DNA of 64,000 nt from Escherichia coli (GTDB lineage: Bacteria > Pseudomonadota > Gammaproteobacteria > Enterobacterales > Enterobacteriaceae). Below the pieces are notes generated by a model. It searched no databases, was not told the origin of the DNA, and was given only the letters and a program-made list of their open reading frames with translations. The translations under genes were made by a program, and so were the position numbers. Where the stretch lies: NCBI RefSeq assembly GCF_041886205.1, contig NZ_CP169029.1; one strand, written 5' to 3'. Of this stretch, positions 1 through 64,000 are shown piece after piece (position 1 is the first letter of the stretch; each line of letters starts with the position of its first letter).

Positions 1-1861
1 CGATACCTCGCGTCTGACGCTGGATATCACTAATCTTACCGATAAACCGCAAAAACTGAACGTTGCCCTGACCGCCAGTGGTTTGCTTGAACTGGTCAGC
101 GATTCACCCGCAGCCGTTGAATTAGCGCCAGGTGTGCGTACTACGCTGTTTATCCCGGTGCGAGCATTGCCGGGTTATGGCGATGGAGAAATTCAGGCCA
201 CCATTAGCGGGTTAGCGTTACCGGGTGAAACCGTTGCCGATCAGCATAAGCAGTGGAAAATCGGCGTCCGTCCGGCGTTCCCGGCACAAACGGTTAATTA
301 CGGTACGGCGTTACAGCCTGGTGAGACATGGGCGATTCCGGCGGATGGATTGCAAAACTTCTCGCCTGTTACGCTGGAAGGGCAATTGTTGTTGAGCGGC
401 AAACCACCGCTGAACATCGCACGTTATATCAAAGAGTTAAAAGCGTATCCGTACGGCTGTCTTGAGCAAACCGCCAGCGGCCTGTTCCCGTCACTTTATA
501 CCAACGCAGCCCAACTGCAGGCGTTGGGCATCAAAGGCGACAGTGATGAGAAACGCCGTGCATCGGTCGATATCGGCATTTCCCGTTTGCTGCAAATGCA
601 ACGTGATAACGGCGGCTTTGCGCTGTGGGATAAAAACGGTGACGAAGAGTACTGGCTGACGGCTTACGTGATGGATTTCCTGGTCCGCGCAGGCGAACAG
701 GGTTACAGCGTGCCGACAGACGCCATTAACCGGGGTAATGAGCGTCTGCTGCGCTATTTACAAGATCCGGGCATGATGTCGATCCCGTACGCGGATAATC
801 TCAAAGCCAGTAAATTCGCCGTACAGTCTTACGCTGCGCTGGTGTTGGCCCGTCAGCAAAAGGCTCCGCTGGGTGCGCTGCGTGAAATCTGGGAGCATCG
901 TGCAGATGCCGCTTCTGGTTTACCGCTGCTGCAACTTGGCGTTGCGCTGAAAACCATGGGTGATGCAACGCGTGGTGAAGAAGCGATTGTGCTGGCGCTG
1001 AAAACGCCGAGAAATAGTGATGAGCGGATATGGCTGGGTGATTACGGTAGTCCACTGCGCGACAACGCGTTAATGCTCTCCTTGCTGGAAGAAAATAAAC
1101 TGCTACCCGATGAGCAGTACACTTTGCTAGACACACTTTCGCAGCAGGCGTTTGGTGAACGCTGGCTATCGACGCAGGAAAGTAACGCGTTGTTCCTGGC
1201 TGCCCGTACGATTCAGGATTTACCGGGTAAATGGCAGGCGCAAACCTCTTTCTCAACTGAGCCGCTGACAGGCGAGAAAGCGCAAAACAGCAATCTGAAT
1301 AGCGATCAACTTGCCACCTTGCAGGTGACCAACAGTGGCGATCAGCCGTTATGGCTGCGTGTGGATGCCAGCGGTTATCCGCAATCCGCACCTTTACCGG
1401 CGAACAATGTGCTGCAAATCGAGCGTCATATTCTTGGTACTGATGGTAAGAGCAAATCGCTGGACTCGTTACGTAGCGGCGATCTGGTGCTGGTCTGGTT
1501 GCAGGTAAAAGCCAGTAACAGCGTGCCGGATGCGTTAGTCGTGGATCTGCTGCCTGCGGGTCTGGAACTGGAAAACCAGAATCTGGCGAACGGTAGCGCC
1601 AGCCTGGAGCAAAGTGGTGGCGAAGTGCAGAACTTACTGAACCAGATGCAGCAGGCGAGTATTAAGCACATTGAGTTCCGTGACGATCGCTTTGTGGCGG
1701 CGGTTGCCGTTGATGAATACCAACCGGTAACGCTGATGTATCTGGCGCGGGCGGTGACGCCGGGAACGTATCAGGTACCGCAACCGATGGTGGAATCAAT
1801 GTATGTTCCCCAATGGCGGGCGACCGGCGCGGCTGAAGATTTGCTGATTGTCAGACCGTAA
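1..1861 (+). CDS. yfhM: alpha-2-macroglobulin family protein, C-terminal part (gene starts upstream of the window)
   Basis: Frame is open from position 2 to the TAA at 1859-1861; the M at 83 is internal. Thioester motif CLEQ present in the sequence YPYGCLEQTASG. Sits immediately upstream of pbpC as in E. coli. Confidence 0.85.
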   Translation, partial: DTSRLTLDITNLTDKPQKLNVALTASGLLELVSDSPAAVELAPGVRTTLFIPVRALPGYGDGEIQATISGLALPGETVADQHKQWKIGVRPAFPAQTVNYGTALQPGETWAIPADGLQNFSPVTLEGQLLLSGKPPLNIARYIKELKAYPYGCLEQTASGLFPSLYTNAAQLQALGIKGDSDEKRRASVDIGISRLLQMQRDNGGFALWDKNGDEEYWLTAYVMDFLVRAGEQGYSVPTDAINRGNERLLRYLQDPGMMSIPYADNLKASKFAVQSYAALVLARQQKAPLGALREIWEHRADAASGLPLLQLGVALKTMGDATRGEEAIVLALKTPRNSDERIWLGDYGSPLRDNALMLSLLEENKLLPDEQYTLLDTLSQQAFGERWLSTQESNALFLAARTIQDLPGKWQAQTSFSTEPLTGEKAQNSNLNSDQLATLQVTNSGDQPLWLRVDASGYPQSAPLPANNVLQIERHILGTDGKSKSLDSLRSGDLVLVWLQVKASNSVPDALVVDLLPAGLELENQNLANGSASLEQSGGEVQNLLNQMQQASIKHIEFRDDRFVAAVAVDEYQPVTLMYLARAVTPGTYQVPQPMVESMYVPQWRATGAAEDLLIVRP

Positions 1862-4174
1862 ATGCCTCGCTTGTTAACCAAACGCGGCTGCTGGATAACG
1901 CTGGCAGCTGCGCCATTTCTCCTTTTTCTTGCAGCGTGGGGAGCAGATAAACTCTGGCCTCTACCGCTGCATGAAGTCAATCCCGCACGAGTGGTCGTGG
2001 CGCAGGATGGTACGCCGCTCTGGCGCTTCGCCGATGCTGACGGCATCTGGCGTTATCCGGTAACAATCGAAGATGTTTCTCCACGTTACCTTGAAGCGCT
2101 GATCAATTATGAAGATCGCTGGTTCTGGAAGCATCCGGGGGTGAATCCATTCTCGGTGGCGCGCGCAGCATGGCAAGATCTCACTTCGGGACGGGTTATT
2201 TCCGGTGGCAGCACGCTCACTATGCAGGTTGCTCGTCTGCTTGATCCTCACCCCAAAACATTTGGCGGCAAAATTCGCCAGCTCTGGCGCGCGTTACAAC
2301 TGGAATGGCATCTGTCTAAGCGTGAAATTCTGACCTTGTATCTTAACCGCGCTCCGTTTGGCGGTACGTTGCAGGGGATCGGTGCGGCAAGTTGGGCTTA
2401 TCTCGGAAAGTCGCCTGCGAATTTAAGCTATTCCGAGGCGGCAATGCTGGCGGTTTTGCCGCAAGCGCCCAGCCGTCTTCGCCCGGATCGTTGGCCGGAG
2501 CGTGCCGAAGCCGCGCGTAATAAAGTGCTCGAACGGATGGCCGTGCAAGGTGTGTGGTCCCGTGAGCAGGTAAAAGAGTCAAGGGAAGAACCCATCTGGC
2601 TGGCACCCCGACAAATGCCGCAACTGGCACCGCTGTTTTCGCGCATGATGCTCGGTAAAAGCAAAAGCGACAAAATCGTTACTACGCTGGATGCCGGTCT
2701 TCAACGACGTCTGGAAGAACTGGCGCAAAACTGGAAAGGGCGGTTGCCACCGCGCAGCTCACTGGCGATGATCGTGGTTGATCATACAGATATGCGTGTT
2801 CGCGGCTGGGTGGGATCGGTTGATCACAACGATGATTCACGCTTTGGTCATGTTGATATGGTCAATGCGATCCGATCGCCAGGATCGGTGCTCAAACCGT
2901 TTGTTTATGGTCTGGCGCTGGATGAAGGCTTGATCCACCCGGCATCACTGCTGCAAGACGTCCCCCGGCGCACCGGTGATTATCGACCAGGTAACTTTGA
3001 TAGCGGTTTTCATGGCCCGATCAGCATGAGCGAGGCGCTGGTGCGCTCGCTGAACTTACCTGCTGTGCAGGTGCTGGAAGCTTATGGACCGAAACGGTTT
3101 GCGGCAAAGTTACGCAATGTTGGATTGCCGTTATATTTGCCCAACGGCGCTGCGCCGAATCTTTCACTCATTCTCGGCGGCGCTGGTGCAAAACTGGAAG
3201 ATATGGCGGCAGCGTATACCGCGTTTGCTCGCCACGGCAAGGCAGGCAAATTGCGCTTACAGCCTGACGATCCGCTGCTTGAACGGCCTTTAATGTCGTC
3301 GGGGGCGGCGTGGATCATTCGCCGGATTATGGCTGATGAAGCGCAACCCTTGCCGGATAGTGCCTTGCCACGCGTCGCCCCACTGGCATGGAAAACGGGC
3401 ACCAGCTATGGCTATCGTGACGCCTGGGCGATTGGGGTTAACGCTCGCTATGTCATTGGGATCTGGACTGGCAGACCTGACGGCACGCCCGTTGTTGGTC
3501 AGTTTGGCTTTGCCAGTGCCGTACCATTGTTGAATCAGGTCAATAATATCTTACTGTCGCGCAGTGCGAATCTGCCGGAAGACCCGCGCCCGAACTCAGT
3601 CACTCGTGGCGTTATCTGCTGGCCGGGCGGACAGTCTTTGCCGGAAGGTGACGGTAACTGTCGCCGCCGCCTGGCAACCTGGCTGCTGGACGGGAGTCAG
3701 CCGCCAACTCTATTACTGCCGGAGCAGGAAGGCATTAATGGCATTCGTTTCCCCATCTGGCTGGATGAAAATGGCAAACGTGTTGCCGCTGATTGCCCGC
3801 AAGCGCGACAAGAAATGATAAATGTCTGGCCGCTACCGCTGGAACCCTGGTTGCCCGCATCAGAACGTCGCGCTGTGCGCTTACCACCGGCCTCGACAAT
3901 TTGCCCGCCATACGGTCACGATGCCCAGCTCCCTCTGCAGCTGACAGGCGTTCGCGATGGCGCGATTATTAAACGTTTACCGGGCGCAGCGGAAGCGACT
4001 TTGCCGTTGCAATCAAGTGGAGGGGCAGGTGAACGCTGGTGGTTTCTGAATGGCGAACCGTTAACTGAACGCGGGCGCAACGTGACCCTGCATTTGACGG
4101 ATAAAGGTGATTATCAATTGCTGGTGATGGATGACGTAGGGCAAATCGCGTCAGTACATTTTTCATTTCAGTGA
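1862..4174 (+). CDS. pbpC: penicillin-binding protein 1C (peptidoglycan glycosyltransferase)
   Basis: 770-aa ORF with an N-terminal membrane anchor and a glycosyltransferase-type N-domain; ATG abuts the yfhM stop (TAAATG). Confidence 0.9.
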   Translation: MPRLLTKRGCWITLAAAPFLLFLAAWGADKLWPLPLHEVNPARVVVAQDGTPLWRFADADGIWRYPVTIEDVSPRYLEALINYEDRWFWKHPGVNPFSVARAAWQDLTSGRVISGGSTLTMQVARLLDPHPKTFGGKIRQLWRALQLEWHLSKREILTLYLNRAPFGGTLQGIGAASWAYLGKSPANLSYSEAAMLAVLPQAPSRLRPDRWPERAEAARNKVLERMAVQGVWSREQVKESREEPIWLAPRQMPQLAPLFSRMMLGKSKSDKIVTTLDAGLQRRLEELAQNWKGRLPPRSSLAMIVVDHTDMRVRGWVGSVDHNDDSRFGHVDMVNAIRSPGSVLKPFVYGLALDEGLIHPASLLQDVPRRTGDYRPGNFDSGFHGPISMSEALVRSLNLPAVQVLEAYGPKRFAAKLRNVGLPLYLPNGAAPNLSLILGGAGAKLEDMAAAYTAFARHGKAGKLRLQPDDPLLERPLMSSGAAWIIRRIMADEAQPLPDSALPRVAPLAWKTGTSYGYRDAWAIGVNARYVIGIWTGRPDGTPVVGQFGFASAVPLLNQVNNILLSRSANLPEDPRPNSVTRGVICWPGGQSLPEGDGNCRRRLATWLLDGSQPPTLLLPEQEGINGIRFPIWLDENGKRVAADCPQARQEMINVWPLPLEPWLPASERRAVRLPPASTICPPYGHDAQLPLQLTGVRDGAIIKRLPGAAEATLPLQSSGGAGERWWFLNGEPLTERGRNVTLHLTDKGDYQLLVMDDVGQIASVHFSFQ

Positions 4175-4268
4175 AATATACAAAATATTTATTAATCTAA
4201 TTATGGTATTTATATTTGGAATGCATTAATAATTTAATAATCTCACGTTTTTTTAAACGACTAATTAT

Positions 4269-4282
4269 TTGATTGTTATCAG
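4269..4282. promoter_or_regulatory. FNR-like box (TTGATtgttATCAg, 9/10 match to TTGAT-N4-ATCAA) upstream of the DmsA-like gene
   Basis: Read directly in the AT-rich 160-bp leader; centre lies about 62 bp upstream of the ATG at 4338. Confidence 0.4.
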
Positions 4283-4337
4283 CATTGTTCTCGAATAAAT
4301 ACGTGAATATTTATTTTTTCATTTTCGGGAACGCAAG

Positions 4338-6719
4338 ATGGATACGCCAGACGAAAAGGAACGCATTACATTTCCGCAAGTATCACGACGTAGTTTTTTA
4401 CAAGCGACTTCCGCGCTTATCACTTTGCCTTTTATTTCTTCTGCCGCAAAGGCGCAATCTTCAGATGCGTCGCCAGAAGTTACAGCTCCGGTGGCTGATA
4501 AAGTCGTGCCCACCTGTAGCACATTTGACTGTGGTGGTAAGTGCGATATTCGGGCGCATATGCGCGACGGTGTGGTGACGCAAATTACCACGCTTCCCGA
4601 TAACGAACTGGATCCACAAATGCCGATTATGCGCGCCTGTGTTCGTGGTCGCGGCTATCGTAAATTTGTTTATCATCCAGACCGCCTGAAATATCCGATG
4701 AAACGGGTCGGTAAACGGGGCGAGGGTAAATTTGAGCGTATTTCATGGGATGAGGCGACGACCTTAATTGCCGATAACCTGAAAAGGATCACGCAACAAT
4801 ATGGCCCGGCTTCACGTTATGTCCATGTCGGGACGGCTGTTTCTGGTGGAACATTTTCTGGTGATGCGATGGCACGTCGGCTGTTAAATTTAACCGGTGG
4901 TTATCTTGAATATTATCACTCAGTTAGTCTGGGTAATACTGCGGCCGCAACGCCTTACACGTATGGCGTGGCGGCCAGCGGTAACTCGATGGACACTCTT
5001 CTGGATACCAAACTGGTGATCCTCTGGGGGCATAACCCAACGGAAACCATCTTCGGTCACACCAATTACTTTTTTCAAAAAATGAAGCAAAACGGTACGC
5101 GTTTTATCGTGGTGGATCCGCGTTATTCCGACACTGTATCTTCGCTTGCCGATCAGTGGATCCCGCTGCTGCCGACCACGGACAATGCGTTGATGGACGC
5201 GATGATGTACGTGATTATCAGCGAAAATCTCCACGATAAGCAGTTTATCGAAACTTACACGCTCGGTTTTGATGAAGATTCCATGCCTGAGGGCGTACCG
5301 GCGAACGAGTCGCTGTATGCCTACCTGTTCGGCGCGAAAGATGGCGTGCGCAAAACGCCGGAATGGGCAGAAAAAATTACCCACGTTCCGGCACAAACTA
5401 TTCGTCAACTGGCACGCGATTACGCCACTACAAAACCTGCGGCGCTGATTCAGGGTTGGGGGCCACAGCGACATATTTGCGGCGAACGTACCGCCCGAGG
5501 TTCAACTTTACTGGCCTCGATTACCGGTAACGTCGGCATCAAAGGTGGCTGGGCGGCAGGTTATGGCGGTAGTTCTAATCGTAAATTCTGCGTTGGACCA
5601 GATATGCCAGAAAATCCGGTACAAGCGAAAATCTCGATTATGAACTGGATGCAGGCGGCGGATGATGCTTCTAAAGTTACGCCGCAAGATGGGCTTAAAG
5701 GTGTCGATAAACTCGACAGTAATATCCGCCTGCTGTTCTCACTGGCAGGTAATTATCTGGCGAACCAGAACCCGGACGTCCACCAGGCCGCGAAGCTCCT
5801 TGAAGACGAATCTAAAATAGAATTCATCGTACTCAGCGATCTGTTCATGACTCCGAGCGCGAAATATGCCGATGTGTTGCTGCCGGAAACCAGCTTTATG
5901 GAACGCTGGAATATCGGCGAAACATGGGGAACAGCGAGCTATCTTATTCTGTCAGAAAAACTGATTGAGCCGGAGTTTGAACGTCGCACGGATTATGACT
6001 GGTTGCGTGACGTGGCGAAAAAACTGGGTGTCGAAGCCGAGTTCAGTCAGGGACGTGATGAGAAGCAATGGATTGAGCATATCTGGGAGCAAACTCGTCT
6101 GGCGATGCCGGATGAAAATTTGCCGGACTTCGCGACCCTGCAAAAAACACGTCGCCATCTTTTCAAAAGTGCGCCGCACATCGCTTTCGAAGCAAATATT
6201 CGCGATCCGCAGAATAATCCTTTCCCGACGCCTTCCGGCAAAATTGAGATCTTCTCTAAGCGTCTTTTTGATATGCAAGATCCAGAAATTCCCGCGCTTT
6301 CGCACTATGTCCCTGCCTTTGAAGGGCCAGAAGATAAACTGACGGCGAAATACCCGTTGCAGCTCATCACCTGGAAAGGGAAAAACCGTGCTAATTCCAC
6401 CCAGTATGCTAACCCATGGCTGCAAGAAGTTCAGACGCAAAAACTCTGGCTGAATCCGCAAGATGCAAAACAGCGCGGGATTAGCGAAGGAGATAGCGTA
6501 AAAATTTATAACGATCGTGGTGTGAGCATTATCCCGGTGGAAATAACCCCCCGTATCATCCCTGGCGTAGTTGCTATGCAGGCGGGGGCATGGTGGCAAC
6601 CGGATGCACAAGGTATCGATCGCGGAGGCTGTGCCAATGTACTGAGTTCGACCCGCATTACGGCGCTGGCGAAAGGGAATTCGCATCAAACAATGCTGGT
6701 GGAGGTTGAGAAAGCATGA
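4338..6719 (+). CDS. Tat-exported molybdopterin (bis-MGD) oxidoreductase catalytic subunit, DMSO reductase (DmsA) family
   Basis: 793 aa; twin-arginine signal SRRSFLQATSA followed by an AxA-type cleavage region; N-terminal Cys cluster C-x4-C-x3-C...C; length and architecture match DmsA/YnfE-type enzymes; stop overlaps the next ATG. Confidence 0.85.
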   Translation: MDTPDEKERITFPQVSRRSFLQATSALITLPFISSAAKAQSSDASPEVTAPVADKVVPTCSTFDCGGKCDIRAHMRDGVVTQITTLPDNELDPQMPIMRACVRGRGYRKFVYHPDRLKYPMKRVGKRGEGKFERISWDEATTLIADNLKRITQQYGPASRYVHVGTAVSGGTFSGDAMARRLLNLTGGYLEYYHSVSLGNTAAATPYTYGVAASGNSMDTLLDTKLVILWGHNPTETIFGHTNYFFQKMKQNGTRFIVVDPRYSDTVSSLADQWIPLLPTTDNALMDAMMYVIISENLHDKQFIETYTLGFDEDSMPEGVPANESLYAYLFGAKDGVRKTPEWAEKITHVPAQTIRQLARDYATTKPAALIQGWGPQRHICGERTARGSTLLASITGNVGIKGGWAAGYGGSSNRKFCVGPDMPENPVQAKISIMNWMQAADDASKVTPQDGLKGVDKLDSNIRLLFSLAGNYLANQNPDVHQAAKLLEDESKIEFIVLSDLFMTPSAKYADVLLPETSFMERWNIGETWGTASYLILSEKLIEPEFERRTDYDWLRDVAKKLGVEAEFSQGRDEKQWIEHIWEQTRLAMPDENLPDFATLQKTRRHLFKSAPHIAFEANIRDPQNNPFPTPSGKIEIFSKRLFDMQDPEIPALSHYVPAFEGPEDKLTAKYPLQLITWKGKNRANSTQYANPWLQEVQTQKLWLNPQDAKQRGISEGDSVKIYNDRGVSIIPVEITPRIIPGVVAMQAGAWWQPDAQGIDRGGCANVLSSTRITALAKGNSHQTMLVEVEKA

Positions 6720-7345
6720 GCCAATTTAAAGAATTTGCATCTGTCAGCGACAAACAATTAGGGTTCTTCATTGACTCTTCGCGTTGTTCTGGCTGTAAAG
6801 CGTGTCAGGTGGCCTGTAAAGACAAAAATAACCTTGAGGTTGGGCGACGTTTTCGCCGCGTGTATGAAGTGAACGGCGGTGGCTTCATCGCCACTGGAGA
6901 GGGCGGTGTGAGTCATAATGTCTTTGCTTATACCCTTTCTATTTCCTGTAACCATTGCGCGGATCCGATCTGTATCAAAAATTGCCCGACGATGGCGATG
7001 CATAAGCGTCCCGGAGACGGTATTGTGCGCGTGAATACTGATAAGTGCGTCGGTTGCGGTTACTGCGCCTGGTCCTGTCCTTACGGCGCACCGCAAATGA
7101 ATGAGCAGACCGGGCAGATGTCGAAATGCGATTTCTGTATTGATCTGCAAGCTAAAGGAGAACAACCCATTTGCGTGGCAACGTGCCCGTTGGGGGCGAT
7201 TAAGTTCGGCCCTATTGATGAGTTGCGTGAAAAGTATGGCGATGTCAGTGATGTGAAAGGTTTACCTGATTCGTCGATTACGCAGCCAAATCTGGTGATT
7301 AAACCGCATCAGGGCGCGGAAAAGGAGGCGTCACATCATGCATGA
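6716..7345 (+). CDS. 4Fe-4S electron-transfer subunit, DmsB-like
   Basis: 209 aa with four ferredoxin-type Cys clusters (e.g. CSGCKACQVAC, CNHCADPICIKNCP, CVGCGYCAWSCP, CDFCIDL...CVATCP); translationally coupled to neighbours. Confidence 0.85.
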   Translation: MSQFKEFASVSDKQLGFFIDSSRCSGCKACQVACKDKNNLEVGRRFRRVYEVNGGGFIATGEGGVSHNVFAYTLSISCNHCADPICIKNCPTMAMHKRPGDGIVRVNTDKCVGCGYCAWSCPYGAPQMNEQTGQMSKCDFCIDLQAKGEQPICVATCPLGAIKFGPIDELREKYGDVSDVKGLPDSSITQPNLVIKPHQGAEKEASHHA

Positions 7346-8159
7346 ATTACCGTTAATGGCTTTTACGCTGTTGTTACAGGCATCGGTCGGTATGACCTTG
7401 TGGCTGGCGTTTCTTCATCGTCATATTTTAATCACCTCCAGCGCCCGCCCGGTTATGCGGCCGCCATTACTGTTGGCTTTTTTGGCAGGTGCCGTAGGGT
7501 TACTGATTTCTACCTTACATCTGGGTTATCCACTTAATGCGATGCATGCGCTAAGCCACTTTTCCAGTTCATGGCTGAGTCGGGAAATTATCTTTGGTGC
7601 GCTGTATCTGGCGCTATTGGGTTTATCCACATTACTGGTCATGTTACGCAAAGGCGGCTGGCAACTCCTGCTTATGCTAGCGGCAGTGGTCGGGATTGTT
7701 GATGTTTTCTGCATGGCGCAAGTTTACATCCATACGTCGATTATCACCTGGCAGCATTACAACACGCTGATTATGTTCTTAGGTACAGTGGGAATTCTCG
7801 GTTCAGCGCTGGTAGCAGTGTTTCGTATTAGCGGAATTTTGCCGCAGATTGATGCCCTGCGTAATGGATGCGTGTTGGTGATCGCTTTCCTGGTTCTGTT
7901 GCGTTTGTTGGTTCAGCCGTTGTGGATAGGGGATTTAACGGCAAATGCGATGCAGATAGCCACATTGCCACATGCGCCATTAGCGATGCTGGGACAGTTA
8001 AAACCCATACTGACACTAAGCTGGGGAATTTCCGTCATTGGGATGATGTTCTTTGCTGTCGGTGGTTGTAAAAAGAATATCCCGGCGGCGTTATTCGGTA
8101 GCGTAATGCTAGTGGGGAGTGAAGTTATGCTGCGTTTTGTCTTTTTTAGTATCAGCTAA
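7338..8159 (+). CDS. integral membrane anchor subunit, DmsC-like
   Basis: 273 aa, highly hydrophobic with about 8 predicted transmembrane segments; position after the A and B homologues. Confidence 0.7.
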   Translation: MHELPLMAFTLLLQASVGMTLWLAFLHRHILITSSARPVMRPPLLLAFLAGAVGLLISTLHLGYPLNAMHALSHFSSSWLSREIIFGALYLALLGLSTLLVMLRKGGWQLLLMLAAVVGIVDVFCMAQVYIHTSIITWQHYNTLIMFLGTVGILGSALVAVFRISGILPQIDALRNGCVLVIAFLVLLRLLVQPLWIGDLTANAMQIATLPHAPLAMLGQLKPILTLSWGISVIGMMFFAVGGCKKNIPAALFGSVMLVGSEVMLRFVFFSIS

Positions 8160-9013
8160 TGTTAAGTCATAACATAACGATTGGCGCGGAATGCGCGCGC
8201 CAACGCTTTCGTTTTGCAACATGTCATGCCTGTGTCGAGGCTTGCCCGGCACAGGCGCTAACGCTGACAGAAGAGGGCGTAGCGGTCGACGCGGAACAAT
8301 GTATTGAGTGTGCGGTTTGCCAGTTTATTTGCCCGCAAGAGGCTATTCGTGGCGTTAATTCCCCTTTACGTTATTTTCGCAATCACACCCTGGTCGCACC
8401 TTTCACCACTATTGCGCCGACGCTGGAAGAACTTTTGCTATGGCATAAAGAGCAGGGGATCACAGCGATCGCGATTGATCTGAGTCAGGCGAAGGCATGG
8501 GAGCGCGCATTATTGCTGTTAAACGAACGCTTACGGCAATATGGCGAGGAAGGCTGGTCTGTGGTATCTCCACATACCAGTGAGGTGAATGTTTCCCGGC
8601 GTCGTTTGTTCCATGTGCAGCGTGCGGATGTTCAGATGACACAAATACAGCCAGGATTACGTCGGTTACATTATTTTTGGCCCCAGATTAGTGATGCTCG
8701 CCCGATGATGGATCCTCAAAAGTGTCAGCTTTGCGGTGCATGCTGGCGGGCCTGCGGGCAACAGGTCTTTTCGCTTAACGAAGGCCATTTACAAATCAAT
8801 GATGCCTTGTGTACCGGATGCCAAAATTGTATTGCTGTTTGTTTTCATCAGGCAATGACCGTTGAATTGACGATTCTACCGGCAAAAATTGTGAATCTTC
8901 ATGCTAATCGCAAAGTCTGTAAAACCTGTCAAAAATCCTTTCTTACTTTTCAGCAAAATGCGCAAAATTGTCTTTATTGCCAACGTCATCGCTATGGGAT
9001 GAGAGCATCATAA
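8159..9013 (+). CDS. polyferredoxin-like protein (four 4Fe-4S-type Cys motifs plus C-terminal CxxC-x14-CxxC)
   Basis: 284 aa; motifs CHACVEACP, CIECAVCQFICP, CQLCGACWRAC, CTGCQNCIAVC and CKTCQ...CLYCQ; start overlaps the previous stop (TAATG). Confidence 0.7.
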   Translation: MLSHNITIGAECARQRFRFATCHACVEACPAQALTLTEEGVAVDAEQCIECAVCQFICPQEAIRGVNSPLRYFRNHTLVAPFTTIAPTLEELLLWHKEQGITAIAIDLSQAKAWERALLLLNERLRQYGEEGWSVVSPHTSEVNVSRRRLFHVQRADVQMTQIQPGLRRLHYFWPQISDARPMMDPQKCQLCGACWRACGQQVFSLNEGHLQINDALCTGCQNCIAVCFHQAMTVELTILPAKIVNLHANRKVCKTCQKSFLTFQQNAQNCLYCQRHRYGMRAS

Positions 9014-9153
9014 AAGTCGAGTTGTTGCTAAAACTCATTTTATTTTAAAAAAATGTTACCTTCATCAATAGTCAACGGCCCTGTTGCTCATTATAATCCG
9101 CGCCATCTCGTACGCTGGTACAGACAACAACAGAATAATTTACAGAGGTAAAA

Positions 9154-9585
9154 ATGGCTATTGAACGTACTTTTTCCATCATCAAACCGAACGCGGTAGC
9201 AAAAAACGTCATTGGTAATATCTTTGCGCGCTTTGAAGCTGCGGGGTTCAAAATTGTCGGCACCAAAATGCTGCACCTGACCGTTGAACAGGCACGTGGC
9301 TTTTATGCTGAACACGATGGAAAACCGTTCTTTGATGGTCTGGTTGAATTCATGACCTCTGGCCCGATCGTGGTTTCCGTGCTGGAAGGTGAAAACGCCG
9401 TTCAGCGTCACCGCGATCTGCTGGGCGCGACCAATCCGGCAAACGCACTGGCCGGTACTCTGCGCGCTGATTACGCTGACAGCCTGACCGAAAACGGTAC
9501 CCACGGTTCTGACTCCGTCGAATCTGCCGCTCGCGAAATCGCTTATTTCTTCGGCGAAGGCGAAGTGTGCCCGCGCACCCGTTAA
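9154..9585 (+). CDS. ndk: nucleoside diphosphate kinase
   Basis: 143 aa, [15 protein letters not shown]..., with the NDK active-site His region (NGTHGSDS). Confidence 0.95.
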
Positions 9586-9645
9586 TAATTTCGTAAATGC
9601 CGCGTGCAAACGTGGCATCCGTGCGCCAGAATTTGTACAATGCAG

Positions 9646-9690
9646 CGCCCCCGGACGAGCAGCCGCTCACCGGGGCGTTTCTTTTTTCAA
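9646..9690 (+). terminator. possible rho-independent terminator after ndk
   Basis: GC-rich imperfect hairpin (cgcccccgg ... ccggggcg) followed by tttcttttttc. Confidence 0.4.
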
Positions 9691-9734
9691 CCCTCCAGGG
9701 GCCATAACGTGTAATAACGAGGCCGGAATAGCAT

Positions 9735-10889
9735 ATGTCTGAACAATTAGTCACACCTGAAAACGTCACCACCAAAGATGGAAAAATCAACCTGCTGGAT
9801 CTCAATCGTCAGCAGATGCGGGAGTTTTTTAAAGATTTAGGTGAAAAACCCTTCCGCGCCGATCAGGTGATGAAGTGGATGTATCACTATTGCTGCGACA
9901 ATTTTGATGAGATGACTGACATCAACAAAGTGTTGCGCGGCAAGCTGAAAGAGGTGGCGGAAATCCGCGCACCGGAAGTGGTTGAAGAACAGCGTTCATC
10001 TGACGGCACCATTAAATGGGCGATTGCCGTGGGTGACCAGCGTGTCGAAACGGTGTACATCCCGGAAGACGACCGCGCTACGCTCTGCGTCTCTTCACAG
10101 GTGGGGTGTGCGCTGGAGTGTAAATTCTGTTCCACCGCCCAGCAGGGCTTTAACCGCAACCTGCGGGTATCGGAAATTATTGGCCAGGTGTGGCGTGCGG
10201 CGAAAATCGTCGGCGCAGCAAAAGTCACCGGTCAGCGTCCGATCACTAACGTAGTAATGATGGGCATGGGCGAGCCGCTGCTCAACCTGAACAACGTCGT
10301 TCCGGCGATGGAAATTATGCTTGATGATTTCGGTTTTGGTCTGTCAAAACGTCGCGTTACCCTGTCGACCTCTGGCGTGGTTCCGGCACTGGATAAACTC
10401 GGCGATATGATCGACGTTGCACTGGCAATTTCCCTGCACGCGCCGAACGACGAAATTCGTGACGAAATTGTGCCGATCAACAAAAAGTACAATATCGAAA
10501 CGTTCCTTGCTGCGGTGCGCCGTTATCTGGAGAAATCCAACGCCAATCAGGGCCGAGTCACTATTGAATACGTGATGCTTGACCACGTTAACGATGGCAC
10601 TGAACACGCGCACCAACTGGCGGAGCTGCTGAAAGATACGCCGTGTAAGATCAACCTGATCCCGTGGAACCCGTTCCCGGGTGCGCCGTATGGACGCAGC
10701 TCGAACAGCCGTATCGACCGTTTCTCAAAAGTGCTGATGAGCTACGGTTTCACCACTATTGTGCGTAAAACGCGTGGTGATGATATCGATGCTGCCTGTG
10801 GTCAGTTGGCGGGCGATGTTATCGACCGTACGAAACGTACCCTGCGTAAACGGATGCAGGGTGAAGCCATCGACATTAAAGCGGTCTGA
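9735..10889 (+). CDS. rlmN: 23S rRNA m2A2503 / tRNA m2A37 methyltransferase (radical SAM)
   Basis: 384 aa; radical-SAM Cys motif [10 protein letters not shown]; conserved neighbour of ndk and rodZ. Confidence 0.95.
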
Positions 10890-10893
10890 TAGC

Positions 10894-10937
10894 CATTACG
10901 CCACGGTTACTTTATGTACCGTGGCGTAATGTTTTAT
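10894..10937 (+). terminator. rho-independent terminator after rlmN
   Basis: 14-bp perfect stem (cattacgccacggt / accgtggcgtaatg), 10-nt loop, then TTTTAT. Confidence 0.6.
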
Positions 10938-11173
10938 GAATGAAGTATTAAGTTGCAATTGTCTGGTCAATATTAACGGTGCGTTTTTGCTGACTTTAAG
11001 GCAGTATGTAACGATGCAACAGTAAGTTAGCCTTAGTGAATGTGGGCTTTGTCACGAGCACACAGACGGTCTTATACTGTATGATAACGGTTAACTTAAC
11101 GGATGTTTCGCGGTGTGGGTGAGCATGATGGTTCACCGGCATCTCAATTCTCATTTAAACGTACCTGCAGCGA

Positions 11174-12187
11174 ATGAATACTGAAGCCACGCACGACCAA
11201 AATGAAGCACTTACTACCGGCGCTCGCCTGCGTAATGCTCGCGAACAACTAGGACTTAGTCAGCAGGCCGTTGCCGAGCGACTTTGCCTGAAGGTTTCCA
11301 CGGTACGCGACATTGAAGAAGATAAGGCACCCGCCGATCTTGCTTCAACATTCCTGCGCGGATATATCCGCTCTTATGCGCGTCTGGTACATATTCCAGA
11401 AGAAGAACTGCTGCCAGGGCTGGAAAAGCAGGCTCCATTACGGGCTGCAAAAGTTGCGCCGATGCAGAGTTTTTCCCTCGGTAAACGCCGCAAAAAACGT
11501 GACGGCTGGCTGATGACCTTCACCTGGCTGGTGTTGTTTGTGGTTATCGGCCTGAGCGGTGCCTGGTGGTGGCAAGACCACAAAGCTCAGCAGGAAGAGA
11601 TCACCACGATGGCCGATCAATCTTCGGCGGAACTGAGCAGTAATAGCGAGCAGGGGCAGAGTGTTCCGTTAAATACGTCGACAACTACAGACCCGGCTAC
11701 AACGTCCACGCCGCCAGCGTCTGTGGATACTACCGCAACCAACACGCAAACACCTGCCGTAACTGCGCCAGCACCAGCTGTTGATCCGCAACAGAATGCG
11801 GTTGTTTCGCCTTCGCAGGCAAATGTTGATACCGCCGCGACCCCGGCACCAACGGCAACAACAACGCCAGATGGTGCTGCGCCGTTGCCAACCGATCAGG
11901 CAGGCGTGACTACGCCGGCGGCTGATCCGAATGCGCTGGTGATGAACTTTACTGCCGATTGTTGGCTAGAGGTTACTGATGCTACCGGTAAAAAATTGTT
12001 TAGCGGTATGCAGCGTAAAGACGGTAATTTGAACTTAACCGGCCAGGCACCGTACAAACTGAAAATTGGTGCGCCAGCCGCAGTACAGATCCAGTATCAA
12101 GGGAAACCTGTCGATCTGAGTCGTTTTATCAGAACTAACCAGGTTGCGCGTCTGACCCTCAATGCCGAACAATCACCGGCGCAGTAA
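11174..12187 (+). CDS. rodZ: cytoskeleton protein RodZ (HTH, transmembrane, Pro/Thr-rich linker)
   Basis: 337 aa; N-terminal HTH ([12 protein letters not shown]), one transmembrane segment, low-complexity T/P/A-rich periplasmic linker. Confidence 0.9.
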
Positions 12188-12213
12188 CAGACGGGTAACG
12201 CGGGAGATTTTTC

Positions 12214-13332
12214 ATGCATAACCAGGCTCCAATTCAACGTAGAAAATCAACACGTATTTACGTTGGGAATGTGCCGATTGGCGATGGTGCTCCCATCGCC
12301 GTACAGTCCATGACCAATACGCGTACGACAGACGTCGAAGCAACGGTCAATCAAATCAAGGCGCTGGAACGCGTTGGCGCTGATATCGTCCGTGTCTCCG
12401 TACCGACGATGGACGCGGCAGAAGCGTTCAAACTCATCAAACAGCAGGTTAACGTGCCGCTGGTGGCTGACATCCACTTCGACTATCGCATTGCACTGAA
12501 AGTAGCGGAATACGGCGTCGATTGTCTGCGTATTAACCCTGGCAATATCGGTAATGAAGAGCGTATTCGCATGGTGGTTGACTGTGCGCGCGATAAAAAC
12601 ATTCCGATCCGTATTGGCGTTAACGCCGGATCGCTGGAAAAAGATCTGCAAGAAAAGTATGGCGAACCGACGCCGCAGGCGTTGCTGGAATCCGCCATGC
12701 GTCATGTTGATCATCTCGATCGCCTGAACTTCGATCAGTTCAAAGTCAGCGTGAAAGCGTCTGACGTCTTCCTCGCTGTTGAGTCTTATCGTTTGCTGGC
12801 AAAACAGATCGATCAGCCGTTGCATCTGGGGATCACCGAAGCCGGTGGCGCGCGCAGCGGGGCAGTAAAATCCGCCATTGGTTTAGGTCTGCTGCTGTCT
12901 GAAGGCATCGGCGACACGCTGCGCGTATCACTGGCGGCCGATCCGGTCGAAGAGATCAAAGTCGGTTTCGATATTTTGAAATCGCTTCGTATCCGTTCGC
13001 GAGGTATCAACTTCATCGCCTGTCCGACCTGTTCGCGTCAGGAGTTTGATGTTATCGGTACGGTTAACGCGCTGGAGCAACGCCTGGAAGATATCATCAC
13101 TCCGATGGACGTTTCGATTATCGGCTGCGTGGTGAATGGCCCAGGTGAGGCGCTGGTTTCTACACTCGGCGTCACCGGCGGCAACAAGAAAAGCGGCCTC
13201 TATGAAGATGGCGTGCGCAAAGACCGTCTGGACAACAACGATATGATCGACCAGCTGGAAGCACGCATTCGTGCGAAAGCCAGTCAGCTGGACGAAGCGC
13301 GTCGAATTGACGTTCAGCAGGTTGAAAAATAA
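12214..13332 (+). CDS. ispG: 4-hydroxy-3-methylbut-2-en-1-yl diphosphate synthase
   Basis: 372 aa; C-terminal cluster Cys (CPTCSRQ ... GCVVNGPGE). Confidence 0.95.
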
Positions 13333-13442
13333 TAACGTGATGGGAAGCGCCTCGCTTCCCGTGTATGATTGAACCCGCATGGCTCCCGAAACATTGAGGG
13401 AAGCGTTGAGGGTTCATTTTTATATTCAGAAAGAGAATAAAC

Positions 13443-14717
13443 GTGGCAAAAAACATTCAAGCCATTCGCGGCATGAACGATTACCTGCCTGGCGAAACGG
13501 CCATCTGGCAGCGCATTGAAGGCACACTGAAAAACGTGCTCGGCAGCTACGGTTACAGTGAAATCCGCTTGCCGATTGTAGAGCAGACCCCGCTATTCAA
13601 ACGTGCGATTGGTGAAGTCACCGACGTGGTTGAAAAAGAGATGTACACCTTTGAGGATCGCAATGGCGACAGCCTGACTCTGCGCCCTGAAGGGACGGCG
13701 GGCTGTGTACGCGCCGGCATCGAGCATGGTCTTCTGTACAATCAGGAACAGCGTCTGTGGTATATCGGGCCGATGTTCCGTCACGAGCGTCCGCAGAAAG
13801 GGCGTTATCGTCAGTTCCATCAGTTGGGCTGCGAAGTTTTCGGTCTGCAAGGTCCGGATATCGACGCTGAACTGATTATGCTCACTGTCCGCTGGTGGCG
13901 CGCGCTGGGTATTTCCGAGCACGTAACTCTTGAGCTGAACTCTATCGGTTCGCTGGAAGCACGCGCCAATTACCGCGATGCGCTGGTGGCATTCCTTGAG
14001 CAGCATAAAGAAAAGCTGGACGAAGACTGCAAACGCCGCATGTACACTAACCCGCTGCGCGTGCTGGATTCAAAAAATCCGGAAGTGCAGGCGCTTCTCA
14101 ACGATGCTCCGGCATTAGGCGATTATCTGGACGAGGAATCTCGTGAGCATTTTGCCGGTCTGTGCAAACTGCTGGAGAGCGCGGGGATCGCTTACACCGT
14201 CAACCAGCGTCTGGTGCGTGGTCTGGATTACTATAACCGTACCGTTTTCGAGTGGGTGACTAACAGCCTCGGTTCCCAGGGCACCGTGTGTGCAGGCGGT
14301 CGTTATGACGGTCTGGTGGAACAACTGGGCGGTCGTGCAACACCGGCTGTCGGTTTTGCGATGGGCCTCGAACGTCTTGTATTGTTAGTACAGGCCGTTA
14401 ATCCGGAATTTAAAGCCGATCCTGTTGTCGATATATACCTGGTGGCTTCAGGTGCTGATACACAATCTGCGGCTATGGCATTAGCTGAGCGTCTGCGTGA
14501 TGAATTACCGGGCGTGAAATTGATGACCAACCACGGCGGCGGCAACTTTAAGAAACAGTTTGCCCGTGCTGATAAATGGGGTGCCCGCGTTGCTGTGGTG
14601 CTGGGTGAGTCTGAAGTGGCTAACGGCACAGCAGTAGTGAAGGATTTGCGCTCTGGTGAGCAAACGGCAGTTGCGCAGGATAGCGTAGCCGCGCATTTGC
14701 GCACGTTACTGGGTTAA
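13443..14717 (+). CDS. hisS: histidine--tRNA ligase
   Basis: 424 aa, [18 protein letters not shown]...; class II aaRS motifs; apparent GTG start. Confidence 0.95.
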
Positions 14718-14734
14718 GGAAGGAGAAGGACAGC

Positions 14735-15355
14735 GTGGAAATTTACGAGAACGAAAACGACCAGGTAGAAGCGGTTAAACGCTTTTTTGCTGAAAATGGC
14801 AAAGCACTGGCTGTTGGGGTGATTTTGGGCGTTGGCGCACTGATTGGCTGGCGCTACTGGAACAGCCATCAGGTTGATTCTGCACGCTCCGCTTCTCTTG
14901 CCTATCAAAATGCGGTTACCGCAGTGAGCGAAGGCAAACCGGATAGCATCCCGGCGGCGGAAAAATTTGCTGCTGAAAATAAAAATACTTATGGTGCGCT
15001 GGCTTCTTTGGAACTTGCGCAGCAATTTGTTGACAAAAATGAACTAGAGAAAGCTGCCGCCCAGTTACAACAGGGGCTGGCAGACACGAGCGATGAAAAT
15101 CTCAAAGCCGTGATAAATCTGCGTCTTGCTCGCGTTCAGGTACAGCTCAAGCAGGCTGATGCCGCGCTGAAAACCCTTGATACCATCAAAGGTGAAGGGT
15201 GGGCTGCCATTGTTGCCGACCTGCGTGGTGAAGCATTGCTGAGCAAAGGTGATAAGCAAGGTGCGCGTAGTGCATGGGAAGCAGGCGTGAAAAGCGATGT
15301 TACTCCGGCACTGAGCGAAATGATGCAGATGAAAATTAATAATTTGTCCATCTGA
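14735..15355 (+). CDS. yfgM: TPR-like membrane-anchored protein YfgM
   Basis: 206 aa, N-terminal transmembrane helix, conserved position between hisS and bamB. Confidence 0.85.
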   Translation: MEIYENENDQVEAVKRFFAENGKALAVGVILGVGALIGWRYWNSHQVDSARSASLAYQNAVTAVSEGKPDSIPAAEKFAAENKNTYGALASLELAQQFVDKNELEKAAAQLQQGLADTSDENLKAVINLRLARVQVQLKQADAALKTLDTIKGEGWAAIVADLRGEALLSKGDKQGARSAWEAGVKSDVTPALSEMMQMKINNLSI

Positions 15356-15365
15356 GAGGGACCCG

Positions 15366-16544
15366 ATGCAATTGCGTAAATTACTGCTGCCAGGACTGCT
15401 TTCCGTTACCCTTTTAAGCGGCTGTTCGCTGTTTAACAGCGAAGAAGATGTGGTAAAGATGTCCCCATTGCCAACCGTTGAAAACCAGTTTACGCCGACC
15501 ACGGCGTGGAGCACTTCCGTTGGTAGCGGCATTGGCAACTTCTATTCCAATCTTCATCCGGCACTGGCGGACAACGTTGTCTATGCAGCGGACCGCGCTG
15601 GTTTAGTAAAAGCGCTGAATGCGGATGATGGCAAAGAAATCTGGTCTGTCAGCCTGGCCGAGAAAGATGGCTGGTTCTCTAAAGAGCCTGCATTACTTTC
15701 TGGCGGTGTGACCGTGTCTGGTGGGCATGTCTACATTGGCAGCGAAAAGGCGCAGGTTTACGCGCTGAATACCAGCGATGGTACTGTGGCATGGCAAACT
15801 AAAGTCGCGGGTGAAGCACTTTCGCGCCCGGTGGTCAGCGACGGTCTGGTGTTAATCCACACCAGTAACGGTCAGTTACAAGCGCTGAACGAAGCTGACG
15901 GCGCTGTCAAATGGACAGTTAACCTCGATATGCCTTCGCTCTCTTTGCGTGGCGAGTCTGCGCCGGCAACGGCTTTTGGTGCGGCCGTCGTGGGGGGCGA
16001 TAATGGTCGCGTCAGCGCAGTGCTGATGGAACAGGGCCAGATGATTTGGCAGCAGCGTATTTCCCAGGCGACCGGTTCTACCGAAATTGACCGTCTGAGC
16101 GATGTTGACACGACTCCCGTCGTTGTTAACGGCGTTGTTTTCGCGCTGGCCTATAATGGTAACCTGACGGCGCTTGATCTGCGCAGTGGTCAGATTATGT
16201 GGAAACGCGAACTGGGTTCGGTGAATGATTTCATCGTCGACGGCAATCGCATCTATCTGGTCGATCAAAATGACCGGGTGATGGCGTTGACCATTGATGG
16301 CGGCGTTACGCTGTGGACACAAAGCGATCTGCTGCATCGCCTGCTGACTTCTCCGGTGCTGTATAATGGCAACCTGGTGGTCGGTGACAGTGAAGGTTAT
16401 TTGCACTGGATTAACGTCGAAGATGGTCGTTTCGTTGCCCAGCAAAAAGTTGATAGTTCCGGTTTCCAGACTGAACCGGTTGCCGCTGACGGCAAACTGC
16501 TGATCCAGGCAAAAGACGGAACCGTGTACTCTATTACACGTTAA
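15366..16544 (+). CDS. bamB: outer-membrane protein assembly factor BamB (lipoprotein, beta-propeller)
   Basis: 392 aa; lipobox LLSGCS; repeated propeller-blade motifs. Confidence 0.9.
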   Translation: MQLRKLLLPGLLSVTLLSGCSLFNSEEDVVKMSPLPTVENQFTPTTAWSTSVGSGIGNFYSNLHPALADNVVYAADRAGLVKALNADDGKEIWSVSLAEKDGWFSKEPALLSGGVTVSGGHVYIGSEKAQVYALNTSDGTVAWQTKVAGEALSRPVVSDGLVLIHTSNGQLQALNEADGAVKWTVNLDMPSLSLRGESAPATAFGAAVVGGDNGRVSAVLMEQGQMIWQQRISQATGSTEIDRLSDVDTTPVVVNGVVFALAYNGNLTALDLRSGQIMWKRELGSVNDFIVDGNRIYLVDQNDRVMALTIDGGVTLWTQSDLLHRLLTSPVLYNGNLVVGDSEGYLHWINVEDGRFVAQQKVDSSGFQTEPVAADGKLLIQAKDGTVYSITR

Positions 16545-16564
16545 TCGTCTCTGTCGTTCACTTT

Positions 16565-16603
16565 GAAAACGGCTCCTGGACAGGGGCCGTTTTCCTGTTT
16601 TTA
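16565..16603 (+). terminator. rho-independent terminator after bamB
   Basis: Hairpin gaaaacggc...gccgttttc followed by CTGTTTTT. Confidence 0.6.
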
Positions 16604-16661
16604 ACAACGACGCGAATATAGCGTGCGTTGTCTGATGATTTATAAAAATGAGGCTTTAAAC

Positions 16662-18134
16662 ATGGTACCTGTGGTCGCGCTTGTCGGGCGCCCTAACGTA
16701 GGAAAATCCACGTTATTTAACCGTCTAACTCGCACCCGAGATGCGCTGGTTGCGGATTTCCCGGGTCTGACTCGTGACCGTAAGTACGGTCGTGCGGAAA
16801 TTGAAGGCCGTGAGTTTATCTGTATTGATACCGGCGGGATTGATGGCACAGAAGACGGTGTAGAAACCCGCATGGCGGAACAGTCGCTGCTGGCGATTGA
16901 AGAAGCGGACGTCGTACTGTTTATGGTGGATGCGCGCGCGGGCCTGATGCCGGCAGATGAAGCGATTGCCAAACATCTGCGCTCCCGTGAAAAACCGACC
17001 TTCCTGGTGGCAAACAAAACTGACGGTCTGGATCCCGATCAGGCAGTGGTTGATTTCTACTCGCTTGGTTTAGGTGAAATCTACCCGATCGCCGCGTCTC
17101 ACGGTCGTGGCGTATTAAGTCTGCTGGAGCATGTGCTGCTGCCGTGGATGGAAGATCTCGCACCGCAAGAGGAAGTCGACGAAGACGCTGAATACTGGGC
17201 GCAATTTGAAGCGGAAGAGAACGGCGAAGAAGAAGAGGAAGACGACTTCGACCCGCAAAGTCTGCCGATCAAACTGGCGATTGTGGGTCGTCCGAACGTA
17301 GGTAAGTCTACACTCACTAACCGTATTCTTGGTGAAGAGCGCGTTGTTGTTTACGACATGCCTGGCACGACGCGTGACAGCATCTACATCCCAATGGAAC
17401 GCGATGGACGTGAGTATGTGCTCATTGACACCGCTGGCGTACGTAAACGCGGCAAAATCACCGATGCTGTAGAGAAATTCTCCGTAATCAAAACGTTGCA
17501 GGCCATTGAAGACGCCAACGTGGTGATGTTAGTGATTGATGCGCGCGAAGGTATTTCCGATCAGGATCTCTCGCTGCTGGGCTTTATTCTCAATAGTGGG
17601 CGCTCACTTGTCATTGTGGTGAATAAGTGGGATGGCCTGAGTCAGGAAGTGAAAGAGCAGGTGAAAGAAACGCTGGACTTCCGTCTGGGCTTTATCGATT
17701 TTGCTCGAGTGCACTTTATCTCTGCCTTGCACGGCAGTGGTGTTGGTAACTTGTTTGAATCAGTACGTGAAGCGTATGACAGCTCCACCCGTCGTGTGGG
17801 GACCTCTATGCTGACGCGCATCATGACGATGGCTGTTGAAGATCACCAACCGCCGCTGGTACGCGGTCGTCGTGTGAAGCTGAAATATGCCCACGCCGGT
17901 GGTTATAACCCGCCGATTGTGGTGATTCACGGTAATCAGGTGAAAGACCTGCCTGATTCCTACAAGCGCTACTTGATGAACTACTTCCGCAAATCGCTGG
18001 ACGTAATGGGATCGCCGATTCGTATTCAGTTCAAAGAAGGGGAAAACCCGTATGCGAATAAGCGTAACACCCTGACGCCAACTCAGATGCGTAAACGTAA
18101 GCGTCTGATGAAGCACATCAAGAAAAGTAAGTAA
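16662..18134 (+). CDS. der: ribosome-associated GTPase Der (EngA), tandem GTPase domains
   Basis: Two G-domains (GRPNVGKST at both); 490 aa from the ATG at 16662. The ORF-track start at 16623 is an upstream extension. Confidence 0.95.
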
Positions 18135-18193
18135 TTACTTATCTGGTTTCCCTTTTCGCATGGAGAGGGAAACCGAATAACACGCGAGGAGTA

Positions 18194-18412
18194 TTGATGG
18201 AATTCACTTGCCCAACCTGCCATAAACCTCTCGAACACCACGGCGAGACGGCTCACTGCGTAACTTGCGATAAAGATTTCACCATCCAGGCACGTTGCCC
18301 TGACTGCCATCAGCCGCTACAGGTGTTAAAGGCTTGTGGCGCTGTGGACTATTTCTGTCAACATGGTCACGGATTAATTTCTAAAAAACGCGTTGAGTTT
18401 ATTATCGCTTAA
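18194..18412 (+). CDS. yfgJ: zinc-ribbon-like small protein YfgJ
   Basis: 72 aa with two CxxC pairs (CPTCHK...CVTCDK, CPDCHQ...CQHGH). Confidence 0.75.
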   Translation: MMEFTCPTCHKPLEHHGETAHCVTCDKDFTIQARCPDCHQPLQVLKACGAVDYFCQHGHGLISKKRVEFIIA

Positions 18413-18428
18413 TATCATTCGAATGTAT

Positions 18429-18467
18429 GGTTTTATCATTTGTATTTAATATACAAATGATAAAACC
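18429..18467. repeat. perfect 17-bp inverted repeat (ggttttatcatttgtat / atacaaatgataaaacc), hairpin at the core/accessory junction
   Basis: Read directly; 5-nt spacer; followed by T-rich sequence; lies in the AT-rich 190-bp leader of the SinH-like gene. Confidence 0.5.
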
Positions 18468-18621
18468 TTCTCTTATTAGTTAAATCATTAATACATGTGA
18501 GTAAAATTATTTAGATATATTTTTAGGAATATATTTAGTTTTTCTGACGTGCCTTCCTGAATGTTCTGGCATAGAATATTAGAGCTTATTCATCAAATTA
18601 TCATTGCCACAGGGAAAGTGC

Positions 18622-20796
18622 ATGCTGCGATGGAGTCGCTTTATTATGTTACTATTCATCTCTGCTGCAACTCCTGCGGCAGAGATAAATAGTAAGCAAA
18701 ACGAATCGTTACCTGATTTAGGCAGCCAGGCGGCTCAACAAGTAGAACAAACGGATAAGGGTAAATCGTTAAAAGAGCGTGGAGCCGATTACGTCATTGA
18801 TTCTGCTACGCAAGGGTTTGAAAACCTAACCCCCGAGGCGCTGGAATCTCAGGCCAGAAGCTATCTGCAAAGTCAAATCACCTCAACCGCACAATCTTAT
18901 ATTGAAGACACACTCTCTCCCTACGGTAAGGTCCGTTCGAATCTCTCTATTGGTCAGGGTGGCGATCTGGATGGTAGCTCCATCGATTATTTTGTTCCCT
19001 GGTATGATAATCAAACGACCGTTTATTTCAGTCAATTTTCTGCGCAACGAAAAGAGGATCGTACGATCGGGAATATCGGAATTGGAGTAAGACATAATTT
19101 CGATGAATGGCTTTTGGGTGGGAATATATTTTACGATTATGATTTCACCCGTGGGCATCGTCGTTTAGGTTTAGGGACAGAAGCCTGGACCAATTATTTA
19201 AAATTTTCTGGCAACTATTATCATCCGCTCTCTGACTGGAAAAACTCTGAGGATTTCGACTTTTATGAAGAGCGTCCGGCGCGCGGTTGGGATATTCGTG
19301 CTGAAGCCTGGTTACCTTCTTATCCACAACTGGGGGGCAAGATTGTCTTCGAGCAATATTACGGTGATGAAGTCGCCCTTTTTGGTACGGATAATTTAGA
19401 GAAAGATCCCTATGCGGTGACGCTAGGACTAAATTATCAACCGGTACCGTTACTGACAGTTGGAACGGATTATAAAGCGGGGACCGGAGATAACAGCGAT
19501 GTCAGCATTAATGCCACTCTTAATTATCAGTTCGGCGTTCCGCTAAAAGATCAACTCGACAGCGATAAAGTAAAAGCAGTCCACTCGTTGATGGGTAGCC
19601 GACAGGACTTTGTCGAGCGTAATAACTTTATCGTCCTGGAATATAAAGAGAAAGACCCTCTGGATGTGACGTTGTGGCTGAAAGCGGATGCGACCAACGA
19701 GCATCCAGAGTGCGTCATTAAGGACACTCCTGAAGCGGCGGTCGGTCTGGAAAAATGTAAGTGGACCATTAACGCACTGATCAATCACCACTACAAAATT
19801 GTCGCTGCGTCATGGCAGGCGAAAAACAATGCCGCCCGCACGCTGGTGATGCCGGTCATCAAAGAAAATACCATCACTGAAGGCAACAACAACCACTGGA
19901 ATCTGATACTGCCAGCCTGGCAGTACAGCTCTGACAAAGCTGAGCAGGAAAAACTCAATACCTGGCGGGTACGGCTGGCGCTGGAAGATGAAAAAGGTAA
20001 TCGGCAAAACTCCGGCCTGGTGGAAATCACTGTTCAGCAGGACCGTAAAATAGAGCTTATCGTCAATAACATTGCCGATGCGCCTGCCGAGAATAACCAC
20101 AGCCATGAAGCCAGCGCTCAGGCGGATGGCGTTGATGGTGTAGTCATGGACCTCGAGGTGACGGACAGTTTTGGCGATAACACGGACCGCAACGGTGATG
20201 CTCTGCCAGAAGATAATCTTGCACCGCAGCTCTACGACGCTCAGGACAAAAAAGTCACGCTAACCAATAAACCCTGCTCGACCGACAACCCCTGCGTGTT
20301 TATTGCCAAACAAGATAAAGAAAAGGGAACGGTAACCCTCTCCAGTACATTGCCAGGCGTTTTCCGCTGGAAAGCGAAAGCGGCTCCCTACGATGACAGT
20401 AACTATGTGGATGTCACGTTTATTGGATCTGATATCGGCGGGCTTAATGCTTTCATTTACCGGCTTGGGGTAGCGAAGCCAGTCAATTTGATCGGCAATG
20501 ATAAAGACCCCCTGCCGCTGGGCAACACGTACCGATTTGTGTTGTGGCGTGATGCCAACAAAGACGGCGTTTTTCAGCAGTCGGAAAAACTAACCGATGA
20601 AGAGATGACTCAGTACGACTACAAGTGGGAATTTACCGGCAAGAGCATCAATGGCGAAGTAGGTGCGCAGGCGAACACATCCAATGCAGACATTGTAATA
20701 CCGGCGACCAACCGTGAAGCGGCGCAATCCTATGGTGCAAAAGTGGAAGATGGCTTGCAGGGATACGGTTTACGCGTGCTGTACACCAAAAAATAA
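18622..20796 (+). CDS. sinH: intimin/invasin-family inverse autotransporter adhesin (SinH-like)
   Basis: 724 aa from the ATG at 18622 (ORF-track start 18604 is an alternative upstream start); signal peptide MLRWSRFIMLLFISAATPAA; N-terminal beta-barrel-type region with alternating aromatic motifs (WTNYLKFSGNYYHPL, TLGLNYQPVP), then C-terminal passenger; position and architecture as recalled for Salmonella sinH. Confidence 0.75.
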   Translation: MLRWSRFIMLLFISAATPAAEINSKQNESLPDLGSQAAQQVEQTDKGKSLKERGADYVIDSATQGFENLTPEALESQARSYLQSQITSTAQSYIEDTLSPYGKVRSNLSIGQGGDLDGSSIDYFVPWYDNQTTVYFSQFSAQRKEDRTIGNIGIGVRHNFDEWLLGGNIFYDYDFTRGHRRLGLGTEAWTNYLKFSGNYYHPLSDWKNSEDFDFYEERPARGWDIRAEAWLPSYPQLGGKIVFEQYYGDEVALFGTDNLEKDPYAVTLGLNYQPVPLLTVGTDYKAGTGDNSDVSINATLNYQFGVPLKDQLDSDKVKAVHSLMGSRQDFVERNNFIVLEYKEKDPLDVTLWLKADATNEHPECVIKDTPEAAVGLEKCKWTINALINHHYKIVAASWQAKNNAARTLVMPVIKENTITEGNNNHWNLILPAWQYSSDKAEQEKLNTWRVRLALEDEKGNRQNSGLVEITVQQDRKIELIVNNIADAPAENNHSHEASAQADGVDGVVMDLEVTDSFGDNTDRNGDALPEDNLAPQLYDAQDKKVTLTNKPCSTDNPCVFIAKQDKEKGTVTLSSTLPGVFRWKAKAAPYDDSNYVDVTFIGSDIGGLNAFIYRLGVAKPVNLIGNDKDPLPLGNTYRFVLWRDANKDGVFQQSEKLTDEEMTQYDYKWEFTGKSINGEVGAQANTSNADIVIPATNREAAQSYGAKVEDGLQGYGLRVLYTKK

Positions 20797-20850
20797 GATT
20801 GGCGTAAGGCCAGTCGGCCAGTCGCTGAAGATTCATTAAGGAGAGACTCA

Positions 20851-21828
20851 ATGAAGCAGGACAAAAGACGCGGTCTGACCCGGATCGCATTGGCGCTGGC
20901 ACTGGCGGGTTACTGCGTGACGCCCCTTGCGCTGGCGGAAGACAGCGCGTGGATCGAGAGCGGCGAGACCAATATTTTCCAGGGGACTATTCCGTGGCTC
21001 TATTCGGAAGGAGGAAATGCTACGACAGATGCCGACCATGTAACGTTGACTTCTGATCTAAAAGGCGCTCGCCCGCAAGGCAGTGAAACGGACAAGCGTC
21101 TTTACTCGGGTGATAAACTAACCGTAAGCTGGGAGATTGGCGATACTGAAGGCGACGTCGATCTTGGTACGGCGGGTAAAGATGCAAAAACCATCGATAC
21201 CATCCGCTGGATGAGCTACAAGGACGCCCAGGGGGGCGATCCAAAAGAGCTGGCAACGAAGGTGACCACTTACACCCTTACCGATGCCGACCGTGGACGC
21301 TATATCGGTATTGAAATTACCCCAACCACCCAGACGGGTACGCCATACGTTGGGACTGCGCTGCATCTTTATGATGTTTCAAATGCTAACGGCGGGGGAA
21401 GCGATGAAGATAACGTTGATCCAGGACCGGTAGTTAACCAGAACCTGAAAGTCGCCATCTTTGTTAAAGACACTACGACCAACCTTATTAACGGCAATAC
21501 GCCAATCCAGTTGGGCAAAACGTACGTCGCCAAACTGTACTCGGATGAGAACAAAAACGGTCGGTATGACGCGGGTACTGACGTTGATGTTACCACCAAT
21601 TATGACTACCGTTGGGTACTCTCTGGCAGCAGCCAACAGCTCAGCACCTCGGGTGGTATCGTTAACTCAAGCTTCGATAATCAAAACCTGGTCATCCCTG
21701 CGACCAACGACGAAGCCAGAACCAACCTTAACGGCCCTGCTCGTGATGGCAAAGAGGCTCTTGCGATCCCGACCAACGGCGATGGGGTTCAGGGTTACAA
21801 ACTGCAAATTATCTACAAACACAAATAA
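20851..21828 (+). CDS. sinI: secreted protein sharing a C-terminal module with the SinH-like passenger (SinI-like)
   Basis: 325 aa; signal peptide with AEDSAW cleavage region; C-terminal ~110 aa align to the SinH-like C-terminus (VIPATN-EA, DG-QGY-L-Y-K, YDY-W--G-S). Confidence 0.65.
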   Translation: MKQDKRRGLTRIALALALAGYCVTPLALAEDSAWIESGETNIFQGTIPWLYSEGGNATTDADHVTLTSDLKGARPQGSETDKRLYSGDKLTVSWEIGDTEGDVDLGTAGKDAKTIDTIRWMSYKDAQGGDPKELATKVTTYTLTDADRGRYIGIEITPTTQTGTPYVGTALHLYDVSNANGGGSDEDNVDPGPVVNQNLKVAIFVKDTTTNLINGNTPIQLGKTYVAKLYSDENKNGRYDAGTDVDVTTNYDYRWVLSGSSQQLSTSGGIVNSSFDNQNLVIPATNDEARTNLNGPARDGKEALAIPTNGDGVQGYKLQIIYKHK

Positions 21829-21839
21829 CACTTGCTCAA

Positions 21840-21870
21840 CAGCATTCCCGCGTGGGAATGCTGTTTCCGC
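21840..21870 (+). terminator. possible rho-independent terminator after the SinI-like gene
   Basis: Hairpin cagcattccc gcgt gggaatgctg followed by TTTCCGCATATTTT. Confidence 0.5.
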
Positions 21871-21903
21871 ATATTTTGCTTAATTCAGGATTAAGCAAAA
21901 TAT
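21871..21903. promoter_or_regulatory. perfect 14-bp-arm palindrome (atattttgcttaat-tcagg-attaagcaaaatat) 45 bp upstream of the giant ORF; candidate operator
   Basis: Read directly in sequence; function unknown. Confidence 0.35.
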
Positions 21904-21948
21904 GTTGATGCGGTAACCGTTCGTTAAATAACTGGTGGAGTTCTTTTC

Positions 21949-24900
21949 ATGTCCCAGCCCCTGAAACCCGGCACTTTTTATGTTCTGCTTGTATTGCTGC
22001 TAACCGCAATGCTGCCGGGATGGTCATGGGCGGGCTCGTCATGGCAAGACTCATCCGATACGGCGGGAGAATTTAACGGTACCGTCCCCAATGCCGACAG
22101 CGCCAGTATGCCGGTTTATCAGGGCAGTATTTGGCTTGATCCTGCAAAGACCCATGATGTTTCGTTTTCCGCTAAACCCAATGAATTTAGCGTTAATCTG
22201 GATGTGTCGAAGCTGATTGTGACGAACCCGCAGGACCTGGAAGGGGATGTGTTTACCAACCCCCGTTGGGAAAACCAAACGCCGCCAGCGGTCTCTTTAG
22301 TCTGGGCGGATGCGGCGACACCGGAAACCCCACTTAATCCTCAGCCAGTGGCTGGGCGTTCCTTTTGTGCGCAAGGGCTTGCTGGGCGTTCGCTGGTTGT
22401 CTGGCCGCAGCCAGACCCACAGCAGACCATGCCGCAACTTTATCTACGCACCTCGACAGGTTATCCCTATGAAAGTCTTCTGACGCTTGTCGATAAAAAA
22501 GTGACGTTAAATATTGCACCGGCCCAGGGCGACTTAATTTCTGTCAGTGCGGCCGGTTATGACGATACCGTGGGCGGGGCGAAAACTACCGTTGGCGGCA
22601 ATATCACGTTGACCGTTACCACCAAAGACTGCAGCGGCAACGTTGCAGGAAATATTCCTTTTATTATCAAACGCAAAGATGCTGAAAACCGACAGGGTGA
22701 GGTCAACAATGCTTCGCCGGTTGTTCTGGACAAAACTGAACTGACCACTATCGCGACCGAATATCACGGCACCACGGATGCGAACGGCGTTGCGACGATC
22801 ACGGTCACGCAACCCAACGGCCCTGGTGTAAAAACGCCGCTGGTAGCCAGTCTTTCAGGTATTGGTCAAACCAGTGAAACGGCAGTGATCTTTACCGTCC
22901 TTACCAGCCCGGATGTCCCTCAGGCCACGATGTGGGGCCATATGCCCGATACGCTAAAGGCCCATGATTATACGTTCAGTCGGCCAAAATTGGCGGCAGA
23001 AGTCGATAACGAAAATGGTACCGTTAACGATCACAATGAAACCTGGTCTACCTTCACCTGGAGCGGGGCGGATAAACATTGCGACATTTTGCCCGGTATG
23101 CGCCAGTTTGGCGCGTTGGCAACGGTGGTGCCCACGACAGTTCAGGATCTCGTTGGTTGGCCGATACAGGGTAACTACTACTGGTCATCACTGGCGGGGA
23201 TGACCGGACAGCACCATGCGGCGGATGTTTCCAACCGTAGCGAAGCGCAAAAACCGGACGATACGACGTTTATTGTCAGTTGTGTCGATAAAGAAGCTCC
23301 TGACGTTGAACCGAAACTGGTGCTAACACCGGGAAGCTATGATTCGACGTTAAAGGCGATGAAAGTAAAGGTGGGGGAAGAAGCGTCTCTGCGTGTAACC
23401 ATCACCGATAATAAAAACAATAATCAACCGCTGGCGTATTACTACTTTTCGTTACATCTGGATGACGGCATCAACCGTAAAAATCCATCGGATGCGGCAT
23501 GGGAAGCGCATCCGGTGCAGATAGCGGGTGGCAGCAATGTCCATCAGGTTGACGCGCATACCTATGAAGGCATTACGGATGTAAATGGTCAGGCATCACT
23601 GACGCTAACGCAACCGGGCGGCGCGGGCGTGAAAACACACATTACTGCGAAAATGCGCAGCGACTTCACCACGTCGGATGAGAAAGACGTGATTTTTACA
23701 GTCATTACCAGCCCCGATACTGACAAAGCCCGGATGTGGGGGCATATGCAGGGTATTATTGATTCTAATAATATCTTTAAACGTCCACGGCTGGCAGATG
23801 AAACCGACCATGAACTCGGTTCAGTGCGGGAGAACAACGAAGACTGGGCGCTGTTCGACCAAAATAGCAGCATGCAGGCTGAATGCGGTGTAGGTCATAT
23901 TCCGAGCCAGAATCAATTACAGGGTCTGTTCACGGCGCATCCTGGCAATGCGATTGGCACCGAATATGGCTGGCCGACGGCGCAAAAAGATTACCTTAGT
24001 GCGGTACAACAAGAGCCACACTCCTCCGTGAACCTGGGCACAGGTAACATCGACACCTATTCAGGCTTTAAGCAGAACTATCTCTCCTGTTCCGGTAATG
24101 AGATGGTTGCTCAGATTACCGCAACGACCGATCATGACGTTTCCGTGGGCAGCAGGGCGCAGGCTAAAGTTGGAGAAACCGTCACCATGACGGTGCATAC
24201 CTTCAATGCACTGAATAATGCGCCCGTGCCGTTTACCGCCTTCAGCATCACAAAGGAGATGGGTAAAAACCGTCAGGGGCAGACTACCGGATATACCGAT
24301 CCGACGAGTGGCGCAATTGAGATGAATGGCACGCTCTACGGAACATCCCAGGCCTCGGTGGTTTATTCCGGGACTACGGATGCACAGGGCTACGCAACGG
24401 TGGAGATTGAACAACCCCAGGGCGTGGGCTTAATTACGCCGCTAAATATTGCGCCTGTGAACTCCTATATTCCCAATACAGTAAATTACAACGTGATTTT
24501 CACCACGCCTACCAGCCCGGATGTGGTGGCGGCGCAGATGTGGGGGCATATGGATGAGACTATTACAGTCGATTCTTTAACCTTCACCCGGCCTAAACTG
24601 GCAGCGGAAGTTTCCAGCCCGGATGCGACATTGACAGAAAATAATGAAGTCTGGGCACGTGTGAGTCAGGCGAATACGTCCAGTATAAGTAAAGGTGGCT
24701 GTGGAGCGAATATGCTGCCGCGTCGATCCCAGCTTAGCGCGCTCTATGAGGCTAATAACGGTAATGCTGTACAAACAGTACACGGCTGGCCAACCCTGCG
24801 TGAGCCGTACTGGAGTAGTTCCCCAGCGGATAAAGTTCCTCATTTTTACACCATTGCACTCAATGATGGCGCACAGGCTATTGGCGGTAGCAACGCGGTT

Positions 24901-27900
24901 TATGTCAGCTGCCTGACGACGGCAAATAGTCCTGCTAACGCTATTACCTTAGAGGTGGTGGATCAGGCGCAATGGAACGCGACGGCGAAAGCGGCGAAGC
25001 TGAAAAAAGGCGAAACACTCCAGGTTAAGGTAACGGTGAAGGATGCTCAGGGCAATGCACTGTCGGATATGCCATTCACCCTGAAACGTGGCGATGGTTA
25101 TACCCGCTCAAATGAAAAACATATTGCTGGCAGCGGGGATGCGCTGGTTGCGCCAGTCATCGTCAACGGAGGCCTGGCGGATGAAACTTCACTGAATGAT
25201 ACCGCGACAGCATACGTTGCCATGACCGGCAGCGACGGCACTAAAATACTTACCATAACCCGCCCGGAGACGCATGGCACCAAAACGGCGCTGATCGCTG
25301 CGCTGTATTCTGATGCAACGAAAAACGCCAGCCTCGACACCATTTTTACCGTTGCGACCAGCCCGGACAGCGATAAGGCGAAAATGTGGGGGCACATGGC
25401 GGAAACGGTGACGGCTACTGACGGCACGGTATTTAAACGCCCGCGCTTACTGAAAGAGTGGTCAACTCAGTCCTCTCTTACTGAAGATAATGAGGTCTGG
25501 GGGTTGTATAACATCAGCGATGCAAAATCTACCAGCGATGGCTGTGGCGCTAATTATGTTCCTGCGCAGGTTGGGCTGGAGTCATTGTTTGACAATAACC
25601 GCAGCAACGCGATGAAAACCGTACAAGGTTGGCCGGTAAATACTCATTATCTTTCAAGCACCTCGAGTACGGACAGTTTATCGCAGCATAATTATAAAGC
25701 CGTCGATCTGGGCAATGGAACCAGTACCTCAATATCCGCTTCCGAGAGGAAGTTGTTAACCTGCCAGACGACCGAGGTGTTACAGGCAAGCCAGATTCTG
25801 CTGGACGCAGCGGATCCAACCACCTTCGACAGCACAAATAATGTTGTCAAAGTTAAAAAAGGCGAAGCGGCAGTGGTGCGTGTAACCACGAAGGATTCGC
25901 AGGGGAATCCTGTAGGAAATACCGCATTTACCCTCAAACGAAACTACAGCGTGAACAGGGCTAATGCGTCGAATACCACGTCGATTGCTTCATTGGTGGT
26001 AACGGATGCATGGGGAAATACTCAGGACAGTTTTCTTTCCACGTCCCTGGTCATTTATGGCGTAACGGGGGCCGATGGCACCACCACCTTTACACTGAAA
26101 CAAGACCAGTCTACCGGCTTAAAAACGGAACTCACGGCAGCGCTGGACTCCTCCAGCAGCATTACATCGTCGCTTCCCGTCGTCTTTACGGTGCTTACCA
26201 GCCCGGATTCGCCAAAAGCCAAATTCTGGGGGCATATGGCTGAAACGGCGACAGGCGATGACGGTCTCATTTATAAAAGGCCATTGCTGAGAGACGAGAT
26301 TAGCGCCTCTAGCGGTATCAGCACCCTGACAGAAGAGGGGGAAAGCTGGTCTATGTTCCGGGCGGACAATGCTAATGATACTTCGATAAGTGGTTGTGGC
26401 GCGGAGTATGTTCCAACTGACAGTGAACTTAAGGCCATTTATGCGCACCAGGGGGGGAGCGCATTGCATGGTGCTATCGGCTGGCCCGTTTCGAAGCCCT
26501 ATATCTCGAATACCGTCGCAGATGCATTCACTCAACTCTTTAAGTTTGATGTCGTTTCGTTGAACACGGGAGATGAAACACAGATTTCATCAACTAGTGT
26601 AGGGCCTCTTAGCTGCCGTACCACGCCTGTCGCCGTTGCCAGTCAGATTATTGTTGAGGCGAACGATGCGGCGCAATTTGTCAAAGTTGACGATACCTTG
26701 AGTGCGCTGAAAGTGAAAAAAGGTGAAGACGCGGTGATTCGCGTGGTGACCAAAGATGCGCAGGGGAATACCGTGCCCAATGTTCCCTTTATTCTCAAGC
26801 GAGAGGGTTCAACGAATCGTCAAAATGTCACGATGATAAATAAGTCGATTACGGTGATTAACGCGGCAGGGACTTCTACGAATGTGCTTAGTTCGTCAAC
26901 ACTGCTTTATGGGGTAACGGGCGCGGACGGGACTACCACGTTTACGGTAAAACAAGATGATTCTATGGGTCTGATGACCAATATGTACGCTCAGTTGTAT
27001 CAGTCGACGATAGAATCCAACAAATTACCGGTGATGTTTACCGTTATAACCAGCCCGGATACGCCTCTGGCAAACTACTGGGGGCATATGTCTGAAACCT
27101 TCACGACAAGGTCGGGGGTTGTCTTCAAGCGGCCAATGCTTAGTGCCGAGCATCCAGCGGGGCAGTCAACCGTGGATAATAATGAATCCTGGCTTTCCTT
27201 AAATACAGCAGCAAAAAATGATGTCAGCAAATCAGGCTGTGACGAACCTTATCAACCGTTATTAAGCGAACTTCAGGATTTGTACAGTGAACATCCTAAT
27301 GGTGCGATAGGAACCGATTTAGGCCTTCCGTTGACGAAAACCTGGTGGGCTTACGATAAAGTGGCCTATGCGAACGCCTGGTACGATCAGTCTGTTAATT
27401 TGTCGAATGGGTCAAGCGCCAGGGCGTCGTCAACCACCGTTGCGTTTGTGCCCTGTCTGGTAAACCCTCATGCAGTGGCTGCTTCTATTGAGATAACCTC
27501 CACGGCACTGGATGCGGAGAAAACGGCCAGTAACGATGGTCGCCCCAGCGCAACCGCACCGAAAGGTACGGCGATCCGGATGACGGTGATTGTGCGGGAT
27601 AGCGCAGGAAATCCATTGCCCGGCGCCAACTTTAACCTCGTACGCGGGACGGCATTGGATCGTGCAAAATACAGTGTCGATAGTTCGGCTGATGATCTGA
27701 CCCTCGTGCCTGTCACACCTGCTGGCGTAAATATGACTCTCACGAGTAATACATCAAAAGCACTGTTGACGACAGGCAGTGATGGTAAAGTGACCTTTGA
27801 TGTGACGCAAAACGGGACTTATGGGCTCGCAACCCCGCTCACTGCAACATTGCTACGCGACACTTCAATAAGCGCCACGATGGATGTCATTTTCACGGTG

Positions 27901-30000
27901 ATAACCAGTCCCGACTCACCGAAAGCAAAATACTGGGGTCATATGGCCGACACGTTTACCAGCAGTGCGGGGGTGACCTTTAAACGACCACTACTGGCAG
28001 CGGAAGCGACCTCCGGGTCCTCGGTTGGCAGTAATAATGAGTCGTGGTCATACCTTAATGTTAACGACAGAGCTACGTCGGATTGCTCACTGGAGTATCA
28101 GCCGCGTCTCAATGAGTTACAGGGGTTATATAACGATCATCCTGGCGGGGCCATACAGACGGATCTGGGGTTACCTGTAGCTGCCGGAAGTGGAAACTGG
28201 TGGGCTTATGAAATGAGTATACCTAACCCCAGCGGGTCGGTGTGGTTTTACGGCATCATTAATTTGAAAACGGGACAATCGTCGACCACGTCGAGTGGAT
28301 TCGCTTTAATGCTCTGCCTGACGCAGCCGCATACGGTACCGGCAAGCCTTACACTGTCATCAACCGCCTACGATGAAGGCAGAACCGCCAGCAATGGTGG
28401 CACACCTACGTCATCTGTGAAAAAAGGTGAGACGCTTCCCTTAGTGGTGACGATCAAAGATGCCAATGGTAACCCCGTTGGCGGCGAAGGCGTTACGCTC
28501 AAGCGCGCGCAGGCGAAAAGCCGTTCAGGTATCTCTGTCTCCTCCACTACCGTTGATGATCTTATTTTAAATGAAGTCACACCGGAATCAGCCAGCTTTT
28601 CCTTCGCCGCGGATTTGGCATCATGGAGCGGCATCACCGGCAGTGACGGCACTGTAACGTTCAATATTACACAAAAAAATACCATCGGCCTGGTAACGCC
28701 GTTTACAGCCTCATTGGGGCGAAATCCGCAGGTCACCGCCAACCAGGACCTGATGTTCACGGTGGTAACCAGCCCGGATTCGCCGAAGGCAAACTACTGG
28801 GGGCATATGCCAGCAACCTTGACGGCAGTGAATGGTGCGGTATTTGAACGCCCGAAATTGTGGAGTGAACTGCCATCGACCTCCGGCGTCGGCAAGATCA
28901 ATAACAATAATGAGGACTGGCCGTACTATTCACCGACAAAAAAATCTGATGAGAGTGTGACCCCTTGCGAAGTGGCAAGACAGCCTCTGCTTAGTGATTT
29001 AAATTCGCTGTCTGCGCGTTATCCGGATAACACCTTCGCCGCTGAAACGGGCTGGTCTGTGTATTACACCTGGTGGGCAGAGGATAAATCCGCCGCGGGT
29101 AAAGATCAGTCGGTGGATTTGAGGAATGGCACGCTGTATACGAATGCAACAGGAGCATTTCTGCCATGCCTGGTTAATGCGCGTTCAACCGTTTCCAGCG
29201 TCACGCTCACCTCAACGGCGTTTGACGCTACCACTCAGGCGGCGAAAGTGAAAAAAGGCGAAGCCATGCCCGTTACCGTAACGGTGAAAGACAGCGCCGG
29301 GAAAACGGTGGCGAATGTGGCTTTTACCCTGAAACGCGGTGATGCTGCGCCAAGAAACCCAGGTATGGCCTTGTACGGCGATGTGGATGCGATGGATGAC
29401 ATGACCGTTCAGCCGACATCGGGAGCGGCGGTGACGTGGCCTGACAGTGGCAATGCTTTGCAGGGAACCACCGGTTCTGACGGTACGGCGACGTTTATGG
29501 TTAAACAGAATAATACGCCGGGTTATAAAACGCCGTTGACGGTCACGTTGGACAATAACACCAGCATCACTGCGACAATGGACGCTATTTTCACCGTAGT
29601 GACCAGCCCGAATGTCTCAAGCGCCTATTACTGGGGGCACATGGCAGATACGACCACGGTGAATGGTAAAACATTGCATCGCCCGTTGTTGGCATCGGAG
29701 CTACCTGCGAATGCTTCTTCCCCAGCCACGCCTGACGTAAACAATGAAGCCTGGGCTATGGGGCATATGGTGGATTCAAGGAATTGGGATATCGAGGCGC
29801 AGTGTGGCAGCTTGACCAACGCGCCAAACGATGACGACTTAATGGGTCTGTATACTAACTTTAGTTCGCTGGGTTGGCCTGCATCCCCGAGTTTTCCTTA
29901 CTTATCTTCTCAGAGATGCGGCGTGTTTGAAAACAGTGGACAACAGGACTGCGCTATTGCGCCAGGCAGCACAAAAGGTTTTGTGACTTGTACCCAATAA
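21949..30000 (+). CDS. giant secreted repetitive protein (2683 aa) with about 9 tandem ~280-aa modules containing Ig-like (BIG-type) segments; RatA/RatB/ShdA-family-like
   Basis: Signal peptide at the N-terminus; motif FTV-TSPD...WGHM recurs 9 times with 800-866-bp period (DNA positions about 22895, 23698, 24500, 25341, 26181, 27031, 27888, 28754, 29590); each module also has VKKGE...V.VTVKDA.GN...FTLKR and C(G)..Y.P...L..LY motifs. Confidence 0.8.
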
Positions 30001-30045
30001 GATCAATGTGGGGGGCCGCCTACGGCGGCCATACACAATGGACTT

Positions 30046-31526
<1,481 letters not shown>

Positions 31527-31608
31527 TTATTCAGTCGATAGTAACCCTCCCTCCGGGGATAGCAAGCATTTTTTGCAAAAAGGGGTAGATGCAATCGGTT
31601 ACGCTCTG

Positions 31609-31614
31609 TATAAT
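31609..31614 (+). promoter_or_regulatory. candidate -10 hexamer (TATAAT) of the guaBA promoter
   Basis: Perfect TATAAT 44 bp upstream of the guaB ATG in the xseA-guaB divergent region; -35 not confidently assigned. Confidence 0.4.
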
Positions 31615-31657
31615 GCCGCGGCAATATTTATTAACCACTCTGGTCGAGATATTGCCC

Positions 31658-33124
31658 ATGCTACGTATCGCTAAAGAAGCTCTGACGTTTGACGACGTTC
31701 TCCTCGTTCCTGCTCATTCTACCGTTCTGCCGAATACTGCTGACCTCAGCACCCAGCTGACGAAAACTATTCGTCTGAATATCCCTATGCTTTCCGCAGC
31801 AATGGATACCGTAACGGAAGCGCGCCTGGCTATTGCTCTGGCTCAGGAAGGCGGTATCGGCTTTATCCACAAAAACATGTCCATTGAACGCCAGGCAGAA
31901 GAAGTTCGCCGTGTGAAAAAACACGAATCTGGTGTGGTGACTGATCCGCAGACTGTTCTGCCAACCACGACGCTGCGCGAAGTGAAAGAACTGACCGAGC
32001 GTAACGGTTTTGCGGGCTATCCGGTCGTTACCGAAGAAAACGAACTGGTGGGTATTATCACCGGTCGTGACGTGCGTTTTGTTACCGACCTGAATCAGCC
32101 GGTTAGCGTTTACATGACGCCGAAAGAGCGTCTGGTCACCGTGCGTGAAGGCGAAGCCCGTGAAGTGGTGCTGGCAAAAATGCACGAAAAACGCGTTGAA
32201 AAAGCGCTGGTGGTTGATGACGAATTCCACCTGATCGGCATGATCACCGTGAAAGATTTCCAGAAAGCGGAACGTAAACCGAACGCCTGTAAAGACGAGC
32301 AAGGCCGTCTGCGGGTTGGTGCTGCAGTTGGCGCAGGTGCGGGTAACGAAGAGCGTGTTGATGCGCTGGTTGCCGCTGGCGTTGACGTTCTGCTGATCGA
32401 CTCCTCCCACGGTCACTCAGAAGGTGTTCTGCAGCGTATCCGTGAAACCCGTGCTAAATACCCGAATCTGCAAATTATTGGCGGCAACGTGGCAACAGCT
32501 GCAGGTGCTCGCGCGCTGGCAGAAGCTGGTTGCAGTGCGGTTAAAGTCGGTATCGGCCCAGGCTCTATCTGTACGACTCGTATCGTGACTGGCGTCGGTG
32601 TTCCGCAGATCACCGCCGTTGCTGATGCAGTAGAAGCCCTGGAAGGCACCGGTATTCCGGTTATCGCTGACGGCGGTATCCGTTTCTCAGGCGATATCGC
32701 CAAAGCTATCGCCGCTGGCGCAAGCGCGGTAATGGTGGGTTCCATGCTGGCAGGTACTGAAGAATCTCCGGGGGAAATCGAACTCTACCAGGGCCGTTCT
32801 TACAAATCTTACCGTGGGATGGGCTCTCTGGGCGCGATGTCCAAAGGTTCCTCTGACCGTTACTTCCAGAGCGACAACGCTGCCGACAAACTGGTGCCGG
32901 AAGGTATCGAAGGTCGCGTAGCCTATAAAGGTCGCCTGAAAGAGATCATTCACCAGCAGATGGGCGGCCTGCGCTCCTGTATGGGTCTGACCGGCTGTGG
33001 TACTATCGACGAACTGCGTACTAAAGCGGAGTTTGTACGTATCAGCGGTGCGGGCATTCAGGAAAGCCACGTTCACGACGTGACCATTACTAAAGAGTCC
33101 CCGAACTACCGTCTGGGCTCCTGA
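31658..33124 (+). CDS. guaB: IMP dehydrogenase
   Basis: 488 aa from [24 protein letters not shown] pair and catalytic Cys loop ([11 protein letters not shown]). The ORF-track start at 31589 is an upstream extension. Confidence 0.95.
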
Positions 33125-33192
33125 TTCTCTTCGCCCGACTTCATGTCGGGCGATTTATATTATCTGTTTCACTTGCCTCGGAATAAGCGTCA

Positions 33193-34770
33193 ATGACGGA
33201 AAACATTCATAAGCATCGCATCCTCATTCTGGACTTCGGTTCCCAGTATACTCAACTGGTTGCGCGCCGCGTGCGTGAGCTGGGCGTTTACTGCGAACTG
33301 TGGGCGTGGGATGTGACAGAAGCACAAATTCGTGACTTCAATCCAAGCGGCATTATTCTTTCCGGCGGCCCGGAAAGCACCACCGAAGAAAACAGCCCGC
33401 GTGCGCCGCAGTATGTCTTTGAAGCAGGCGTACCGGTATTCGGCGTTTGCTATGGCATGCAGACAATGGCGATGCAGTTGGGCGGTCACGTTGAAGCCTC
33501 TAACGAACGTGAATTTGGCTACGCGCAGGTTGAAGTCGTAAACGACAGCGCACTGGTTCGCGGTATCGAAGATGCGCTGACCGCAGACGGTAAACCGCTG
33601 CTCGATGTCTGGATGAGCCACGGCGATAAAGTTACCGCTATCCCGTCCGACTTCGTCACCGTAGCCAGCACCGAAAGCTGCCCGTTTGCCATTATGGCTA
33701 ACGAAGAAAAACGCTTCTATGGCGTACAGTTCCACCCGGAAGTGACTCACACCCGCCAGGGTATGCGCATGCTGGAGCGTTTTGTGCGTGATATCTGCCA
33801 GTGTGAAGCCCTGTGGACGCCAGCGAAAATTATCGACGATGCTGTAGCTCGCATCCGCGAGCAGGTAGGCGACGATAAAGTCATCCTCGGCCTCTCTGGT
33901 GGCGTGGATTCCTCCGTAACCGCAATGCTGCTGCACCGCGCTATCGGTAAAAACCTGACTTGCGTATTCGTCGACAACGGCCTGCTGCGTCTCAACGAAG
34001 CAGAGCAGGTTCTGGATATGTTTGGCGATCACTTTGGTCTTAACATTGTTCACGTACCGGCAGAAGATCGCTTCCTGTCAGCGCTGGCTGGCGAAAACGA
34101 TCCGGAAGCAAAACGTAAAATCATCGGTCGCGTTTTCGTTGAAGTATTCGATGAAGAAGCGCTGAAACTTGAAGACGTGAAGTGGCTGGCGCAGGGCACC
34201 ATCTACCCTGACGTTATCGAATCTGCGGCGTCTGCAACCGGTAAAGCACACGTCATCAAATCTCACCACAACGTGGGCGGCCTGCCGAAAGAGATGAAGA
34301 TGGGGCTGGTTGAACCGCTGAAAGAGCTGTTCAAAGACGAAGTGCGTAAGATTGGTCTGGAGCTGGGCCTGCCGTACGACATGTTGTACCGTCACCCGTT
34401 CCCGGGACCAGGCCTTGGCGTTCGTGTTCTGGGTGAAGTGAAGAAAGAGTACTGTGACCTGCTGCGCCGTGCTGACGCCATCTTCATTGAAGAACTGCGT
34501 AAAGCGGACCTGTACGACAAAGTCAGCCAGGCGTTCACCGTCTTCCTGCCGGTACGTTCCGTTGGCGTAATGGGCGATGGTCGTAAGTATGACTGGGTTG
34601 TCTCTCTGCGTGCTGTCGAAACCATCGACTTTATGACCGCACACTGGGCGCATCTGCCGTACGATTTCCTCGGTCGCGTTTCCAACCGCATTATCAATGA
34701 AGTGAACGGTATTTCCCGCGTGGTGTATGACATCAGCGGCAAGCCGCCAGCTACCATTGAGTGGGAATGA
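33193..34770 (+). CDS. guaA: GMP synthase (glutamine-hydrolysing)
   Basis: 525 aa; GATase (CYGMQ) and ATP-PPase (SGGVDSSV) motifs. Confidence 0.95.
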
Positions 34771-34794
34771 TTTGACCCTGCACTATGAATGAAC

Positions 34795-34826
34795 AAAACC
34801 CTCTGTTACTACAGAGGGTTTTTTAT
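34795..34826. terminator. bidirectional rho-independent terminator between guaA and yfgI
   Basis: aaaaccctctgt-tact-acagagggtttt with flanking A and T runs. Confidence 0.75.
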
Positions 34827-34862
34827 CTTCAAGAATTATAGGCTTGAAGTTACTTACATCGA

Positions 34863-35402
34863 TTAATTAAACCAGCTGTCCGATTTGTTCTCTTCTGCTT
34901 TGCCCACGCTTTTCATCAGATCGCGACCGCCTTCAGTCATATTTCTGTTGGCGTCAGCTTCAGATTGCACCACATCGGTTTGCGCAGCTTTGTGCTTCAG
35001 TTCCTGATCGATAAATTCGTTTTCTCGCTTAACGCGGGCTTCTTCTTTCGCCAGCGCCAGTTTTTGTTTCTGAATCTCTAAGCTGCGTAGCTCATCTTCA
35101 TAACTTTGATCGCGTTTTTTGTCCGCAGAGGCTTCGGCGTCCAGTTTATCCTGACGAGCTTTCTTATTTGCTGCTGCCGTGGCCGCTCTTTTGTTAGCGG
35201 CGGCCTGGGCATTTGCGCGACGTTGCTTCTCTTGCTGGATTTCCCTGTTGCGCTCCGCGACCCATTCGTCATGCTGCCTTTGCTCTTCATTTTTACCTTG
35301 CTGTTCCGCTTCTGCGACAGCAGAGAGTTGATCCTGCAATGATGAGGCGATAGCCGGATAGCTTAAGGAGGCCAAGATGGCGCAAAGAAAAACTTTCTTC
35401 AT
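34863..35402 (-). CDS. yfgI: secreted Lys/Glu/Ala-rich coiled-coil protein YfgI
   Basis: 179 aa, signal peptide MKKVFLCAILASLSYPAIA, charged low-complexity repeats. Confidence 0.75.
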   Translation of the reverse strand: MKKVFLCAILASLSYPAIASSLQDQLSAVAEAEQQGKNEEQRQHDEWVAERNREIQQEKQRRANAQAAANKRAATAAANKKARQDKLDAEASADKKRDQSYEDELRSLEIQKQKLALAKEEARVKRENEFIDQELKHKAAQTDVVQSEADANRNMTEGGRDLMKSVGKAEENKSDSWFN

Positions 35403-35417
35403 GACTCCTCCTGATTA

Positions 35418-35936
35418 TTAGCTCTTTTCAGGACATTTAGTATTTGGCTGAATACGCGTTTCGTTATACGTTGTGGTAATAACAACGGCTAAACCTGTCG
35501 TAAACTGGCACTCTTTACCCACCTGGGTGGAGGTATACACTTTGGTGCCTTCCTTATACGTTAAAGAAACACCTTCCACTAAGGTTTTATCATTCACCAT
35601 AGAACCCGCTGCCGCGCCTACAGCTCCGCCGCCAACTGCACCTGCCGTCGTTCCGGAATTGCTGCCAGACCCGACGTTGTGGCCGATAACACCGCCAGCG
35701 ACCGCGCCAATAAGCGCGCCGAAGGCTTGTGCGTTCCGTTTATTTTGGGAGTTGTCTACGGCAACTTTTGCGGGAAGAATGGAAATAATATTAACGGTTT
35801 TAGTTTCTTGTTTGGTATTCAGTTGATCGGTTTGATAAACATCGGCGGCATGATCATCAGCATTTGACTGGCATCCTGCCAGAGTGAATGACGCTAACAT
35901 TGCCACAGGCAGAAGACATTTTTTAAATTTCATCAC
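35418..35936 (-). CDS. yfgH: outer-membrane lipoprotein with glycine-zipper domain YfgH
   Basis: 172 aa; lipobox LAGC; Gly-rich GxxxG zipper (GALIGAVAGGVIGHNVGSG...). Confidence 0.75.
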   Translation of the reverse strand: MMKFKKCLLPVAMLASFTLAGCQSNADDHAADVYQTDQLNTKQETKTVNIISILPAKVAVDNSQNKRNAQAFGALIGAVAGGVIGHNVGSGSNSGTTAGAVGGGAVGAAAGSMVNDKTLVEGVSLTYKEGTKVYTSTQVGKECQFTTGLAVVITTTYNETRIQPNTKCPEKS

Positions 35937-36246
35937 TATTCCTTGTTATACACATTACGAAAAATAAGACATTTAAGATCATCAAAAGAGGAAAGTAAAT
36001 GTATTGCGTATAAAGGGATAGATTAAATTTATTAAAATTCACTCGGGGAATAATTTATAAAAATACATCATTACAACATATATATTAATTTTATATTTAT
36101 TTCGCAGCCAAACAGGATAAACATCAGTCAGGACAAAGACGTAAAACTTAAGATGGAAGAATATCTGCCGCTTTGATAATCCCAAAGAGCAAAAGCATCC
36201 GACAGCGAAGTGCCGTTATGTTCTGTGAAAGTGGAGAAGGTAACCG

Positions 36247-36438
36247 CTAACGTTGTACCGGTGATTCGACAGAGAGTGTGGATTGCTGAGCTTCTTTTTT
36301 GCTCTGATGGTGCTGCCAGGCACCGACGGACGAGTAGATAAAACGGCCAAAGAAGAAGATAAAGCTGATGAGCAGTACGATACGGGTCATGCGACTGTTA
36401 AATCGGTGTCGTTTTCGCATACTGGTTGCCTGACTCAC
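36247..36438 (-). CDS. yfgG: small membrane protein YfgG
   Basis: 63-aa ORF with one hydrophobic segment, in the conserved position between yfgH and pdeF. Confidence 0.55.
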   Translation of the reverse strand: MSQATSMRKRHRFNSRMTRIVLLISFIFFFGRFIYSSVGAWQHHQSKKEAQQSTLSVESPVQR

Positions 36439-36648
36439 AAAAGGTTCCTTGAAGTATGTCCCACGCTGTGGACGGTACTTACATTAAGGCACAACAGGAC
36501 AAAATGGTCAATTCTTCGTTATGTAAAAAAGCGTCAGTGGATACATATTTTAATGTTATGGAAGTTAATTTAATTATTTACAATGATGATGTAATAATGA
36601 TGAATTAACATGATAAACGTAATAATTCATTAATCAGGGTTATTTTGT

Positions 36649-36662
36649 TTGATATATATCAA
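36649..36662. promoter_or_regulatory. perfect FNR box TTGAT-atat-ATCAA upstream of pdeF (yfgF)
   Basis: Exact match to the FNR consensus, read directly; about 130 bp upstream of the pdeF ATG. pdeF is reported to be anaerobically (FNR) induced. Confidence 0.6.
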
Positions 36663-36789
36663 TTGGAACTTTCATATGACACTTAGAATCAATGCTCTCT
36701 ATAGTGATGAATAATCATCATTCGAAGTCAGGTGGGATGCCTGTCTGAATACACCTCCTTCAGGATGTGGGGGATTCTGCTGAGCATCT

Positions 36790-39033
36790 ATGAAACTGAA
36801 TGCAACTTATATAAAAATACGTGATAAATGGTGGGGGCTTCCGCTGTTCCTGCCTTCTTTAATCTTGCCCATTTTCGCTCACATTAATACTTTTGCGCAT
36901 ATTTCTTCCGGTGAGGTTTTTCTCTTTTATCTGCCTTTGGCACTGATGATCAGCATGATGATGTTTTTCAGCTGGGCGGCATTGCCAGGGATCGCCTTAG
37001 GGATTTTTGTCCGCAAATATGCAGAGCTTGGTTTTTACGAAACGCTCTCATTAACGGCTAATTTTATTATCATTATCATTCTCTGTTGGGGTGGTTACAG
37101 GGTCTTTACTCCCCGGCGTAACAACGTTTCACATGGTGATACCCGTTTAATTTCCCAGCGTATATTCTGGCAGATTGTGTTTCCTGCAACGCTGTTTCTG
37201 ATACTTTTTCAGTTTGCTGCGTTTGTAGGATTACTGGCGAGCAGAGAAAATCTGGTCGGCGTCATGCCTTTTAACCTCGGGACCTTAATCAATTATCAGG
37301 CCTTACTGGTGGGCAATCTGATTGGTGTCCCGCTGTGCTACTTCATCATTCGTGTAGTGCGAAATCCATTTTATTTACGTAGCTATTATTCGCAATTAAA
37401 ACAGCAGGTTGATGTCAAAGTCACAAAAAAAGAGTTCGCACTCTGGCTACTGGCACTAGGTGCTTTACTGTTGCTGTTATGCATGCCGTTAAATGAAAAA
37501 AGCACAATTTTTAGCACCAATTATACCTTGTCATTATTGCTGCCCCTGATGATGTGGGGAGCGATGCGCTATGGGTATAAGTTGATTTCGCTGCTCTGGG
37601 CGGTCGTGCTGATGATCAGCATCCACAGCTATCAAAATTACATTCCCATTTATCCTGGCTATACCACTCAGCTGACCATAACCTCCTCCAGTTATCTGGT
37701 ATTCTCTTTTATTGTCAATTATATGGCTGTACTGGCAACCCGTCAGCGAGCGGTAGTCAGACGCATTCAGCGACTTGCGTATGTGGACCCGGTGGTTCAT
37801 CTGCCAAATGTTCGCGCCCTGAATCGCGCGTTGCGTGATGCCCCCTGGTCTGCGCTTTGTTATTTACGCATCCCTGGCATGGAAATGCTGGTTAAAAACT
37901 ATGGCATCATGCTGCGGATTCAATACAAGCAAAAACTTTCTCACTGGCTGTCACCCTTGCTGGAACCGGGTGAAGATGTTTATCAGCTTTCGGGTAACGA
38001 TCTCGCGCTGCGACTGAATACAGAATCGCACCAGGAGCGCATTGCCGCACTGGATAGCCATCTCAAGCAATTTCGTTTCTTTTGGGATGGCATGCCGATG
38101 CAACCGCAGATTGGCGTCAGTTACTGCTATGTGCGCTCGCCAGTGAATCATATCTACCTGCTGCTGGGAGAGCTAAATACGGTCGCCGAACTTTCCATCG
38201 TGACCAACGCCCCGGAAAATATGCAGCGTCGCGGGGCAATGTATTTGCAACGCGAATTGAAAGATAAAGTCGCGATGATGAATCGGCTACAGCAGGCGCT
38301 GGAACACAACCATTTTTTCCTGATGGCCCAGCCGATTACCGGTATGCGTGGTGATGTTTACCATGAAATTCTTCTGCGCATGAAAGGTGAGAATGATGAA
38401 CTGATCAGCCCCGATAGCTTCTTGCCGGTCGCGCACGAATTTGGTTTATCGTCGAGTATCGACATGTGGGTCATTGAGCATACGCTGCAATTTATGGCTA
38501 AAAACAGAGCGAAGATGCCCGCTCACCGTTTTGCTATTAATCTGTCTCCAACCTCGGTATGTCAGGCGCGTTTTCCTGTTGAAGTCAGTCAACTGCTGGC
38601 TAAATATCAGATTGAAGCGTGGCAACTTATTTTTGAAGTCACCGAAAGTAATGCTCTGACCAATGTTAAGCAGGCGCAAATCACCTTGCAGCATCTTCAG
38701 GAATTAGGCTGCCAGATTGCGATTGATGATTTCGGCACCGGCTACGCCAGCTATGCGCGGCTTAAAAATGTGAATGCCGATCTGCTTAAAATTGACGGCA
38801 GTTTTATCCGCAATATTGTGTCAAATAGTCTGGATTATCAGATTGTGGCGTCGATTTGCCACCTGGCGCGAATGAAGAAAATGCGGGTAGTGGCAGAGTA
38901 CGTTGAAAACGAAGAGATCCGCGAGGCGGTGCTCTCTTTGGGGATCGATTATATGCAGGGTTATCTTATTGGTAAGCCGCAACCGTTAATTGATACGCTG
39001 AATGAAATCGAACCCATTCGCGAAAGTGCCTGA
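36790..39033 (+). CDS. pdeF: cyclic-di-GMP phosphodiesterase PdeF (MASE1 - degenerate GGDEF - EAL)
   Basis: 747 aa; N-terminal polytopic membrane domain; EAL-domain motifs (EVTE, DDFGTGYAS, EYVE) at the C-terminus. Confidence 0.9.
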   Translation: MKLNATYIKIRDKWWGLPLFLPSLILPIFAHINTFAHISSGEVFLFYLPLALMISMMMFFSWAALPGIALGIFVRKYAELGFYETLSLTANFIIIIILCWGGYRVFTPRRNNVSHGDTRLISQRIFWQIVFPATLFLILFQFAAFVGLLASRENLVGVMPFNLGTLINYQALLVGNLIGVPLCYFIIRVVRNPFYLRSYYSQLKQQVDVKVTKKEFALWLLALGALLLLLCMPLNEKSTIFSTNYTLSLLLPLMMWGAMRYGYKLISLLWAVVLMISIHSYQNYIPIYPGYTTQLTITSSSYLVFSFIVNYMAVLATRQRAVVRRIQRLAYVDPVVHLPNVRALNRALRDAPWSALCYLRIPGMEMLVKNYGIMLRIQYKQKLSHWLSPLLEPGEDVYQLSGNDLALRLNTESHQERIAALDSHLKQFRFFWDGMPMQPQIGVSYCYVRSPVNHIYLLLGELNTVAELSIVTNAPENMQRRGAMYLQRELKDKVAMMNRLQQALEHNHFFLMAQPITGMRGDVYHEILLRMKGENDELISPDSFLPVAHEFGLSSSIDMWVIEHTLQFMAKNRAKMPAHRFAINLSPTSVCQARFPVEVSQLLAKYQIEAWQLIFEVTESNALTNVKQAQITLQHLQELGCQIAIDDFGTGYASYARLKNVNADLLKIDGSFIRNIVSNSLDYQIVASICHLARMKKMRVVAEYVENEEIREAVLSLGIDYMQGYLIGKPQPLIDTLNEIEPIRESA

Positions 39034-39038
39034 ATAAT

Positions 39039-39065
39039 GCGGGCCGACATTTCTCGTCGGCCCGC
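39039..39065. terminator. bidirectional terminator between convergent pdeF and ppx
   Basis: Perfect 10-bp GC-rich stem gcgggccgac / gtcggcccgc with 7-nt loop. Confidence 0.6.
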
Positions 39066-39071
39066 AAAGCA

Positions 39072-42684
<3,613 letters not shown>

Positions 42685-42811
42685 TACCACTTTTACTCCG
42701 TTTTATTCACGGGACACTGCCTGGATATTATGGCGAGCAATATTGGCAGATGTCCAACTATGCCAGAAAAGGGGGAAAAAAACTGCTGGAGCTTGCGATT
42801 TACAGGTGAAT

Positions 42812-42840
42812 TGAAAAACGCCAGCGGCAGAGCTGGCGCT
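42812..42840 (-). terminator. rho-independent terminator after purN
   Basis: Hairpin cgccagc-ggcaga-gctggcg followed on the minus strand by TTTTTCAA. Confidence 0.6.
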
Positions 42841-42855
42841 TTAATTACGGGGGTA

Positions 42856-43493
42856 TTACTCGTCGGCAGCGTAGCCCTGCGGCGGCAGACGTTGACCATC
42901 CAGCCACGCGGCGTTTTCGTGCATTTTCAGACGACCATCGGCAAACCAGCTAATCACCAGTGGATAAATGGCGTGTTCCTGGGTTTGCACGCGGGCGGTG
43001 ACGTCATCTTCCGTATCACCAGCAAATACCGGGACTTTCGCCTGTAAAATAACCGGGCCACCGTCCAGTTCATCGGTGACGAAATGCACCGATGTACCGT
43101 GCTCTTCATCACCATTTTCCAGCGCCTGACGATGGGTGTGTAATCCGGGATATTTCGGCAGCAGAGAAGGGTGAATGTTCAGCAAACGCCCGGCATAGTG
43201 GGAGACAAACGCCGGGCTGAGAATGCGCATAAAACCAGCCAGCACGACCACATCGGGTGCGTACATGTCGATTTCATGAATCAACTCCCGGTCATAGGCT
43301 TCACGACTGTCAAACGCGCTGGCGATGAGCGTATGTGTTGCAATACCCGCCTGGCGGGCGCGTTCAAGGCCGAACGCGTCGGCCTTATTGCTGAAAACTG
43401 CCCGTACGGTGCCTTTAATTTTGTTGGTTTTACAGGCGTCAATAATTGCCTGTAAATTACTTCCGTTACCGGAAATAAGCACCACAATATTCA

Positions 43494-43494
<1 letters not shown>
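42856..43494 (-). CDS. purN: phosphoribosylglycinamide formyltransferase 1
   Basis: 212 aa, MNIVVLISGNGSNLQAIIDA... Confidence 0.95.
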
Positions 43495-44549
<1,055 letters not shown>

Positions 44550-44594
44550 TTACTTGCGGTAGAAAAATAAAATTCGGCGCAATTCTAACAGGGA

Positions 44595-44610
44595 AAGCAA
44601 ACGTTTGCGA
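44595..44610. promoter_or_regulatory. PurR operator (PUR box) AAGCAAACGTTTGCGA in the purM/upp divergent region
   Basis: Palindrome GCAAACGTTTGC matches the PurR consensus; about 65 bp upstream of the purM start. Confidence 0.7.
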
Positions 44611-44807
44611 GACTGCTTTACACAACCTTTTTGCACGTCTTTTGCCCAGGCGCGCGGCGAAAGAAGACTTGTGCCAGGGCAAAGGTTAGTTTTCGGATGG
44701 AATAATCTTCTTTCATAACCATTTGAATATAAAATAACTTTATCTCAAACTGTTATCATTTTGACTAAAGTCAACGAAAATAATATTGCCGCCTTGAAGA
44801 AAGGAGG

Positions 44808-44829
44808 TATAATCCGTCGATTTTTTTTG
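44808..44829 (+). promoter_or_regulatory. upp promoter -10 (TATAAT) and initially transcribed T8 tract (GATTTTTTTTG) for UTP-sensitive reiterative transcription
   Basis: TATAAT at 44808-44813 followed by CCGTCGA and a run of 8 T; matches the described upp leader architecture. Confidence 0.55.
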
Positions 44830-44855
44830 TGGCTGCCCCTCAAAGGAGAAAGAGT

Positions 44856-45482
44856 ATGAAGATCGTGGAAGTCAAACACCCACTCGTCAAACACAAGCTG
44901 GGACTGATGCGTGAGCAAGATATCAGCACCAAGCGCTTTCGCGAACTCGCTTCCGAAGTGGGTAGCCTGCTGACTTACGAAGCGACCGCCGACCTCGAAA
45001 CGGAAAAAGTAACTATCGAAGGCTGGAACGGCCCGGTAGAAATCGACCAGATCAAAGGTAAGAAAATTACCGTTGTGCCAATTCTGCGTGCGGGTCTTGG
45101 TATGATGGACGGTGTGCTGGAAAACGTTCCGAGCGCGCGCATCAGCGTTGTCGGTATGTACCGTAATGAAGAAACGCTGGAGCCGGTACCGTACTTCCAG
45201 AAACTGGTTTCTAACATCGATGAGCGTATGGCGCTGATCGTTGACCCAATGCTGGCAACCGGTGGTTCCGTTATCGCGACCATCGACCTGCTGAAAAAAG
45301 CGGGCTGCAGCAGCATCAAAGTTCTGGTGCTGGTCGCTGCGCCAGAAGGTATCGCTGCGCTGGAAAAAGCGCACCCGGACGTCGAACTGTATACCGCATC
45401 GATTGATCAGGGACTGAACGAGCACGGATACATTATTCCGGGCCTCGGCGATGCCGGTGACAAAATCTTTGGTACGAAATAA
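44856..45482 (+). CDS. upp: uracil phosphoribosyltransferase
   Basis: 208 aa from [20 protein letters not shown] with RBS AAAGGAGA; the ORF-track GTG start at 44829 is an upstream extension. Confidence 0.95.
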
Positions 45483-45497
45483 AGAATAAAAATAATT

Positions 45498-45528
45498 AAA
45501 GCCGACTTTAAGAGTCGGCTTTTTTTTG
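45498..45528 (+). terminator. rho-independent terminator after upp
   Basis: aaagccgact-ttaag-agtcggcttt then TTTTTTTT. Confidence 0.75.
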
Positions 45529-45567
45529 AGTAAAGCGCCTATAACACATAATACAGAGGATAATACT

Positions 45568-46857
45568 ATGACGCGCCGTGCTATCGGGGTGAGTGAAAGA
45601 CCGCCACTTTTACAGACAATCCCGCTTAGTTTGCAACATTTGTTCGCCATGTTTGGTGCAACCGTCCTGGTGCCCGTCTTATTTCATATTAACCCGGCGA
45701 CTGTACTGTTATTTAACGGTATTGGAACGCTGCTGTATCTCTTCATCTGTAAAGGGAAAATTCCGGCTTATCTTGGTTCCAGCTTTGCCTTTATTTCACC
45801 GGTATTGTTACTGTTGCCGTTAGGGTATGAAGTCGCGCTGGGCGGCTTTATTATGTGCGGCGTGCTGTTCTGCCTGGTTTCTTTTATCGTGAAGAAAGCG
45901 GGGACCGGCTGGCTGGACGTGCTGTTTCCACCTGCGGCAATGGGCGCAATCGTTGCCGTCATCGGTCTGGAGCTGGCGGGCGTAGCTGCCGGTATGGCGG
46001 GTTTACTCCCGGCTGAAGGGCAAACGCCAGACTCCAAAACCATCATCATCTCTATTACCACCCTGGCGGTCACGGTTTTAGGTTCCGTGCTGTTTCGTGG
46101 TTTCCTGGCAATTATCCCGATTTTAATTGGCGTGCTGGTGGGGTACGCGCTCTCTTTCGCAATGGGAATTGTCGATACCACGCCGATTATTAATGCTCAC
46201 TGGTTTGCGCTGCCAACCCTCTATACGCCGCGCTTCGAGTGGTTTGCCATTCTGACAATTCTGCCAGCGGCGTTAGTGGTTATTGCCGAACACGTAGGGC
46301 ACCTGGTAGTAACGGCTAATATCGTCAAAAAAGATCTGCTGCGCGATCCAGGTCTGCACCGTTCGATGTTTGCTAACGGCTTGTCGACCGTGATCTCCGG
46401 CTTCTTTGGCTCCACGCCAAATACCACTTACGGAGAAAACATTGGCGTGATGGCGATCACCCGTGTTTACAGTACCTGGGTTATCGGTGGGGCGGCGATT
46501 TTCGCTATCCTGCTTTCCTGCGTCGGTAAACTGGCTGCCGCTATCCAGATGATCCCATTGCCGGTGATGGGCGGCGTTTCGCTGCTGCTTTATGGTGTCA
46601 TCGGTGCTTCCGGTATTCGTGTTTTGATCGAATCGAAAGTGGATTACAACAAAGCACAGAACCTGATCCTGACTTCCGTGATTTTGATCATCGGCGTCAG
46701 TGGCGCGAAGGTAAACATCGGCGCGGCGGAGTTGAAAGGTATGGCGCTGGCGACCATCGTCGGTATCGGCTTAAGTTTGATCTTCAAACTGATCAGTGTG
46801 CTGCGCCCTGAAGAAGTGGTGCTGGACGCAGAAGACGCGGATATAACAGACAAATAA
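45568..46857 (+). CDS. uraA: uracil:proton symporter
   Basis: 429 aa from [36 protein letters not shown]2 family. Confidence 0.95.
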
Positions 46858-46951
46858 TGTACCGACCGGGCAGTGTTGCTGCCCGGTTCAAACATCATGG
46901 GATTCTGTGGTAAACTTCTCGCGATTTTGTGAAATCCTGGTTGAGGTATCT

Positions 46952-47653
46952 CTGAACACACCGGCACAGCTCTCTTTGCCACTTTATCTTCCTGACGACG
47001 AAACCTTTGCAAGTTTCTGGCCGGGGGATAACTCCTCTTTACTGGCTGCGCTGCAAAACGTGCTGCGTCAGGAACATAGCGGTTACATCTATCTCTGGGC
47101 ACGCGAAGGCGCGGGGCGCAGCCATCTGCTGCACGCGGCTTGCGCGGAATTGTCGCAGCGTGGCGATGCGGTGGGCTATGTCCCGCTGGATAAACGCACC
47201 TGGTTTGTTCCGGAAGTGCTCGACGGTATGGAGCATTTGTCGCTGGTCTGTATCGACAACATTGAGTGTATTGCAGGCGATGAGTTGTGGGAGATGGCGA
47301 TTTTCGATCTCTACAATCGAATTCTGGAATCGGGCAAAACACGATTGTTGATCACCGGCGATCGTCCACCGCGGCAGTTGAATCTGGGATTACCGGATCT
47401 CGCGTCGCGACTCGACTGGGGGCAGATCTACAAATTGCAGCCACTTTCTGATGAAGATAAGTTGCAGGCGCTACAGTTACGCGCGCGTTTGCGTGGTTTT
47501 GAACTGCCGGAAGATGTGGGGCGTTTCTTGCTGAAGCGGCTCGACAGAGAAATGCGCACGCTATTTATGACGTTGGATCAGTTGGATCGTGCGTCGATTA
47601 CCGCGCAACGTAAGCTGACCATTCCGTTTGTGAAAGAAATTCTGAAGTTGTAG
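46952..47653 (+). CDS. hda: DnaA-inactivating protein Hda (RIDA)
   Basis: 233 aa if initiated at the CTG at 46952 ([22 protein letters not shown]...), consistent with the reported CUG start; the ORF-track start at 46907 is an in-frame upstream start; AAA+ Walker motifs present. Confidence 0.8.
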
Positions 47654-47668
47654 ATAAGGTGTTTATTG

Positions 47669-47761
47669 TCGGATGCGGCGCGAACGCCTTATCCGAACTA
47701 CGCGAAGTTAATCCATAGTATTCGTAGGCCGGATAAGACGTGGCAAGCGTCGCATCCGGCA
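47669..47761. repeat. BIME: two inverted REP elements between hda and yfgD
   Basis: ggatgcggcgcgaacgccttatccgaact ... gtaggccggataagacgtggcaagcgtcgcatccggc. Confidence 0.7.
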
Positions 47762-47790
47762 ATGTGCTTCAACTAGCGATGGAGCACATC

Positions 47791-48150
47791 TTAACCTACG
47801 ATTTCCAGTACCTGCTCCGGTGGACGACCAATCCGCGCTTTGCCATTCGCGACCACAATCGGGCGCTCCATCAGCTTCGGATTATCCACCATTGCCTGAA
47901 TCAGCGCCTCTTCGCTAAGCGAACTGTCAGCCAGGTTCAGTTCTTTATAAAGATCCTCTTTCTGGCGCATCAATTCACGGGCGCTATTCATCCCCAGCAT
48001 TTTCAGCAAATCGCGCAGCGTTGCCGCATCGGCGGGTGTCTCAAGGTAGAGCACCACTTCTGGCTCCACGCCGTTTTCTTTCAGCAGGTTCAGCGTTTCC
48101 CGGCTCTTTGAACAGCGTGGGTTATGGTAGATTTTTACCTGTTTGGTCAT
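47791..48150 (-). CDS. yfgD: ArsC-family (Spx/ArsC-like) reductase YfgD
   Basis: 119 aa, MTKQVKIYHNPRCSKSRETLNLLK...; N-terminal Cys in the ArsC fold. Confidence 0.8.
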   Translation of the reverse strand: MTKQVKIYHNPRCSKSRETLNLLKENGVEPEVVLYLETPADAATLRDLLKMLGMNSARELMRQKEDLYKELNLADSSLSEEALIQAMVDNPKLMERPIVVANGKARIGRPPEQVLEIVG

Positions 48151-48170
48151 TGTTCTTCCTTTAATGCGAA

Positions 48171-49634
48171 TTACATCTTGGTATAAGGCTTAAAGCGTTC
48201 CTGCAGCTGGCGCAACTGGTCGATGCGCGCATCGTAACGCGCTTGTTGCAGGCTGCCTAATTTCACCTGCGAACTGGCGCTACTCAACAGCGAAATGGCC
48301 TGATCGAGTCGCCCGGCGAGCGCATAACCTTCTGCTCGCGCAGCCAGTTCCTGATCGCTGTTATTTAGCGCGGCTTCCGCCTGTGCCAGTAAATCCCAGC
48401 CGTTGCTGTCATCTTTATTGTTAAAAGTGTAGCGATTGAGAATATTGGCCGCTTCTTGTGGTTGACCGCCTTGTAGATAAGCGTTCGCCAGGTTGAGCTG
48501 CAACACAGGATTGGTGCGCAAATCACGGGCATTTTTCAGGCGATTGATAGCGTCATTGGCTTTGTTTTGCCCAAGATCGATATCGGTAGCCAGATCGAGA
48601 TACCATGCGTTGCCAGGTTCTGCCGCCAGTAACGGTTGCAGCGTTTTACGCGCTTCGTCGTATTTATTGGCTTCCATCGCCTGTAAAGCACGACCATATT
48701 GCGCCGCTCGTTGCTGACGAACGTTTCCTTTCGCCCATTCATCCAGCAAATCACTGGTGAGCTGATTACGTCCGGAATTATACATCCCCAGTGTGCGCGC
48801 TTTCGCCAGATAGAAATCCTCCGACGACTGCACCACCATCGGGCGCATCTGATTAGCACGGTTGCGGGCATCTGCCAGACGACTTTCCGGCAATGGGTGA
48901 GTCAATAAAATTTCCGGCGGACGCGAGGAGTAACGCGCCTGATCGAGTAATTTTTCGAGGAAGGTCGGCATCGCCTGCGGATCGAATCCTGAGCGTTGCA
49001 GCACCTGAATACCTATGCGGTCCGCTTCCTGTTCATTTTGCTGGGTGAAACTGATCATCCCCTGGCGCGTTCCAGCCAGTGTACCGGTCAGCGCCGCCAT
49101 CCCTGCCTGCGGACTGGCCATCGCCAGTAAAATAGAACCTAACGCGCCGACCCAGGTCAGCGGCGCGCTGCGCTGCTGATCTTCCATCGCTCGCGCCAGG
49201 TGACGTTGGGTGACGTGGGAGATTTCGTGCGCCATAACTGAAGCCAGTTGACTTTCGTTATCGGAATAACGGAACAGGGCAGAGTGCAGCACCACGTTGC
49301 CGCCAAAGAAAGCAAAGGCGTTAATTTCGTCGTTGTTGATCAGAAAGAAATGAAACGGTGTCTTAACCGAATTGGCATGCGAAACCAGACGCATCCCCAG
49401 CGAATTAATATATTGCGTTAACAGCGGGTCATTAATTAACGGCGCGCTGCCGCGTAGCTGGCGGACATAATAGTCGCCCATCTGCATTTCCTGACCAATG
49501 GAAAGCGTGCTTCCTGCGGAGGTTCCCATATCCGGCAAGGTGTCTGCGCTGTCGGCAAACGCCGGGGCTACCTGACCAATGGTCATAGCAGCAATGAGGG
49601 TTGCAACCAGGTTTTTTTTCAACTGCCTGAACAT
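48171..49634 (-). CDS. bepA: periplasmic beta-barrel assembly-enhancing protease (M48 metalloprotease with TPR)
   Basis: 487 aa; signal peptide; HEISH zinc motif; C-terminal TPR-like region. Confidence 0.9.
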
Positions 49635-49846
49635 AACCTCTATCCTGTATTTCTGAAGATAGTCATTTGACCGATACTGTGAAATATCGTTCCCACCGCG
49701 CCGCCTTTGAGTGTAACGGCGAAGATTAGCCCACTCAAATGACTTTTCAGTTTCCTGAATCCGTCATAAAAAGCGAAGTCTTTTTTGTGACATTTCGATA
49801 CAATTGCGGATCGCAATCCCGCTCTTGAGGTTCAGGGAAGGTCTTT

Positions 49847-50908
49847 ATGCTCGAAATGTTGATGCAATGGTATCGCCGCCGTTTTAGCGACCCGGAAGCG
49901 ATTGCCTTGCTGGTTATTTTAGTTGCCGGATTTGGCATTATCTTTTTCTTTAGTGGCCTGCTTGCTCCGTTGCTGGTGGCTATTGTGCTGGCCTATTTGC
50001 TGGAATGGCCAACCGTGCGCCTGCAATCTATTGGCTGCTCCCGCCGCTGGGCGACGTCGATTGTATTGGTGGTTTTCGTCGGTATATTGCTACTGATGGC
50101 GTTCGTGGTACTGCCTATCGCCTGGCAGCAGGGCATCTACTTAATCCGCGATATGCCGGGGATGCTCAATAAGCTTTCTGACTTTGCCGCCACGTTGCCG
50201 CGCCGCTATCCGGCGTTAATGGATGCGGGCATTATTGATGCAATGGCCGAAAATATGCGCAGTCGGATGCTGACCATGGGCGATTCGGTGGTGAAAATTT
50301 CCCTCGCCTCGCTGGTCGGTTTGCTGACCATAGCCGTCTATCTGGTGCTGGTGCCATTGATGGTCTTCTTCCTGCTGAAAGACAAAGAGCAGATGCTGAA
50401 CGCCGTTCGTCGGGTGCTGCCGCGTAACCGCGGACTGGCAGGACAGGTGTGGAAGGAGATGAATCAACAAATCACCAACTATATTCGCGGCAAAGTGCTG
50501 GAGATGATCGTGGTGGGGATCGCCACCTGGCTGGGGTTCTTACTCTTCGGGCTGAACTATTCGCTGCTGCTGGCGGTGCTGGTCGGCTTCTCGGTACTTA
50601 TTCCGTATATTGGCGCATTTGTGGTAACCATTCCGGTGGTTGGCGTGGCGCTATTCCAGTTTGGTGCAGGCACGGAATTCTGGAGCTGCTTCGCGGTGTA
50701 TCTGATTATTCAGGCGCTGGACGGCAACCTGTTAGTACCGGTGTTGTTCTCCGAAGCGGTTAACCTGCATCCGCTGGTGATTATTTTATCGGTGGTGATC
50801 TTCGGTGGTTTGTGGGGATTCTGGGGCGTATTCTTCGCCATTCCGTTGGCAACGCTGATCAAAGCCGTGATTCACGCCTGGCCTGATGGGCAAATAGCGC
50901 AAGAATAA
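49847..50908 (+). CDS. perM: AI-2E family transporter PerM (YfgO)
   Basis: 353 aa polytopic membrane protein. Confidence 0.8.
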   Translation: MLEMLMQWYRRRFSDPEAIALLVILVAGFGIIFFFSGLLAPLLVAIVLAYLLEWPTVRLQSIGCSRRWATSIVLVVFVGILLLMAFVVLPIAWQQGIYLIRDMPGMLNKLSDFAATLPRRYPALMDAGIIDAMAENMRSRMLTMGDSVVKISLASLVGLLTIAVYLVLVPLMVFFLLKDKEQMLNAVRRVLPRNRGLAGQVWKEMNQQITNYIRGKVLEMIVVGIATWLGFLLFGLNYSLLLAVLVGFSVLIPYIGAFVVTIPVVGVALFQFGAGTEFWSCFAVYLIIQALDGNLLVPVLFSEAVNLHPLVIILSVVIFGGLWGFWGVFFAIPLATLIKAVIHAWPDGQIAQE

Positions 50909-50910
50909 TC

Positions 50911-50946
50911 TTCAGCCCGACGAACTGTTTCGCCGGGCTGATTTTT
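50911..50946 (+). terminator. rho-independent terminator after perM (overlaps focB 3' end)
   Basis: tcagcccg...cgggctga then TTTTTT. Confidence 0.6.
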
Positions 50947-51794
50947 TAGGGTTCCTGACGTAAATAAATAGCCCGATAACAAATACTCACCAGCACTGCA
51001 CCGCCGATAATATTACCCAGCATCACCGGGAGCAGATTGGCGGTAATAAAATGGCTGACCGTCAGTGCCGGAAAATTGTCTGCGCTACTGTGCGCCAGTT
51101 GCCAGAAGGGGGTTGGGGCAAAATGGCGAATGGCAATGGCGAACGGAATCACAAACAAATTGGCGATACAGTGCTCAAAGCCACTGGCGACAAACAGGGT
51201 GATGGGCAAAATCATGGCGACGATTTTGTCGCATAATGAACGCCCGCAATAACTCATCCACAGCGCCAGGCAAACCATCAGATTGCACATAATGCCGAGG
51301 CTGACAGATTCAGTAAATGTATGATGCATTTTGCCCTCGGCGCAGTGTAAAACCGCGACTCCCCACATCGCGTTTTCACTCATCACCAGCCCGGAAAACC
51401 AGATTAACAAACTGAAACAGGCAATACCTGCCAGATTACCGCAGGCCACCAGAAGTGCGTTAATCAGCCATGTTCGCCAACTAATAACGCCCCGACTTTT
51501 TGCCATCACCGTCATTACCGACGAGGTGAACAGGCTGGTGCCGCAAACCGCCAGCAAAATAAAGCCGAGTGTAAAGCAAAGGCCGCCCACCAGATGGGTT
51601 AATGCTTGTGAAGACGGGGCATCGGCGATAACGGAAAGGTAAAAAGTAAATCCGATCGCCATAAACACGCCAGCGGACATCGCCATTAAAAAGACCGACA
51701 CTTTACTGCGGGCAATTTTATGGGCGGCAATCCGTTCAGCGATTGCCGCTTTTCTGGCGCTCAACTGCAAGTCGAAAGAGAGTTTGTTTCTCAT
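50946..51794 (-). CDS. focB: formate channel FocB (FNT family)
   Basis: 282 aa polytopic membrane protein immediately downstream of hyfR. Confidence 0.85.
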   Translation of the reverse strand: MRNKLSFDLQLSARKAAIAERIAAHKIARSKVSVFLMAMSAGVFMAIGFTFYLSVIADAPSSQALTHLVGGLCFTLGFILLAVCGTSLFTSSVMTVMAKSRGVISWRTWLINALLVACGNLAGIACFSLLIWFSGLVMSENAMWGVAVLHCAEGKMHHTFTESVSLGIMCNLMVCLALWMSYCGRSLCDKIVAMILPITLFVASGFEHCIANLFVIPFAIAIRHFAPTPFWQLAHSSADNFPALTVSHFITANLLPVMLGNIIGGAVLVSICYRAIYLRQEP

Positions 51795-51815
51795 GCATAC
51801 TCCTGCAAAAGCAGA

Positions 51816-53831
51816 TTACAACACCTCGCGAACCGAGATCCCCAGACGCTGCATTCGTGACAGCAGCGTGGTGCGCTTCATCCCTAATCGTGTCGCCGCG
51901 CCACGGGGCCCGGCAACAATGCCATTGGTTTCTCGCAATACCTGAACAATGCGCTGACGTTCTTCTTCGTCATTCTCTGGCGTCGTCGGGTGCAGCAACT
52001 GCGCCATTGAACTGCGAAGCGCTGAATCTTCATTTAGCGTCGGCAGTAAACGGCTTTGTCGGACATTTAGATGTAAATTCAGACTGTTACCACGAGTCAA
52101 CAGTACCGCCCGCTCAATCACGTTTTCCAGCTCGCGCACGTTGCCCGGCCAATCCCACGACATCAACTGGCGTAGTGCCTCGGTCGGGATGGCGTCAATT
52201 GCGCGATTCATATGGCGCGCCATTTTTTGCGTGAAATGCTTTGCTAAAAGAGGGATATCTTCCGGACGGTCGCGTAGCGGCGGCAATTCCAGTGGGAAGA
52301 CATTCAGGCGATAAAAGAGATCGCTGCGAAACTGGCGATCTTCAACCATTTGCCACAAATCACGGTTGGTGGCGGCAATGACTCTGACATTCACCGGGAT
52401 CGTTCTACTCCCGCCGAGACGCTCAATCTCCCGTTCCTGCAATACGCGCAGCAGTTCAGGCTGAAGTTCTAACGGCAGATCGCCAATTTCATCGAGAAAC
52501 AACGTGCCGCCATCGGCAATTTCAAAACGACCACGATGGGTATTAATCGCACCAGTAAACGCCCCTTTGTCATGACCGAATAACTCACTTTCCAGAAGAC
52601 TGGCGGGGATGGCAGCGCAGTTGATTTTGACCAGCGGCTTGTCGTGTCGCGGGCTAAGTTGATGGATCGCTCTGGCGATCACCTCTTTGCCGGTTCCGGT
52701 TTCACCACAAATCAACACTGTACTGTCGCTCTTCGCCACAATATCTACCTGCTGGAGCAGGTCTTCCATTGCCTGGCTTTGATAGATAATGTCACCGACG
52801 CCCAGATTCGAAAGGAGCTGCTCGCTAAGCTGGTGGTTTTCTTGCTGCAAACTTTCCTGCAAATCGGTCATGCTACGCCAGGCATCGGCATTGCCAACGG
52901 CAATAGCGATGCGATCGGCTATGTGTTGTAGTAGCTGGCAGTTTTCCTCACTAAAGAGAGTGGAAGAGGTATGCGCCAGCAACAATGCACCCGGTGTATG
53001 GTTGCCAAAGGTAAGCGGTATCAGGAGCGCAGATTCGCAGCCGTTAGATGCAAGTAAGTGTAATAACGGGTCGCGTTGCCAGAGAAACAGATCGTCTGCA
53101 CGGTGCGTCAAGGTCGGTTGTCGGGTTTGTAGCGTTTGTGTCAGCAATACACTTTCGCCAGGCATACAGCGTGGCAGACACGCACAATGTGAGGCAGAAA
53201 GATCGCTGCACCACAGGCTGAACTTATCGTTCTTTCGATGATCTCCCAGTACCATACTGACTGAAGCCAGACCGAAAAAATGATGGATCTCACGGGCGAC
53301 GTCAGCGATCAGATCGTCGAGATCAAGATGTGACAGCACTGCATTAGTAATATCAACCAGTACCCGATGATGATCGCGATCTTTCTCCAGCAAACGCAGC
53401 GCCACCTGCTGTTCTTCATCATTGAGCCATGATTGCAGAACCGGGGTGATTATCCGCGCCAGCCAGTTAAACAGTGTGCAATCTTGGGGAGTAAAACGGC
53501 TGCCGTGGGTACGAATAAAGCGTAGCTCCGCCATTCCACTACTGCCGAGAAGGACGGCGTGACGCGAATAATCGACCATCTCGCCCTGATACTCTGTTGT
53601 TGCCGTCACATCGCTGCCATCATCATGGTAGCGGTAATAGAAGTTGCTTTTGAGAACATGCAGTTCAATAAGTTGTACCGGGCTGAACGGCGGCGGCAGC
53701 GGGATGAAGGCGCGTAATAAAGACGCCTTACTGTGTTTCTGCGCTAACCGCTCCGCGAGCATTCCGTTTACCGCTTCAATTGTTATTCCTTGCGGCGGGG
53801 CAAACATCGCCTCGTCTGACATAGCCATCAA
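51816..53831 (-). CDS. hyfR: sigma-54-dependent transcriptional activator of the hyf operon
   Basis: 671 aa (670 if the second Met is used); GAF-like N-domain, AAA+ sigma-54 interaction domain ([14 protein letters not shown]), C-terminal HTH. Confidence 0.9.
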
Positions 53832-53857
53832 CAGTCCTTATTAATGAGAAATCCTTC

Positions 53858-54271
53858 TCACGTAATTTTTCTGGCCATCAGATAGATGGCCGGTTCCTGC
53901 ACAATTTCATCCAACAGATGAATGAATTGAATGCTACGCGCCTGCCACACAGACGTCGCGTCATCCGCCAGTGGCGCGAATGCCCGGGTCAACAGGGCGG
54001 TGTGGCTGGCGTCAATAACAATCTCACCAAAAGTCATCACCCCCAGCATCTTACGTCGGGCTTGCTCCTCTTCGACCAGTGCAAGCCAATCTTCGTATTC
54101 CGTCAGTGGGCAGGGGAAGGCGACATTCAGACAATCAATCACGCCAACGTGATGACCGATAGCCAGCGAGTAATACATTACCTGAGAGCTGTGTTCCGGC
54201 ATCTCGTCGCTACTGGCGACAAACTTTTTTCGCAGCGTCCAGAAAACAATTTCCCCGCACTCTTCAGTCAT
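53858..54271 (-). CDS. hyfJ: hydrogenase-4 maturation/assembly protein (HycH-like)
   Basis: 137 aa from [17 protein letters not shown]; the ORF track extends 21 codons upstream. Confidence 0.8.
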
Positions 54272-55021
54272 GTAACCCCCGGAGTACGCGAAAGAGTTGC
54301 TGAACGATACTATTGAGACGTGGATCGTCGGCATCGCGCAACCAGGTGTTAACCCGATTTCCTGTAGGATCGTCGCTTAAATGGCGCAGGAGCCGATCGC
54401 AAATTTCTCGCCCCTGACGATAGCCCGCCAGCCGCCGCGCTTCTCGCTCAATGGCGATACGCTGTGATGGCGGGATCTGCGGCCACAACGGTTGCATAGT
54501 CACCCCGGTGGGATCGCGATAATCCACCGCGTGAATCTTCTGTTGCAGCAAACCGAGCGCCACGGCGAAACCGTGAATGGTGGCGGCCGGTGTTGGCGGG
54601 CAGCCGGGGATCCAAACATCAATGGGGACAATGGTGTCGCTGCCGCCCCAGACGCTGTAGAGATCGTGGAAAATCCGCCGCCGGCACCGCACGCGCCGTA
54701 GGAAACACAGATTTTATGATCGGGGGCAGACTCATACGCCCGAAGTGCAGGCATACGCATCGCCCGGGTGAGTGCGCCAGTAAATAACAAAATATCGGCG
54801 TGACGCGGTGATGAAACAACCTTAATGCCAAAACGTTCTGCGTCGAATACTGGTGTAATGGCGGCAAAAATTTCGATTTCACAGGCGTTGCAGCCACCGC
54901 AATCGACGCGATAAACGTAGGCTGAGCGACGGATATCCTGTAGCAAATGCCGCTTCATCTTTTGCGTTTGCTCGTCCAGCGTGATGGGCTGGCTGACATA
55001 TTGCGTAAGCACTGGACTCAT
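54264..55021 (-). pseudogene. hyfI: hydrogenase-4 small subunit (NuoB-like), disrupted by a -1 frameshift near 54675
   Basis: Two ORFs (54500..55021 and 54264..54692) in different frames. The first reads intact through ...[14 protein letters not shown] and the second resumes at [27 protein letters not shown]; 116 + 136 = 252 aa, matching the NuoB motif spacing (CANGGG-YYHY-SYSVV); locus length 758 bp instead of 759. Confidence 0.75.
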
Positions 55022-55563
55022 AGCTGCTCCTTAGCCACCAGCGGTACATCTGTATCGTCGTTGAGCAGCGTCGCGCGTTGTTTGCACTCCGGGCAGACGC
55101 TCGCTTGCGCCCATAACATTTCGCGGTTTTGTGGCGCATTTTGTTGCTGTGCCAACAATTCAGCAGCCAGTGCGACGGTTTTTTGCGGGGCAAACGGGCG
55201 TTCGCAACGGCTGCAACGTTGTAGATGGAACGTCGCGCGGGTATAGAGATCGGCTTTATTGGTGACGGTCAGTTCAAAGTTATTGGTAAGCTGGATGGCT
55301 CTGGTCGGGCACACTTCTTCACAACGTCCGCAGTAAATACAACGCCCCAGATAGAGCTGCCAGGTGCGCGAATTTTGCTGGTCGTCGGTCTGGATAGTCA
55401 GCGCATTTGCCGGACAAGCACAGGCGCAGGCACCGCAGGCAATACATTGGCTGGGCATCAGGTCCGGTTTCCCGCGAAAGCCTGGGCTGACCTCCAGTGG
55501 CGCGAAGGGATATTTCACCGTCGCGGTTCCGGCGCGCATAATAGTTTTCAGTAACTTCAGCAT
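55018..55563 (-). CDS. hyfH: hydrogenase-4 ferredoxin-like subunit (2x 4Fe-4S)
   Basis: 181 aa; [12 protein letters not shown] and [12 protein letters not shown] motifs. Confidence 0.9.
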
Positions 55564-55572
55564 CTTCTGTCC

Positions 55573-57288
55573 TTACTTCAGCGGCGAACGGTTACGATCA
55601 ATGCCGTAGCGTTCGATCTCTTTATACGGCACGGTTTTTGACTGGCGCTTGCGCACATCTACCAGCGTCACACGGTCGGTACAGGAGTAGCAGGGATCAA
55701 GGCTACCGATAATCAGCGGTGCGTCAGAAACGGTATTGCCGCGCAGCATGTAACGCAACACCGGCCAGTTGGCGTAGGTGGCGGCACGACAGCGCCAGCG
55801 GAACAATTTTTGGTTATCACCGAGCATGCTCCAGTGCACGTCTTCGCCGCGTGGCGCTTCAACAAAGCCCAGCGCGAATGCGTGAGGTTTATAGCTAAAG
55901 CCTTCGGTCAGCAGTGGGGTATCCGGCATGTTGTCGAGGGCAAATTCCAGCATTGCCAGCGAATCAAACGTCTCTTTGACACGGACCATCATGCGGGAGA
56001 AGACATCGCCGCCGGTAAAGGTAAACAGTGTTTTTGGAATATTGCCGTAGTCGGCGTAGGGGTGATCAAAGCGCAAATCACGGGCAAAACCACTGCCGCG
56101 GATCAGCGGCCCTACAGGGCTATAATCACGGGCGATTTGTCGGTCGAGAATGCCAATGCCCTGAGTGCGTTGTTCCATATTCGGCGTAGCAAGCAGCATC
56201 TCTACCAGCTCCGACACGTCGGCGCGCATCTCGCGCACCAGTTTCAGCGTTTGCAGACGTTGCTCTTTGAGAATATCGCGGCGAACACCACCAATCAGAT
56301 TCAGACCGTAGGTTTTACGCGACCCGATCAGCAATTCCGCCATCGTCATCGACTTTTCCCGCACGCGGAAAAATTGCATAAAGCCGGTATCAAAACCAAC
56401 GAAATGGCAGGAGAGGCCAAGGTTAAGCAAATGACTGTGTAGCCGTTCGACTTCCAGCAGAATCGAGCGAATAGTATGTGCTCGTTGCGGCACCTCAATC
56501 CCCAGTGCATTTTCAACCGAGTTGGTATAGGCCACACTGTGGGCAAAACCGCAAATCCCACACACGCGGTCCGATAAGAAGGTCACTTCGTTGTAGCCCA
56601 TCCGCGTTTCTGCCAGTTTCTCCATGCCGCGATGGACATAAAACAGGCGGTAATCAGCATCGACAATTTGCTCGCCATTCACAAACAAGCGGAAGTGACC
56701 CGGTTCATCGGAGGTGATATGCAGCGGGCCGACAGGGATCACCCGCGCATCGCTGTTGCCCTCATTGATAAACGCATACGTTTCGGAATCTGTCGTCGGT
56801 TCAGGGCGCAGTCGATAATCCATCGCATCTTTGCGCAGCGGATGCATATCTTCCGGCCAGTCATCGGGCAACACCAGGCGACGCTGATCCGGCAGGCCAA
56901 CCGGAATCAGCCCGTACATATCGCGAATTTCTCGCTCGCCCCAGACCGCGGCAGGGACGCGCAGTGTGACTGACGGAAACTCCCGACTGTCGGCATCGAC
57001 CAGTGCCTTAACCACGATCCAGCATTTTTCGGCCCCTTCCATAGAAAGGGCATAATAAACGGCGTAATGACCGTTAAGTGTCCGCTCGTCGTTGCCAAAC
57101 AGGACCGGAAGCCAGCCATCATGTTGATAATAAAGATAATGTACAACGTCAGGCAGCAGATTGATTTTCACCGTAATGGTGACCTGTTCAGGCGTTTGTC
57201 GCTCTTCATCCAGCACCGCGCCGGGGAACTGCGTTTTCAGGGCGGCGAGAATCGCTTCGCCACGATTTGACGATGAATTAACGTTCAC
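55573..57288 (-). CDS. hyfG: hydrogenase-4 large (NiFe) subunit
   Basis: About 571 aa from the GTG at 57288 (RBS GAGAAA); NiFe-hydrogenase large-subunit motifs ([12 protein letters not shown]-terminal, [10 protein letters not shown]-terminal); exact start uncertain. Confidence 0.85.
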
Positions 57289-58858
57289 TGTGTTTCTCCG
57301 AAACAGATGCGGTGCCTGAAGGCAAAAAATCATGCCAGGTGCTACGTTGTGCAGGCAGGTCGTGCGTCCCTGAGAGGACTATAGTGGAAGCGCCCGCCAG
57401 GATCCTGATGACAGGTTGTGGAATATGCGTTCCCATCGCCAGCATCATGACCAGCAGAATCACCATTGGCGAGGTGGTCAACCAGCCGAGATCACCCCGG
57501 TTAACGGCCTGCGGCGGTTTCGCCATTAACACCCGCGCAGCCATCCGTACCAGGCCCGCCAGCACCAGCGTTAACAGCAATAACAGCATGACGATAATCA
57601 GCAGGTGATTACGTGCCAGTCCGGCGGTAACGGTCATAAATTCGCTAAGAAAAATGTTGAAGGGCGGCATCCCGGCCAGCGCCAGCGCACCGCCGCCAAA
57701 CAGCACGGCGGTAAATGGCATGATTTTGAGCATCCCGCAGACGACGTTGAGATCGCGCGTGCCGTACTTGAGCAGTACATTGCCGGAACCGCAGAACAGC
57801 AGCGTTTTTGCCAGACTGTGGTTTAAGGTGTGCAGCAGCGCGGCAAAAATTCCCAGCGGCCCGCCAATGCCTAGCGCCACCGCGACCAGTCCCATGTTCT
57901 CCACGCTGGAGTACGCCAGCAGACGCTTAATGTCCCGCTGTACCAGAATGAAAAATGCCGCCACGGCAACCGACAACATGCCGAAGATGAGCAACAACCG
58001 GTTGGGGAAATCGCTGCCGATGGCCTGGCAGATAATGATGTAATAGCGAATCATCACCAACAGCGCGCAGTTCAGCAATACGGCGGAGAGCAGGGCGCTG
58101 ACCGGACTCGGCGCTTCACTGTGAGCATCCGGCAGCCAGGCGTGCATAGGAAATAGCCCGGTTTTGGTACCAAAGCCAATTAGCACAAACACAAAGGCCA
58201 ATAGCATTAATGTTGGGTCAAGCAAGGACTATTGCTTAAGAACCTCGCTCCAGAATATCGCCATTTCTGCCTGCGGCATAACGCTGGCGGCGTTGGCGTA
58301 TACCAGCACGGTACCGAACAGACCAAAAGCGACGCCAACAGTACAAATAATGATGTACTTCCATGCAGCTTCCAGCGATGAACGCTGACCGTAAATGCCT
58401 ACCAGAAACGCCGAGCTTAAGGTGGTGGCTTCGATCGCCGCCCACATCACAATCAGGTTATTGCTGGTAACAACCAGCAGCATGGTGAACAAAAACAGAT
58501 GGAAGAAACCGTAGTAATCGCACAGCGTAACGGGTGAAAGCTCGCCGTGTGCCACTTCATGACGCATGTAGCCAATCGAGTAAACACCGGTGAGAAAGCC
58601 AATCACACCAAGAATGGCGAGGAACAAACCGCCCAGACCATCAATATGAAGCCACAGTCCCGCAGCGAATATTTCTCCCGCACCAGCGGCAGTTTGAACC
58701 AACCAGAGTGCCAGAATCAGCAGCAGTGTGATCCCTAAGCTATGTAATACTGTCACCGCGCGAGTCGCAGAGTGCCCCCGTTTCCGGCAGGCAAAACAGA
58801 GCAGCGAAAAAAGCAGCGGCGTGAGCAGGAGTAAAGCGAACATCACAGAATAACTCAT
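57278..58858 (-). pseudogene. hyfF: hydrogenase-4 membrane subunit (NuoL/M/N-like), interrupted by an in-frame amber codon (TAG at 58229-58231)
   Basis: ORFs 58229..58858 (209 aa) and 57278..58225 (315 aa) are in the same frame, separated by TAG plus one codon; 209 + 1 + 1 + 315 = 526 codons, i.e. one gene with a nonsense mutation. Confidence 0.75.
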
Positions 58859-58862
58859 CTCA

Positions 58863-59513
58863 TTATCCCTTCAGCGCGGTCAAGTTGTTCACGTCCAGCG
58901 TGCCGTGGGTACGCCATATTTTTCTTGCCAGTAACACCATCACAATGACGGCGAAGATGGCGTCGGTAGCGATACCTATTTCCACCAGTTCCGGTGCTCG
59001 CCAGGCAAGAAGCGCCAGCACCAGATGGGAGCCGTTTTCCATCAGGCAGTAACCAAAAATTTGCCGCAGGATATTGCGCTGGCTGACAATGCACAGCAGG
59101 CCAAGCAGAAAATGACCTAACGCTACCGCCAGCGCCGGTTTCAGCCCGGTAGCCATCGGTAGCTTCATGGGCTGAACGACAAATGCGCAAAGCAGGACAA
59201 TTAACGCCGCGAGCAGTGCCATCATTGCCGGACCGAATAACGCTTTTTCCGGGATGTTCTGGGGAATATTTCGTGCAGCGTAAGTCATGATTAACGGTAC
59301 CAGCAGCACTTTGGTGATAAAGGCGCTGGCGGACCAGATCAGCAGTTGCTCTGCGGCGAACAGGCACGAGAGAGTGGCGAAAATAGACACCAGCACCAGC
59401 GACTGGCAGGCGTAAAATCCGCATGACAGGCGATAGCTTTTGACGCTAATCACAAACAGCGATGTCAGCATCATCAGTCCCGCCAGATTATTTACGATCA
59501 TAGAACCGGTCAT
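58863..59513 (-). CDS. hyfE: hydrogenase-4 membrane subunit
   Basis: 216-aa hydrophobic protein in the conserved position. Confidence 0.9.
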
Positions 59514-59524
59514 TCATCATCTCC

Positions 59525-60963
59525 TTACTGCAACCAGGTCGCGGCGATTACGCTGGAAATCAGCGACATCACAATCAGTACAATCAACACCAGGCGCATT
59601 GACCCTGGCAGCGGTGCGGCATCGGCGACGGCCTCGCTCGGTTTGCCAGGCACAACGCGACCAAACCAGCGAATAAACCAGGCGAAACTGGCGACCGATT
59701 CAATCATCAGCAGAATCATGGCGGGCAGCAGGATCCAGTACTCCACTGACAACGCAAAACCGGCAGCAAACAGCGGGAATTTACTGAAGAAGCCGTTGAA
59801 CGGCGGCACACCGGTAATCGCCAGCGCTGCCACGCAGAAACCCACGCCTGGCAACGGCAGGGTGTGCAATACGCCACGCAGACGCGGCAACAAGCGCGTG
59901 CCGCAGCTGTAACTCAGCGCACCTGCTACAAGGAAAAACAGGCTTTTAGCGAACGCGTGGTTGACGATGTAGGCGATGCTACCCTCCAGCGCCAGCCGCG
60001 AGCCGAAGATGGAGAGCGACAAACCGAAGAACATCCAGCCAAGTTGAGTGATGGTCGACCAGGCCAGCAACCGCTTCATATCCTGCTGTGGCAAATACAT
60101 CAGAAAGCCATAAAGAATGGTGACCAGGGCCATGACCATGCCAACGCCGCCAATCACATGCGGGATATTGCCACCGTCGATAATGGCGCGGGCAAAAATG
60201 TAAACGCCCACTTTCACCATCGATGCGGCGTGGAGATAGGCGCTGATCGGTGTTGGCGCTTCCATTGCATCCGGTAGCCACGCTTGCATCGGTAGCTGGG
60301 CCGATTTCCCCCACGCGGCAAACAGGATGCCGCCATAAACCAGATAACGTGCGTCGCCGTGTAACTCGCTCATCGCGCTAAGCGCAAACGTTCCGGTCTG
60401 CAAAAACAGCGTGGCGGCGGCAAGATACAACCCCAACGAGCCGATATGAGTGATAAGTAACGCTTTTAGTGCTGAACGCTGTGCTTTATCGCTCTGGTAA
60501 TAACTGATCAACGCCCAGGAGCAGCCGCCCGTAATTTCAAAAAACAACAACTGACCGAGCAGCGTCGAGGAGAGTACCAGTCCCGCCATCGCGCCGATAA
60601 ACAACAGCAAAAATGCGTAATAACGATTCGTGCCGTTATGCGGGTGTTCGCGATTTTTATCCGTCAGATAACCCGTGGAGTAGATCGTGACCAGCAAACC
60701 GAGAAACACCACCACAAACAGAATCAGCGTACTCACGCGATCAATGAGCAGGCCAAACAACGCCACATCCCCCACGTTGACCAACGTCAACGTGACGGCA
60801 ACTTTATCGGCCTGATAAAACGCGGAGATCAGCGACAACATGCACAGCGTGGTCAGTGCGGCGAACAAAACCCCCATTCGGCGGCCCGACGTTGTGGCGA
60901 AAACGAAACGACCAGTGCGCCGATAAAAGGCAGCATTAACGTCGTCAGAGCAAGATTTTCCAT
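59525..60963 (-). pseudogene. hyfD: hydrogenase-4 membrane subunit (NuoL/M-like), -1 frameshift in a C5 run (plus strand 60871-60875)
   Basis: True start ATG at 60963 with RBS TAAGGAG reads MENLALTTLMLPFIGALVVSFSPQRRAAEWG and then hits TGA. The 450-aa ORF continues in the -1 frame from VLFAALTT; 31 + 448 = 479 aa; locus length 1439 bp is not a multiple of 3. Confidence 0.75.
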
Positions 60964-60979
60964 ATTCCGTCAGTGCTCC

Positions 60980-61927
60980 TTACAGACCGGTTAACCAGAA
61001 GACCCATGCAAGCGCAGCAAGGCTGAAGCCAAGCCAGGTCACATGGTGAATGAGTAAAAAACGCCCGCGTGCCAGCGTGTTTTCTGCGATTGAGGCCAGT
61101 ACAAAAATCAGCAAAACCTTGAGCAGCGTAACGACAAGTGAAGTCAGCAGGCAGGCGAGAGAAAGTTCTTGCGCGCGCCCAAAGGGCAGAAACAGGGCCA
61201 CAAACAGTGCTGCCATCACGACCTGTTTCAGCCCCAGCCCCCATTTCGCTAGCGCCAGCCCGGCACCGGAATATTCGGTCAGCGGGCCTTCCTGTAATTC
61301 CTGTTCTGCTTCAGCAACATCAAAGGGAATTTTTCCCATCTCAATGAAGCAGGCAAAACCACAGGCCAGTAACGCCAGTACGGTGGTTAGCGGCGAGTTC
61401 CAGCCCGTTGCCAGCGTATTGCTGATCATCTCGATATGCGTGGAACCTGCTATCAGCGCCAATACCAGCAGTGAGAGAATGAGCATGGGTTCGACCAGAA
61501 TGCCGAGCGTCAACTCGCGACTGGCACCGACTCCCGCAAACGGGCTTCCGGTATCCAGCCCGGAAAGAGCAAAGAAAAAACGAAACAGGGCAAGAAGATA
61601 GATAAGGGTGATCAGATCGCCGCCGCCCGCAAAAGGGGAAACGGTAATAAAAAGTGGTAGGGCCATCGCCAGCACCAGCATGCTGCTGATTAATACCCAC
61701 GGCATCAGGCGGAACATCAGACCTGAAGATATAGGCGCAACTTCCTGGCGTTTAAACAGTTTGTGGATATCGCGATAATCCTGCCAGATCCCCGGCCCGC
61801 GGCGGGAGTGCATACGCGCGCGTATCTGCCGGGAAATACCCGTAAAAAGCGGGGTTAGCAGCAGCAGAATCACGGCCTGTGCTAACGCAAAAATGACCAG
61901 ATATCCGTCGCAAAGAGTTTGTCTCAT
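60980..61927 (-). CDS. hyfC: hydrogenase-4 membrane subunit (NuoH-like)
   Basis: 315 aa from MRQTLCDGYLVIFALAQAV; the ORF-track start is 7 codons upstream. Confidence 0.9.
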   Translation of the reverse strand: MRQTLCDGYLVIFALAQAVILLLLTPLFTGISRQIRARMHSRRGPGIWQDYRDIHKLFKRQEVAPISSGLMFRLMPWVLISSMLVLAMALPLFITVSPFAGGGDLITLIYLLALFRFFFALSGLDTGSPFAGVGASRELTLGILVEPMLILSLLVLALIAGSTHIEMISNTLATGWNSPLTTVLALLACGFACFIEMGKIPFDVAEAEQELQEGPLTEYSGAGLALAKWGLGLKQVVMAALFVALFLPFGRAQELSLACLLTSLVVTLLKVLLIFVLASIAENTLARGRFLLIHHVTWLGFSLAALAWVFWLTGL

Positions 61928-61937
61928 GGTGATTTCC

Positions 61938-63955
61938 TTAGACGGCAATAGCGATTAGCAGCACAACCAGTGCGGCGACCACATACAGGCAATAGAGACG
62001 AAAGTCGCCGCTTTGCAGATGCTGTATTTCTTTGGCCAGCCGTTGGGTGGCGCTCACGATGGGGCGGATCACCCGCTCATCCCAGAAGGGTTCTGTGCTC
62101 TGAGCCCTGGCGGTGACGTGCGCAAGACCTTTATTTAGCCTCAGCGTAGGGTCGAGCTGTTGTCGTAGACGAAATAGCGCAGAAAAGACCACACGCAGCG
62201 GCTGCATCACGCCATTGCCTGACGGGGCCATCGCATTTTCCCAGCCGTAGCCGCATGCCCAGGCATCTCCTGTGCGACGAAACGCTGCGCGGCGCGAACG
62301 ACACCACAGCCAGTAAAGGCCAGGCAGCAAAGGCATCGCCAGTAGTAACAGCAACAGTAATGAGGGTGTGACCCGTGTATGAAACGTGCCGGGTACAAGT
62401 GCTATTCCGCTGGCGACAGTGACGGGAGGGGTATTGGTAAACGCATGGGCAATGTGCATTATCTTCGGTGCCAGCCAACTGGCACTGAGCGCAATTAATA
62501 CGCAGAGTGCCGCGAGCAGTAGCATGGCGACGATCATTGTATTTGGCACTTCCTGTGCCTCTTCAGCGTGTGTGCTGCGCGGCGCACCACAGAAAGTAAT
62601 ACCGTAGATTTTGACGAAGCACATTACTGCCAGCCCACCAGTGACTGCCAGCATTACCATAGCAATAGGACCCGCAAGTTGTAGCGCTACGGCTTCCACA
62701 CGACTTAGTGAGAACAGCAACTGCCAGGTGTACCATTCGCTGATAAAACCATTCAGCGGAGGAATGGCTGATATCGCGAGGCAACCAATCAGGCATGCTG
62801 CGGCTGTCCACGGCATCCGTTTCGCCAGTGCCCCCATTTTTTCCATGTCGTGGGTATGCAAACGCGAAATAATCGCACCCGCGCCGAGAAATAGCAGCCC
62901 TTTGAACAGCGCATGGTTGAGCAGATGAAACAGTGCGCCGAGCAGTCCAACCACGGTGAGCAGCGGGTCGTGCAGTGACAGACCGTCCATCGCCACACCG
63001 ACCGCCAGCAAAATAATGCCGACGTTTTCGACGGTACTCCAGGCCAGCAGCCGTTTGATATCCTGTTCCGCCAGTGCATACAGCACGCCCAGGAGCGCGG
63101 AGATTGCGCCGATCGCCATCACCAGAGTGCCCCACCACAGAGGCAAACCCGTTTGCGCCAGCAGATCCATCGCTACTTTCAGGATGCCGAAAATACCGAT
63201 TTTGACCATTACGCCAGACATCAACGCCGAAGCGTGCGATGGTGCGGCAGGGTGAGCGCGCGGCAACCAGCTGTGCAACGGCATCATCCCGGCTTTCGCG
63301 CCAAAACCGAAAAAGGCCAGCAGAAACACCGCCGACGCCAGCCCCGGAGAAAGTGAAAGCGTGCGAAACTGGCAAAATCGAGGCTGCCGCTTTCGCGCCC
63401 CATCAGCAAGAAGGCGATCATAATCAGCACCGATCCGGCGTGGGCGATAAAAAAGTAGAGCATGCCAGCGTTGATCGACGTTTTATCCTGCCTGGCAATG
63501 ACCAGAAACCAGGAAGACAGCGACATCATTTCAAACAGCACGATGAACCAAAAAGCGTTGTCCATCACCAGCAGGGCAACCATCGATGCGATGAAAAGAT
63601 TCATAAAGAAGCCCATCGCCGCCGCGCCTTTGCCCTCGTATTCGCGCATATAAGTCAATGAATAGAGCGAACAAACCACCACCAGCAAGGAGATAACCAG
63701 CACCATAAATGCCGAGAGGCTATCCATTCGCAGGGTTAAATCGGCAAAGTCAAAAGGGGTGGCAAAATGGGCGACTAAAGTTACACCAGCATGTAATTGC
63801 GTAATTCCGCTGATGATGCCAATCACGCCGCCCACCAGCGATGTGATGCCGGAAAGCTTAATAGCCAGTCTGTCCAGACCGAGTAAAAACAGCGAAGCCA
63901 GACTGGCAAACAGATAGAGGATCAGCGACCAGGTTAATAATTGCAGGGCATCCAT
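61938..63955 (-). pseudogene. hyfB: hydrogenase-4 membrane subunit (NuoL-like), -1 frameshift around 63360-63370
   Basis: ORFs 63284..63955 (real through ...GSLDFASF) and 61938..63329 (resuming RTLSLSPGLAS-VFLLAFFGFGAKAGMMPLHSWLP) are in different frames; 197 + 475 = 672 codons with one shared nucleotide. Confidence 0.75.
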
Positions 63956-64000
63956 TAGTGTTGCTCCTGAGTGAGGGAAAGGGGATCCTCCCCGCCATTG
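63955..64000 (-). CDS. hyfA: 3' end of the upstream hyf gene (presumably hyfA), partial
   Basis: An open frame enters from the window edge and ends at a TAA overlapping the hyfB ATG (TAATG), with AGGAG serving as the hyfB RBS; identity inferred from operon order only. Confidence 0.35.
   Translation of the reverse strand, partial: NGGEDPLSLTQEQH

Follow-up and report, generated by a model that had tools for sequence, protein, structure and literature searches.

Described relatives of the gene discussed here include HycC, the membrane subunit of the formate hydrogenlyase-1 complex (FHL-1) of E. coli, and the antiporter-like subunits NuoL, NuoM and NuoN of complex I. HycC is a homologue of HyfB and is essential, as FHL-1 is inactive in its absence (PMC7384014). 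In Pectobacterium, deletion of hyfB-F leaves approximately 5% of hydrogen production, whereas deletion of hyfDEF alone has no discernible effect (PMC7384014). In E. coli K-12, the intact hyf operon is poorly expressed, and no hydrogenase 4 (Hyd-4) activity was detected even when the operon was expressed from the T5 or hyc promoters (PMC7654741); the phrase 'a silent operon' belongs to the work of Self et al. 2004, as cited in that paper. The genes hyfABCDEFGHIJ are missing from phylogroup B2 (PMC2617782), and a large survey scores Hyf simply as present outside of B2 (PMC7314097). A search of openly accessible papers returned no paper on a hyfB frameshift or on the pseudogenisation of hyf in hyf-bearing lineages.

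The window analysed here is a stretch of E. coli DNA of 64,000 bases, and its hyfB gene is interrupted by the loss of a single nucleotide. With a probability of about 0.93, this hyfB is a true inherited pseudogene and part of the erosion of the silent hyfABCDEFGHIJR-focB operon, which encodes hydrogenase 4/formate hydrogenlyase-2 (FHL-2). The hyf operon occupies positions 53228-64000 of the window (minus strand), where it comprises the 3' end of hyfA and the genes up to hyfR, and is 98.7% identical to that of K-12 MG1655. Within it, hyfB is located between hyfA and hyfC, an arrangement that is colinear with K-12 (hyfB, b2482) and with strain wlxctx60. The gene and its reading frames are as follows:

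61938 to 63955, minus strand: hyfB pseudogene (hydrogenase 4/FHL-2 membrane subunit B, NuoL/HycC-like antiporter subunit), assigned by alignment to K-12, PGAP annotation of matching genomes and the profile score of the restored open reading frame (ORF)
63365 to 63366, minus strand: site of the deletion, one C of CC lost (TTTCC/GCA to TTTC/GCA), located by pairwise alignment and codon view
63284 to 63955, minus strand: frame A product, 197 native HyfB residues followed by 26 out-of-frame residues (ARFHFLRGWRRRCFCWPFSVLARKPG), ending at the TGA at 63286-63284
61938 to 63365, minus strand: frame B, the remaining 475 HyfB codons (R198 to V672) with the conserved GFGAKAGMMPLHSWLP helix, delimited by the codon view

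A preliminary description of this DNA had named the gene hyfB and had postulated the loss of one nucleotide after about codon 197, with two frames sharing one base; it had proposed an alignment to K-12 hyfB as a check. This alignment bears out all three points. The window gene comprises 2018 nt and the K-12 gene 2019 nt, and in a global alignment both are 98.7% identical at the nucleotide level, with 27 substitutions and exactly one 1-nt gap; a single 1-nt gap is also found against the intact hyfB genes of O111:H8 and O157:H7. K-12 reads GCC AGT TTC CGC ACG CTT and the window reads GCC AGT TTC GCA CGC TT, which identifies the lost base as one C of the CC at nt 591/592 of K-12 hyfB, a pair that spans Phe197 and Arg198 (TTC/CGC). 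On the plus strand, the window has gtgcGaaact at this site, whereas K-12 has gtgcGGaaact. The surviving C at position 63365 belongs both to the TTC of frame A and to the CGC of frame B, and because these codons share a single C, a ribosome would need to shift by -1 to stay in the HyfB frame. The preliminary description had suspected the string gcgaaact near 63363-63370; the string occupies exactly these positions, and the deletion at 63365 lies inside it. Its reading of the homologous sequence, in which frame A ends with ...GSLDFASF and frame B resumes with RTLSLSPGLAS...GFGAKAGMMPLHSWLP, agrees with the codon view as well.

Two overlapping minus-strand ORFs are listed for this region, one from 63955 to 63284 (223 amino acids) and one from 63329 to 61938 (463 amino acids, starting at an internal GTG). 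The C-terminal end of the 223-amino acid ORF reads ...GSLDFASFARFHFLRGW... up to its stop codon. Frame B is open upstream to position 63482, continues after the junction with RTLSLSPGLASAVFLLAFFGFGAKAGMMPLHSWLP... and reaches the normal hyfB stop codon and thus the native C-terminus. The stop codon of frame A overlaps with an ATG of frame B (ATGA, 63284-63287; Met224/Met225), which is probably coincidental, as the same ATG ATG codons are present in intact hyfB. Re-insertion of the missing C reopens a HyfB ORF of 672 amino acids with 10 substitutions among its 672 residues compared to K-12, which argues that the lesion is not a chance arrangement of frames.

Translation of the gene leaves the HyfB frame at codon 198, just before the conserved lysine-bearing helix (GFGAKAG...HSWLP), and ends 26 codons later at codon 224. 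The encoded stub of 223 amino acids is short of about 70% of the antiporter-like subunit. The HyfB equivalog NCBIfam NF005086 has a curated cut-off of 667 bits; the restored 672-amino acid protein scores 968 bits and the C-terminal part alone 710 bits, whereas the encoded 223-amino acid product reaches 245 bits, which is below the cut-off and short of a full-length match. The restored protein aligns to HycC (PDB 7Z0S chain C) over residues 3-604 with an E value of 1e-102, and the alignment runs straight across the junction and covers the TM7 motif directly after the lesion. Since the frame matches both HycC and the family profile across the junction, the uninterrupted state of hyfB is ancestral. 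The homologue encoded in the window is truncated before the TM7 motif, in contrast to HycC, which is intact and essential for FHL-1 (PMC7384014). The window gene is thus hyfB by descent and synteny, but it does not code for a HyfB protein. Missing from the stub are the helix that bears the conserved lysine (GFGAKAG) and every helix that follows it in the NuoL/HycC-type antiporter fold; judged from this protein family, such a stub would be non-functional, and we infer a loss of hyfB function.

The hyfB lesion is accompanied by three further disrupted genes of the same operon, which were absent from the preliminary description, as were the wide inherited spread of the hyfB allele and its existing public annotation. 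Genes with the following coordinates were compared:

60980 to 61927, minus strand: hyfC, intact, 315 amino acids
59525 to 60963, minus strand: hyfD pseudogene, 1-nt deletion (G6 to G5) at 60871-60875, codon ~31, stop at codon 37; alignment and PGAP 'frameshifted' (wlxctx60, G3/10)
57278 to 58858, minus strand: hyfF pseudogene, Ser210 to stop (S210Ter), TCG to TAG at 58231-58229; alignment and PGAP 'internal stop'
55573 to 57288, minus strand: hyfG, intact, ancestral form of 571 amino acids with 48 nt (within ~56077-56124) that are absent from K-12
54264 to 55021, minus strand: hyfI pseudogene (hydrogenase small subunit), T lost after codon 116 (GGT ATT to GGA TT) between 54675 and 54674; alignment and PGAP 'frameshifted'

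In the window, hyfC, hyfE, hyfG, hyfH and hyfJ are intact. PGAP marks the same four genes (hyfB, hyfD, hyfF and hyfI) as pseudogenes in strains wlxctx60 and G3/10. As hyfD, hyfF and hyfI are disrupted in addition to hyfB, no Hyd-4 complex would be able to form in the window strain. Based on the genetics of FHL-1 and of the Pectobacterium genes (PMC7384014), the lesions in hyfB and hyfI would be the ones that destroy the core of the complex, and those in hyfD and hyfF might have been tolerated on their own.

The preliminary description had left open whether the interruption is a read error or a real lesion. Single-base indels are the commonest type of assembly error, and a G homopolymer is the site of the hyfD lesion in this operon, so that a sequencing or assembly error in a genome that truly carries CC and an intact hyfB would be conceivable; its chance is, however, close to nil. 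The base missing from hyfB belongs to a run of two nucleotides and not to a homopolymer, and the identical allele is found in at least 1,254 independently assembled genomes out of the 4,292 hyf-bearing complete E. coli genomes (roughly 29%); it is linked to the same flanking SNPs in all nine carriers compared. The number of carriers was obtained with a query of 87 bp centred on the deletion, of which only matches without differences were counted, and is thus a lower bound. The other ~3,040 hyf-bearing genomes (~71%) align over 88 bp, i.e., they contain the extra base and are intact at this site. The carriers are of Asian, European and American origin, and their sources include humans, pigs, cattle, chickens, gulls, a bear, mussels, seawater and soil. 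Judged from serotypes such as O121:H19 and O103, they presumably belong largely to phylogroup B1. No hyf genes are present in about 1,130 complete E. coli genomes, which is consistent with the published finding that phylogroup B2 lacks hyfABCDEFGHIJ (PMC2617782). In all eight carriers inspected (LHM10-1, PT62, O121 RM8352, wlxctx60, G3/10, O177:H21, APEC20/16 and O21:H9 ST536), the PGAP annotation lists hyfB as a pseudogene of 2018 nt with the label 'frameshifted'. The RefSeq pseudogenes of wlxctx60, G3/10, O121 RM8352, O177:H21 and APEC20/16 have the same deletion and the same local haplotype as the window; nothing substantive differs at hyfB, and it is the accompanying hyf lesions that vary between strains. 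The window and the corresponding region of wlxctx60 are colinear over 64,000 bases and 99.98% identical, with 10 mismatches and no gaps, and the four hyf genes are the only pseudogenes among the ~50 coding sequences of the wlxctx60 region. The ~46 other genes of the 64 kb are intact and free of indels, and the G5 allele of hyfD is itself common to at least 986 genomes. The independently assembled genomes, together with the PGAP annotation, thus settle the question in favour of a real lesion.

A real lesion could still be compatible with a functional HyfB if the frame were restored during expression, if the protein were made in two pieces or if the deletion were reversible. Programmed -1 ribosomal frameshifting or transcriptional slippage would restore the full-length protein, with tRNA-Phe moving from UUC to UUU on G_UUU_C and translation continuing at CGC. 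On chemical grounds, tRNA-Phe could make such a slip on U_UUC and thereby recreate the exact native ...SF-RTL... junction, and in all carriers examined the frame after the deletion has stayed open; as in the dnaX-type programmed -1 sites of E. coli, the two frames overlap and are offset by -1. However, none of the dnaX-type signals, i.e., slippery heptamer, upstream Shine-Dalgarno (SD) element, downstream stem-loop and conservation, is found at the hyfB site. Both frames are open together over 199 nt (63482-63284), and no X_XXY_YYZ heptamer occurs in this stretch; the 50 nt upstream of the site contain no SD-like GGAG, GAGG or AGGA. The 125 nt downstream have a minimum free energy of -43.9 kcal/mol compared to a shuffle mean of -48.7 kcal/mol (z = +1.3), and 186 of 200 shuffled sequences fold at least as well; an Rfam scan gave no relevant match. 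At the site itself, no run exceeds T3, which is too short for slippage of RNA polymerase. Moreover, the shift is not conserved among orthologues, as ~71% of the hyf-bearing E. coli genomes have a continuous hyfB ORF, and a rescued HyfB would find no complex to join, since HyfD, HyfF and the essential small subunit HyfI are disrupted as well. Programmed recoding is therefore very improbable. A lesser possibility, also unlikely, is that tRNA-Phe on rare occasions slips spontaneously by -1 on U_UUC and yields traces of exact wild-type HyfB. A split gene, in which the N-terminal stub and a re-initiated C-terminal fragment starting at Met224 (ATGA at 63287-63284) or at the GTG at 63329 act as a two-piece HyfB, merits just as little credence. 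The ATGA overlap of the frame A stop and the frame B ATG has a geometry that could support termination-reinitiation, and the C-terminal part alone exceeds the cut-off of the family profile; but neither piece would have residues 198-223 in native form or the native TM7 segment. In the stub, 26 junk residues take the place of the helix with the conserved GFGAKAG lysine, and the Met224 product lacks this helix altogether. In addition, no SD-like sequence precedes the ATG at 63287 or the GTG at 63329, and the rest of the operon is broken. Phase variation, in which the deletion would act as a reversible contingency switch at a mutable repeat, is implausible. Indels in short repeats can revert, and the lesion of hyfD affects a run of this kind (G6/G5); a CC, however, offers far too little repeat for slippage at an appreciable rate, and the carriers are grouped by their haplotype and do not show on and off states in a scattered pattern.

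The distribution of the allele fits an inherited pseudogene. The variable sites of hyfB were tabulated for nine carriers and two intact alleles. All nine carriers share the block 534T-Δ591-633T-759C, which is absent as a block from both intact alleles; 633T is found in neither of the two. The nine carrier genomes examined also have an identical site string, GTTTCGCA. The carrier alleles differ at up to 31 sites, and their flanking segments are mosaic: the hyfB of O177:H21 has an O111:H8-like haplotype after nt ~900 and is only 8 sites away from the intact hyfB of O111:H8, and the hyfB of O21:H9 has differences of its own at nt 168-372 and 3' of nt 830. The shared local block with its mosaic flanks indicates, as the simplest reading of these alleles, a single deletion event and later recombination of the segment into different backgrounds. 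One C would thus have been lost once from the CC at codons 197/198, and the allele would then have been inherited and moved by homologous recombination. Recurrent mutation at a hotspot, which the divergence of up to 31 sites between carrier alleles and the closeness of O177:H21 to an intact allele might suggest, was rejected in view of the block shared by all nine carriers. Two observations speak against the pseudogene reading. The frame 3' of the deletion has acquired no further stop codons or indels in any of the nine carriers. Pairwise dN/dS values are ~0.1-0.25 for all pairs and no higher for carriers than for intact alleles, but the counts are tiny and the power is low, since most of this divergence probably arose before the deletion or came in through recombination.

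The hyf lesions occur in different combinations across strains:

O21:H9 ST536: lesions in hyfB and hyfI
O177:H21: lesions in hyfB and hyfF, and a shortened, frameshifted hyfD
APEC20/16: lesions in hyfB, hyfD, hyfG, hyfI and hyfR
LHM10-1: an additional stop codon in hyfC
O111:H8: lesion in hyfI only
O157:H7 PV15-279: no hyf lesion

The exact alleles of the window were counted in at least 1,254 (hyfB), 986 (hyfD), 679 (hyfI) and 289 (hyfF) complete E. coli genomes; these numbers are lower bounds, are sensitive to nearby SNPs and do not resolve an order of the lesions. The hyfI allele is also found in O111:H8, in which hyfB is intact, and the lesions in hyfB and hyfI are thus partly independent in their distribution. 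In O177:H21 and APEC20/16, hyfD comprises only 1230 nt (locus ~12946-14175), which is ~210 nt less than normal, and is frameshifted in addition. hyfG and hyfR of APEC20/16 are frameshifted as well, and operon decay is further along in some lineages. Such a patchwork of lineage-specific lesions that is confined to one operon is the expected signature of neutral decay after a loss of function. Relaxed selection is a plausible cause of this decay, since even the intact operon of K-12 shows poor expression and confers no Hyd-4 activity from the hyc or T5 promoters (PMC7654741).

On its own, the hyfB lesion is a routine pseudogene and carries little weight. It is also already known, as it is recorded in the public PGAP annotation of over a thousand RefSeq genomes, and it is mechanistically trivial. 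For practical purposes, Hyd-4/FHL-2 should be regarded as null in the window strain and in its clade, and pan-genome or metabolic models that count hyf as present in carrier strains are misleading.

The operon of the window differs from that of K-12 also in hyfG, which encodes a protein of 571 amino acids in the window and of 555 amino acids in K-12 and O111:H8. The extra 48 nt of the window gene are bounded by the direct repeat GCCCGTGATT, and the short form lacks 16 conserved residues (386-401) through a deletion between the GCCCGTGATT repeats. The long HyfG of the window aligns without gaps to HycE (7Z0S chain E) through the extra segment, which identifies the long form as ancestral. In an evenly stepped sample of ranked matches, each form was present in about half of the hyf-bearing genomes. 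The polymorphism is mentioned nowhere in the openly searchable Hyd-4 papers that were covered by our search. Because of this deletion, K-12 does not offer a clean functional hyf reference, and the loss of the 16 residues may contribute to the fact that Hyd-4 activity has never been observed in K-12. A still wider reading, which we consider tentative and on balance unlikely, is a species-wide, lineage-by-lineage erosion of Hyd-4, comprising the deletion in B2, a large clade (the window included) with frameshifts in hyfB, in hyfI or in both, and the 16-residue deletion of HyfG in K-12 and about half of the hyf-bearing strains, with only some lineages (e.g., O157:H7) retaining an intact operon of ancestral type. 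If it were true, the 25-year puzzle of a 'silent' or inactive Hyd-4 in K-12 would come down to a defective reference allele rather than to missing expression conditions, and presence/absence surveys that score Hyf as present outside of B2 would overstate its functional distribution. In O157:H7 PV15-279 (NZ_AP018488.1, 3388529-3407663), all hyf genes are intact and hyfG has the long ancestral form; for an E. coli FHL-2 that is potentially functional, O157:H7 may serve as a reference better than K-12 does.
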